Counted from the whole stretch's first letter, positions 1 through 63,311 are shown. The stretch: DNA of 63,311 nucleotides, filler included, from Pelomyxa schiedti (GCA_020536535.1; 6 parts of 6 records of this genome joined end to end with filler, not necessarily neighbours in it), one strand, 5' to 3'. The notes: a model not told the origin generated them from the letters alone. Made by a program: numbers and translations.

Positions 1-621
1 GCTGTGACTCACGAAGTGGATTGGGTTCTATTCGACAAGTCGGCAGTGAATGAGGTTGTTGCCGTGGTGAGGAATCGCTGGGAAGATGAGAAACATGTGT
101 TTGTGGTGATTGATGTTGAGAGGTCATTCTGTTCCCAGTCATTGTGTGTGTTGAGTGAAACGAGCGTGGAGTTGGAAGAAAGGGACCTCAGGAGCATTTT
201 GATGTACAGAAAAGCCGGTTGCAGGTGTTTCATTGGGAGAGCGACAGCCATGCTGGGGACAACACCTTATTGTGTTCAGTTTTCGGAAGACAACCCCGAG
301 GTGATAGTTCTGCCACAGACACAGAACGTGAAGACAGTCTCCCAATTGAGTTCACATCTGTTTGCTGTTGTGACCAACACCACAAATTGGCTGTGTGACA
401 TCTGGGACTGCAACGAATTGACGGGGCCCCTCGTGAGAGTCCAGAACCCCAGTGGGCACATCAGTGTCCACACAGAAGCCGAGGCTGGGTTGGTGTTTTC
501 ACTTGGGGATGACGAATTGATTGTGGTGGAACCACTCACAGGCTGCACTGTTCTCAGTGTCACTCTCCCTTCTTCTAAAGGGCACCCCTATGAACTTGCT
601 CGTCCTTTCTGTTTTCCTTGA
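1..621 (+). CDS. 5'-truncated member of expanded lineage-specific 'WDCN' family (copy 1 of tandem triplet)
   Basis: Intronless ORF running off the window start; VVIDVERSF, CDIWDCN and C-terminal FCFP* motifs shared with 2075-3289. Confidence 0.75.
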   Translation, partial: AVTHEVDWVLFDKSAVNEVVAVVRNRWEDEKHVFVVIDVERSFCSQSLCVLSETSVELEERDLRSILMYRKAGCRCFIGRATAMLGTTPYCVQFSEDNPEVIVLPQTQNVKTVSQLSSHLFAVVTNTTNWLCDIWDCNELTGPLVRVQNPSGHISVHTEAEAGLVFSLGDDELIVVEPLTGCTVLSVTLPSSKGHPYELARPFCFP

Positions 622-888
622 TTCCCTTTTACTTCGACGAAGGAACGATGGTCACTTTGAGGGTGATTTTGAAAACTATTCTAAAACTCCTTTCCACATC
701 CCTTCGGTCACACCACCAACGTGATTCTCCTAACTCTGAAGGTTCGGAGAAACATTCCAACAGAACCTGTCAGATCAGCGCTTGTCCCCCCCATGTGGAG
801 CACACCCCCCCCTCGAATTTACTTTCTTATGCAAGGCAGGGGCCATTTTTTTTTTTTGATGTACAGTTTTCTTCCATAGTCCACGACG

Positions 889-1962
889 ATGACGACCCCG
901 AACGAACCAATACCATGGCCTCATGCAACACTCCGAGCCATCGACCAATTTGTTTCGCTGTGCTTTGTGTCGCACCCAAGGTGCGGTTGGTCTCGTTCCT
1001 CCTCGGCCCACAATCAACTCGCGTCGTCGTCATCATCGTCAGAGGCAATAAACGCGGTGAGGTTGGTGTGGGAGCTGGTCAAGCACACTCGCCGACAGTT
1101 CGCCGTCGGGCCCTGCATTCCTTCACGTTATCTTTACTTGCTGCTCATGTTCGATGTGTCACCACTTGTTCTGGGAATCCTCGAGGAGCATCGTGCCGTC
1201 GGAACGCGTTCTTGTGCACGCCGTGAATCGCGAGTGGTTTGTGGCGAGCGGACATGAAAGCGATGAGTGGGAAGGAAACAGGCTGAGAGTCTCAATTGGG
1301 AGGCTGGCTGACAGGAAACCTGGTGTCACATCTGTTGCTGTAAGGATTGGTTACTCTGCCAGCGGTAACAAAGTAGATGCGATCTTCAACAAGTTGGTGG
1401 TGAATGAACTTGTTGTTGCAGTGAAGGATTGCAGGATGCCAGAGAAATGTGTGTTTTTGGTGATTGATGTTGAGAGGTCATTCAGTTCTCAGGCAATGTG
1501 TGTGTTGAGTGAAACAAGCATCAAGTTGGATAAAGGAGGTTACATTGTGGGCCACTCCTTCATTATTCTACTGCAAAGAGCGTCCTCCAGGTGTTTCATT
1601 GGGATAGCCAGGCTGGGGACAACACCTTATTGTGTACAGTTCTCAGAAGACGACCCCAAAGTGATATTTCTGCCACAAACAAAGAATGTGAAGACAGTCT
1701 CCCGATTGAGTTCACATCTGTTTGCTGTTGTGACCAACACCACAAATTGGCTGTGTGACATCTGGGACTGCAACGAATTGACGGGGCCCCTCGTGAGAGT
1801 CCGAAACCCCACACAGAAGCCGAGGCCGGGTTGGTGTTTTCGCTTGGTGGTGACGAACTGATAGTGGTGGAACCACTCACAGGCTGCAATGTGCTCAGTG
1901 TCACTCTCCCTTCTTCTGAAGGGCGCCGCTATGAACTTGCTCATCCTTTCTGTTTTCCTTGA
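889..1962 (+). pseudogene. Frameshifted WDCN-family copy 2
   Basis: N-terminal TLRAIDQFVSLCFVSHPRCG (ORF 889-1257) shifts into HAVNREWFV...WDCN (ORF 1154-1861). A 19-nt deletion near 1810 relative to copy 1 (agtgggcacatcagtgtcc missing) shifts the FCFP* tail (TGA 1960-1962) out of frame. Confidence 0.7.
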
Positions 1963-2074
1963 TTCCCTAAGTTTGTAACGATGTGCATTTCGCCAGAGTT
2001 GTTCGAACAAGAAGTACTTCTTGTACTACTTTCCTTCGCGGCACTGGTTCCAACAACACCGAACCAGTTTGGTG

Positions 2075-3289
2075 ATGGCTTCGACGAAAGACAGACCGCG
2101 GGCTCATGGGACACTTCGAGCCATCGATCAATTTGTTGCGCTGTGCGTTGTGTCGCACCCAAGGTGCGGTTGGTCTAGTTCCTCGTCTTCATCGTCCCAC
2201 AATCAAATCGCACCACCATCGTCGTCCGAGGCTAGAAATGCAGTGAGGTTGGTGTGGGAGTTTGTCATGGACACTCGCCGACGGTTTGCAGTCGGGCCGT
2301 ATTGCCTTACCGAGGGTATTTACTGGCTGATCAAGTTTGCTGTGTCACCGCTTGTTATGGGAATCATCGGCGATGGTCCGGTGGTCACATTTTACGACTG
2401 GAGGGCAAAGCATTGGAGAGAGGGGTGTGCATCAGAGTGGGTCGTGTTGCATGACTTGGCAACTGGCGACGAGCTGTCACTCCTGCCAAGGGTTCTGGGC
2501 CCGCAAAAAAGCAATCCCGTGCACGCGGTGAATCACGTGTGGTTTGTGGCGGGTGGATTTGGAAGCGATTTCGAGGAAGGAAAGATGCTGGGGGTGTCAA
2601 TTGGGAGGCTGGCGGACAGGGATCCTGGTGCCACGTCTGTTGTTGTCAGCCTTGGTTACCCTGCTGTGACTCACGAAGTGGATGGGGTATTCTTCAATCG
2701 GTCGGCGGTGAATGAGGTTGTTGCTGTGGTGAAGAATCGGAATTCACAGGGGAAATGTGTGTTTGTGGTGATTGATGTTGAGAGATCATTCAGTTCCCAG
2801 TCTCTGTGTGTGTTGAGTGAAACAAGTGTCGAGTTGGATGGAGGGTGTTACATCCTGAGCTATTCCGTTATTCTGCTGTATGGAGCCTGTTCAAGGAGTT
2901 TCTTTGCCAAGGCGGTGATCAGTTACAGGTTTCACTGCATCCAGTTTTCAGAGAGTTGTGGTTCTGCCGCAAACTCCCAGGTGGTGGTTCTGCCGCAAAC
3001 AATGAACGCAAAGAGAGTGTCACCATTGACTTCACATCTGTTTGCTATTACGCATTTTCTAAGAGGCACAAACTTTCTGTGTGACATCTGGGACTGCAAC
3101 ATATTGACAGGGCCACTTGCGAGAGTTCAACAACCACTTCATCACATCGAAGTGGATTCAGGGCTTTTGTTTTCCCTTTACGGCAATGAAGTGATGGTGA
3201 TGGAACCACTCACAGGGTTCATTGTGTTCCGTGTCACTCTCCCATCGACACCATGCAATGAGCTTGAGTATGCCTTCTGTTTTCCTTGA
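2075..3289 (+). CDS. Intact WDCN-family protein (copy 3)
   Basis: Single ORF with RAIDQFVALCVVSHPRCG, HAVN, DVERSF, WDCN, FCFP*; start placed at the ATG of MASTKD by analogy with copy 2. Confidence 0.8.
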   Translation: MASTKDRPRAHGTLRAIDQFVALCVVSHPRCGWSSSSSSSSHNQIAPPSSSEARNAVRLVWEFVMDTRRRFAVGPYCLTEGIYWLIKFAVSPLVMGIIGDGPVVTFYDWRAKHWREGCASEWVVLHDLATGDELSLLPRVLGPQKSNPVHAVNHVWFVAGGFGSDFEEGKMLGVSIGRLADRDPGATSVVVSLGYPAVTHEVDGVFFNRSAVNEVVAVVKNRNSQGKCVFVVIDVERSFSSQSLCVLSETSVELDGGCYILSYSVILLYGACSRSFFAKAVISYRFHCIQFSESCGSAANSQVVVLPQTMNAKRVSPLTSHLFAITHFLRGTNFLCDIWDCNILTGPLARVQQPLHHIEVDSGLLFSLYGNEVMVMEPLTGFIVFRVTLPSTPCNELEYAFCFP

Positions 3290-3726
3290 ATCCTTGGTGT
3301 TGATAATTAAAAAAGGCTGAGAGAGTAGACTGGGATGTTGTGGGCTGCATAGTGTTGTTGTCCTCATGTGTGTTAGAATGTTTATATCACAACTTTGTCT
3401 TAACTATTTACACGATAGAGCAGTCGCATCAAAAAGTGCGACTAAATTAAGAAAACAGCTTAGACATGGAGTTGGGGTGTGCCTGAAGTGTGGTGGGCTT
3501 TCTGTTTGTCAGCTGCTTTTCCGAAACCTTTCCCGCTTTTTGCTCCGCATGCGGACTCTTTTTACTCCTTCTGTACTGTCTCAGTGTGATTTGGGTCTCC
3601 CTCCGGATGTGGGTTCTGAGACGGCCTACAACACTGTTTACCTGTTTCTTGGTCATCCTGCAGTACCCTTTCAAAAAGGAAGGAAGGCGTAACGTCGTCT
3701 TCTTGAAAACCATTACCACTTTGTCA

Positions 3727-6700
3727 ATGTCACGCAACGGGCCACGCGTGGGATCCGTCGACTGGTTCGTTGCCGCGTATGATGGCGACACCGACGCACT
3801 GCGGCGTATGCTGGCCGCCGACCGCGACCTACTAAACTCTGTAAACGACCGACGAGAACGAGTGGTGTGAATGCGGCACCTCCTTTTTTTTTCACCCGAT
3901 AATAATTCGTTTTGTGCGGGGCGCACGCACGCACACACACAGACAGCGTTGCATGTAGCCACGTGGGTACGGGCACCACAGTGCGTCGAGTTCCTGTTGT
4001 CAATGAATGTCGATGTCAATTCTCAGGTATAAGGGCTGGTACTCACGCACTCACTCACTCTCACTTCACAGATTGTGTGTACTATCCTGATCACGTTTTC
4101 ATTCCCTTTCCTCTAAAAAGTAAATCCAGGGGGTTTCTGTACGTACTGCCATACTCTCAATCCTTTTTATTGCGTTTATGCATCAATTTCTGACTTACTG
4201 CAATTTATCTCTCTTTGCTCTGTGGCATATTTAGATTGTGTGTAACAGCTCCCAACCATTTTCATTGTGTTTATTCATCAACTTATGACTTTGCTTATCT
4301 CTCATTGCTTTGCTCTGGGCATGTTTAGCTTGTGTGTAACAGCTCCCAACCCTTTTTATTGCGTTTATTCATCAATTTCTGACTTGTTTCAATTTATCTC
4401 TCTTTACTTCTCTCTGTGATAAACTCAGGGAGTGTGTAACAGCTCCCAACCCTTTTTATTCTGTTTATTCATCAATTTTGACTTGTTTCAATTTATCTCT
4501 CATTGCTTTGCTCTGTGGCATGTTTAGTATGTGTGTAACAGCTCCCAACCCTTTTTATTGTGTTTATTCATCAATTTCTGACTTTGCTTCAATTTATCTC
4601 TCATTTCTTCACTCTGGCATGGATAGCTTGTGTGTAACAGCTCCCAACCCTTTTTATTGCGTTTATGACTTTGCTTCAATTTATCTCTCATTGTTTCGCT
4701 CTGTGGCATGTTTAGTATGTGTGTAACAGCTCCCAACCCTTTTTATTGCGTTTATTCATCAATTTATGACTTTGCTTCAATTTATCTCTCAATCTTTCGC
4801 TCTGTGGCATGTTTAGGATGTGTGTAACAGCTTCCAACCCTTTTTATTGTGTTTATTCATCAATTTATTACTTTGCTTCAATTTATCTCTCATTTCTTCA
4901 CTCTGTGGCATGTTTAGATTGTGTGTAACAGCTTCCAACCCTTTTTATTGCGTTTATGACTTTCTTCAATTTATCTCTCTTCACTTCTCTCTGTGATACA
5001 CTCAGAGAGTGTGTAACAGCTCCCAACCCTTTTTATTGCCTTTATTCATCAATTTATGACTTTGCTTCGATTTATCTCTCTTTGCTTCACTCTGTGGCAT
5101 GTTTAGCATGTGTGTAACAGCTTCCAACCCTTTTTATTGTGTTTATTCATCAATTTATGACTTTGCTTCAATTTATCTCTCATTGCTTCGCTCTGTGGCA
5201 TGTTTAGGATGTGTGTAACAGCTCCCAACCCTTTTTATTGCCTTTATTCATCAATTTCTGACTTGTTTCAATTTATCTCTCATTGCTTCACTCTGTGGCA
5301 TGTTTAGCATGTGTGTAACAGCTCCCAACCCTTTTTATTGCGTTTCTGACTTTGCTTCAATTTATCTCTCTTCACTTCTCTCTGTGATAAACTCAGAGAG
5401 TGTGTAACAGCTCCCAACCCTTTTTATTGCGTTTATTCATCAATTTCTGACTTTGCTTCGATTTATCTCTCTTTGCTCTGTGGCATGTTTAGCCTGTGTG
5501 TAACAGCTCCCAACCCTTTTTATTGCGTTTATTCATCAATTTATTACCTGTATCCATTTATCTCTCATTTCTTCACTCTGTGGCATGTTTAGATTGTGTG
5601 TAACAGCTCCCAACCCTTTTTATTGCGTTTATTCATCAATTTCTGACTTTGCTTCAATTTATCTTTCATTGCTTAACTCTGTGGCATGTTTAGCCTGTGT
5701 GTAACAGCTTCCAACCCTTTTTATTGTGTTTATTCATCAATTTATTACTTTGCTTCAATTTATCTCTCATTTCTTCACTCTGTGGCATGTTTAGATTGTG
5801 TGTAACAGCTCCCAACCCTTTTTATTGCGTTTATGACTTTCTTCAATTTATCTCTCTTCACTTCTCTCTGTGATAAACTCAGAGAGTGTGTAACAGCTCC
5901 CAACCCTTTTTATTGCGTTTATACATCAATTTCTGACTTTGCTTCGATTTATCTCTCATTGCTTCACTCTGTGGCATGTTTAGCATGTGTGTAACAGCTT
6001 CCAACCCTTTTTATTGTGTTTATTCATCAATTTATGACTTTGCTTCGCTCTGTGGCATGTTTAGACTGTGTGTAACAGCTCCCAACCCTTTTTATTGCGT
6101 TTATTCATCAATTTCTGACTCACTTCAATTTATCTCTCATTTCTTCACTCTGTGGCATGGATAGCTTGTGTGTAACAGCTCCCAACCCTTTTTATTGTGT
6201 TTATTCATCAATTTCTGACTTTGCTTCTATTTATCTTTCATTTCTTCACTCTGTGGCATGTTTAGGATGTGTGTAACAGCTCCCAACCCTTTTTATTGCG
6301 TTTATTCATCAATTTATTACCTGTATCCATTTATCTCTCATTGCTTCACTCTGTGGCATGTTTAGACTGTGTGTAACAGCTCCCAACCCTTTTTATTGCC
6401 TTTATTCATCAATTTCTGACTTTGCTTCAATTTATCTCTCATTGCTTCACTCTGTGGCATGTTTAGATGGTGTGTAACAGCTCCCAACCCTTTTTATTGT
6501 GTTTATTCGTCAATTTCTGACTTTCTTCAATTTATCTCTGTAACACTTTATATCATTTTTCTACCTGTTGTTGGACAATTGGATCCTTTTATTACCATAA
6601 GGGAGTAAGTACACACTCCCTGGCAGCTTTTTGTTCTAACTTTCCGCGATTTTTCTGTTATTTTGTACTGCTGCAGATTGTATGAACTCCTTGAATCTTT

Positions 6701-9700
6701 ACTGTGCTTACCTTCTTATTTTTCAGGAGGTACAACTTCTTTTTTCTTGCTCTTGTGGTGTCACTCATATATTTTTTGGGGGGTATCTCTTTCAAATTGA
6801 AAGGGTGATGTACGTACCCACCCCCCAATATCCTTTGTTTTCTTTCCTTTAATTGATGCTTGACACAAAACTTAATTTTCCTCTCCCTCTCTCAGACTGC
6901 GCTTCATCTTGCCTGCAGAGAAGGAAACGTTGCAATTGTGAAACAACTTCTGTCTTGTGTGGGTATTGGCACTCACATCAAGGTTGTTTCCCCCCTATTT
7001 GATTGAAATTACTGTTGATTTTCCTGTTGGCACAGAACAAGGAGGGAAAAACAGCACTTGAGAGCTCGAAAAATGATCAAGTGAGTGAAGTGTTCCAAGT
7101 CATGTGGCCAGCCACAACATCAACAGCAACGCAGGCAGTCACTTCTCCCAAAACAGCCCAACCACAACAATCACATCCAAGACCACCCTCTGCTCCAAAC
7201 AAGCCATCACCATCATCCACCCCACCAAAACCACAACCACCACCAACTGCAACTGTGGGGGCAACAGCAAGACCAACCACAACAATGGCGACCAGCAAAG
7301 TGCTCCCCAAAGCTCTTGACATCAACAACAACGTCAAGAAACAAGAGAGAGACTGCTGGCAAATCGAGGCAAAGCAGCTGAAGAGTTTAGTGAAAAACCC
7401 CTTCCTCAAATGAAAATTGCAAACGCACTTTGTGTTCAAAAGATGAGATCATGGAACTGAAGGGAAGAATCACACAATTGGAGGAAGAAAACACAAAGAA
7501 CCTGAATCTTCTCCATGAAGAAAGAAAACAACATGCGACCGCTCAAGAAAGAATTAAAGAAATGAAACGAATCTATGAAGAAAGAGAAACAGACAACCAA
7601 CAAAGATTTCGTGAGCTTCAACAACAATGTTTGTGCTCCCCTTTCCTCCTTCCTTCTCCTTTCAGATCTTCTTTTTTGCGTTTCTCATTATCTCATGTGG
7701 TGCACATCATCAAGGGAAACATAATTCAGAGGTGTGTGTTGTTGTTGTTGTTGTTTGTTTGCCTTGATGTTGACAATAACAATAATAATCTCTTACTTAA
7801 CAACATGCATCCACACAGATGGAGCTCCAAAGGTTGCAAGAAAAAACCGTGTCCGACATGACTGCAAAGAACAAGGGTTTGACACACCTTCCTCCAGTTG
7901 AGCTCATCATTGGCTCCCTCCTCATTGAGGGGTTTTTTTCCAAAAACAGAACTCATGGGACTGGAGGCACACATAACAACATTGGAGGAAGAAAGTGCAA
8001 ATAACCTGAAAATGTTTTGTGACGAGAGAGAATCTGACCAACAAAGATTTCAAGATCTCCAACGCTGTCTGTGCTTGCTGCCCACTCCACACTCCATCCC
8101 CTCCTTTTTTTTCTCAACCCTCAATCACACCCCCATACACACAACATACATGCAGCATATAATAACGCGGCACCACACCAACAATTCTAATTCTGTCAAT
8201 ACAGACACAAATCATGTGATGTCACATATTGAACAAGGAGAAGGCATGTGGCGCAACATTCTCCCTCCTGAAAACAATAAGACCAACAACGGCTGCAAGC
8301 GGTCGCAACTCAGGATCGCGTTTGAGCACCTTCCCTCTTTTGATGAAATTGTGTGTGGATCCTGTCCCCTTCAAATGGTGCTTTCCTCTCTTGAAGCTCC
8401 CCCTTTTCTTCTTTTCTTTTTTAAGCTTCCCCCACTCCCTTTTTTTCTCCATCAAAAAAGATTGTGAAGCTTATCGTTTCAAAGAAGTTTGGAGTTGAAC
8501 CAACACAACAAGTGCTTTTCACTGGTGGTTCAGAAAATAACAACTCTGAGGAACTGCTGCCGACCGATTCATCCATGACCTTGGATGACATTCAACAACG
8601 ACAGCAACAACAAATCAGCGGCAGCGGTAGTAGCAGCAGAAACAGATCTGTGGTTCAAATCAAGGTTCGAATCAAATCAACCATGTCAATCCAAGAGAAA
8701 GACCTGAAAGTTGTTTCCACACTTGGAGTTGGAGCCTATGGAACTGTTTTCAAGTGCACCTTCCATGATGATCACAACGCGATGACCACTTCCTCCTCCT
8801 CATCATCGTCATCCTCATCAGAAAGAACACCAACGTTTGTGGCAATTAAAGCACTTCACGAAGCCATCAAGTCTGAGTTCAACATCACCAGGTTTCAGCA
8901 GGAAGCTCTGGTGAGTGTCCGATGGAGTTTTGCCATTGCATTCTAACAATCCATCAACTCAACAGGTTTCGTCAAGCTTAAGGCACCCAAACATTGTGAG
9001 ATGCCTTGGAACTTGCGTCACGAGCACAGGGTCACTCTGGATTGTGTCTGAACTCATGGAAATGAGTCTCAGGCAGCTCCTTCAACAGGTTGGTTTTTGG
9101 CAACCTCTTCCTCCCACTTGTTTTTGGTTGGACTCACTCAAATTGTAAATATGAATCTATATATACATACATACCCAACCACACAATTATTAGAAAGATT
9201 TGACATTCATGGAAGTTGTGGCAGTCTCTTCTGGAATTGCTAAAGGAATGACTGCACTTCACAGGTTTCATTTAATTTCAGTTCTTCTTGCCACTCTTTT
9301 AAAAATAATATCATTTTACATTGATTGGCTTAAAAACAAAAAAAAAAATGCAATCATAAAAAACACAGGAGGAAGTACATGCATCGGGACCTTAGCAGCA
9401 ACAATGTTCTCCTTGATTCTTGTGGAACTCCAAAAATAACTGACTTTGGTACTTTCTTTCACACACATGCCTCAACGCACTTGACTCAATCCCAACTGAA
9501 TATTAAGGAGTATCAAGAGCCCTCCAGCAGCACCAAATCGACCGCGGGAGTAAACCAGCTCCGATTGGGAGTTTTACAAATGGGGCTGGAACACCAATTT
9601 ACTTGCCACCACAGATGCACACTGGGCACTACGGAATTCAAGGTATTTTGGATTGTTGTGTTCATCCTGTTGATTTAGTTTTCACTCAACACCATCTAAT

Positions 9701-10417
9701 TCTGCGCCACACATAAACAAACACATTCAAAAGGAGACATGTGGGAGTTTGCAGTTTTGTTGAGTGAACTTCTTCAACGCGAAGTTCCACCAGTCAAGAT
9801 GCCAAAGACCGGCGCCCAAGTGATAGAATTTATGAGGGTCCAGCGGGCATCACTCTCAGCCCCGGAAATTGCCGGTTGACAACAAAAAAAGCCAAAAACT
9901 CTCTGCGTCACCTAACGCGCACACACACAGAAGTGGACCGGATTTGTGATGACGTTGGAGATTATCCCGTTGTGGAGTGCCTCAGCCGGAAGATCGCAAT
10001 AATTTCCGCGTTGCGCTCTGAGCCCAAGATGAACAACAACGTGCACCGTGCGTGTGCTGGTCTGTTCCGTCTCGTTGTTGAATCCTGCCTCTCGATCCTC
10101 GGTTCGTTTTTCCCTTCCTCGTTCCGTCCCTCACCTCGCCACTCACGCCGACTCCCACGCACACACGCGCAGAGATTGATCGGCCGTCATTCCCGGCAAT
10201 CGACAAAGTGTTGATGACGTGCGCCGAGATCGTGTTCACAAATTCCGGACCTGACCTATCAACAACAACAAGCACTGTTAACAACAACAACAACAATGCT
10301 CCCACAGCCGACGACGACGTTACCGGACACATCAGCAGATGCCTCGCCAACATCGCGGCAACGTTCCCTGGCCACCGCAATCACACAGAACCAACAACTG
10401 CCACGTCTTCCTCTTGA
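3727..10417 (+). CDS. Multi-exon ankyrin-repeat / Pro-Thr linker / coiled-coil / ubiquitin-like / TKL-type protein kinase
   Basis: Exon 3727-~3864 (WFVAAYDGDTDALRRML); exon 3943-4026 (TALHVATW..VDVNSQ); microexons; exon 6896-6982 (TALHLACREGNVAIVKQLL); exon from 7036 (NKEGKTALE). Kinase motifs in successive exons: LGVGAYGTV, VAIK, HPNIV, HRDLSSNN, DFG, GTPIYLPPQ, DMWEF. Stop TGA 10415-10417. Central exon joins are approximate. Confidence 0.85.
4150..6540 (+). repeat. Tandem array of 24 units (81-101 bp), each an intron-like sequence plus a 3-nt variable candidate microexon
   Basis: Unit consensus gtgtgtaacagctcccaaccctttttattgcgtttattcatcaatttctgactttgcttcaatttatctctcattgcttcactctgtggcatgtttag|NNN; AG and GTGTGTAACAG invariant in all 24, NNN variable. 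Confidence 0.95.
6804..6809 (+). other. 6-nt microexon GGTGAT (Gly-Asp) completing ankyrin G-x-TALH
   Basis: ttgaaag|GGTGAT|gtacgt; phase 0; supplies the consensus G-x immediately before TALH at 6896. Confidence 0.75.
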
Positions 10418-10562
10418 GCGCGGACCCAATGAACACTCACCCATTTCATGATCATTTTCACCTAACAACATCACTTTTTCCCTTTACATTTACTGAATTG
10501 ATGCCGTGGTAACTTTCGACGAGTCAGACTCACGTTCAGCCTCAAGCCTGAATTGGGAGTGA

Positions 10563-11059
10563 GTGGACAACAGGAGGCACCTGGTGCCACCTTCAGTGCA
10601 CTACATGAGTTGGCGAGAACCTGTCACTGTTTCCGAGTGTAATGCCGGCACACCGCCGATTGGATTCTATCTCGTGCACGCGGTGAATGACGTGAGGTTT
10701 GTGGTTAGTGGGTGCGATTCAGAGGAAGGAGCAGCTGCTCCAGCGACGTGGTGGCCGACATTGGGCAGGAGTGCGTGGTGCGTTCCGCTGTGTATGCTTG
10801 GAATGTGGAAGCTTGTGTTTTCAACATAACCGAATCACAGGCAGTGAAGGAGCGAAGATACGAGTACCAGGCTTGCTGAGCTACATTTACCACCACAACA
10901 GTGAGAAACATCATTTGTTGTGGGCCACAGTGTGTGCAGCCACAGGAGGTGTTATCCAAACACAAGCAACAGGACAGCTCTCTACTACGAATTCTGTTCA
11001 AGGATTATTTGCCGCTGGTGAACACAGCAATACCAACCCTGGGTTTCTTCTTCTTTTGC
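10563..11059 (+). pseudogene. Degraded WDCN-family fragment
   Basis: gtgcacgcggtgaat (HAVNDVRFVV) matches the HAVNHVWFV segment of copy 3 near 2520; no long ORF. Confidence 0.4.
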
Positions 11060-11159
11060 NNNNNNNNNNNNNNNNNNNNNNNNNNNNNNNNNNNNNNNNN
11101 NNNNNNNNNNNNNNNNNNNNNNNNNNNNNNNNNNNNNNNNNNNNNNNNNNNNNNNNNNN

Positions 11160-11592
11160 CGACCGCGGGAGTAAACCAGCTCCGATTGGGAGTTTTACAA
11201 ATGGGGCTGGAACACCAATTTACTTGCCACCACAGATGCACACTGGGCACTACGGAATTCAAGGTATTTTGGATTGTTGTTGTGTTCATCCTGTTGATTT
11301 AGTTTTCACTCGACACCATCTAATTCCGCACCACACATAAACAAACACATTCAAAAGGAGACATGTGGGAGTTTGCAGTTTTGTTGAGTGAACTTCTTCA
11401 ACGCGAAGTTCCACAAGCCAAGATGCCAAAGACCGGCGCCCAAGTGATAGAATTTATGAGGGTCCAGCGGGCATCACTCTCAGCCCCGGAAATTGCCGGT
11501 TGACAACAATAAAACCCCAAAAACTCTCTGCGTCACCTAACGCGCACCCACACACAGAAGTGGACCGGATTTGTGATGACGTTGGAGATTAT
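11160..11592 (+). pseudogene. Near-identical partial copy of kinase C-lobe exons (9540-9963)
   Basis: Repeats GAGTPIYLPPQ/GDMWEF exons and introns with a few SNPs and indels, then diverges into unrelated sequence; lies after a 100-N gap. Confidence 0.65.
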
Positions 11593-11845
11593 TGGGACTG
11601 CCCAAGTGTGCACACTTTTTATCGGGTTTATTAGTTTTCTCAGTCCAGAGACGAGGAACTGAGACGGAAAAAAAAGGCGTTTTCTACAAGACCATCGGCC
11701 ACGGGGTGCAANNNNNNNNNNNNNNNNNNNNNNNNNNNNNNNNNNNNNNNNNNNNTTAATTAATTAANNNNNNNNNNNNNNNNNNNNNNNNNNNNNNNNN
11801 NNNNNNNNNNNCCCCCCCCCCCCCCCCCTCTTACGAGATTCGAGG

Positions 11846-14417
11846 ATTGCTGGGGAAATTGTTGATATTGTGGTGGAAGATGCAAACAAGGTTCGGCTAA
11901 TGAGCTTACTGTTTGCTATTTGCACTCTTAACTGCTAGTAGGAGGCTCTCAACAAGCAAATACCGTTTTTGATGGCCTTAATGTTTGTAAGTGGTGTTTG
12001 CAGCTGTTTACGTGTGGCTACATTTGGCATCGCTGGGGCTAGAATGGTTCCCCTCCCTAAATTTGATCTTTTCTTTTACTTATGGAAGATAAAACGCATG
12101 CGAAGCCAACTGTTCTTATCTATAGTTCGACAAGAAATCGGGTTCTTTGATACAACAAAATCTGGGGAACTTCTCAATAGATTGGCAGATGATTCAGTTT
12201 GACTGCCTACAAGTTTTGACCATATGTACTAATAACAACAACAAAAAAGGCAGTTGTCCAAACTACACTTACCACAAATATTTCTGTTGGCGTCCGAAAT
12301 GTGGCAACTGGTCTTGGCTCAATCATCTTCCTCTTCATAATATCGTGGAAGTTAAGTCTAGTGATGCTAGGCATTGTGCCAGTCATTGTGATCGGTACCA
12401 GATAAAAACTATTAAGACTTCCCTTGCTTACCCAGCTGTAGTTGCTGTGGTTTATGGCAGATTTGTGAGAAAGCTTGGAAAACAGGCCCAGGATGCACTT
12501 GCCAAGGTTAATACTGCGTTCAATAGAATAGAAATTGAATTAAGAAGGCAGCCTCTGTAGCGGAAGAAGCTTTTGTAAATATTCGTGTAGTTCGTTCTTT
12601 TTCTAAGGAGGCATTTGAAAGTGATAAATATGGTTAGTTACATGGAGTTTTCCAATTTTCTTATTGCTCTCTAGTCAATCGCGTACAAGACGCATATAAA
12701 ATTCAGATCAAGGTAAAAAAGTTTCCTTTTTTTTTTTTGTTCACTCACAAGTGAAAGTCTGTATGGGCAAATGGGAGTTTTATGGTTCCTCTTCCCATTT
12801 TCTTTATCAAAATAAATGAATGAAGGGAGGTATGCTCTTTTTTGGGAACATTGCCATGCTTCTTGTATTATGGTATGGGGCAATACTTGTTCTGAAAGCA
12901 CAGCTTAGCCCTGGAGTATACCTTCGCCACATTGAAGTTATGGTAATTTTGCACTTGTAGGAGCTGGCCAGTTTCATTTTCTATACTCTCATTGTTGCTG
13001 TCAGTCTTGCAACCGTATCTAACATGTATGGAGATCTCATGAAGGCAACAGGTGCCAGTGAGAGGATATTCCAACTTATTGACAGAGTTCCACTGGCCAA
13101 ATCAAGTTGACCCTTTTCCTTGTGCATCATTTTTCTCACTTGTTAAAAAACCTACCAGAGGGAGGGGAAGTTCTGTCTTCCATTGGAGGAGAAATTATCC
13201 TAAAAGGTGTATCATTCCATTATCCCAGCAGACCAACCGAAATAGTTCTGAAAGGTTTTTTCTTACTGAGTTATTTGAATTGCGTAACATCTTTCAGGGA
13301 TTGATTTGAGTTTAGAGCCTGGAAAGATTGTTGCCCTTGTGGGTATCTTCTTAATGTTACTTAACAAGACCCACAATCATACAAGGGCCATCTGGAAGTG
13401 GTAAAAGCACTATAGTAAATCTCATCGAACAATTTTATTATCCTGATACTGGCTTCATAACTCTTGGTACCTTAATTTCGTTGTCCTGAATTAACTTCAT
13501 TCAGATGGAAAGGATATGAAAGAACTAGATCCAGAGTTTCTACACTCCTTCATTAGTCTGGTTTCTCAAGAACCTACACTTTTCTGCAGTTCCATTTTCG
13601 ATAGTAAGATCATTCAATTCTTACTCTTTCCTTATGTTCTTTAGACATTGTCTATGGAACTAGTAAGTCCCCAACAAGGGAAGAGGTTGAAGAAGCTGCG
13701 AGAGCAGCAAACGCACATGAATTCATAGGACAGCTGGCTGATGGCTATGATACTATTGTTCTCTCTTCAGAGTAGTCTTGCTTTGCGTAACCTCTGGCAG
13801 GTTGGGGAAAGAGGAACGCGTCTTAGTGGAGGTCAAAAGCAACGAGTCGCTATAGCTCGTGCCATACTTTCAAGTAAGTTCTACCATTAATGGCGGATAC
13901 CTCTGAGATGACTCAATGGCAGATCCAAGAGTTTTACTGCTTGATGAGGCAACTTCAGCTCTGGATGCAGAAAGTGAGCATCTTGTCCAGGAAGCTTTGG
14001 TATATACTAGTATTTCCAGTCACCTTCATAACTTCAAACAGGATCGGCTTATGCACGGAAGAACTGTGTTGGTGATTGCACATAGGCTAAGCACAGTTCA
14101 GGTACTCGCGCCATAATCTCTGGCTTCACTCAAAGAATTCTTTGACAGAGTGCCTCTGAAGTGTGCGTACTCGATAAGGGGAAGATCGGTATCTCCCTTC
14201 TTCTAGTATCTTCTGTCTAAACACCTTCACAGTGGAACGAGGGACACATGCTCAACTTCTTGAAATGAACGGGTTGTATTCAATACTTGTCAAAAGGCAA
14301 CTCCAAGGTGGAGTAGACACCACAGCCACCCCTCCCATAACAACAATTACAACCACAACCACCACGTCTCCATTTTTCGGCTCACCAGAGCCAGAGAGGT
14401 CTAATGAAAATAACTAA
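11846..14417 (+). CDS. ABCB-type half ABC transporter (TAP/ABCB10-like), 5' end missing, many short introns
   Basis: [18 protein letters not shown], Walker [10 protein letters not shown] (~13386), signature [14 protein letters not shown], Walker [32 protein letters not shown]. Confidence 0.92.
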
Positions 14418-14491
14418 AAGAGAACACTATTTTTTTTCTACAAGGCAAATCAACTACACCACCATTCCCAATTATAAGGATTAGGGTTGGG

Positions 14492-15719
14492 TTAGGGATT
14501 CTCTGTAAGAAGTTTTGGTTCCAGGTGGTCGTTGGTGATAAAGCGGTTTCCCTCTGATTTGTTTCCGAGGTACACAACCTCTTGCTTGAGAAGTACTGTT
14601 GGATATGATGCATCGGCTGAGGGAGGTGGAAGAGGTTTATAACCCACGTCAGATATGTCTAGGTCCGCTGGTATCTATTGTTTGAATGTGAGGCGGTTGT
14701 TTGGAAGAGGAAGTGAGGTAGATGTAATGCATACCTCTAGGCTCATGGGTTTGTTCACTTTACAAAATGGCCCTCGTTTGATTGCTTCGGCACGCTCAGA
14801 AGCAAGTACGGGTTTTCCATCAAGGTACCGTAGCCGTCTCAAGAAATAGAGTACGCGCATTCTGATTTTGAATGAAATGAGGAAGACGAAAAGGTAGATT
14901 TGGGTCGGAGGGTGCGTTCATCTACCTGTATCGTCTATAGTCTGAGCTGTCATCACTGAAATAGGGACAGCAGGGATTCTTTACCAGGCTTAGGTTGGCA
15001 AGGTTTGGAAATCGCTTAGTTGCAATTGCCAGAAAAGCTTCCAGATCGCTCAGCTGTATTCAGGTGAAAATTAAGGAATTGGGCAGAACGATAAAACTTT
15101 TTCGAAGAAGCTGATTTATAGGTGTTTGTAAGATATAACACGGGAAAGAAGGTACCTGGTTCTTATTCATTGACAGCAATTTGAGGGTTGGACATACAGG
15201 GAAGTGACTACACTCACTCATTTCATTATTGTCCAGAACAAGCTCCACGAGTTTCGTGAAGTGTTCCAAATTTTGGCTCGACCTGTTCAATTTAGTTTCT
15301 TTCCTCAACCAATGCACGTTTACATCCAACCCATAAAAAAAAATTCCCTCTCACTTAGAAGCACTTACATCTACCCATAAACAAGGAGAATATGTACTTC
15401 ACTCACCACCAACAGAACAAAAAAGGGGAAAGGGGGGAGGGAAAAAAAAAAAAAAAAAAGCGAAAAATAGTCACCTTAGGGAATTGTAGCTGAGGTCAAG
15501 CTCGAGTGCCTGAGGAGCCAACTCGACGAGCTCGGGCGGGATGGAGGTCAGATCGCGGCCCGCGGCCAGGACGCTCCCTCCCCCGCTCACCGCCACCGCC
15601 ATCACCCCCACATTGCTCCCGCTCCCGAGCCGTGCCAGCCCGTTGCTGCCTTCCCCCTGCTGCCCAGGGGGCGACGCTCCCGAGGCCGTCGTGGTCGATG
15701 TGGCTGTGGTTCGTGACAT
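14492..15719 (-). CDS. LRMDA: Leucine-rich melanocyte differentiation-associated protein-like (C10orf11)
   Basis: LRRs (LDLSYNSL, LVLDNN, LSMNKNQ), LRRcap KNPCCP..DYRRYR..LRYLDGKPV..ERAEA, and diagnostic C-terminal YLGNKSEGNRFITNDHL. Confidence 0.8.
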
Positions 15720-16002
15720 CGGGTGCCCGTGTGTGCTTGGGCTGGTTTTTTTTTTTTGCTGTGGTTGATTGCTGTGGATAGTCGAAAATGGGGAATTCGA
15801 GGAAGAAGAGGTGAAGCCTGTAATTCCGCTTGGTGGCTTCTAGGGGAGAGGTTGTCTCGCGGCCGTTCTGTTGGGAATACCAAGCGCAACGACTGGGAAA
15901 GGTAACTACTCAAGAAGGGGAGTCTCAGAACCCCAAGAGATCCTCTTTCCGAAGCAACAAAGCAATTACTGGAAGGCAGTAGAGCTCGGCGGCGCTCGCC
16001 GT

Positions 16003-19000
16003 ATGAAGGTGTCAGCGTGCGTTGTGGGGGCTCTGCCGAAACGCGACGAGCCGTTGGGCGGGACCTTCTGCGTGCGCCGGCCGTGCGCGCGTCGGCCCCT
16101 CGTGCCCCCGCCGGCTCTGCGCGTCGCTGGCGACGTGCCGTTCGTGTCGTCGGCCGACGAGGCGCGCGAGGTGCCCATGGTTGTCGCCGTGACGGTCCGG
16201 GGGGCCGACGCCGGCGAGAAGGCGAAAGGGAAGGGCGCGGGCGCGGCGTCGGGGCCGCAGTTGCATTTCGGCAAGCACGCGAGGGCCACTGTGTGGGCGT
16301 TCGGTGCCGATTCGGGCTCCGCGTTTGCTGCGTCGGCGTCGTCGTCGGGTTTGGTCAAGGGAAAGACGAGGACTTATGTGCTGGAGGGGAATGAGAAGAT
16401 TTTTGGGAAAGAGGAACTTGTCTTGTGCTCATTCTCTCGCAATGGTTTTTTATACCCTTTTTTTTTTTTGACAACTTTTTAATTTTCTTTTGGAAAGGTG
16501 TTCATGGTGCTGGATTGTTGGTTTCTGGAGAAGCTTTTGTATGGGACTCGGCTCCAACTAAATTGTTTCACATTGGATGCCCAACTAAAAGAATTCAAAG
16601 CAAAAAGGCTCTATTTCCAGGTGATCAATCTCTTCTGACCTTTTTTTGTCCCTAAGGGAACTTTCTTGCAGCTGTACGTGTATGTGTTTCTAACTCTGGG
16701 AAACATGTGGGCTTTCTATGTGAAAGTGGTGATGTATGGCTCTGGGTCAGATCTCAAACTCAACAAGGTACATCTGAGAGTATTCCTCAACTTAGAATCA
16801 CAAGGCTCTGGTGACTGGACACAACTAAATATCGCAGATCATTTTTCTTTTTCTCACCTTGAGACCCATGTGCAAGCAAACATGTCAGCTTCACCAGTGA
16901 GACATTTATATTTCCAGATAGTATCTAATTTGCCGAATTAAGCACGTGGGGGAACAAATGCAAATTACTTATGTCAACAATGAACCTGAAGGCACCAGTT
17001 CTCATCACCACCTATGCAACCTTTCTTGGTGCCTTGAAGACAAAGGAAAAACATCTGACTCTTGGAAGAGAACCCTTACTCTTCCTGAGGAATTGGGAAC
17101 GGTACTATCCCTCCTCTTTTTCAGTAGTTTCTAATACCACCAGAAAATAGTTTTCCAGTGGGATCCAGGAGGTTCTTTGATTGCTGTATGTGTGAGCAAT
17201 CCCAAGAGTCTCAAAATCCTTTTCATCTCAGGCAGTTGTGCATCACCACATGAGGTATGTCTCACTGACAGACTGAACCAGGTAAAATGAAAAAATAAAG
17301 TTTAAAATTCACTTCGTTCAGTCTTCCCAAGACTTAACAACTGTTGAATTGGAGTGGATTGGGCAAGGAATTTTTCTTGTTGGCCTCATGAAAAATGGTT
17401 TTCCTATGTCAACAGCAGCTTTTTAGTAACATCACTCAGGAAATCTATATGTGCTCTCTCGCTTGGGATCAGTTGTACAAATTGTTAACAATGAAGATGA
17501 GATCACACCCTGCATTTGTGTTGATAACCCTAGGCTAACAGTTCTCTAACCTATATCTGTCCCACCTCACTTTTGAACAGATTTATGATGGTAAAACTCT
17601 GTGTAGTGACCCCATTGGCATCAATCTAATTTGCACTGGGAAAGTTAATATCAGATTACTGTCTCTTCCACAATTCAACTTCGAAAATGTGCATTTTACT
17701 GAAACACCTACTTTTGTAACACTCAATTAAGATGATTACCCAACTGGTTCAAGGAAATGGCCCCTGCGCATCCACCTCATTTGACAACCATATTCTCGCC
17801 TGGAAGTTGTACTTGTCTGCCCCTCATCCTGTGTCAGTCTTACCGGAAGTCCTTTTTGCAAATGTTGAATCCTGTGTATGCAGTTTAGTATCCTGAAAGC
17901 AAACCTTCTCACAACAAATTGTGATACTTGTCCCCAATCTTACTACGCTCAGTTTATACCTTCGTCATGTATGTCGAAAACCCAAGTTATGTGCAAGACA
18001 CTTGTGTCTCTTAATACTTCTGGACTTTCTCAGCTCTGCTGGAGTATTAGCTGGCGTTTATCCCTCTTTTTCGCAACCACCCTTGCCCTGCATTCTTTTA
18101 GAGTTTTATACTCTCTTCTCGCCTCTGGTGTGCTTGACACTGCTGAAGAATTTGAAGCAGGGTGCTATGCTGCCTTCCACATATTGTCGAGTACGGAGCA
18201 GGCACTTGCTAATGTAGTTGGAAAAGCTGGTGGTCGCAATGTCCGAAATTGTACCCCATTGCAGTTTACAAAGCAGTGGGCTCAACTTTCTGCGGCAATG
18301 CAACAACGTATCTCTTACTCTCATGAAATTAGTATTGATTGAATTTTGAAAGGTCCCCTACACAGAGAGGTCACTTCAACAGCTTTAAGCTTGCGAAATG
18401 GTCATGTGGGCTTGTTCAAAGGTGGAGACAACAACGAAGTCCAGAAATTCTGGATCACAGTATGCGAATATGCTTCTCCGCTAATACTCCCTCACTTCAT
18501 CAGGCAGGTTCACAGGGTACACTGCCACGCCTACTGCTCCATATTTCCCGTTGTGAAATAACTGATGCGATACAATTAGCAGAATCACAAATTGAAAGGT
18601 AATTTTTCCTAATTTCTTTGAAGTAATCTTAACAACAGTCATAGATTCACCCTTGTAGGTGATAGGATCTCAGTTGGCGTTTTGGGATGGGTTGTATGTT
18701 CAGCATTTGCGAAAGATGAAATAGTGTCATTTCCACCTAGTTCATCAACCCTTTTATCTCGTACAATCTCAGTTTAAGCTTCTCTTAAGTCTCAAGGTTT
18801 CTCAGGACTTATTTCAGCTTCCCAGGCTCCCAAATTTCCCTTCAACCTCGACTTGAAGCATCATAATCACCCCGTCATAACACTTGACCGGAAACGCTTG
18901 CTTGCATCCAGTTGCAACAGGCCTGGCTGGAATGTAACCAAAGGCATATGCTATCTTCTCATTGCTGGGATGACCACATGCGCAATTGAGGCTTTAATTT

Positions 19001-22000
19001 CGTTGAAGTGCTTTGTAATGGTTCTTCAAATACCCCCCAACTTTATGTCAATTCCTTTTCCAGGCTTTAGCAGTTGCACTTGTACATTTCCCATCAATGT
19101 TGGAGCGGGTTTCTACGACTGCCATGAATAATTTCATTTTCCACTACTCCAATGGGAAACAGGAGGAGGCATTTACCCATCTGTGTGATCTCCTTGCTGG
19201 GATGCAAGCTATTGATCAACACATTTTTCAAAGTCTCCTAAGGCAAGTGTTGGAGCACAATGTGCTGCTTCTCAAGAAGCACATTGAGAAATTGCCTATT
19301 CTCGTACATCCAGACTACATCTTCACAGAAACTCTGACTTCCCCTTGGCAGTATGGGAGTGGTATGATGCAAGTGCTTCTTCTAGGTGTAACCACTACAG
19401 GCATGATTGACACCTCCAGTGACCGCACGTCTTTTGTGCAAGCTGAGATGTGGTGCCGTGCTGAGGTTTTCCACATTTTCCCTTGGATAAGTTCTGATTT
19501 TTTTAAAAAATAGATCGGCAGGACATTAAGGCATACGTTTCATCTACTTTATAGATTCTCCAAACAACACTTTGTTAGTGTTGTTAAAGCTTCTTCCAAT
19601 TTTACCGACCAGTTCAGTGGTAATTTTGCCTTCCTTTCTCTTGTCCTCCTTTCAAGCAACATAGAAAACATTTGGAAAGTGCTTTATTATTCATGGTACT
19701 TATGTGTGAGGGACCATGTTGCGTTGTTATCCCAAGCTTCACCTCTGGTTTCTGTGGCCTCGTTACTGTCAAATAAACATGCAACCCAACTTCCTCCTTC
19801 CTTTGCCAGCTGGGTGATCCGAATGAGCGCATTCCGTAATCTCATTAGAATACTAATATCTTTGAATAATACCCATAGATGAAGACAATCAACTCCCTGT
19901 GAGCCTTCTGCAGGAGTACTGTATCAACGCCCTTCAGATTGTTTCAGCTATCAACCGTAATGTCTTAGAGACCTTCACTTTGTATTTTCCTTCTTCTTCA
20001 TATATATCGGCCATGTATGTCATACTCTATTGTCTCTTCTTTGACCTGCTTTAGTTTGCATCCCAAGTTCGAAGAAGTTCTTTCTTCCTACGGTGGCCTA
20101 GCTTCTATACTCCCGCAGAATCAACCAATTGCAAATGTATTCTTCAGATTTGGAAATATACCCTATTCACCCTTGAAAGAAAAGGATATATGCTTTGGAT
20201 AAAGAATATATGAAACACATGCAAGACCTTTTGCAGTACTTAAATGAAACAAACTTTGAGGACTTCCCCCCAAAACTCCCAACTATTGAGCATACCCCTG
20301 CCGGGACTATGAATGAGGCCAAGTACAGTGCTATCTTTCTTTTTCCTATTTCTTATTGTTAAAGTTCCTGCCTGAAACTACTGTACATCTGGTTCTCCAC
20401 AAATAAGACTCTTCATTTTGGGGTGACAAACCGCCTTCCATTTCCTTCCATTCTTGCACCTTTTTCCGGTTTCTGATGTGACATTTTTGTTGTATCTGAC
20501 AAACTGCCAAGTACAAGGATCTTTCTGTGAAGAATACAACTGGGATAAACTGGAGCTCATACAGCCAGAGGAAATCCCAGATGAAAAAAAAGGTCAAATA
20601 ACATGCACCTATTGCGTTAACTTTGGAAACAGTGGATATACTTCCGACCACTTCAGCTGGAGAGTATGGATCAGAGGATGAAGTACCCCTTCATACTGAC
20701 CAAAATCAAGACGATTTCCCTGCAACCACAAGTTGCTCGGAAGATGATGAATGCCATTCTGATGGCATTGATGCAACCAATAAAGCAATTCCCTCCACAA
20801 CTGGGGAGGATGACAGTGACACAAACTCAAAGAGTGATAGCATACAGGAATCTGGTGGGAGCAGAAATAACGAAACTAGACAACCCCCAAGTGGGGACAT
20901 TGACAAGTCTACTAGTAGTGTAATCACCAATAATTTGAGCATGACAAGTTCCACTAAGCACACTGTGGGAGCTAGTGGAAGTAATGGAGATGGAGGTGAT
21001 GATGACGGTGACAAACATTTTAGTTTCTCAAATCACAATGATGGTCCTGATGACAGAGGGAGAAGCCGACACCATACAAAAAAACCAACAAAGTCATCTG
21101 GGCACTTGAAAGTTGCCCAACCATCACTTGAAAATACACTGGATACCACAATGAATTCCACCAAACTGCGTGGAATTCTAAAAGCCTCTCAAAAAATCCC
21201 AAAAAAATCTTCATCCAAGAGTAGTTCCCACAAGAGAGGGGCTAGCCATCACACTCACAACAAGTCTGGCTCTGAAAAAACAGCTCATGTGCGGCACAAA
21301 AGTCAGCACAGTCATCAAAGGAGAAAGGGATCTTCATCCTCCAAACATAGCCACAAGAGTACCAGTAAAAGACACGTGGATGGCCACCACTCACCAACAG
21401 AGCATTCACTTCAATTGTCCTATTCTGGTATGGACTTTTCCTCTCTATTTTTTTTTGTTTCACTAGGCAATAGATAAAAAAAAGCCTACTTCCCATGGAA
21501 CCTATAATTTGGAATGTGAGCAAACATGGTGCCAAGGTACCACACTTACAAAGAAACATTTCAGTTACTCCTTGGTGCAGCCTACTCCGAACCCAGTCTC
21601 GAGCAAACACTTTCAGATTTGGTTCTGCGTTCCCATTTTGTATTGCCCATAAAGTGTAAGTGGACAACTTATCCCTCGTAGGGCCATTTCCTGGAAAGGC
21701 GTGCAGATTTTTCACTTGCGTTCCTGGAGGATATAGAGAAATTTAAGTCCATGCTTCCCCCACAGATACCCATCCCCAGACAAGTAAAGGTTGAAATTTT
21801 CTACTACTTCAAGCGTAAACACTGCGTCGTTATTCACCATAAATAAAACATTTAGATACCAGTAACAAACTTTGCTATGAAGATAATTCGTGGACATGCC
21901 AAATTTGTTCTTGAGACCTATATTAAGCCTGGAGCACCCAAAGAGCTCACAATGATACCCACCCCCATAGCCAATGGATTAACAGGCATATTTTCTGCAA

Positions 22001-25000
22001 CTCCCAAGTTGACCCGGTACGATCTCTTTGATTATTTTCAGCCTCCCCTCCTCTCCCCAGATTCACCAACAACATTAACTTTATCACTATCAGTGGCTTT
22101 TTTGATGTTGTAGAAGCAACTGTTATTGACAACCTTGGCTCATCATTCAATATTTGGGTTCGTTCCCTTGTGTGGAGCAGGAATACAGTTTTCGAACAGC
22201 CTCACGTGCATTTCTCACCTGAGGCCAGCTCTTCAAGGCCCCATTTGTCTTATTCACAAACCTTGCCTAGTGACTTGCACCCACAAGCATATCGGCTGTC
22301 ACACGAAAGTGAATATGCACACCACTCACATTCCCACAACCCTTATCCCGAATATCACCAACACCACAGAACTCACTCGGCGGAGCAATTCCCACACTCA
22401 AACCATTCATATGCCCATACTCATGAACGCCACCACAGTGAAATGGCACTACATAGAAGCATGGAACAGAAGTCCTCAACTCAGAATCCACACATGTACA
22501 GTAGTACTAGCTGTGGTACACCGACCTCTTTGCGAAGACAACAACCTTGTCAAGACGAACAAAACAATGCGGAACAGTCGGCTCCACAATTACAACCTTC
22601 TTCCAATATTCCGGAACAGACCCCTAACCAGACACCAAATGCGCTCCACAACCTTGTCAGTAACCCACATACTGAACAAATGGCGGATCTAGAAGCAGAT
22701 GAACCTGTCTCACGGCCCGTTATTCAAATACCTAAATTGCCTTCATCTAAGAGCACAGAGAACAATGCTAACTCTGAATCCAGTATTCCTGTATGTAATT
22801 TTAATGTCTACCTTTTTTGTCACAAACAATGATATAACTCTGGAAAGGCTGCCATGCTACTTTCTCTTTCTCAAAGAAAGGTAAACTCTTTACTTTGTCT
22901 CTCTAACCCTCTCTAACCATTGTTTAGAATAATAAATTCATCGTGCCACAGAACATGGCACTCCCTGTTCCAGTCCCGGTACCTAGTAAACTATAATTGT
23001 TTTTTCCTTATGGTTTTGTAGACTATTTCCCCAAGAGATTTGAGTGAAAAAGTCTTGGCACCTCCAGCAATACCAAGTGAAGAGTCATTTCCTGAGGACA
23101 AGTACACACTTCTAGGGTTTCCCCTTAATCCGGTAACACCATGGAACTGTGCGAGCTTATCAATGTTTCCAAAGGAAAGTGAATCTTTGCGCTTGGAAGT
23201 TGCTGCACTTCGTCAGGAACTTGCCGACACAAGAAAAATGAATCTACAAGCAGCCAGTACAAACAGCAGAGGTGCCTCTCCAGAGCGGGAAATTGTACTT
23301 CAACTAGAGGAAAAAGGGAAACTACAGGAAAAAGTCAAGGTGAAACCCTCTCGGCACAAGCACACCAGATCTGCCCAAACCAAAAAGCTGAAGCTAGAGG
23401 CTCGGGACAGCAGTTCTTCCAGTGAGAGGTCACACACATCTAGCCTTGACTCATCTGTCACTGGCAGTTCTGACGACAGTACTTCCTCACAGCCAAAAAA
23501 GAAAAGCCACAGAAGCATTCACAAGAAGGCACGACATCCACTGAAAAAAGTTCATCATGATACCTCCGAAGAAAATGGTAAGGTGTCTTTTATGAACAAC
23601 ATAAATCACACAAATAAGAAACTGATGAATTGGATGACTGGTTGCACAATATTCATTTGCTCAAATATAAAAAGTCTCTCCGTCATCTTGGTGTGACATC
23701 ACCCTCACATTTACAGTATGTCACTGTAGGTGACTTGTGTACAATGGGCATGAAGGTTATTGCACTCTCTTCTCAGGAACTCTGGTTTTATGTAACATAG
23801 GTGGTTGACCGCCAAATCCTCATGAATGCAATTGAAGCCTCTTTCCCAAGAAATCCCGTCGAGCTTCAGACACCCCAGCCCCAGCCCCTCCGCCAAGAGA
23901 CCTGTATGACCTCATCTAAACCCTCAGAAGAAAAAAATACAACTGAGGAACATATGCCAGCAGTCACACAAATTGTTCATGCCCAGCCCGTTGTTGAATA
24001 TCAACAGGAGTACCAACAGGAGTATCAACCAACTGCTATTGACAGTCGCGTTCCACTTAGTTACCCACTTGAATACAATCCTGCAATAATGTATTCTTCA
24101 CTGCATACACCACAACCAAGTCTTCCTTATGCAGCCTCTCAGTACAACAATGACACTGGATTTGGAGACTTTTGCCACTACCCACCTCAATCACCCCTTC
24201 CTTCACAAACACTAGGACACTTGCTTGACACTCCCTACAGTGGAACGGTTTCACATTCCTTGCCGTTTGATGTCAGTCCCGTCAACTATACTACCCCCCA
24301 TCTCTTGCCCATGCAGAATCAAACTTTGTCCAATTCCTCTGCATTTCGCACTGCTGGCTATCGGCAACCAGTATGCATGATTCCTGTTACCTCCCACTTA
24401 TTTCCAATAGATCGAAGCACAACCCCAAAATTTATCAACAAAAATTCATGGACCAGCACCAGTACTCACACAGTCAAGTATCAGGTCGACTTCTACACAC
24501 AAAGTACCCAATAGTATGGAGGTATAATAAGATCTTCGAATGAAATACTGCATTTACATATTAAACCTAAGGGGCCCCGAGCAAATACCGTATCATCCCG
24601 CCCCAAGCAGGTTGCCTTGAATTTGTATCACCTTATCTAACCTGTTAACTATCATGAGGCAGTGGAATATGAAGTCTCAGTTTTGAAAAATAAGCTTCTC
24701 GCACAAAAAGAGGAATTACTGGTTGTACCCCTTTTCTTTTTTGGCATATACCCACTGGCATCCTCCCTAAAGCGAAACCAAGAACGCCAACAACAACAGT
24801 ACCAACAAGCTGATAAGCAGTGGTATGAAAAGCAGCGAGCCCTTGAGAGTCACACAAGGGCAACAGTTACACCCATTCAAACATCAGGGTAAATTCTTCT
24901 TGTACCACAAACCAGAAAACACCTAATACACCCGTACAGGTCCATTGTAAAAAAGACCACATCCACCCACACATTACCCAGCCTAGAAGTCCCCGAACCT

Positions 25001-25697
25001 GTGAATATGTATCATGATACAAAGGCCTCAACACAACACCCCACGGCAAGCAAAAAAAGCCATTGATTTGCTTTTCTCCTTCCCATTTTCTGTTTTCTTT
25101 TGTTTTTTTTGTTGTACACAACTACCCAACATAACATTAGTATTGACCTTCACCTATAGTACCTTATCTCAGCGGAACTCTGCTTGAATGAATTACCAAA
25201 AATTGAAACACTACAAAACACTACAAACTCCAACCAACACGCAGCATTGGTGCCACAGAGTTCCTTCTCACCAGTAATCATTAACTTTTATTGTGAAATT
25301 CTTACTCCACAAATAGGTCATCCAGAAACTTGGGGAGGTACACAAACAAATAAAAACTGTGGAAGACGGACTATCCGCAATTCAGGGACCCACAATCAAC
25401 ACAGCATCCGCAACCAACATACATCTGTCAAATAGAGCCCAATACACCACAACTCAACAACCAAGCACGGACAAAAAGATAGAGGAGGAAATACCACAAC
25501 CCTCTTCAATGAGGGAAAGTGCTAAAGTCTCTGTACAATTGGAAGCTGCTGCTCATTCCCCAAGGAATAGCACTGCGTCTGTACATAACGGGGCAAAGAG
25601 GAAACCTGATGCTAAGAAATCTTCCTGGCTGGACCAAGAACTCTCGCACACTCAGGTAGAAAAGCTAAAACTGATTGCACAAAAAAAGCTGTTGTAA
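16003..25697 (+). CDS. Very large multi-exon gene (possibly two genes): N-terminal CPLANE1/C5orf42-like region, low-complexity S/H-rich region, RGS-like and SAM-like segments, coiled coil
   Basis: Continuous exon/intron pattern on +. LIAVCVSNPKSLKILFIS and EWIGQGIFLVGLMKNG|NLYVLSRLGSVVQI resemble CPLANE1 N-terminal motifs as I recall them; AKFVLETYIKPGAPKEL is RGS-like (~21900); LDDWLHNIHLLKYKKSL is SAM-like (~23630). Confidence 0.5.
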
Positions 25698-25717
25698 TGC
25701 TGGGAAAAACAACTATT

Positions 25718-27760
25718 TCAATCATCAACTGTCAACGTTTCATTGGTTAGTTTACCTGAGTGCTGTTAGAAAAAGGGGTGGATGGTGAGGGAAGTTACTT
25801 CCTGGCTCGACTCTAACGGAAACGCCGATGTAACAGTTCCGGAGTTCACTTCCTTCTCCAATTTCAACATTATTGCAAATAACACAGTCTGTAAGTGAAC
25901 ACCTGAAAAGAGAGTTGGAACATGTTCGGTTTAGTGCTTCTTTGTACCCTGGTTTTATAATAACAGAATCCATAATGACTGTGTTGGCCAGACGAATATT
26001 ATCTGCAATGTTACAATTTTTCCCGATCACTGTTTTCCTTATTCCACAACGGTCTCCAATTCCAGTTCCATCCCCAACAATACAATCTGCTGCCACCTGC
26101 ATGAAGTTAGGCTACAACCATGGAAAAATGGAGCCAACTTGTGTTCTTAGACTAACGTCCGCCGTGGTAGAAATGAAGTTATTCTTCTGTCTTTCTTCCC
26201 AGGGAATATATGTGTGGACACCACGGGCAATCTGGTAGGAGTTAGTGCCAGGAAAAAAATTAAGCCCACAAGCAGGTACCTGTTTATTTGCCTCCACAAA
26301 AGCAGGGATGGTATTGATACGGGTACAATATGAGGTGGGTGGCATTATTACAGCATAGCACATTGCAGGTGGTAGTGGACAAGAATGTGTCATCTCAGCG
26401 ATAGCTGCATCAATCTTCTCTTGTGAGAAGCCAGATTCCTCTTCTTCCCCATTATCCTCTGGTACGGATGTAGCAGAAAGTGCAGCTTTTTGAGAGAGTT
26501 GTTGCTATTGTTCTTTGATCTTGGAAAAAATCTGCAAAAAAGATACCTGATTGCGTAGGAGAAAACTGTCCTTTCACAATATGTGGAAGAAACTCGCTCT
26601 TCAATGAACTGAAATTGCCTTTATTTTCAACAAGGTAATCCAGTACATTTGGACTCAATATATAAAGGTGAAGGTCATATAAGTCAGATCTTATCATCAC
26701 TGGGCTAGCTGCTCTATTTGTTTTCCAGTGTCAAACGGTATTTCAATTAGGGAGGTGAAACTTTCTAAGTAGTGCTTTTCTAACATGAAGCTTTTCACCA
26801 AAATCTGCCGCTGCAGCCAGGAATACTACTCTTCCATTTCCATCCATTCCTGGAGACGAACTAAGTCCGAGAAAGAAAAGGGAAAACCTACCAATGTAAT
26901 CTTTGGGGGTAAACATTTCGTCAGGAATAGCTGGCATCCCTGGCTCTTGCGCCCCCTTGAAAAGTTTGGTTCACAGGATTAAAAGTAGAAAATAAAAACT
27001 AACAGGTATAGTTCGGTGACAAAGAAGCATTGTAATGGCTGCACTATTAGTTATGTGTTTATCAACCATCTCCCTCAAAATCGCCCAATCTACAATAAGA
27101 TCCGCACTGATGATAATGGCGTGGCCCTAAAGTTAACACTGTAAAAAAAAAAAAAAAACAAATAAATTGAATACATGTATTCTTTCTCTAACTTTTGCCA
27201 TGGCTTCTGCTGTGCCTGTTGAAGTTTAGCAAAGAATTTGTTTCATGAAACTGAACCTACCATGAGCATCCTTGTAGGTTACAAGGGAAGTCGTTATCTT
27301 CCCTTGGTAGACATCTTGCACAACAGAGGTAATTGCCTGAGTGGAATTGTGATGTGCCACAATAATTACCTCTACACATTTGAATAAATGTGAGGAGCGA
27401 ATCGAACAAGCGTGAAGGAAAAACCAGTGAAGCCAGCTTTCAGTAGGAATTCCAGTTGGTAAGATATAAGGGGCCTGTTGGCAATCGGAAGCATTGCCTT
27501 CGGTATTGTGTCACTCAATGGGCTCATTCTGCTCCCCGATCCACCAGCCAACAACACCACCTTTTTTTTTTAAAACAAGTTAATCCAAGAACAAACAAAC
27601 ACTAGAGCTGTTGCACCAACAAAAAAAAAACAGTCAGAAACAAAGAAAGAAAAGAAGACGTGAAAACCTGAAAACCAAACGAAAACTTCCCCGCTGCTGC
27701 GGTTGTTGTCGTAGTCGTAGAGGAAGCCGCCGCGCTCGTCGATGTTTCCGCTGACGCCAT
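25718..27760 (-). CDS. EIF2B3: Translation initiation factor eIF2B gamma subunit
   Basis: VLLAGGSGSRMSPL..PKAMLPIANRPLISY nucleotidyltransferase-like N-terminus, SDLYDLHLYI, C-terminal hexapeptide left-handed beta-helix (TVIGKNCNI, CVICNNVEIG). Confidence 0.88.
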
Positions 27761-28010
27761 CATCCCTGTCGTGTCAACTCGCTTTTTTGATTGAATCAGC
27801 CAAAGAAGACACTCTTATCAACTTGTTGGGTTCATATCTCTTTGCTCTCCTGTGGACACTCGGGAGAGGTACTCCATGATCACCACCCAGTGCCTTCTCC
27901 CCGTCCCTCAGATCTCCAATGACCCTGCAGGGCTTCCAACCTTGGATGAGAAAAGCCAAAAAAAACCGATTCATCCACCGAACGGCACCTGCGTAAGTAC
28001 GAAATTACAA

Positions 28011-29418
28011 ATGTCATCCTCTTCTACGTCCGCCGTCGAGCTCCCAGAGGTTGTTGCAACTGTTGATGCCACAACTACCACGGCCACCGCCGACAACGAC
28101 GTCAGCAGCAACTGCAACAGCAACAGCAGCATCGAGCCCAGTCACGACGAGGAGCACACCGAAGTGGCTGAGATGGATCCTGCCGTTTTTGATGAGATGT
28201 TGTTGCGCCACACCTTTGCGTGGCTCACGCCGCGCCAACTTGGGTGCGAATCCCTTTTCCTGGATGCACCCCAATGATAATGCAATAATACCATTTGACG
28301 TCGTGTCGCTGTCTTCGTTACTGCCTTGGCTGCTGTGCTCCCATAATTTATAATCTCGCTTCGCGTGCTTGTATCTCTCTCCCTAACCCTTTTTAATAGC
28401 TTAGCGGCGCTGGTGTGCAAACGCTGGGAGGCAGTCGCTCGAAGTGATACTGTTTGGAAATACCAGCTTTTGTATGTGGGATTCTCCCATAATTTATTCA
28501 TTGTAGCTGACTTGGCGTCTGGACTAGGGAGTTGATGGACGAATACGAGCTCAATTTGTACGTGGCAACTCAGAAGGGCACCTCCGAGTCGTCGCCCCAT
28601 AGCGGTCTGAAGCGTTTGTATGTGGAATACACAACACAGGCCCCCTGTTTTGTTACCGATTATCATCATTCTGATATTGAATACTTCGAGTCCAAGACAT
28701 CAGAAAAAATATCCTTGGGCTCTGATACTTCGGGCAAGTAAGATAGAGTTTTTGGTAACTTTTATTTACTAACCTCTCTCAAGAAAGTGCCGTTTAATTA
28801 GAAAGTTGTACGAGAGTCCTGATGCAAATATCATTCCACTCACACCTCCAGCATTTAAAGTCGCTTTTGTAGAATTTTGTATGTTTTTCCATCACTTTGT
28901 TTTCTTTCGTTTGGTAACACTTGTGTCAAGATGTTGAGATGATGGGTGATGAGTGCTGGCTTGGAGTAACAGACAATGTTGCTGCCGCTGTCAAAGTCCG
29001 AGGAACGGATATAATACGGCACCCCAATCTATTTTGTTACAACAATCACCGATTCGGAGCATTTGTGGGTACCTACTGCGTGAGGAATCCAAAATGGCCA
29101 GACCACTATTATTCATCAGCACGCATTGGTGTTCTACTCGACATGCGCGTAGCCGGTCAAGCCCTGATATGGTTCTTCCACAACGGTCTACTTCAGTTTG
29201 GCATTCTACTCCGCGCGGTCGACCCCGCCACCCTCAGGTTCTTTGGAATGGAAGACAGCACCAACGACCTGATCAGCATTCCCGTCAAGCCAATGTACCC
29301 CCCACCACACCCAGATGACCGCCGGCGTCTTCCAATGGACCTTGTTCTGACAGACACACCACCTGCCGCGGACGTAATGTGCGCCAAGTGGGAGCAGTAC
29401 TGCAACTCACTCTTGTAG
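28011..29418 (+). CDS. F-box protein with SPRY/B30.2-like C-terminus
   Basis: F-box-like EMLLRHTFAWLTPRQLG|LAALVCKRWEAVARSDTVWK; C-terminal CWLGV...RIGVLLDM..IWFFHNG. Confidence 0.7.
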
Positions 29419-29577
29419 AGGCCCATCCCCAAACAACAACGACACGCACACACAAGCCAAAATGAATGCCTTCTGTGTACTCCTAACCACTTCGAATAGA
29501 ACAAAACAAAAAAACCAAAACAATTCCTGCTTTTTTCGCCGTGGGTGGGCGGTTCAATCAATATTTAAACACACAGC

Positions 29578-30457
29578 ATGGCCAGTACCACGACGACCAC
29601 GTCGTCGACCACGGAACCCACGCCCGAGGCCACGACGCCTACCATTCCCGCCAGCACAACGACGAGCAGCAGCAGCACGACGAAGGAGGGCGGCGACGAC
29701 CCAGCAGCGAACCTGACTGAGGAGCAAGTTGCGGAGTTCAGGGAGGCATTTGCGCTGTTCGACAGGGACGGGGACGGGACCATCACCCCAAAGGAGCTCA
29801 CCACAGTCATTCGTTCCCTGGGTGTGTGCTGAAATGCCATGTGTCGTGGAGGGATTATGGGTTGGGTTTTCTTTTTCCCTCCCTTTTGTTTAGTCGGGCG
29901 TCAGTGCTCTATGTAATAATGCTGTTTGCTTGTTATATCAAAAATACATTGGATTTTTTACTAAGTGACTTTGGGTGATCTTCAGGTCAGAATCCAAGCC
30001 CTCAGGATATTAAGGCAATGCTAGATGAAGTGGATACAGGTGCCTCTGTTTTGTGTGTACAACTAGTTAGCTTATTTCTGCTATAGATGGAAACGGGGTT
30101 ATTGATTTTGATGAGTTCAAGTCCATGATGGCCAGAAAAATGCAGGAGAGTGAAGCAGAGGATGAAATCCGGGAAGCATTCAAAGTAATATACAGTTTGG
30201 TGTATTGTCTACACTCACCTTTATTCTTTCTCCTAGATTTTTGATAAGGATGGTAATGGTTGTATAGATGCCGAAGAACTCCATGAGGTTTTTCGCCTGG
30301 ACCCATCCCTTTGATTTTCATGCTCCACAAGGTTATGAAGTCACTTGGCGAGGATATGACTGAAGAGGAAGTGAGACAAATGATGCTTGAAGCTGACAGT
30401 GATGGAAATGGAACTCTTGACTTTGACGAATTCCTAAGAGTGATGTTGGCAAAGTAA
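29578..30457 (+). CDS. Calmodulin-like protein, 4 EF-hands, Thr/Ser-rich N-terminal extension
   Basis: [29 protein letters not shown]; [13 protein letters not shown]; [12 protein letters not shown]; [13 protein letters not shown]; stop 30455-30457. Confidence 0.92.
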
Positions 30458-30538
30458 GGAACTTGTTGTACCATACAGACATCAGACAATTAAATTTAAT
30501 AAAGAGGTTTTTCTATTATTGATTATCCTTTTTCTTTT

Positions 30539-32659
30539 TTATTCCTCTTGTTTGACCAGCCACAAGTCAGTTTCACGAAATACTGTGTTTTTTGATTTGC
30601 AGTAATTCACAATCTCCTGCTTTGTGAGGCCCAAATTGTTCACGGTGTATAACATGTGAAGTGGGGAGGAAACAACAACTTCCATCCAGTGGTCTCTGGC
30701 CACATCAGCTGTGATACCAGGAAACTGTCTTAGCAACATCTTCCAGATTCGCAGTCTGAAATCCAGGAGGAAGTAGGAACGGCTTTGACCTTGTATCATG
30801 TCCAATATCTCATGTTGCTTTAGCTTGGGTACTATTGAAAAAAATACAAACAACCTCAGGCAAAGTGATGTGAAATCTTTCTATCAACCACTCGGCACAG
30901 GATACTTTGTCACCTCTGAGCAAGAGGAAAAGTAAACAGTTCCTTTGTGCCTTGATTTGATCTGCAGTAAGGCAGTACTCCTCAACCAACCATTTGACAA
31001 CTTTGCTGGAGCACCATGGTATATTGTTTTTCAAGCTTTCTGCCACATCCAGCTGGCAAAACTGGCCGATGAGCGCCAGTTGTTTTGCAGTACTTAAATC
31101 TGCTCTTGGAATGAATTCCAGAACTTTCCCCACATTGCTTCGGTAGTTTTGTTGTGAGGGAGGTTGAATGTTTGCAGCAACAATAGTGCACATGCAATGT
31201 TGTCACCTGACAGGCAAAGAATAACTGTGTTGACAACTTTTTCCTGGGTGTCAAACTCGCTCGGCACGTGTTGAAGGAACCACTTCAGAATATCGCATTT
31301 CGTACTGCGGTATCCTCTTCGGTAAATGTCCCATGAAGCAGATTTCCCGAGTACACGAGATAGACTGGGGGGATTTTGTCCGGTAGTCATGGACCCTTGG
31401 GAGTGGCAGTATGTATCTTCCAGCCAGGTAGCAACTGAAAGGTTACCCGCTATGAGTGCATCCTCAATGGAATGTTTCGGTAGATCCTTTACCGAACGAA
31501 GCAATAGCTTGGCTATGGCAATGCTATCCTTCTTGTGGCAGAGAACCTTGCCAGGGAAGTCACTGATCTCCGGTATCGGCACGTGAAAGTGGTCCAGGAG
31601 CCACCCCACAAGAGTTACATCGCAGATATAGAAGACCGCATCAAACAGACACCTTCCCGGCGATGTCAAGATGTTACTCTCAACCAACCACCTCAAAGTC
31701 TGGGAGTCCCTGACCTCGACTTGGTGCCAATTCAGCCCGTCGGGGTACTTCTGCGTGAGCCACTTGCACCCCTCTATGTGCTCCTCGGCCGACGTTTTCC
31801 TTTTCAGGAACGCGCTGACTGCGACGCTGGAGGGGCAGCCGCACGGGCCCAGCTGCCCGCACCACTTGGCCGTGTCGAGGCTCCCGCTGTACCACGCCAG
31901 CTCCGCCAGCGAGGCGCCCAGCAGCTCCGCGGCCCTCACGACGTCGAACAGGCCGGCGAGCCACTTGGCTACGTCGAGGCGGCCGGCGCGCAGGGCCGCC
32001 CGGAACGGCCCCCAGAGCTCCCACTCCTCCGCGCCGAACCGCGCCACCACCCACTGCGCGACCCGCAGCCTCCCCGCCCGGCACGTGGTGCACAGCAGCG
32101 TCTCCATGCCGGAGAAGTACTTTGGCGCCAGCCCCGTGGAGGCCCTCACCGCGTCTGGGTCGACGCCCGCAGCTGCCCAGTCCAGCCCCCCCGCCACCGC
32201 TGCCTCGCCGCCGCCGCCTGCTCCGTCCACCAGCCGCTGGGCTGCCTCCAGGTGCCCGCCGACGCAGAGCCCGCGGAGCACCCAGATGCACTCCTTGGCG
32301 GGGTTCCTGCTGGCCCGGTGCCTCAGGATCCACGAGGCGCAGCTGCACCTGTCTCCCCCGCCTCCCGCCGCCGCGGCGCACTCGAGTGCGAAGTAGGAGG
32401 AGCGGTACCGGTCACCCAAGCGAGTCCTGCACACGGCCCGCTCGCCGCACGCGACGAGTACGCGGCGGCACACAAGGGCCACCAGCGGGAACAGCGCCTC
32501 GGCCACGGCCATCAGCCGCACGCAGCGGCGCCGCGACGACCGGATGCGGTCGCCTGACCCCAGCCACCGCGGCCCAATCACCAATCCCCACACTACCTGT
32601 GACACCTGTAACACCCTCTCCAGCTCTGCCTCGCGCAGCGGATTCTGATGCCAACTCAT
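30539..32659 (-). CDS. Degenerate ankyrin-like repeat protein of a lineage-expanded family; C-terminus split over three frames (possible pseudogene)
   Basis: 521-aa ORF with GHLEAAQRLV, GRLRVAQWVV, GRLDVAKWL, GNLSVATWL repeats; continuation in ORFs 30810-31193 and 30539-30853. Confidence 0.6.
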
Positions 32660-32796
32660 CGAATTAATTTCCTGCTTTGTAGGTTCGAAGATCGTAGGGT
32701 AGTGTGCGATGAAAAGAAGAAAAATACTACTATTATGTATCTCATGTGAGGCGGCGGCGTTTGGGTTTGTGCACTTGAATGCGATGAGCGTGGCCG

Positions 32797-34443
32797 GTGT
32801 GGCTTTTGCTTGATGTGGTTGGTGGCGGGTCGCTGTTTAGCAACCTCTGCTCATGCAAAGACAGTGTAGAGACCCCGCTGTTTCCACGCACACCCCGGAG
32901 ATTGAAGATTACTTCCTCCCCGCTCCCGGACGCGCAACGGCACCCCCATCCCGCACCCGCCGCTGCCCCCAAGGTGACGCCCGCGCCCGCTCCTGCTTCG
33001 GCTCCTTCTCCTGCTGCCCCCACGAGCAGCCACCGCAACGCCGAGCCAGCAGCCGAGGAGGACGCGGAGGCGCAGGAGGGGAGACATGCGATGGGGGGAG
33101 ATCGAGCGGGGCCTGGGGAGCCGCGTGTTGTACGACGGCCTCATGTCACTGCCCCCTAATAACATCGTATGCTTATGTGTATGGGTGTGTGTGTATGCGT
33201 GCACCGAATATGTGCGTGTTGCGTGTGTGAAGTGCAGCGGTGGAATTCGTGCTTGCTTGTGTGCCGTGCGTGTTCTTGTCACTTGGCCGGCGCTGTTATA
33301 CTCCCCAAAAATAGGGTCGTGCTCCGCCAGGAAAAATTAACAACATCCCATTACTTGAGGATATTGCTTATAACGCTGTTAAACCGGTATTTTTCCATTA
33401 CTGAGCCATTCTTAATGTCATTAAGTGCAAGTGGGTTTTAGGGATTGTGCCAAGGGGTTGATACGAGCTCGTTCCTGTCAGTGTGTGGAATATATTATTT
33501 CCCAAGTGTGTTATGAATTAGGGGAAAAAGAGAATAATGAAGCCACACAGATATGGTGGCGGCCCTCAAATATGTTGTCCTGTTATAGAATCTCGCGGAA
33601 AGTGGAACACATCTCTACATCCTGATGTCTGATGTCTTTGCTTATATATGGTGAAACTTCCTGATGTCTGCTCCTACATCAAAGTGTACACCAGTAGGGC
33701 CACTACTCTTATCGATTTTCTGGTATGAACAAATTACGAAAAATTCCTCTTACTTAACAGAGGATTGTGTGTGACCTCCTCCAAGTTCAAGATTCGACAT
33801 CTCACCTGTGGAGCTTTTGTGATCCACGAAACGTACATTCCATCAGTTTCTTCCCCATTCACTTGTTTTAGCCTGTTCTACTCCAAGACATGGAAAAACC
33901 TTTGAGTGACCTTCACGTTCTTGATATGCAATTGGTCCTTATAATCCTCTTGATACTTCTCACTTACAAAAATCAAGATATTTGTGGAGAAGAAAAAGAC
34001 TGATGGGTCATGGCCATATTCACTCCCACAGGATATTGCCCCTCCAAACCTCTTGCCAAATACACCGTCAGTAAGTGCAGATGCAGGCAATAAATCAGGC
34101 TGGGGACGCTTATTCTCTGGGCTGTGTGTTTTAAGCAAGATATATTTGTCTTACTAAAAGGTTGAAGGTATTCCAAACCTCCTGAAAATCCTGGCCTCAT
34201 TGGATTGGTTAATCTTGGAAATACGTACGCTCCCAAATTTCCTTGCCTAACTATTGAAACAAACCTAGCTGTTTTATGAATTCTGCACTTCAGTGCTTGA
34301 GCAACACTGCACCCTTGACTGACTTCTTTCAGCAAGGGTTATGGTGGTTGGATGTCAATGTAAACAATCCCTTAGGGCACAAAGGTGTTTTAGCAGAAGC
34401 ATATGCTGCTCTTATGGACGAACTCTGGTGGGGAGAGAATAGC
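32797..34443 (+). pseudogene. USP4/11/15-like ubiquitin-specific protease (DUSP + Cys box), frameshifted and 3'-truncated
   Basis: DUSP-like PPGKINN and YELVPVSVW..YGGGP (1-nt frameshift near 33461); Cys box GLVNLGNT|CFMNSALQCL; NPLGHKGVLAEAY; replaced by retroelement sequence after ~34443. Start approximate. Confidence 0.7.
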
Positions 34444-35078
34444 GGTTGTTTCAAGAAATTAATAAAAGGAGGGTAACATTAGCTTACTGGAGTAGAAGCC
34501 TGACACCGGCAGAGAAGAATTACGACACCAGAGAGCGGGAATGTTTGGCAGCGGAGGAGCTATATTCATGGCTCAACACTTATCCTGTATACAGATCATA
34601 TTGCTCTGAAGTACCTGCTGGAAGCAAAGAATCTTTCAGGAAGACTGGCATGCTGGTCTCTAACCCTTTTGCAATTTAACCCCACAATTATTCACAAACC
34701 TGGGAAAGAGATGGCAGTACCTCACACACTCTCACACTATCTGATAGATAAATTCCTGTTTATTGTTGCAGATGAGCTCAAGGCCAAGATACAAAACAGT
34801 CAGCACCTTGATGAGAACATTCTGGACATACAGAACATGGTCAGTGGAAGCAAGATTGGTTCTAGAGATAAGCAATGGAACCGGGAGCTGTGGCACACCA
34901 AAGAGCTGTTTCTCAAGGGAGATGATGACATTATGTATAGATGGTGCACAGCTGGGTGTGGACAGATGCCAAACCTTTGTGTAGTATTGCCGAGCAGCAT
35001 GAAGGAGGGAGTCCTGCAAGAGCTTCATGATTCCCCGCTTGCAGGCGGCCACCTGTCATATGCTAGAACCTTTGACAA
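34444..35078 (+). mobile_element. Ty3/Gypsy LTR retrotransposon pol fragment (RNase H-like + integrase Zn-finger region), degenerate
   Basis: LAYWSRSLTPAEKNYDTRERECLA (RT-RNase H), IIHKPGKEM, VVLPSSMKEGVLQELHDSPLAGGHLSYART (integrase zinc-finger N-terminus); frameshifts; runs to contig end. Confidence 0.88.
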
Positions 35079-35179
35079 NNNNNNNNNNNNNNNNNNNNNN
35101 NNNNNNNNNNNNNNNNNNNNNNTTAATTAATTAANNNNNNNNNNNNNNNNNNNNNNNNNNNNNNNNNNNNNNNNNNNNT

Positions 35180-37237
35180 AGCTTCCCCGCCACACGAGAG
35201 GGTTAGCGGAGGACCTTTTCCCTCCGATGCTGCTGCTGCGAGGGACCCGCGGGTGCAGCGGCAGTACAGGGACGAGAAGTACTACTCGATGTGGTTCGAC
35301 CGGCAGAAACAGGCTCAGCAGCAGCAGAGGAAGGTGCAGAGGCAGCAGGAATATGAGTTCTTCAACGCCGACGACGAGATAACCCAGAAGTACTGGAGTG
35401 CCACCAGCTTCGGCACCGAGGACGATTCTTACTCCTGTGACTGGGACGAGAACCAGAGCCAGACAAGCTGTAGCTGCAGCTACGGAAAGCAGGAAAGCGT
35501 AAGCAGCTATGATCCCACTGAAGACTTTGATGACTACGTTGCCCAGCACTCTACAAGCCACTCCAAATCGGCTTCACTACTTCCGGTGGTGTCAGGCGAT
35601 TTGTATACTTCAGGGGAATATCGTACGCGATCGAGGAGTGGTTCTCAAGCGTCATTTGCAGAATCCATAGCGGGTCTATCAGAGGTTGAGAGAAGGGAGG
35701 CCATGGCTGAAAGCAGAAGGGGAAGTAGTAGTCCTGCAGCCACTGGGCAGTTTATGAAGCATGTCCCTTTTTCCCTTGGATTTTCGGGTCATTGACTCCT
35801 GTAGTGTAGGAGCATGCTTGGAGCCGCAATATTATCAACCCCAAAAGCTTTTTCCCAGAGCGGCTTGTGGTTGGGTGTTATATTTATTCCAATACTTACC
35901 GGCATGGTGTTGGCCTCTTTATTGCTTCTCGTCAAGGTACGCAACCCATTCTATGGCGTCGACATATCATTGTTTACATCTTTCCAGAGCAAGAGAGCTG
36001 CAAATAGAAATCTGGGAGGTGACCCGTACCGCGGTCCAGGTTTCAAACAACAGCAGTCTTCTTCTTTTGTAACTCTTAACAGTGATCACTTTCAAGGATA
36101 TGGGCTCTTCAATCAATGTGGTGGCCAAATGGGGTGTCCTGCTCACTGTTGCCGCAATGCAATTATGTTATTGCACCGGCTGGGTCATTGTAATGTCAAA
36201 CACTCTACATGGCCTTCTTCCCAGCATTTACCGAATAGTTGAAATTATGTGGGTATGTCAACTGTTGACACTTCTCTTTCGGTTGTCCTAAGGACACTGT
36301 AGATTATGATAATTCTCATTGTGCTATCCTGGATTCGATTCATCAAGCACCTTGTCTATACTTCCTTAATTGGGCTTGTTATTTACATCTTTGGAGTCAT
36401 TGGGATAAGTCTATACTACGCAATTCCAAATATTGATGCCGAGCACTACGCCACAGTAACCGCTTCAAGTTACCAGGAGCTTCCGCTCTTTTTCTCTACA
36501 GTGCTATACTGCTTTGGCGGTGGCTTCAACTCAGTAATATCCTGTGAATCCACGCTCAAGGATCCAAAGAAAGCTACACAAATGATAGTGACAGGGATAC
36601 CATCCATAGGATTAATTATCGCGGCCTATGGGACTCTAATGTACATTGCCGGATTTAATTCTTGCTCTGTCGCATTGGATTGCTTGCCGGAAGTGTGCAA
36701 AATAACCACCCCGAATTTCGACTTATGAGGAAAACAAATACAGGGAACTGCAGTGACATGCGTGAAAGTACTGTTCCTGATAGCACTGCTATGCACTTAC
36801 CCACTTGGACTCTCTGTGGCCATTGAGATTGTCGAGGATGAAATATTCTCAGAGTCAACTCACTTCACCGTGCGGTGCATGTCCAGGAGTGTATTCGTAC
36901 TGGGGACTTGTGTTGTTGCTGCTGTATTCTCAGACTTTTCTGTATTCTCCAATATGGTGTGTTCCTCCATCCTTTCATTATTTAAGTGCCATTGTAATCA
37001 TCGGCCGAATCCCGGGAATAAAAAATTCATTCAATGCAGGTTGGCTCAGCACTGTTGCCTATTGTTGGGTTCATGGTACCACCATTCCTATGCTTCCGGC
37101 TGATATTACTATCGGAGACTGGGCCGTGGAACAAGTGGCATTACATTGGGTCTGCATTTCTTGTGTTTATGATTGCATTTGGGGTGTGCTTCCAGGTGTT
37201 CACTGTGTTTGGCCTCATCATGGACTACTACTACTAA
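35180..37237 (+). CDS. Amino acid transporter, AAAP/SLC36-like (Aa_trans), 5' end missing
   Basis: MLGAAILSTPKAFSQSGLWLG, LSWIRFIKHL, LPLFFSTVLYCFGG, CTYPL, VGSALLPIVGFMVPP; multiple hydrophobic segments. Confidence 0.85.
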
Positions 37238-37469
37238 TCAAATGTAAAAAGAAAAATAAGAAGCCCACTCACCAACCATAATTTCGTCTCAGTGCATTGT
37301 TTCCCCCGTAACTGCTGCTTTTCAACGCTTTCTTTTTAGGTATTTCCTGATCCCGTTCAACATACTTCTCAGTACAATTGCTCCATTCCCACGATTCATC
37401 TTGAGGGTGTCTTTGTTCTGGTCACTCCATCTCTTTTAATTTTTTCAGATTAATTGATCATTCGACGAA

Positions 37470-39480
37470 ATGTCAGGCGGTGTCGGTTCGCGTTGCGGCG
37501 AGATGGCGGCGTCAGCGCAGTCGTGGGTGTCGTCTCGCGTGGCAGCGGTGCGGGCATCTCCCCGCTCCATCGTGGTGGCCCTCGTCGCGCTGGGCGCGTA
37601 CCAGTTCGCCCACTCGTTCAAGCCCAGCGACGCCTACGTGGTCGACATCGCGGCGGAGAAGAACGTGACCAACGACGAGTACTTCTCGGACGTGGTGCCG
37701 GTCAACACCTACGCGACGCTGCCGTGCACGGTGCTGAGCGGGCTGGCCTTCGAGCTGGCGGGGTACCGGCTCGCCCTGGTGATGGAGGCGTCGGCGCTGG
37801 TGGTGGCGACGTGCCTGTTCGCGTGGGCGCGGGCGCCCGACGCGGTGGCGTGGATGCAGGCCAGCGAGGCGTTCTACGCGTTCTCGTTCGCNNNNNNNNN
37901 NNNNNNNNNNNNNNNNNNNNNNNNNNNNNNNNNNNNNNNNNNNNNNNNNNNNNNNNNNNNNNNNNNNNNNNNNNNNNNNNNNNNNNNNNNNTCGCCCTGG
38001 TGATGGAGGCGTCGGCGCTGGTGGTGGCGACGTGCCTGTTCGCGTGGGCGCGGGCGCCCGACGCGGTGGCGTGGATGCAGGCCAGCGAGGCGTTCTACGC
38101 GTTCTCGTTCGCGGCGGGGTTCTTGGTCAATTGCGCTATGTTCGTTACGCTGCCTAATGAATACTACCAGGTGGCCTGTAGGTATGTTTGTTTGTTTGTT
38201 TGTTTGTTCCTTTCTTTGTATGTGTGTTTGTTTCTTTGTTTGTTTGTTTGTTTGTATGTTTCCTATCGTTCATTTTGGTTGCGTTGCGACAAGTGGTACT
38301 CAATTCTACACTTGAAAAGTAACATACCTATCGTGTTAGAAGTGATATTTTGTATGCAAAAACTGACATACACAATAGTATCAATAGTATAACTATGCTC
38401 TTGGCACTGTTGTTATCCTCGTATATTGCTGAAGCCCTTATGTTGGTCTTTCCTGAATACACTGATTTATTGTACGTTGCTCTTGCTTCTGCTGTTGTGT
38501 GTTTGACAGTACTGATTGTTGCCTTTTTGACAAAAGCTTTGCCAAAGGTCACTCTCCTTCAAAAAATACTATACCATTAACTTTCATAACGTTAAGTCTT
38601 ATCCAGCCTCCTCCAGGAGTAGAGCTGAAGCCCTCTGCTTGGGCAAAGCACATTGCCAGGGCCTTTTGCCAGCACTACCGACACCTTTCAGTGATTCAGT
38701 GGTCCACTTTCAATGCTGTCATCTTGGGGGTTCATACAATGGTGAATCGGTCATGGAAATCCCTTATAAGTTACATAGCTGACCCCGACTCTGACCCGAA
38801 CTATGGAGCTATTTCCGGTACCTCGTATACTGCTGCTGTGGTATGCTTGGTAATTATGATGATCATCGGGAAACGAGCTACTGCTAGAAACAAAGTGGTT
38901 TCCATTTCAGTTTTATGCATTCTTCCGTTCATTACTGCATTGATTTTTGCGATGCTATCCGGTTGTAAGAACGTGCCTGCTGCAGCCGGATTTCTTATTC
39001 TCTACAACGCAATTGCCGAATGCTCCCTTGTTGTTGCCAGTGTAATGCTTGCAGATTCAATGGCGGAAACAGTTCCGCGGCCAAAGCAACCTTCGAGTAC
39101 TATTCTATCTTTCTTGATTGCCTCACATCATCCTTAACAAAAAACCAGTCAACACAGAAGAAGATCCACTGTTTAGTTCAAAGCCTGAAGAAACGAAACT
39201 TCTACCCTCTCAGGCTCATCTAATCAGTTACGCTCTTGTGTTTACTGTGAACTCTTGCATTTCCGTTGTAATGCAAGACGCCTTCATGCTTATTGTATGT
39301 CATACTCCAACATATTGTCTCTATTTTTTTAAACCGCTGAAGGTAGGAGATAGCTGTTTGAACCTGAATATTAATATGTGGTTTGTTGGATATGTTATAA
39401 TTAGTTCATGCCTTGGTGTGGCTGGGATAGTAACCTCAGTCATTCAGGCTACTCAAAAGTGCAAAGAGTCCAAGGTATAA
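37470..39480 (+). CDS. SLC19 reduced folate/thiamine carrier-like MFS transporter
   Basis: SFKPSDAYV..EKNVTNDEYFSDVVPVNTYA resembles the SLC19 RPSEPFL..KNLT..PVWTYS motif; many TM segments; contains a 100-N gap. Confidence 0.75.
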
Positions 39481-39719
39481 CAAAACCCCCAGCACCATAA
39501 AATGACCAACTCTAACAGAAGAAATTGGAGTTGATTCCCGAGCAACTCTACTGATCTATCCCTCACAATTAGACACATCTCAACACTTCATTCCCATGTT
39601 CGAATTCAAAAAAAAGAAGTTGTCTGTACCAGCTCCCCCCTGAGCAGCAGCACCACACACCAATCATCATTCAATCAAAACAAATTACCATAACTACTGG
39701 CATCTATTGATTCGTTCAT

Positions 39720-40878
39720 ATGACTACGACGCCACAAGCATCGCATCGGCCGGCACCACTCAAGCCCGGTGACGTAGACAGGATCAAGGTAGATCTCGCT
39801 GCTGTTGGTGTTGTTAATGGTGATATGTTAATTAATCGACCAACGCCGCACCGTGTTAACATAACATATGCATGTAGTGCTGTGGTTGTTTTTACGTTGT
39901 GGTGAATGTGACACACACAGACATGCCCGTTGCTGTTGCGAGTGTTTACTAAGATGGGCTATCATCACACGGCTGAGGATTTCGCCAACAGCGCTACTTT
40001 GCCTGTGAGGGATGAGCTGGACATTCACACTTGGTATGAATTTATCACTCTAACAAACAACACAAACTTACAAACATAATGTAATGCTGTGCTCAAAGGA
40101 GGGACGCCACATTGAGAGAACTGACGGAATTAATCAAGGATGTGAGGCAGGGGGCAAGAAAGCAAAATGCACTTCTATCATTTGCCCTCGTTTATCCTGA
40201 TAAATCCGGCAGAAATGTTCTGCGAGAGGCATTTTCCATTTCCCGTTATAATCATAAAATATACTCTCTAGTACGAATGTAACCAAAGTAAAGGTTGGTT
40301 GAAACCTGAAACACACACTCATTGGTGATTGATATGTCTATTATGGACAAACAACAATTCGCCACCTTTGTGTCTGTTAATTAAAACTGGGGTTAATATA
40401 AAGAGTATAAAGTATACAACAACCACACCAAACACAATAACTAACCGCACACAAAAAGGTTGGCCTTACACTTTGTAATAAACCGTCAGTTGGTGATAAC
40501 AAAACGCTGGATGACCTACACTTTGAAATTGGTGACTTCCTCGATGTTTCAATAACCGTAGCCGACATGCTTCAGTTCCGGTCACTTGAGAAAGACAGAG
40601 ACACCAACAGCTCAACAGTGGAATCTCACAGAGACAGAGACCGAGACCGAGATATTAACCGCACTGCTGAAAGAGACCGAGATAGGGAAAGAGATAGAGA
40701 CAGAGAAAGAGAAAGAGATAGGGACAGAGATGTAGAAAGAAGGGATAGATACAGAGACAGGGATACCGATAGAGTAGAAAGAGATAGGGATAGAGGAATG
40801 GACTACAACCGAGATAGAAGTGCCCCCACGCAACCACAACACACTATCACGAAGTACACCGGAAACTCCAGGACCTAG
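39720..40878 (+). CDS. SAP18: Sin3-associated protein 18 with Arg-Asp repeat tail
   Basis: VDRIK|TCPLLLRVF, IHTW..DATLRELTELIK, SFALVYPD, DNKTLDDLHFEIGDFLDVSI. Confidence 0.9.
40626..40815 (+). repeat. Purine-rich coding repeat encoding RD/RE dipeptides
   Basis: agagacagagaccgagaccgagat...; translates RDRDRDRD in the SAP18 C-terminus. Confidence 0.8.
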
Positions 40879-41988
40879 TTACACTATGTCACTACTACTC
40901 CTCTGTTATTACATCAAGGTAATAAACCAACCTCCTCTTACAAGTAATAGCTCACTTATGTTTCTGTTTCTGTTTTTTGTTTTTTTATTATTATCCAAAT
41001 CACAGAGGAACAAACCAAAGCTTTGTTTTCAAGAAAAGAAAATACATGGGTTGGATAAGGAGATTTTTCTTATTTGCGGCCTGTTAAGAGGCACTAATAC
41101 AATTACAACACATCTGCCTGCGCCTTGGTGAATTATACCCGGAGCAGCATAATGTAACTTTTGCAGGTAGCCAACAAATCAGGAATCACTCGTTGTGGCT
41201 GCCGCGGGCTCACGTGCGATCTCGTACACGTCATTATATGTAAGTTTTCCCTGTTGTTGTGCTTGTTAGTTGTTGTTTTTATTGTGCTTGGGAGTACGTA
41301 CTGACTGTATCCATGTGTTTACTGGTGTTCCGAGTACTTTCTGAAAAACCAATGTAAGAACGAAAGAAACCAATAAACTGGTGGGTCAACGCACCCATGC
41401 GGGACAAGCCATCTTGGACGCAGCGAGGTTGTTGAAGGTGGCGATCCTTCCATCCCCCGAGATCACGACAATCGGCTTGTTTATTTTCTTGATCGACCCG
41501 TTAGAAAATCAAACCACAAAAAAAAGGAGCAACGATATAAAAAAACCACACAAATACAACAAGCGAAAATCGAGTTGTGGTTAATACCATGATCTGGGCA
41601 GTTAACCTTCGCGGTTCCTCCATGTCGTGACAAGCGTACGATCCCATCGTCTCAACGTCGAAATCCTGAGGATCCATGTCGTTTATTGAATGCGTTGTGC
41701 AGCTGTGCGGTTGGGTGGGTTTTTTTTTGAAGAAATGACCAATAAAACGCGTTGGTTTAAAAATGCCAGCTTGTCCGGGGAATAACATCACGTGGTCTAT
41801 TTTCGACAGACCTGTTTCTGTGAAGATGTGTATTTGATGAAACGAGGAAAACAAAGGTCTTTCGAATTCAATAGGAGGGACAAAATGGTATTAGGAGGAG
41901 AGTGAGCACAGGGAAAGGTCCCATATACCAGGGGCTGATTGTTGTTGATATCTATTTGGTTTGGTTAGTGCATAACACCCTTAAACTC

Positions 41989-44337
41989 TCATCTATAGAT
42001 ATATATTGCGGGAATTACACACCCAAAGTCAAAACACTCCTGGAACAGTGAGGGAAGAGTGCCGGAGAGAGGTATGGTTTCCATAAGTTGGTCTTGTGGC
42101 TGTTCAAGGGATTGATAAGATACCGGCAGCGAGAGTAAAGGAGGGGCCATTGCAGTTGTAGTAGAGGTTGCCGGGGCAGAGGCACAGGAAGCTGCAGAAG
42201 AGCCAAAGACGAAAGGATTCGGGTTAGTTGCAGGAGGATTTATTTCCTGCTGGAGTTGGTAGTAGGGTTGAGGTAATGCAGGAGGTGGGGGTGAAAACAC
42301 GTGTGGGGTTGGGCCCGTATTGTCGCAGGCAGATAGGGATATGGGCATAGGAGCAGGAGGAGCCACATAATTGGGTTGGGATATTAACATGGTGGGTGTG
42401 GTTATGGTGGAGATTGGTTGCTGTGGGCGAGAGGTAGTAGCCTGAGCTGCAGAAGTGATACTTACAGTTGCTTTTTTCCCGGGAGAGGTGTGGACTGGTT
42501 GAACTGTGCGGGTGCTTGGGGTGCCGGCGCGGTTGAGTGACATGGGGATGTTTTGTAGCGGAGAAGGGTACTTTGAAGAGCGGAAGTTATCGCAGAGAGG
42601 AACAAGCGCCGCAGGAAGTGTACTTTGAATCCTTCCTAGATAAAGATGAGTTATTTTGTCCAAAATTCTTCGGAATACCAAATGGGTAAATAGGAGCCAA
42701 GGAACTAGGAGCTTTGAGTGGTTGAGATCCTTAAATACAGTAAGTTCACTAACTAATACAGTAATTTTACCTTGACTGGTGTAGGAAAATGTGACCTTCG
42801 GGCAGTTGTGCTTAAACAGTTTGGTTGCGGCTTGGGAAGATGGTGCTGCGGCCATACGTTTCTGGGGCAGGGAAACAGAAATAGAAGGGGAGCATACAGA
42901 ATTTGGAGAATTTAGAGCAGCAGTTGCAGTACTGATGAGTGCAGGGCTGTGGAATGGACTAAGAGTGGGTGAAGATAACGGGGTACTTTCACAGGGGGTG
43001 CAGGGTGGTGGAGGTGTGCAGGGTGGTGGTGTGCAGCTGCGAACTGCAGTTTGAGTTTCATTCTCGGGTTGTGTTTTTGCCTTCCCGGACATATTCAGGA
43101 AGTCTACGTTGATATAAGACGAATAAAGATACTTTTTGTTACCATCCATATTAGAGTTGGAAAGTAGCCACGTCAAAAAGCAAACACCCTGCACAAAGTG
43201 ATAAGGTGACTTTATGTGGAATATATACAACTTACAGCGGTAAGTAGAGAAACAGAAACAGCAGAAGCTGGAGTAGCTCCAGAATTGCCCCCGCTGGTTT
43301 GCAGGTAGCCCGATTCCACACCAGAAACGGGCTCAGATTTAGGCTCACTCTTGTGCCTCCTGCCCCTCTTGAATTTTGTTAAGGTACGTGAATAGAAAGA
43401 AACGCTTACCATGTGATGGTTACAAAAAAAGCAGTGGATATCACCACACCCAAATGGGGTCCTCACAGAGTTACCTCCCGCACACGGTTGTGAATTGTTC
43501 CGTGAACCAAATTCCAGCAACGTTGCATTTCTCAGAGTCATGATAAAGCTCTCTTGCTGCTTCATCAGGAGGTTGTTCTGCAGATACTGATCACGTAGAA
43601 ATTCTTGCTGAGTTTGGAATTGCTGGGAGTAGCGGATAAGAGTAGGGCTCTGCATTTCCGACTTGGGAATTTGATGGAACAGCCGTGTGTGTGCCACCAG
43701 AAACTCCTCCATCCTCGGATATCTATCAACACACACATCCGGAGTCGCCCACACAACAGCCTCCAACAGGCACACAGTGAACATGGGCAAAGACCATCGA
43801 TACCTATACAAAATATAAAATTCCAATACAAAACAAAAAACAAAGCAAAAACGAAAGACTAAGGGGAAAAAAAAAAGTGACATAGCGTACCCTGTTTTCT
43901 TTATTAACCGAGAAACGCGTAAGAACATTTTTTCCGTTTGTCGTATCAACGGGTTATTTGCTTTTCGCTGATTTGCGCTTGTTTTGTTTGGTTTTTTGTC
44001 TGTCTTGTTGTTTGACGATGAAGGGATGTTGTTGTAACGTCACACGTGTGCCTTCTTTCTTGTTTTTTATTTTTGGCGAACTGATTGTTCTCTGGCGTCA
44101 GGGGTTCGTATTATTGATTTGTTGGGAAACTTGCCGATAAGGAAGGTTGGCCGCGCGCATGGCTAGCAGTTGGGCTTTGATCTCTTCGAGTTTCTGGGTC
44201 ATCAGGAGTGCGTCGCTCAACTGCGGCAGTTGCGTGGCGGACTCCTGATCCGAGATCCTGCTCATCCTCATGAGATCTCGCGTGATTTCTTGAACTTCTC
44301 TTTCAAAGCCAGAGAGTACAGGTGCGTCCATTTCCAC
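41989..44337 (-). CDS. Hypothetical multi-exon protein, Pro/Ser/Thr-rich C-terminus
   Basis: Successive minus-strand ORFs 44098-44337, 43212-43949, 41989-43230; no recognisable domain; boundaries uncertain. Confidence 0.4.
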
Positions 44338-44675
44338 TCGCCCTAGTGTTTCTTTCAGGCGACGCTCCTGTGCCTTGTGTGAGGAGAAATTTGAGGTGTG
44401 TCACAGTACCTGGATCTCCTCGTCGTCCTGTTGTGAGATCCCTTCAGCCCGTGCAGTGCTCGTCATGCCAATACCCTCCACGGCGATCGCTTCCTCGACG
44501 GCCTGCAACAAATGCAACATCGACTCGCCACCCACTCCCAACGTCTGGGTTTTTTCTTTCTTTTGATTTCAGGGTGCAAACTGTTCCCGACATTACACCG
44601 CAGGGCAATGCTGTCACAGGTCCTACAGGATAAGTGGTTAGATCTTCAGCGAAATCAAACGAAGGGAAGGAAAAA

Positions 44676-46649
44676 ATGTCCGACGAGCCGGCGCCACCGA
44701 CACGCAAGAGACCGAGGATCCCTCACCCTCCTAAAATTAATTTTCTAATTGCGAAATCAACGACATCCGCGACTCCCCAAGTCAAAACCACGAAACCAGA
44801 TTGGCTCGGTGACATCTCCTTCCATGGTTTGAGGGCCAGTCTCCAATTTTTGCCTTTGCTGGTGTCTGCGATGTCGGGGAGATGTGGCAGAAATTCGGCG
44901 GCGAGGCTTTTGGGTGTGCACCTCGCGAGGCAATTGTGGGACACCTGGGTGGTGGGTTGCCAGAGGATTCTACATCTGGAACTTTGTGTGAGGAAAACTG
45001 CCACTTTTGGGAGGGAGTGTGCTATGAGTTTTGGGGTGTCACCTTTGTTGCTGGGGATCACAACTGGAATAAGGCTGGTGGCACTAACTGAATTGTGTGG
45101 TGCTTCTGGAGAATGCTGGTGGATAGATGAAAGCAAGATTTTTATTAAGGAATGTGGGGTACTGGCACCTGCTTTGTGGTTGCTGGACAGCCTCACTGGG
45201 AAGAAAAGGTGCCTGAAACCACGTGATCCAGAGAATCTGCTAGTTGGTCCCATTTCACGGCCAAATGGAGAGTGGTGGGTGGAGTACAACGGAAATAACA
45301 AGGTGGTAATAACCAATATGACTGCTGAGGAGCCTCCGGTTTGTTTGGAATTTCCCAATGCTGATTTTACTATTGAATCCATCGACCCAGTCAAGGTGAT
45401 TTCATCCCAGGCACTGATGCTTGTGACAAGGGGCAGCAGTACTTCACTAGTAGTTTTTGATGTTGCCAAGACCTACACCACTAAAAGCCCCCAATTTGTT
45501 AGCACCCTCCCTGATGTACTTCAAGCTTTCCCTGAGCATTGGTACACATGCAATGCTCTTTTGATGCGAAACAAAGCCGGCCAAAATATTTTCATCATAG
45601 AGGCCTTTAGCTTTGATGACATGGGTTCTGTGATTGCCGTTGAGCCAAATGGAGTGGCCCACACTCTCTGTAATCCAGACGATCATTAGACTTCCCCTAA
45701 AACAGTCTTCAGCCAACTGGGGTGTTGTCTTCCACCCAACAACTCGTTTGACAGCCAGCACGCGGCGTGGGGGCTGACACAAGGGGTGGCAGCCAGCAGG
45801 TTGTGTGGCAGCCAGCAAATCGTTTGACAGCCAGAACTTGGCATGGGAGCTGACATCTCAGGTGGAGGCTGACAAATTGTGTGGGAGCCGGCACCTGTCG
45901 GCTGTGGGAGCCTGCAAGCCTGCCACGGTCTGTCCGTGGGTGTGTGACAGCTTGCAGTTTTGTTGTCTGTGTGTGCACTGCTGTGCGTTGAGATCATTGC
46001 AAAAATAGAATNNNNNNNNNNNNNNNNNNNNNNNNNNNNNNNNNNNNNNNNNNNNNNNNNNNNNNNNNNNNNNNNNNNNNNNNNNNNNNNNNNNNNNNNN
46101 NNNNNNNNNNNTGCACAAACAACAAAACTGCAAGCTGCCACACACCCACAGACAGAGCGTGGCAGGCTTGCAGGCTCCCACAGCCAACAGGTGCTGGCTC
46201 CCACACAATTTGTCAGCCTCCACCTGAGATGTCGGCTCCCATGCCAAGTGCTGGCTGCCACCCCTTGTGTCAGCCCCCACGCCACGTGCTGGCTGTCAAA
46301 CTAGATGTTGGCTGGAAGACAACACCCCAGTTGGCTGAAGACTGTTTTAGGGGAAGTCTATTATGCACTGCAACAAGTGAGTTCCTCCCTGTTCTCAGTC
46401 TACAACAGGAACCAAAAGAGGTTGGACATCTGGGACTGCAATGACACAATGAACAAACACCCAGTCCTCAAGTCAATCCCACAAGTTGAGGAGGAATGCA
46501 TGGTGGCAGGTGCCGGTTTCATTCTGATCCTTGATGACCACAAGCAAATGCACGCAATTGAGGCCTCATCAGGCCACACTTTCATGTCATTCGAGATTCC
46601 AGGGTGGGTCATCACTGACCTGGTTGGATGTGCTTCCTTCTTGTGGTAA
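44676..46649 (+). pseudogene. WDCN-family gene interrupted by MITE insertion
   Basis: RASLQFLPLLVSAMSGRCG...VVFDVAKTY...NPDDH | insertion | YYALQQVSSSLF...LDIWDCND; reading frame restored on removing the element plus one TA. Confidence 0.82.
45689..46358. mobile_element. Non-autonomous long-TIR DNA transposon (MITE/foldback), TA target-site duplication
   Basis: Left end gacttcccctaaaacagtcttcagccaactgggg is the reverse complement of right end ccccagttggctgaagactgttttaggggaagtc; imperfect inverted repeat extends about 250 bp; TA at 45687-45688 and 46359-46360; centre is a 100-N gap. Confidence 0.88.
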
Positions 46650-47468
46650 CAAACAGGAAAAAGAACTCATTTTGTGTTTCCAATTGGCTGAATAAAAAAA
46701 AACACCAGACCACCGATCCTGAGCGACGATAACGAAAATGACAGCGTTCCGGTCCGTTGATTATTTTCTTCCGCCAATTGGCAGTGCAGGCGAATTTGTG
46801 GGTTTCCAGGAACGAAAATTCGGGAAATCATCAGCGTTTTTGTTGGGGGTTGTGGCACCCAGCTTGGTGCGTCGTTCGTGTGTGTACCACGTTCACCCTC
46901 TTCTACTAACCCATAAGTGTATCATGTGGCCACTAATCCATCTTTTTCGACTCGTTGCACATACAGACGCCAGGNNNNNNNNNNNNNNNNNNNNNNNNNN
47001 NNNNNNNNNNNNNNNNNNTTAATTAATTAANNNNNNNNNNNNNNNNNNNNNNNNNNNNNNNNNNNNNNNNNNNNGGGACAGCCGCCTCGCTGGGCTCCCT
47101 CTCCCGCACCTGGACAACCCCGAGCACGCAAAACCAACAAACTGCGATCGCGCCTCGATCACCGGCCGAATCGTTGCTGTTGGTTTCATTTAGTCCGGTT
47201 CTTTCCCCGAAATCAAATTAGCACCGTCAAAGCACCCCTGTTGCATCAGCGCAATGAAACCCTCCCCAACTTGGAACTGGCCATTGAGTGGGAAGATGTA
47301 CACAGGTGTCTCAAATTCATCAGTTGAATAAACACCGAGAGTGTTGTTGGTAAGTCCTCTTTTGCAAAGTGTGTATAATCAACTTTGTGCACAAGCCGGT
47401 TGTTGGTTGCAAAGTCTCATGATCTTTGGAGCTGAAAGCCATGTTGCGGAGGCTTCTGAATCCATGGA

Positions 47469-48929
47469 ATGAGTAATTTACCACAAGTTGGACTGATTCA
47501 TAGCTCCTCCACGACCCTCATCTCCGCGATGTCCACCACGCCCACTTTTTTTGCGGTTGTGGTGATTATCACAAGACACAAGCCACTGAATAAAATAATC
47601 AACAGACCGGAACGCTGTCGGGTGATGTCTCTTCATCATCAAGGAAGCACGCCACACAACAACGATGTCGGTTCCCCTGGCGCCTCCTCCATGGCAACAG
47701 CGATCCCTGCATTCACAGCCCTGGACCAGTTCGTCGCCCTACTGGCGTCGTCGCACCCCCGCGCCGGCTCGCGCAGCCCAGCTCGCCCCGTGTGCTCGGT
47801 GTCCCCGCTGACGCGCCGCGTCTGGCGCATCGTTGTCTCCGACGTAGTCGAGGTGGTGCTCACGGTGGAGCCCAGCATCCTGGTCGCCGGCGCGACCGAG
47901 TCGTGGCGGGTGTCGTTCAGCGTGTCGCGCGCGACGCTCGGCGTGGTGGCGGACGTAGCCCCGCGGCGGCAGTGCGAGCACCCCAGCCCGGTGTGGGTAA
48001 CGCCGAGGCTCTGGCTCCACAGGGAGGCCGACGACGACGGATCCAGCGGGTGGTGGATGCTGATGACCAATTATGGGGGGTGCCCAAAGGTTGTGCATGT
48101 TGTGGGAGTGCGTATTCCTCCGGCCTGCGCTATCAATTGGAAGTGGTTCGTTACCTGTGAGAGGTCACTTGGGGACTTGCAGGAGGAGTATGCATTGAAG
48201 ATCAGGGACATCAGCGACGGGGCAGAGTCTCAGGGGACACTGGCACCTGTGGCTATTCCAATGCAAGAAAGCCCTGATTTGCGTTACTGCGGTCTGTTCT
48301 TCAATAAGGTGGCTCCTGACGAGGCTCTGGTAGTGATGCTGCGTGATGCTCCCTGCAAGGTTTCATTCACTTTGTTTGATGTTGGGAAGACGTACAGGTC
48401 AAAGCTCGCTGTGGTTGTGAGCTCTACGACCCTCACAACTTGGCCATCTTCTCACTCCTTGTCATGCGAAGTGGTTCTGATAATGAGGAAGATAAGTGGA
48501 GATGTGATGTTCATTTTGAGGCCACGTCAGAGGAGCTTGTGGCAAATGGTGGGGGCATTTGCTCTGGAGCCCAAAACTGGGAGTTTAACACAGATTGTGG
48601 AGAATTGTCCTCAGCTGTCACAGGTGAGTGAACGAGTGTTCTGCACAGCTTGTAACCTCACAGGCTACTACTACAACAATGCCACATTGTGGGACTGCAA
48701 CAACCTGGCAACACCCCTGAGGGAAGTAGTGGACCCTTGCAGCAGCAGTGGCAGCTTGTACCAGGTTGTTGGTGGTAGTGGGCTTCTGTTTACTGCTGCA
48801 CAACACTGTGACAGGAAGATCATATTTGTCCTTGATGCCACGTCACAGTGTGTTGTTCTGACCATTAATGTGAGCACTTTTCTCCACACAGAGGGTCCCT
48901 TCTGCATCACTCCACAAAGCTGTCTGTAG
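47469..48929 (+). CDS. WDCN-family protein, intact (true start probably ATG 47625 or 47691)
   Basis: ALDQFVALLASSHPRAGSRSPAR, CAINWKWFV, FFNK..DE, FDVGKTY, TLWDCN. Confidence 0.8.
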   Translation: MSNLPQVGLIHSSSTTLISAMSTTPTFFAVVVIITRHKPLNKIINRPERCRVMSLHHQGSTPHNNDVGSPGASSMATAIPAFTALDQFVALLASSHPRAGSRSPARPVCSVSPLTRRVWRIVVSDVVEVVLTVEPSILVAGATESWRVSFSVSRATLGVVADVAPRRQCEHPSPVWVTPRLWLHREADDDGSSGWWMLMTNYGGCPKVVHVVGVRIPPACAINWKWFVTCERSLGDLQEEYALKIRDISDGAESQGTLAPVAIPMQESPDLRYCGLFFNKVAPDEALVVMLRDAPCKVSFTLFDVGKTYRSKLAVVVSSTTLTTWPSSHSLSCEVVLIMRKISGDVMFILRPRQRSLWQMVGAFALEPKTGSLTQIVENCPQLSQVSERVFCTACNLTGYYYNNATLWDCNNLATPLREVVDPCSSSGSLYQVVGGSGLLFTAAQHCDRKIIFVLDATSQCVVLTINVSTFLHTEGPFCITPQSCL

Positions 48930-49581
48930 AAACGTGAGCACCAATTTGTCAGAAATTTTTTCTTCTTCATGTTCTTCAACACACCAAAGATGATCGGTGA
49001 TGACAGGGGCAATGTTGTTCTTCACTCGTGATTTTGATGTGCTTCTTCCTGCAATTTTGCGGTAGCGGTAGTGGCGTTTGAACCGTTGACTTTTGAACGA
49101 TACTCGGCCAATGGCTCCAACAAGAACGAGTCCGGTGGAATCTGCCGGAAAGAAATGTTAGAGTTGCCTTCTGTAGAGGGAAAGTTTACCTGTTGTTGTG
49201 TCCAACAGCTGCAGTTTCTTCTTTCTGAGATGTGATTTTTTCCTCCTCTGGCTTCCTTATTGTTATCCTCTTTTGGGAACTTCCGCACTCGTTTCCGGGA
49301 ACATGACTACAACAAAGCTGCATAACTTCTTCAAAAGCTGCTTTGTGTGGGGTGAAGAACGGGAGGATATCCTAAACACACCATTAGTTTTTGTTTTGTT
49401 CAAAGTGTTGTCGGTTTTTAAAACCTTGGAGAGCTGGGAGAGAAGCTGATTGATGTGCGCTTTCAAACCTGTGGTTTTTTAAGTGCGGAGTAATTATAAG
49501 TTCCGGGTAAAAATTGTGTGTATTACAGTGTAGTGCGACAATGTTTGTTTCATTAAAAAGGAGCGGGGTAGAGGTATATAT

Positions 49582-50630
49582 CTATCCCAGAACGAATGAG
49601 CTCAAGAACAGTTTGGAGTGGGAGAGATACACATTGTGAACGCAGAAAACATCTGGATCCGTGCTCTTAAATATCAGAGTGGGAGTAGTCATTTTCATAC
49701 TCAACAGCATTTCCAAAAGAGAAAGGGCAGTGGTCTGCTGCATGTATTGTGGATACGCCGGGAATGGAAGGGATGAAGCATGAAACAAGGCTGGAAACAA
49801 CGTTGGGGAACTCTGTTCACAACGTCCATCTCCACACAACCACAGTAAGTTACATATGTAAGGTAAGCAGCTTGAAATTTAAATTTGATCATCATAATCA
49901 CCACATCACGTCACATCAAATCACATACCAACAACACAGGGTCTGTGCATTTTACAGAAGCAATTGGAGTCAAGGCCAAAGTGTAAAGCTCGTGTTTCAT
50001 GAATCGGGGAAGGTAAGCTTCATATGTCTTTCAGGCAATTCAGTGTAAAAGTCATACAGCTGTACGAATGTTTCATGTCACATGGTGTAATTTTTTCTTC
50101 TTCTGAAACAAGTGACAATAGTAATACCTCCCAATTGTAGTCACTGGAGATCAGCTCAGCTCTCAGAAACGGAATGTTCACCCTCTCAATTTGTTGAAGG
50201 AGCCCGGCAACCAATTCAGGTCTGCATTGAATCATGAGTTATTATTATTATTAACTTGGATATGCGTTGTTGATTGTGAGGAAGGTGTCACAGGCCCTGG
50301 TGCATTGACACGAAACGCTGCCGCGCGCCTTGTACAAAGTCTTTCCAGTTCAATGACAGCTACCGGTATGTCAGTAATAAGATTATACAAAAGAGAGAGA
50401 GGCATTAGAATGGTCGTACTGGCAAAGAACAGGTAGGATTCCACATTCAACATAAATTCTTGCAACTTTACAAGGAAAAGAATTGCTGACAGTAGCACAA
50501 CGCATTGATAAGAGAGTTGATGTACCTGTTTGTTTGTTTGTTTTAGAAATCAAAGGTTAAAAAAAAAGAATACAGTTCCAGCAATTCACGGTCATAGTGC
50601 ATGTCCATCTGTTAAAAAGTTTGAGTGTGG
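49582..50630 (-). CDS. Hypothetical multi-exon protein
   Basis: Short minus-strand ORFs with plausible splice sites; no recognisable domain. Confidence 0.3.
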
Positions 50631-51015
50631 TTGGCATGTTTCTAGTTAATAATAATACCGTTCAAAGAGGGGAGCTAGTATTTTTCGCTGTTGATCAATG
50701 GGCAGCCTCTCCACACACCGTGAACACTCTCTACAGGTCGTCGGCCCCAACCACGCGTCCTCACTCGTGTGTGTTGTCTTGTTTTTGTGGTCACGGGTAA
50801 AGGAAGGCAAAAAAAAGTAAGGTATGATAGATAAAGAGAGGTTTCGTGATGCAACAATCACAACACGCCTTCAAGTCACCATCACGCTAACTCTCTTTTC
50901 CTGCCTGCTGCTGTTATCGAATCGGTGATTTCTGGGAGAGATCCATCACGGATTCTCACAAGAAGAAGAATCGAACTTTCGAAGAAACAAGAATTGCAAA
51001 AAACACATCAACACC

Positions 51016-51236
51016 ATGAACGAATCAGGGCAGCAGCGACGCGTTGGGGTGCGTGGTGCGCTCGCATCCCCCCGTCACGTCCTGTTGGCCCGAGACCAGC
51101 TCGCCGCCCTGCTCGCCTGCGCCGCGGTGCCCCGCTGCGGCGCCCGCAGCCCCGCGTCCCTCGTGCCCCACCACGTGCTCGCCAGCGACGTCGGCCAGAG
51201 GTTCGTCACGCACGTCGCCAGGACCGCCACGGTCTG
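51016..51236 (+). CDS. N-terminal fragment of a protein with the family motif (ARDQLAALL..PRCGARSPA), cut by contig end
   Basis: Motif shared with the N-termini at 889, 2075 and 47469. Confidence 0.6.
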
Positions 51237-51914
51237 NNNNNNNNNNNNNNNNNNNNNNNNNNNNNNNNNNNNNNNNNNNNTTAATTAATTAANNNNNNNN
51301 NNNNNNNNNNNNNNNNNNNNNNNNNNNNNNNNNNNNACCGCCCCGGGCAGTGATTTTTCACAGCTTTTTGACTGGATCACCGCCCAAAAAAACGGGGCAG
51401 AGCCGTTTACAGGAACTTGATCGGGAAAAAAAATCACCGCCCATTGATCCAGATATGAGGGTGGGTGTTGGTAGGTTTTCTATTCGGGGCTAAGACAGGC
51501 AGTGCTGCATCCAAAGGGGTCAGTGGGTATTTGTCATCCTCATGAGCACAATAAGACGCATTGCCTGAATCCAGCAAACCAAAGCATAAATGCCAGCTGG
51601 GCCAGAACTCATTACCCGTCGAGGTAGTGTTATAGCAGAAACCAGCTTGGGATTATGGTACAGAAACACCTTACGATTTCGAGGTGACGAGGGGCAAAGG
51701 CATGGGAGAGGTGAGAAAGAGACAAGTTGTGCTGGGCCAATGCTTAGCAACTTGCAGAAAGAAAAGCAAACTGTCCGCAAATAGGAAAACGGTTTGATAA
51801 AAAGCAAAAAAAGAGAAAATAAAGGAAAAAAAAAACAAAGTAACGAGGTATCGGTACCAGCGCCTCGCAGTAGCCGGATCTGCGACAACACCGTAAACAA
51901 AAGAAAACGATAAC

Positions 51915-54900
51915 ATGTCGAAGCAACTACCTTTGAGCGAGACTTGGGAGAAGCTACGCGCCCCCTTGAATGAGATCCTTATCAACAAAAAAGTTGGTCT
52001 GGACAACCGCAAATACATGACTCTGTATTCGTATGTCTGCGACTTTGCCCCGTTTTTGTTTTTGTAAAACACAGAGCCTTTCGCTTTCTCCTCTCTTTTC
52101 GTAACAACAACAAGAATTGCATTCTCGTATGTGAGTTCAATGAATGCGGATAACCAAGAGTTGTACCGACTCACAAACGTGATGCTGAAGGATCGAACAG
52201 CGGCACTCATTAAAGTAACTCCCCAGAATCCCCCATCACCACTCAATACCTGCAGGAAGCGCTTCCACTTCCAGATGAGGATCTCCTTGTGTTTTTCGTG
52301 CAGCGCTGGGAAGATTGGTCTGATGTCGTTAGGGTGATTGATCACTTGCTGGCATATCTGGTTGGTATCTTTGCAATTGAAAATTGGATTTATTTCTTTC
52401 CCAGAACCGAACTTGGATTAAGAACCAAAGGCAATCCAACGCCAATGTTTTCGAAATTGCCATGGTAACTTCCTCTTTGTTCCACGCTTTTGACCCACCA
52501 CAATGCAGACAGGGGATGTAATCTGGCGTGACAGTATGCTTGTTGGTATAAAGGAGAGGCTTACCGGAGCCATGTTGAGGCTGATCACGGATGAACGCAA
52601 CAACCAGCAAATTAATCCAACCCTGATCCGAAACTGCCTAAATTGCTATGGTAACTTCACGTTTTTCCATCGTCTATCTCACCTTGCCAGTGAGAATGGG
52701 TCTCAACAAGGAGAATCCTAAGCAACCCAACCTTGATGTGTACAAGGAGCATTTTGAACAACCTTTCATTCATGCCACCGAGGTATATTACACTGGTGAG
52801 TCTGCATCAGTTCTGCATGAAGCAGGAGTACCATTTTATATGAGGAAGGGTACTGGATGCACAATACATCTTTATGCTAAGTTCACCATTAGTTGAAAAC
52901 CGAATCAAGGAGGAAGAGGACAGAGTTGCCAGATACTTACACCCCACAACCAAGGAGCCTGTATGTTTAAAACTGAAGTCAACTTGGCAAAGTTATTTAT
53001 TTCCAATAGTTGATTACAAAACTGGAGCATGTCTGCATCGGAAATCACAAGGATGCACTCCATGCCAAATTTGTCGACCTGCTTAAAACTGATTCTGTGG
53101 AAGGTTCACCGATTTCGTAGTGGGTTTTTCTCATATGCAACAGATTTAAAGTTGATGTACAACCTTCTGGCACGTGTAGAGGCTGGCTTAGAGCCAATGA
53201 AGGGATTGTTTGAGAAGTATGTCAAAGCTGTTGGTCTTGAGGCCATCTCCACCCAACAAACAGAAGCTACCGAGGTAACCTTTGCGTATTAATTTTGTTT
53301 CTCACATAAAACAGAAACCTCAAGTGTTTGTCAACATCATTCTTGGAGTTTTCCGCAAGTACACTGGGCTTATTCAGACCGCATTTAAAGGAGATCCCGG
53401 TTTCGTTGCGGCACTCGACAAAGCTTTCAGGGAATTTGTGAACCACAACGCAGTTACTGATGCAGATACTGGTGGTGTGAAGGCGGCTGCTCAAGTTGCA
53501 AAGGCCCCCCAAATTTTGGGCAAGTACTGTGACTTGATTCTTCGCAAGGTACTCACTGTGAACGTATTTTCGTTCTCTTAACAAAGGTTTCAGGGGCCCA
53601 ACAATATCACCGATGATAGCGAGATGGACAGGACTCTCAATGATGTGGTATGCACTTTCCTTTTTTACTAGCCAGGTCATATTGCGCTAGGTCTCCATCT
53701 TCAAGTACTTCCCCGATAAAGATGTCTTCATGCTCGTGTACTCCAAACTACTGTCCAAGAGACTTATCAATGACATGTCTGCCAACCAAGATGCAGAGTC
53801 TAACATGATCACCAAACTGAAGGTACCAATCAATCACAGTTGTACTGTTCTCATATTTCACAGGCTGCTCAAGGATTTGAATACTGCATGAAACTTCAGC
53901 GAATGATTACAGATATGACACTGAGCAAGGATATCAATACCGAGTTCCAGAATTATCTTGAGACGAGCCACCTTTCACTTCCGTGTATGCAATTCAACCC
54001 TAAGGTCGCATTAACTTCATCGCAGTTGGCTTTAACATTTTCGTTCTTGCCACTGGTTCATGGCCACTGTCATCACCAAACACCAACTTCCAAGTTCCAG
54101 CTGAGGTCATACACCCACCAATTTCTTACAAGCTTACACAACCACAGGTAAACACAGCTGTTGAGAGCTTCAAAACGTTCTATGATACCAAGTTCCAAGG
54201 AAGGCGCCTTATGTACCTCCACCAACTTGCTCGAGCTGAGCTTCAAATGAAAATCGTTAGGCCTTTCAGGTATTGCATCACCGATCACACCCGATCTCAA
54301 TTGCTTCCAGGCTTCAGACAACAACCTACCAGATGGGTGTACTTCTCATGTTCGTCAATACTGAAGGCCCAGTTTTGTTCCGAGATATGCTCACGACCAC
54401 TCTTTTGCAAGACAAAGCTTTGAAAGTCACCTTACTGGTATGGGTTTAACTTGTGTAACTGGACTCACTTGTGACCTTCCCTCCTCTAGCCCCTTGTTAA
54501 GCTGAAAATTCTTACGTGCAGTGATGGCGAAGCCGTTAACAATTGGAGTGAAACTACCACATTCACTGTACCAAAGAAATTCCTAAGGTATTGATTGTCC
54601 TTATATGCACTCAATCGCACTAAATTAATACAGCAAACGGCCGCGCATCAATTGCGTGCTGAGTGTTCAAATTGACGATAAACCTGAAGACGATCCTACT
54701 GTTGAGGTCGATCAGGACCGCGTTTTCAAGCTCAAGGCATGTCGTCGGACCATCAACCATCTCTTAACTCCCAACCAGGCCGCCATTGTGCGTATCATGA
54801 AGGCCAGAAAGACTCTATCTCACACCGACCTTGTCCAGGAGACCATTGGTCAAGTTTCGAAGTTTGTACTTACCGTTAAAAGCACCCCAGACCCTCACCG

Positions 54901-55031
54901 CTCACAGGTGGTTCCAGCCCAAAGTGCCGATGATCAAGAAGACCATAGAGTCTCTGATTGAGCAAGAGTACCTCCGCCGTGCCAAGGATGCTTCTGGCCA
55001 AGACCTCAGGACCTACGAATATGTGGCCTAA
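51915..55031 (+). CDS. CUL1: Cullin-1
   Basis: YMTLYS, AYL|NRTW, DVYKEHFEQPF, FVAALDKAFREFVN, LGKYCDLILRK, DKDVF..YSKLLSKRLI, neddylation motif AAIVRIMKARK, IKKTIESLIEQEYL, YEYVA*. Confidence 0.93.
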
Positions 55032-55296
55032 ACACCACCAGGCCAACCAACCCATCCATTCAATGATACAATCAACTACTACAAAGAGCGCCGCACCAAC
55101 CAAACCAGCGACAACACCAAAGTGCCGATACCTCTACACCGCAGCCTGCCCCGTGCTAGGCAGAAAAAATAGCACCTCACGCGAAATCACCCATTTTTCT
55201 ATTTGGTTTGATTTCTTGTAAGTAACTAAAACAAATATCGAATAACAAGGCGCCCATATTGAAGCGACACCCATAATACTCGCCGTACGCGAAACA

Positions 55297-57205
55297 ATGA
55301 GCGGAAAGGCTGGTGGGGATGTTGTATCGGGCCTGGTGTCGACCGACAAGCACGCTCAGAGAAAGTCCCTCAAACAACTCTTGGTACTCCAAGAATAAAA
55401 AGTCGCGCTTGCTTTTTTCGGTTTTTTTCCTTTGATGTAATAAGAAAGCAATGTGTAAGTAAGTTTTTGAGTGACGTTGGGGATTGGAAGAAACTAGGGG
55501 TTGAGGATAGAGCACAAGTGGCTCAGGGGGTCCTCACAGTATTGTCATCCAACGACGAAATTGTTGCCACTGTGGCCACGAGGGTCATTGACGAGGCTCT
55601 GAGGCAGTTTTCTGTGATGGACTACACACGCTCTGACAACGGGGATGATACGGCGTCATCATCGGCTGCTAGTACTACTACTACTACCACCACTGCCACT
55701 GCATCATCCGATTCTGAGGAATCAAGGGGTAGAAACGCGGGTCAGGAGAAGGATCCCCTGTGCAACTGGATGTATGACTGGCTGGTGGCTACTTCACCCC
55801 CTTTAAATGAAAAAGGAGAAGTGGCAAGTGCTGCACCTACACCAGTTGTGGTTGGAGGGGCTGAGTGCGAGCAATTGTTTGCGTGTTTTATACCAGTGCT
55901 GCTCTGGATTTATCTATTTTGTGAGACACATGGACAACCTGTCCCTGGTGTGCACTACCTCAACCTTTTTCCATTGGTGACCCCTAATCCGAAAATGAAG
56001 GTATTGGTGCACTGTTCCAACTCATTTGGAATCGGGAAATAAGGAGGCAAGCTCAGGTACTATTTCGGCAACCTCCACCCCCTACATTGTCCAAAAGCCC
56101 TCCACCTCAACAACCAATCCAAGCCGCATCCCCCCTGACAGAATCTGCACTTAGACAGTTCACTCAGTGTGTACAAACAAATACTCCTAGGTTTCCTTAC
56201 ATTTTCATAGGCAGTCCGATCGACCCGGTACTACTATAGCAAGTGCCTCACAAACTAAGCGTGATCCAAACGAGCCACCTACACGAATGGAACTGGCTTC
56301 TTCTGTATTACATGTCTTCTATAGATACTTACATATTTTGAGCCCAAACATAATAAATCGAATGTGCGCTACACTGCGAAGGTATCTTGATTTAAGTCGT
56401 ATTCCCACATTGACTGCTTTGCGAACAGGGTGTTTTGCTACGCACACCCCTATGATCCAACACCAACATGCATTTGCCCTTGGACCGAAATTGTTTGTAG
56501 TTCCTGCAATGCCAATGATTCCACTGTATTCACTCTTTCCAGCATCACCGACCCTCAATGAAACGGCGACGAATTCCAATCGACAGTTTGTTTGTGCAAG
56601 AGTCCATGTCAATATTAACTATGGCATACCACGAGGGTGTCGGAAGTACTTCCGGAACAGATTTATGCAAATCAGGAATGGATGCCATTTCCGCTATCAA
56701 CAACTGGGCTGAATATCATCTCGATGTAGCGGTAAGTAGAGCCCATGAAGAATTTACCCAAACCCTCACACACACAAATTCACAGGCACTCATCAGTGTC
56801 AAGGCACTTCTCAACAACAAGGAAATGGTCGACGTTACAACCTCCCAAATCACCACCAAGCCCAAACCAGACGAGGAGGACGAGGAAGCTGAATCCACAA
56901 CAACAAGCACCACAACCAGCAGCACTTCAACAGCAGCAACAGCCACGACAACCAGCATCACATCCACGCGCACACAGCATTCCGGTGACAGCAAACACCA
57001 CCACCGGCATCACCGCGGAACCAATTCCAACAAGGAACACCCCGGCCGCAGCACTGCGGTTGTGGCTCCATCGACAATCAACACGGCACAGCCCATACAA
57101 CCACAGACCACACCTGAGAGTGATGATGATGATGACGAGGCCACAAAGCACAAGCTGGACAAGGACAATGATGCCGAGGAATTCTCTGACCCTGATGACG
57201 AGTAG
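55297..57205 (+). CDS. Hyccin/FAM126-like protein (PI4KA complex subunit)
   Basis: DPLCNWMYD..LFACFIPVLLWIYL..IGALFQLIWNREI resembles the hyccin N-terminal domain; acidic/Thr-rich tail. Confidence 0.62.
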
Positions 57206-57720
57206 AGCAGACCCTGACTGACCTATGATAAGGCCATTTGTACCCTATCATTACTAGTATCTCAAAGAGAAACATAATAACTACCACAATAAAAATTTCG
57301 TGTTGGAAATCCCATGAGTCGCTTTCTCCACGGGTTTCCGTTCCAATCATTTCCTACACGATTGTCCTCTGTGGAGTGATGACCATGAAACGACGTATTG
57401 TATGAAATCCGATGATTTTCCTTCTCATAACTGATTTTTAGTACTCCACAATCCCACAAGTACAACAACTCGTGCACCTGCCCGGTGGTGCTACGGAAAA
57501 ACGCAACGCAGAAAAAGGATGTTAATGCAGTGGTACTGAATACCTGATAAAATTTAAGCACCATCTGATGTATTTTTGGGTTTTTTTTTAAAAACTTTTG
57601 GTAAGCAGGAGGCTACTCCTGCTTTGTCTTGTGTTTGGTGTTTGGGTTTACTGCACCCTGTGTACTGTACAGCTAGAGGGTTTTACAAAGTGCGGACTGG
57701 GGTAAAGCCCCCCCATTGTG

Positions 57721-59215
57721 TCACAGTGATAATAATGAGGATGAAGAAGTGCTTGAGCCACCGAGGTTGCACTCCAGAACTTTTTGCAGTATCGCGATAG
57801 TGCCAAAGCCTAGTTGTTCATAATAAGTACGGCAAGAGTTTCGAATCGGTACTTACCAACAAAGAAGAAACATGTTACCCACCAGGTGTCAGTTGACTTG
57901 TCTGAAAAGAAGTTAGCAGAAGGAAAAAACGTATTAAGAACTGGCCTTTGTGCGCCTCTATGAGAAGCTCATCAGACACCAAAAACAAAAGAGCTGGAGA
58001 AAGGTATTACTTAAAAGAAACTGCGTAGATGCCTTACCCGCCATTCCGAAGCTGATTACACCAACGAAAATTGGACCCGACACATTTGATAGTATAGCGG
58101 CCCCGAGATATCCAAACAGCATGATGAGAATTGGAAGACCCATGCAGATGGGAATTCCAACCGCCCGAGGAAGCTCGTTTTTGGTCATTTGATTACTAGA
58201 TATTGTAAGCAAAACCGGAACCTACAAAGAGAAGGAAACCTTGTTGACATCCCAAGAAAACAGTCCTCGATAGCTAATGCGATAGCCATAACTAGACCCG
58301 ATGCGAAGTCTGTTCCAACATAGGTAATTCCAATAAGAAGACCGTCAATGGCCGCATCTGGAAGGAATCAAAACGGATTTGAAAGAAATAATAGCCACAC
58401 CAGTAGCAACAGGAACTAACAGGGGGAGGAGAGTGGAGATCAGTACGCGTGAAACTGGTGGGGAAAAATACCAATCAGTCCCCATGGAACCTTCAGCAAA
58501 GTGTCAATACACACTGCCTTGCGGTAGGCACATTTGTTTACGCCTTTTTCAGGGTCTGGGGAGAATTAAGGGGCTGCATATAGTTGGTATGTAATTTGTG
58601 GCCTACCTTCAACAACAATGTCAATCTGTCCAGATTCTTTGGATTTCAGAGGTTTTCTTTCATTGTCACTTTCACAGTCCGTATCTACCGAATCAGTTTC
58701 CACAAGTTGGGTTTTACTTGGATCACATGACGCCGGCTCCTCCGGGTCAACTTCATCCTGCTAATAATTGTTGGTGGGAGTCGACGGGAAATTTTTGTAC
58801 CTTGGAAATCTGCTCTTCGAATTCTTGATGACTCGGTATTAACCGAGCAATAACTAACATAATCATAACACCAACAGCAAATCCAATCAATATTCCGAGG
58901 TAATCGAGAACTGTTATGTGTTATAAAGGGGACAAAAGACTGAACATACGATCGGAGTACTCTTCGTCCAGTATAACTGGAAGCATTTCACACGCAACAG
59001 CGCATGACACAACCCCAGCCGCAAAGTGCTTACAAGAGATTAATTCATTGTACTACAAACTAAAATAAAAGTCGTACTTGCATCAAAGCAGTTATCTTGG
59101 GGTGGGGACTCCAAAACTGCACCAAACACATGCCCATTATCATGAGGCCCGTCGGAATAGCAGTTACCCACGTCAAAGTGGCGTAATCAACACCAAAGAG
59201 CCCGTCTTCTGACAT
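57721..59215 (-). CDS. ZIP-family zinc/metal transporter
   Basis: MQ|HFAAGVVSCAVACEMLP, DAAIDGLLIG, AISYRG region, FGMA..LVSDELL; hydrophilic loop between TM3 and TM4; stop 57721-57723. Confidence 0.8.
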
Positions 59216-60130
59216 TCTTCAAAGTGCTACTACACATGTCATAAAATTAGGTAAAAAAAAGAAAGAAGGAAAAACCCAAGCAAACAGCAACAACAGTGAC
59301 AACGCGACGCGTTTAGCGACGTACCGCTTTGATTGTCGTAGAACCGGTACGACCAATGTAGTGATGTGTGTGTTTGTTTTTCTTCAGAATTTTGAAATTG
59401 TAGTGCGTTGATATGTTCAGAAAAACATCACAAACGCAGTCTCCTAATTGAAAACGTCTTCTCTGCACAATCTTGTTCTTCCTCGAATTCCAGTCACCAC
59501 ACAGAAAGGGGTCAATTATTTTATGCACCATGTCAGTGAGAATGCCTTATGAATGCCACCAGCATTGCCAGCTGCTTCTGACACCACCCAAATCCTGTTG
59601 TAGGCACACATCAAGTTGGTCATGCTGGATTACCACCACACACATCCAGAACAAGGTTTTTTTCTTTCCATAATTCTGGGGGGCAAAAAAAACAAGGGTT
59701 TATCAGGGAACCAATCCAGTGGAAAATTGGGAACCACCCCCCAAATTTGTTCAAGAAGCCGAAATGAATTCCTGGCAATAATACATTGTTTTATTTTCTC
59801 CTCCACTCTACTGAGTTCAGAGATATTACTTTTGTTGTGAGAGTTGGGGATTGTGGGTTTTGGGAATGAATTTAGAGCATGGAGCAGCCACCCTTCTTGC
59901 TCTTCTTGATTTCGGTTGTGCCCTGCGGATTTCGCGCACAAGTTCAAAGAATGAGTTCTCGACGTTGATTCGCGTGCGGGCCGATGTCTCCCTGCATATT
60001 TGGTTAATTATGGCTGTTCATATATTATTTNNNNNNNNNNNNNNNNNNNNNNNNNNNNNNNNNNNNNNNNNNNNTTAATTAATTAANNNNNNNNNNNNNN
60101 NNNNNNNNNNNNNNNNNNNNNNNNNNNNNN

Positions 60131-60235
60131 TTGAAGTCATTGAGCCAACATCGGGGCGGGTTGTCCTCGTCATCAATTTCCCCGATGTCAGGTGGATACA
60201 CCTCAGCACTCCATTCTCATGCTTCTTGGTCTGAA
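60131..60235 (+). other. 3' end of an upstream paralog of the 60301-61590 gene
   Basis: EVIEPTSGRVVLVINFPDV matches EVIEPTSGSVVLTINFPEV at ~61495-61550. Confidence 0.6.
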
Positions 60236-60300
60236 CCTCGCAAGTTTAAACTATCACCGAAAAGAATTGATTTCTTCTACTTTTCGAAAAACGAAAAAAC

Positions 60301-61590
60301 ATGAAAACTACAACAACGTGGAGCGTCACGAGCAGAGAGTGTCTAGACGTGACACCACTTGGTGGCGGAGTCACCACGCGAGGCCAACTTGGTGCGCTGG
60401 CGGCCGGAGCCACGATCGCCAGGTGCGGCGCCGGGTCGGCGATTTTCCGAGTTATGGGACTCGACCACGCCACCTCGTTCGTGCGCATGCTGTGGGAGGA
60501 AGTAGTGCGTCCCACAATCAGGGTTTTCGCGCTGGGTTTGATGGTCTTGCCCCACTACCCCACGGATGCCCGCCGACTCACGTTGTACTTGTCGTTCTCG
60601 CCACTCCTCATGAGCCTCTCCTCGTCTCCAGGCCGAGTGACCACAACGCCGATGGACTTCAGCAAGGTTTTTGAAGGGCTGCCACCGCCGCGCCCAGGGC
60701 TTCCCGGTTATGGGATACGAGATTTCAACACCAAGTGGGTTGTCTGCATTGAAATGCGCCCACGTTTCCTCGAGACCAACACACCACCAACAACCACCAC
60801 AAACAGCAGCACCAACAGAATAAGTGATGGAATTGCGAGAATGAGTGTTGCACCACTCAAGGGAGGGTTTGGTGGTGGGAGTGTGGGCGGCGATGGTGCA
60901 ACGTGCGATGTGGATCGCGCCGTTGTTGTGGATGTGCCTGTTGTGGCTGGTTGCGTTGCACTCCGGGTCTACATGGACCAGTCTGTTGACAGGGAGGTTG
61001 TTGTTGCTCAGATAACGGACAGTTGCGTTGTGATGGTTGCTGTCGACATGGAGGAGACGTGCAACAGCAAGAAGCTGGCTGTGTTGAGCACGACGAGGTG
61101 CGATTTCCCTTCTGTTGTTGGCTATGGGTTCTACTCTGCTGTTGTGATGAGGAACTGGGACGATCCGTTCTCTCCCAGTTATGGGTCACGCACTTTCCTT
61201 GTGAAGGCCAGCTGGCAACAGAGCAGAAATGAAATTCTGAAGTTCGTGGAGGGGGGAACAAGAGAAGTCATCCAGTATGGGCACGGTGACGATGTGTTTC
61301 GCCTGTCAGATTCCCTGTTCTGTGTTTCCTGCAGCACGAAGAAGCTGGTGGGATCACTCAGAATCTATCACCGTGACAGCATTGCGCATGCTCTGAATCT
61401 CATTTCAGGGAGCAAACGCAAACCCAAATCCAGAAAGCAATTCTACATGGAAATAGAGTCAGGGTTCATTTTCAAGGTGTTTTCCAACCTGATTGAGGTC
61501 ATTGAGCCAACATCAGGGTCTGTTGTGCTCACTATAAATTTCCCTGAGGTCTCACACCTTAGCCTGCACACCCCATTATCAGATTGGTAG
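60301..61590 (+). CDS. Divergent WDCN-family member
   Basis: TRGQLGALAAGATIARCG, FSPLLM, NTKWVV, VDMEETCNSKKLAVLS, RLSDSLFCV, IEVIEPTSGSVV. Confidence 0.72.
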   Translation: MKTTTTWSVTSRECLDVTPLGGGVTTRGQLGALAAGATIARCGAGSAIFRVMGLDHATSFVRMLWEEVVRPTIRVFALGLMVLPHYPTDARRLTLYLSFSPLLMSLSSSPGRVTTTPMDFSKVFEGLPPPRPGLPGYGIRDFNTKWVVCIEMRPRFLETNTPPTTTTNSSTNRISDGIARMSVAPLKGGFGGGSVGGDGATCDVDRAVVVDVPVVAGCVALRVYMDQSVDREVVVAQITDSCVVMVAVDMEETCNSKKLAVLSTTRCDFPSVVGYGFYSAVVMRNWDDPFSPSYGSRTFLVKASWQQSRNEILKFVEGGTREVIQYGHGDDVFRLSDSLFCVSCSTKKLVGSLRIYHRDSIAHALNLISGSKRKPKSRKQFYMEIESGFIFKVFSNLIEVIEPTSGSVVLTINFPEVSHLSLHTPLSDW

Positions 61591-61985
61591 TACTGTACTA
61601 CTTCTTCCAGCCAACAGCATGAAGCCGAGTGACAAAAACTAACCAAAACAAACCAGAACGGAAGTACAGGCTCCTCAGGTCTGAGGGGGCAACTGCTCTG
61701 TCATTAGGCCATTCCAGATTCGGATTAGAACCCGCCAAATCCATTTCGAAGTCATCAAGATCCTTCCAACGAAGGAGAGAAACTCATCACACTCCGGCGG
61801 AGCCGAAACGAATTAACTAAATAAATAAATAAATAAATAAACAAAAGGCGTTGATCATACAACAGCAAAGGGCAGGGCTCCTCTGCCGATCAAGCGCCAG
61901 TCCTTTTCTCTTTCGATTATTATCAATTCGGGTTTTTACTTTGGACTGTTTTGGACTATTTCTTTTTCTGACAGAGCTCTCATTC

Positions 61986-63311
61986 ATGAGTTGTTGTGGG
62001 GGGTGTGGAGCAGGACTGAGGAGGAGGGTTTGGGACGGTGTGTTTTTGGACCACAGGCTGAGGTATTGTCAGTACTTGGCCGTGGCATTCTTGTACAATG
62101 TGAGTGCATGGCAGTGGTGGGTGAGCCTACCGATTCTGGCTGACCAGCTCAGTGCCACTGCTGTATGTGTGCTTTGATGTAATTAATTCGATATGAATAC
62201 ATGTACATGTGGCCATAATATAAATGGAACTTTGACTTTTCGACTTGTTGTTTACAAAAACAGTTGTTTACAAAAACAGTTGTTTACAAAAACAGTTGTT
62301 TACATTCATCTTCTTACAATTTATTACAGTTCGAACTTGGAATTTTAGAGACATGCTCCTGTCTGTCGTATGCCATTGCGTCACCGGCTGTCAGTTCTTT
62401 GGTGCTCAAACTGGCTCCTTCTGTGGTTGTAGTGAGGATCGGTATAGGTTTATTCCTTCTGGCCTGTGTATGTATTTCCTTACTGCTAAAGTAAGTCTAG
62501 TGTCCTTTTGCTTTTTACCAAAAGTTCCCAGGTCAGTCTGGAACCTCTACATTTTTGCCGCCTTGGTGGCGGCTGCAGAAGGTTTTTTCTGGCCTGTAGT
62601 GAACCTCGCGGTTCGTATATTGTCCATTATCCATTTCTTACTCTTACATGCAGGTGGGAGAAGAAGCCCCCGCCGGTCGCATGGAACGGGAAGTGCTGCG
62701 TTTTTGTATTTCCTGGGGCGTGGCTAAAACAGTTGGATTTCTCTTTGGTGGAACACTGGCAGGCCAGGTTGTCCACTTGTTAGTCTACTCTACTTCTTTC
62801 TAACATTTGGCACAGCTGTCTGAGCGCGCACTTATTCCTGTTGCTTGCCTTTTAGCAGTGGTACTTTTTATTTTCCCATGGCGGCCCTGGATTAGACAAA
62901 AGCAGCGAGATAAAACTGGAGAAATGGAAATGTCAATACTTCCACCTGAAACCCCCATGGAGACCCCAGTTCCGGCTCCAGAGGAAGTTATGACTAAGGC
63001 ATCGGAGATCCAGTCTGAAACAGTGGAAACTGGTAATGCTGAACCTGCTCGAGCTCCACCTTTATCTTGGGGACGTTCAATGTATGCCATTTCAGTTTGA
63101 TTTTGTTTTTTTTTAAATTTTCCCCAGCCTGAATGCCATAACCTACCCAGTAGACCCGGGAATCAACATCAATACTGTGTATATCCCACAAACATGGACA
63201 TTCTCCTTCACCACATACGGGGTAATGGGTATGTGGCCCCTTCCACATTTACGATTTGATTTCTCTCAGGTTGCATTCACAACCAATATATCTTACTTAT
63301 CAATGAGAGAC
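61986..63311 (+). CDS. Major facilitator superfamily transporter, 3' end missing
   Basis: VSLPILADQLSATA|..ELGILET, AAAEGFFWP, FCISWGVAKTVGFLFGG; hydrophobic multi-exon structure. Confidence 0.7.
62248..62303. repeat. Intronic 16-bp tandem repeat (ttgtttacaaaaacag) x3.5
   Basis: Directly visible. Confidence 0.85.

Follow-up and report, generated by a model that had tools for sequence, protein, structure and literature searches.

The window, a stretch of 63,311 nucleotides (filler included) from Pelomyxa schiedti, holds on contig C687 an intact plus-strand gene for a cytoplasmic product with ankyrin repeats, a coiled coil and a kinase domain. Exon 1 (3727..3864) encodes an N-terminal ankyrin-like repeat and offers two candidate donors, which would end it at 3861 or, 3 nt on, at 3864; its profile, searched against the genome, returned about 35-36 family members. 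Exon 2 (3943..4026; 28 codons, ending in phase 0, kept in 12 paralogs) and exon 3 (6896..6982; phase 0, starting with TALH, aligned in 12 paralogs) are ankyrin repeat cores that match PF00023 above cut-off, with the exons analysed singly, one by one, rather than as a joined spliced model. Exon 2 covers positions 4-30 of the Pfam Ank model, and exactly five positions stay unfilled between it and exon 3.

Downstream, exon 4 (7036..7384) encodes the ankyrin C-cap and a Pro/Thr/Gln-rich linker, and the exons at 7443-7628, 7715-7731 (17 nt), 7819-7876 and 7950-8066 close in frame and phase and appear coiled-coil-like, an assignment made by eye from the sequence of 7443..8066. The linker, kinase and C-tail follow at 8205-8377, 8461-8910, 8966-9088, 9194-9264, 9369-9448, 9508-9642, 9734-9874, 9931-10101 and 10173-10417 (to the stop codon), with the phase open throughout; all of these exons lie on the plus strand. 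The kinase is TKL-like, with GxGxxG, VAIK, HRD and DFG motifs in an intact frame, and PF07714 (PK_Tyr_Ser-Thr) and PF00069 (Pkinase) match one exon, below cut-off as a fragment. Five ordinary introns are spliced in RNA contigs from this gene or its paralogs, in a comparison that covered 6435-10420, array excluded, and in which none of the contig ends listed spans 6896. One RNA contig maps to 7443-7608 with 68 extra letters ahead of the match. Neither a signal peptide nor a membrane span was found (the hydropathy of exon 1 peaks at 0.14, and in every exon the 19-residue windows stay at or below 1.24), so any ligand would be intracellular.

Between the two phase-0 ankyrin exons lies a tandem array of 24 units (4139..6469, plus strand), each of about 100 bp and composed of a 78-98 nt intron and one 3-nt exon candidate in the form AG|NNN|GT; TRF detects it with a period of ~101 bp. 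The sequence-only reading had placed 24 triplets here, each between AG and GTGTGTAACAG, and all were recovered in the claimed order, at 4235, 4329, 4429, 4528, 4627, 4716, 4817, 4918, 5006, 5107, 5208, 5308, 5397, 5493, 5593, 5694, 5795, 5883, 5984, 6065, 6165, 6266, 6366 and 6467; its spacer length of 78-98 nt was likewise reproduced on re-measurement. A TGAC branch-like motif is conserved ~47 nt ahead of AG in the array introns, and blocks have been duplicated with altered triplets (units 8-10 versus 17-19, and 15-16 versus 23-24). AG, GT and positions +1..+13 are invariant among the 24 units, and the triplet positions have entropies of 1.78, 1.92 and 0.89 bits, so that the earlier claim of the triplet as the most variable part of the unit stands for the hypervariable codon positions 1-2 and falls for position 3, at only 0.89 bits. 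Use of the +2 donor that GTGTGT seemed to offer is unlikely, because the variants GTGCGT (23), GTATGT (6) and GTACGT (2) abolish it while the first GT is constant. Head-to-tail unit joints are present in contigs from DNA runs that possibly share the source of the assembly; as far as testable, the array is not an assembly artefact.

Frame-neutral fixed microexon candidates flank the array, of 3 and 9 nt upstream and of 3, 3, 3 and 6 nt downstream, all on the plus strand. The first is ATT at 4072..4074 (Ile; Thr in two paralogs), and several annotated paralog proteins carry the matching residue after exon 2 and then read on. The second had been taken for a 3-nt GGG and is better described as a 9-nt exon (4130..4138; G-V-S, donor GTACGT), its length being 9 nt in all 12 paralogs with the region; in most paralogs it reads G-x-P/L with a hypervariable middle codon, and in the annotated paralog Pelo_4154 G-K-P joins the two ankyrin exons. 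Downstream, GGA (Gly; 6602..6604, donor GTAAGT) is invariant in 14 paralogs, and ATT (Ile; 6677..6679) is invariant together with its AG and GT in 12/12 aligned paralogs. Next come GAG (Glu; GAA or CAA in paralogs) at 6727..6729 and a 6-nt Gly-Asp exon at 6804..6809, the G-x ahead of TALH, whose exon-intron-exon arrangement recurs in 13 genomic copies, two with a synonymous GGC. The Gly microexon resembles the GGA-type array units. The cassette thus totals 28 three-nt exons, one of 9 nt and one of 6 nt, or 99 nt (3.6% of the coding sequence), separated by 31 introns, all GT-AG, of 45-132 nt. This lowers the previous count of 29 single-codon exons to 28, and a choice of three from 3654 to 3276 combinations (639 distinct tripeptides). 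The idea that three single-codon exons are what restores a 33-mer finds no support as a working rule: a length of 33 is already reached with G-I-E plus GD, or with the 9-nt plus 6-nt exons, and there is no sign of a count to three in exon choice.

The architecture is family-wide. Among 21 loci, from a family with ~15 more, the cassette occupies the same intron at 16, wherever the contig has the flanking exon, with triplets that differ from locus to locus. Throughout the paralogs the cassette exon candidates are all 3, 6 or 9 nt while intron lengths vary freely. In 170 units collected without using those letters, AG is kept in 168 and GT in 169; conservation at +6..+22 in this set is inflated by the anchor used, and as the units are not independent samples their counts overstate statistical power. 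Because the 24 copies of a single repeat do not count as independent, we turned to the genome as a whole, where the proposed scan for AG-NNN-GT runs yielded 231 paired YAG-N3-GTDYGT sites at intron distance against 17 for a reversed-pattern control, with 1 pair for N4 and 10 for N2. A donor pattern excluding GTGTGT gave 22 N3 pairs against 1 in the control, mostly in unrelated, non-repeat sequence. A loose three-unit search pattern was dropped after its control exceeded the test, and the stricter patterns were used. Recursive splice sites, with zero-length AG|GT, do not match, 3 nt always standing between acceptor and donor.

Variation within the units is concentrated on the codon. Positions 1-2 are near maximal entropy across the 170 units, and in close unit pairs they differ in 46-65%, versus 10-17% per flanking site; the amino acid is changed in 76-81% of such pairs and a synonymous-only change occurs in 0-1.1%. 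We judged diversifying selection from this pairwise non-synonymous excess rather than from a formal codon model. A ~35-fold excess at positions 1-2 was set aside as inflated, its pairs having been chosen on the same flanks; independent choice gives ~4-6-fold. In 196 units the stretch from the branch region to the acceptor contains no extra AG, and array units genome-wide include no triplet starting with GT. The sole stop among the units is a TGA mid-array in the C219 paralog, whose other tested exons are intact, and the tested ordinary exons of the paralogs contain no stop codon; TAA and AGT 'triplets' in the unit set were parsing artefacts. Helix-1 surface positions of the same ankyrin repeats are likewise variable between paralogs, with six residues seen at helix-1 position 9 of exon 3 across 12 of them. 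With five Pfam Ank positions to fill, an intact kinase gene, the family-wide architecture and near-purely non-synonymous variation, the proposal of coding microexons at the ankyrin hairpin gains support: translation of the array units as exons is highly probable on these sequence patterns, and they are very probably under diversifying selection.

Could the array instead be an intronic minisatellite with a mutation hotspot, its AG-NNN-GT incidental? A ~100-bp repeat in concerted evolution would fit, homogenisation could spread any motif, and no array-triplet junction appears among the RNA-contig ends listed. Against this, AG, codon and GT persist at the flanking, non-repeat candidates of 12/12 paralogs while the introns around them vary, the 9-nt exon is invariant in length, the diverged arrays C418a, C530 and C368 retain the 3-nt spacing, and neither the codon-position asymmetry, the missing GT-starting triplets nor the five codons that the ankyrin frame requires from the cassette region would be expected. 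We regard this explanation as very improbable.

If the units are exons, the central question is how many of them enter one mRNA. Our main reading, to which we give a probability of roughly 0.57, is that these are real single-codon exons of which a subset is included per mRNA, diversifying the β-hairpin that lies between repeats 2 and 3 in the ankyrin domain of a cytoplasmic sensor kinase. Constitutive inclusion of every microexon, which would give one protein per gene with a long loop (28 extra residues here, ~10-28 across paralogs) akin to a natural LoopDARPin, and would confine diversity to DNA-level repeat turnover and positive selection between paralogs or alleles, seems to us rather unlikely. 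It draws on the resemblance of the cassette introns to the ordinary introns of the gene (53-138 nt), on strong array donors (GTGTGT appears no weaker than the ordinary donors, a point against selective inclusion), on the near absence of stops and on old non-repeat runs of 3-nt exons in unrelated genes. Plant microexons, moreover, are mostly included, usually in the major isoform, with their flanking introns detained (PMC8831610), which also counts against selection of exons; detained introns would fit the placement of the RNA contigs, which fall on cassette introns and leave 6886 and 7632-7764 uncovered. Constitutive inclusion sits poorly, however, with the TGA unit in the otherwise intact C219 paralog, with loop lengths that differ several-fold between close paralogs and with extended stretches of F, Y, I and L; it would leave a single site complementary to all units without a role, and flawless serial splicing of 25-30 near-identical short introns would be demanding.

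At the other extreme, a fixed short path (G-I-E-GD, or the 9-nt exon plus GD) might form the working mRNA and restore the 33-residue repeat, with the array rarely included and serving as a slow retained-intron block or a reservoir for DNA exchange. Either route supplies exactly five codons, RNA contigs match unspliced array sequence, and annotated Pelo_4154 runs from exon 2 through G-K-P into exon 3. This model would nevertheless not account for units that hold length, AG and GT constant and yet change codon positions 1-2 non-synonymously, and its 2.5 kb skip is at odds with the short introns of the gene; we consider it improbable. Selective inclusion of the array exons appears somewhat favoured. 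On the other side, the C1936 array encodes only 5 amino acids in 17 units, a redundancy that would be wasteful for a choose-one system.

A candidate mechanism for combinatorial or selective inclusion, itself plausible, is a predicted docking-like RNA site at 6600..6624 (plus strand), which includes the Gly microexon. In every array unit it is complementary to the acceptor, to the donor and to +11..+16, in a predicted duplex whose 3-nt loop faces the variable triplet, and it may also form a local hairpin. The duplex has a median of -22.9 kcal/mol against a background of -7.5 +/- 3.2, with 0/819 windows better in C687 and 0-7 of about 580-820 windows better in six paralogs; at 14/14 loci the arm of the site pairs better with array donors than with its own donor. 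Covariation analysis of this pairing gave no two-sided compensatory change, one G-U-preserving change and several losses. The donor helix is down to ~5 of 7 pairs in three loci, the arm is shortened by deletion in four, and C418a has lost the +11..+16 motif. Units of a locus pair no better with its site than foreign units do, the regional fold has z = -0.26, and a search for a conserved upstream docking site found none. An exon duplicated together with one hairpin arm is a published route to docking structures (PMC6071210), and common descent from one hairpin-bearing Gly unit may have produced the pairing as a side effect; that the pairing guides exon inclusion is doubtful on these predicted structures. 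The idea that ordinary array units sit in local hairpins was dropped (mean z +0.55).

We tentatively propose the following two-layered mechanism. In the DNA layer, which is well supported, unequal exchange and gene conversion duplicate and shuffle the units and homogenise their intron part, while selection alters codon positions 1-2; since most units end in T, the result is a stop-free, NNT-like pool of mainly Y, F, D, L, G, I, H, P and R. In the RNA layer, each short intron would be defined separately, and any subset of exons would keep the frame. The likeliest guide would be competition among the units for base pairing with the one site at 6600-6624, which can take only one of them at a time; such pairing would mask the fixed Gly exon and loop out all downstream units. 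The outcome could be one unit chosen in place of Gly, as in Dscam, or a variable point at which splicing exits the array, giving loops of varied length. Unguided stochastic skipping would be about as likely as a pairing-guided choice.

One close comparison is with Dscam1-type mutually exclusive clusters (PMC6071210, PMC4691838), which share tandemly duplicated exons, a receptor-like binding region, one site complementary to an element in each unit (here predicted, and top-ranked against local background at 7 loci) and a plausible origin in which an exon was duplicated along with one arm of a hairpin; some of these clusters, too, have their docking site downstream. In Pelomyxa, however, an exon is one codon rather than a stretch of domain, pairing involves the splice sites plus an adjacent exon instead of selectors within introns, the introns measure ~100 nt and scarcely differ from one another, and a cytoplasmic kinase of an archamoeba is the protein concerned. 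Mutual exclusion, with one exon per mRNA, is hypothetical here. Schistosoma MEGs, which vary their proteins through alternative splicing of strings of short exons, likewise have very short frame-preserving exons (3-81 nt; 3, 6 and 9 nt here), but their products are secreted whereas the kinase lacks a signal peptide, and they consist mainly of microexons and long introns whereas the Pelomyxa cassette is a small part of the coding sequence, lies within a folded ankyrin domain and has short tandem-repeat units as introns (PMC10526429).

Brown algal ROCO/LRR genes are also a multigene family of candidate immune receptors with ligand-binding repeats, diversified by exon shuffling, diversifying selection and alternative splicing at one repeat per exon; their exon is a whole LRR, ours a single ankyrin-hairpin residue (PMC11378527). 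Fungal NLRs whose WD, ANK or TPR repeats are highly conserved share concerted unit evolution, polymorphic repeat numbers and a small set of binding positions under positive selection, but there the repeated DNA is coding throughout, whereas the Pelomyxa unit is 97% intron with one coding codon (PMC4986451). In the Pelomyxa cassette, as in the ROCO and HiC NLR genes, units evolve in concert while diversifying selection acts on binding positions. DARPin and LoopDARPin libraries vary the same β-turn and helix-1 ankyrin positions and add a randomised loop, but are engineered, without a genomic or splicing mechanism (PMC4384111). Single 3-nt microexons such as that of RPS24, and plant microexons of 1-15 nt, demonstrate that so small an exon is within the reach of the spliceosome, often next to introns that are detained, but are isolated or few, conserved, and neither tandemly amplified nor hypervariable (PMC8831610).

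Taken further, a Dscam-like system at single-residue resolution is conceivable at a little under even odds. Exons would be picked from the tandem pool either by competition for one docking site or by controlled skipping, and each of ~35 kinase genes would make many proteins that differ in the binding hairpin, giving a free-living amoeba a somatically diversified intracellular receptor repertoire. A role as an immune or non-self receptor would be a possible function given the architecture. We know of no variable receptors in this protist. Literature searches, with most subscription papers outside their reach, found no description of Pelomyxa together with microexons or of single-codon exon arrays. 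If inclusion is selective, splicing-based receptor diversification would here operate at the finest grain possible, each exon supplying a single amino acid, and would have arisen independently of Dscam, of MEGs and of LRR exon shuffling. Even with all exons included, a 100 bp repeated intron per variable codon would be an undescribed architecture in which repeat turnover edits a binding loop one residue at a time, causing neither frameshifts nor stops. In either case the array poses a test of the spliceosome on dozens of consecutive 3-nt exons. Homolog and profile searches and a cluster look-up for transcript-derived proteins returned only NCBI P. schiedti gene predictions and generic ankyrin proteins. 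The public protein predictions retrieved for the family are mostly broken at the cassette, and similar systems elsewhere would therefore escape standard annotation.

The gene under study runs on the + strand from 3727 to a stop codon at 10415-10417 and encodes three capped ankyrin repeats, then a linker rich in Pro and Thr, a coiled-coil-like stretch and a TKL-like kinase domain. Its ordinary exons are all open and their phases close, and the protein has neither a signal peptide nor a membrane span. A search of the assembly (52,367,397 bases in 5337 contigs) with an exon 1 profile returned ~36 copies, and strong public protein matches to the profile come from P. schiedti only. Exon 1 carries two donors 3 nt apart (3859-3870), whose use would leave the hairpin of repeat 1 with or without a Val; this Val is present in annotated paralogs. 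In the coiled-coil region the frame is kept only by way of a 17-nt exon (7715-7731), which has GTGTGT as its donor.

The cassette between ankyrin exons 2 and 3 (4027-6895) contains all 24 of the ~100-bp units described by the sequence-only reading, each consisting of a short intron and a frame-neutral candidate exon of one codon in the form AG-NNN-GT. Outside the repeats lie fixed microexon candidates, all on the + strand: upstream, ATT at 4072 and a 9-nt exon at 4130-4138 that had been taken for 3 nt; downstream, GGA at 6602, ATT at 6677, GAG at 6727 and a 6-nt Gly-Asp exon at 6804. The 2869-nt gap is parsed as 31 GT-AG introns plus 99 coding nucleotides; these introns measure 45-132 nt, in line with 53-138 nt for introns elsewhere in the gene. 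In the Pfam ankyrin model, exon 2 ends at position 31 and exon 3 begins at position 4, so that a canonical repeat needs five codons from the cassette. The rule that three single-codon exons are chosen finds no support, because fixed sets alone, either G-I-E with GD or the 9-nt with the 6-nt exon, already restore 33 residues. In most paralogs a local hairpin can also form from the Gly-Asp microexon together with its donor (6802-6830), with differing C-rich arms.

Twenty further loci were read beside the window, and the array occupies the same intron at 16 of these 21 loci (window included), which is every locus with a flanking exon on its contig. The downstream G, I, E/Q, GD set is common to them and the triplets differ gene by gene. 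At the fixed candidates the AG, the codon and the GT are kept in all 12 aligned paralogs while the introns there gain or lose bases, and the 9-nt exon retains its length (12/12) around a hypervariable middle codon. Among 170 units gathered by their downstream motif, AG is in place in 168 and GT in 169. One of the best-preserved elements inside the unit is a TGAC branch-like motif ~47 nt ahead of the AG, and no further AG separates it from the acceptor in 196 units. Donor variants change +3 and +4 and never +1 or +2, which removes the earlier worry over a second donor at +2 of GTGTGT. We consider it very probable that the array triplets are spliced into mRNA.

Genome-wide, paired sites enclose 3 nt in 231 cases, 2 nt in 10 and 4 nt in one, and a stricter pattern gives 22 matches against one in the control. 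Runs of 3-nt candidates occur at some ten other places, on contigs C75 (6408-6559), C163 (66852-67528), C176 (7182-7568), C417 (46249-46508), C423 (172286), C466 (38062-38422, resembling C1292 and C2441), C601 (49662-50120), C851 (56661), C1111 (6077), C1497 (4698) and C3882 (185). These runs outside the family have consensus donors and introns that are mostly unrelated and non-repeat, and P. schiedti therefore seems to use 3-nt exons generally.

Variation between units is concentrated in the codon and is overwhelmingly non-synonymous. Entropy is 1.91 bits at position 1, 1.87 at position 2 and 0.85 at position 3. In unit pairs that are close by a separate, independent stretch of intron, positions 1-2 differ in 46-65% and flanking sites in 10-17% per site, and the amino acid differs in 76-81%. 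Synonymous-only differences account for at most 1.1% in a further pairwise comparison. This evidence for selection is a pairwise comparison of units that share ancestry, so the unit counts are not independent samples. Most triplets end in T, forming an NNT-like pool in which changes at positions 1-2 cannot yield a stop, and most of the residues encoded are Y or F (15% each), D, L, G, I, H, P or R. Such a codon-position pattern is left unexplained if the repeats are a plain minisatellite, which we regard as highly improbable, and equally if messages follow a fixed short path past a mostly idle array, an improbable reading. Helix-1 surface positions of the same ankyrin repeats vary as well, one site showing six residues among 12 paralogs; in DARPins, the beta-turn and helix positions are those randomised (PMC4384111).

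The repeats also turn over. Units are mosaics, and blocks have been duplicated with their triplets changed, signs of unequal exchange and conversion. L036 (C2695), L010 (C3085) and L029 (C706) have related arrays that share their unit types; L010 is 97% identical to L029 and L036 has the unit types reordered, which may reflect either allelic turnover or amplification chimeras.

We favour, at a probability of about 0.57, the reading that a subset of triplets is used per message. Genome-wide, no triplet starts with GT and a single unit is a stop, a TGA in mid-array at locus L033 (C219:12194-12209, - strand). This paralog is otherwise intact in the exons tested, which argues for selective use and makes the unit a natural test of exon skipping. 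Selective use is likewise favoured by the docking-like site and by array lengths that vary widely between close paralogs. Inclusion of every triplet is a rather unlikely alternative that would agree with the ordinary sizes of the cassette introns, with the strong array donors and with how microexons behave in plants.

The docking-like site emerged from an inverted-repeat search, in which 6601-6622 is complementary to array units. The predicted duplex comprises three helices (acceptor, donor +1 to +7, and +11 to +16) and a 3-nt loop exactly facing the variable triplet. Its median of -22.9 kcal/mol compares with -7.5 +/- 3.2 in 819 local windows, none of which is better; for six paralogs, the number of better windows is 0-7 out of about 580-820. 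The site's arm fits array donors better than its own donor at 14 of 14 loci, and regional folds prefer long-range pairing over the local hairpin at an ordinary overall stability (z -0.26). The site resembles units of the GGA type and, in 14 of 14 paralogs, folds into a hairpin by itself. Half of the loci have a degraded or shortened donor helix in the duplex, comparison of the paralog loci showed no two-sided compensatory change, and own-locus units pair no better with the site than foreign ones. One docking site facing many selectors is the arrangement of Dscam, matched here in predicted pairing only; published work describes how it can arise when an exon is duplicated together with one arm of a hairpin (PMC6071210), and downstream pairings are documented in Dscam-type clusters (PMC4691838). 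Competing RNA pairing with the site could steer the choice among triplets, a possibility we hold to be less likely than not, and the site is best treated as a lead, short of a finding.

Family RNA contigs are present in two single-cell RNA runs of one sample. Their placement took in 6435-10420, which holds, of the array, the last unit only; matching was at 85% likeness, so that some contigs belong to paralogs. Loose contig ends agree with the adjoining exon ends at five or more kinase introns, and 68 extra letters precede exon 5 in a contig lying on it; the family is therefore transcribed and spliced at ordinary introns. The last array unit is covered by RNA contigs too, as are parts of introns 6542-6611 and 6611-6661; none lies on 6685, 6886 or 7632-7764. 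Coverage of cassette introns would fit detained introns flanking microexons, as described in plants (PMC8831610); carry-over of DNA into the runs is another possible source. Public Pelo_ predictions (P0001-P0005, P0008, P0009, P0011, P0017 and P0032) in most cases end at the cassette or run on into it. In predicted Pelo_4154 a G-K-P piece corresponds to the 9-nt exon, and predicted Pelo_4541 has I-G-N-P after exon 2.

Judged on genomic sequence, the cassette would work in like manner to Dscam clusters, to brown algal LRR exon arrays (PMC11378527) and to fungal NLR repeats (PMC4986451). It shares tiny exons with Schistosoma MEGs (PMC10526429), but the window gene has no signal peptide, its introns are short and the cassette makes up 3.6% of the coding sequence; it is not a MEG. 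Neither tandem arrays of single-codon exons nor Pelomyxa microexons are described in the literature searched, and selective inclusion, if shown, would make the system close to categorically new. From the architecture, one might guess that the protein helps to recognise microbes or symbionts inside the cell.

Beyond the gene, a 100-N gap within 11060-11600 precedes a second, near-identical set of three kinase exons, which is either a tandem paralog or a scaffolding artefact; C219 has a comparable fragment upstream of its own gap. Positions 1-3290 hold three tandem paralogous intronless ORFs of a family unrelated to the kinase gene, ending in FCFP, the middle copy being split by frameshifts. Other ankyrin matches in long open frames share contigs with family loci (C361, C418, C530, C695, C1120, C1138, C1160 and C1535), which suggests ankyrin-rich gene clusters.
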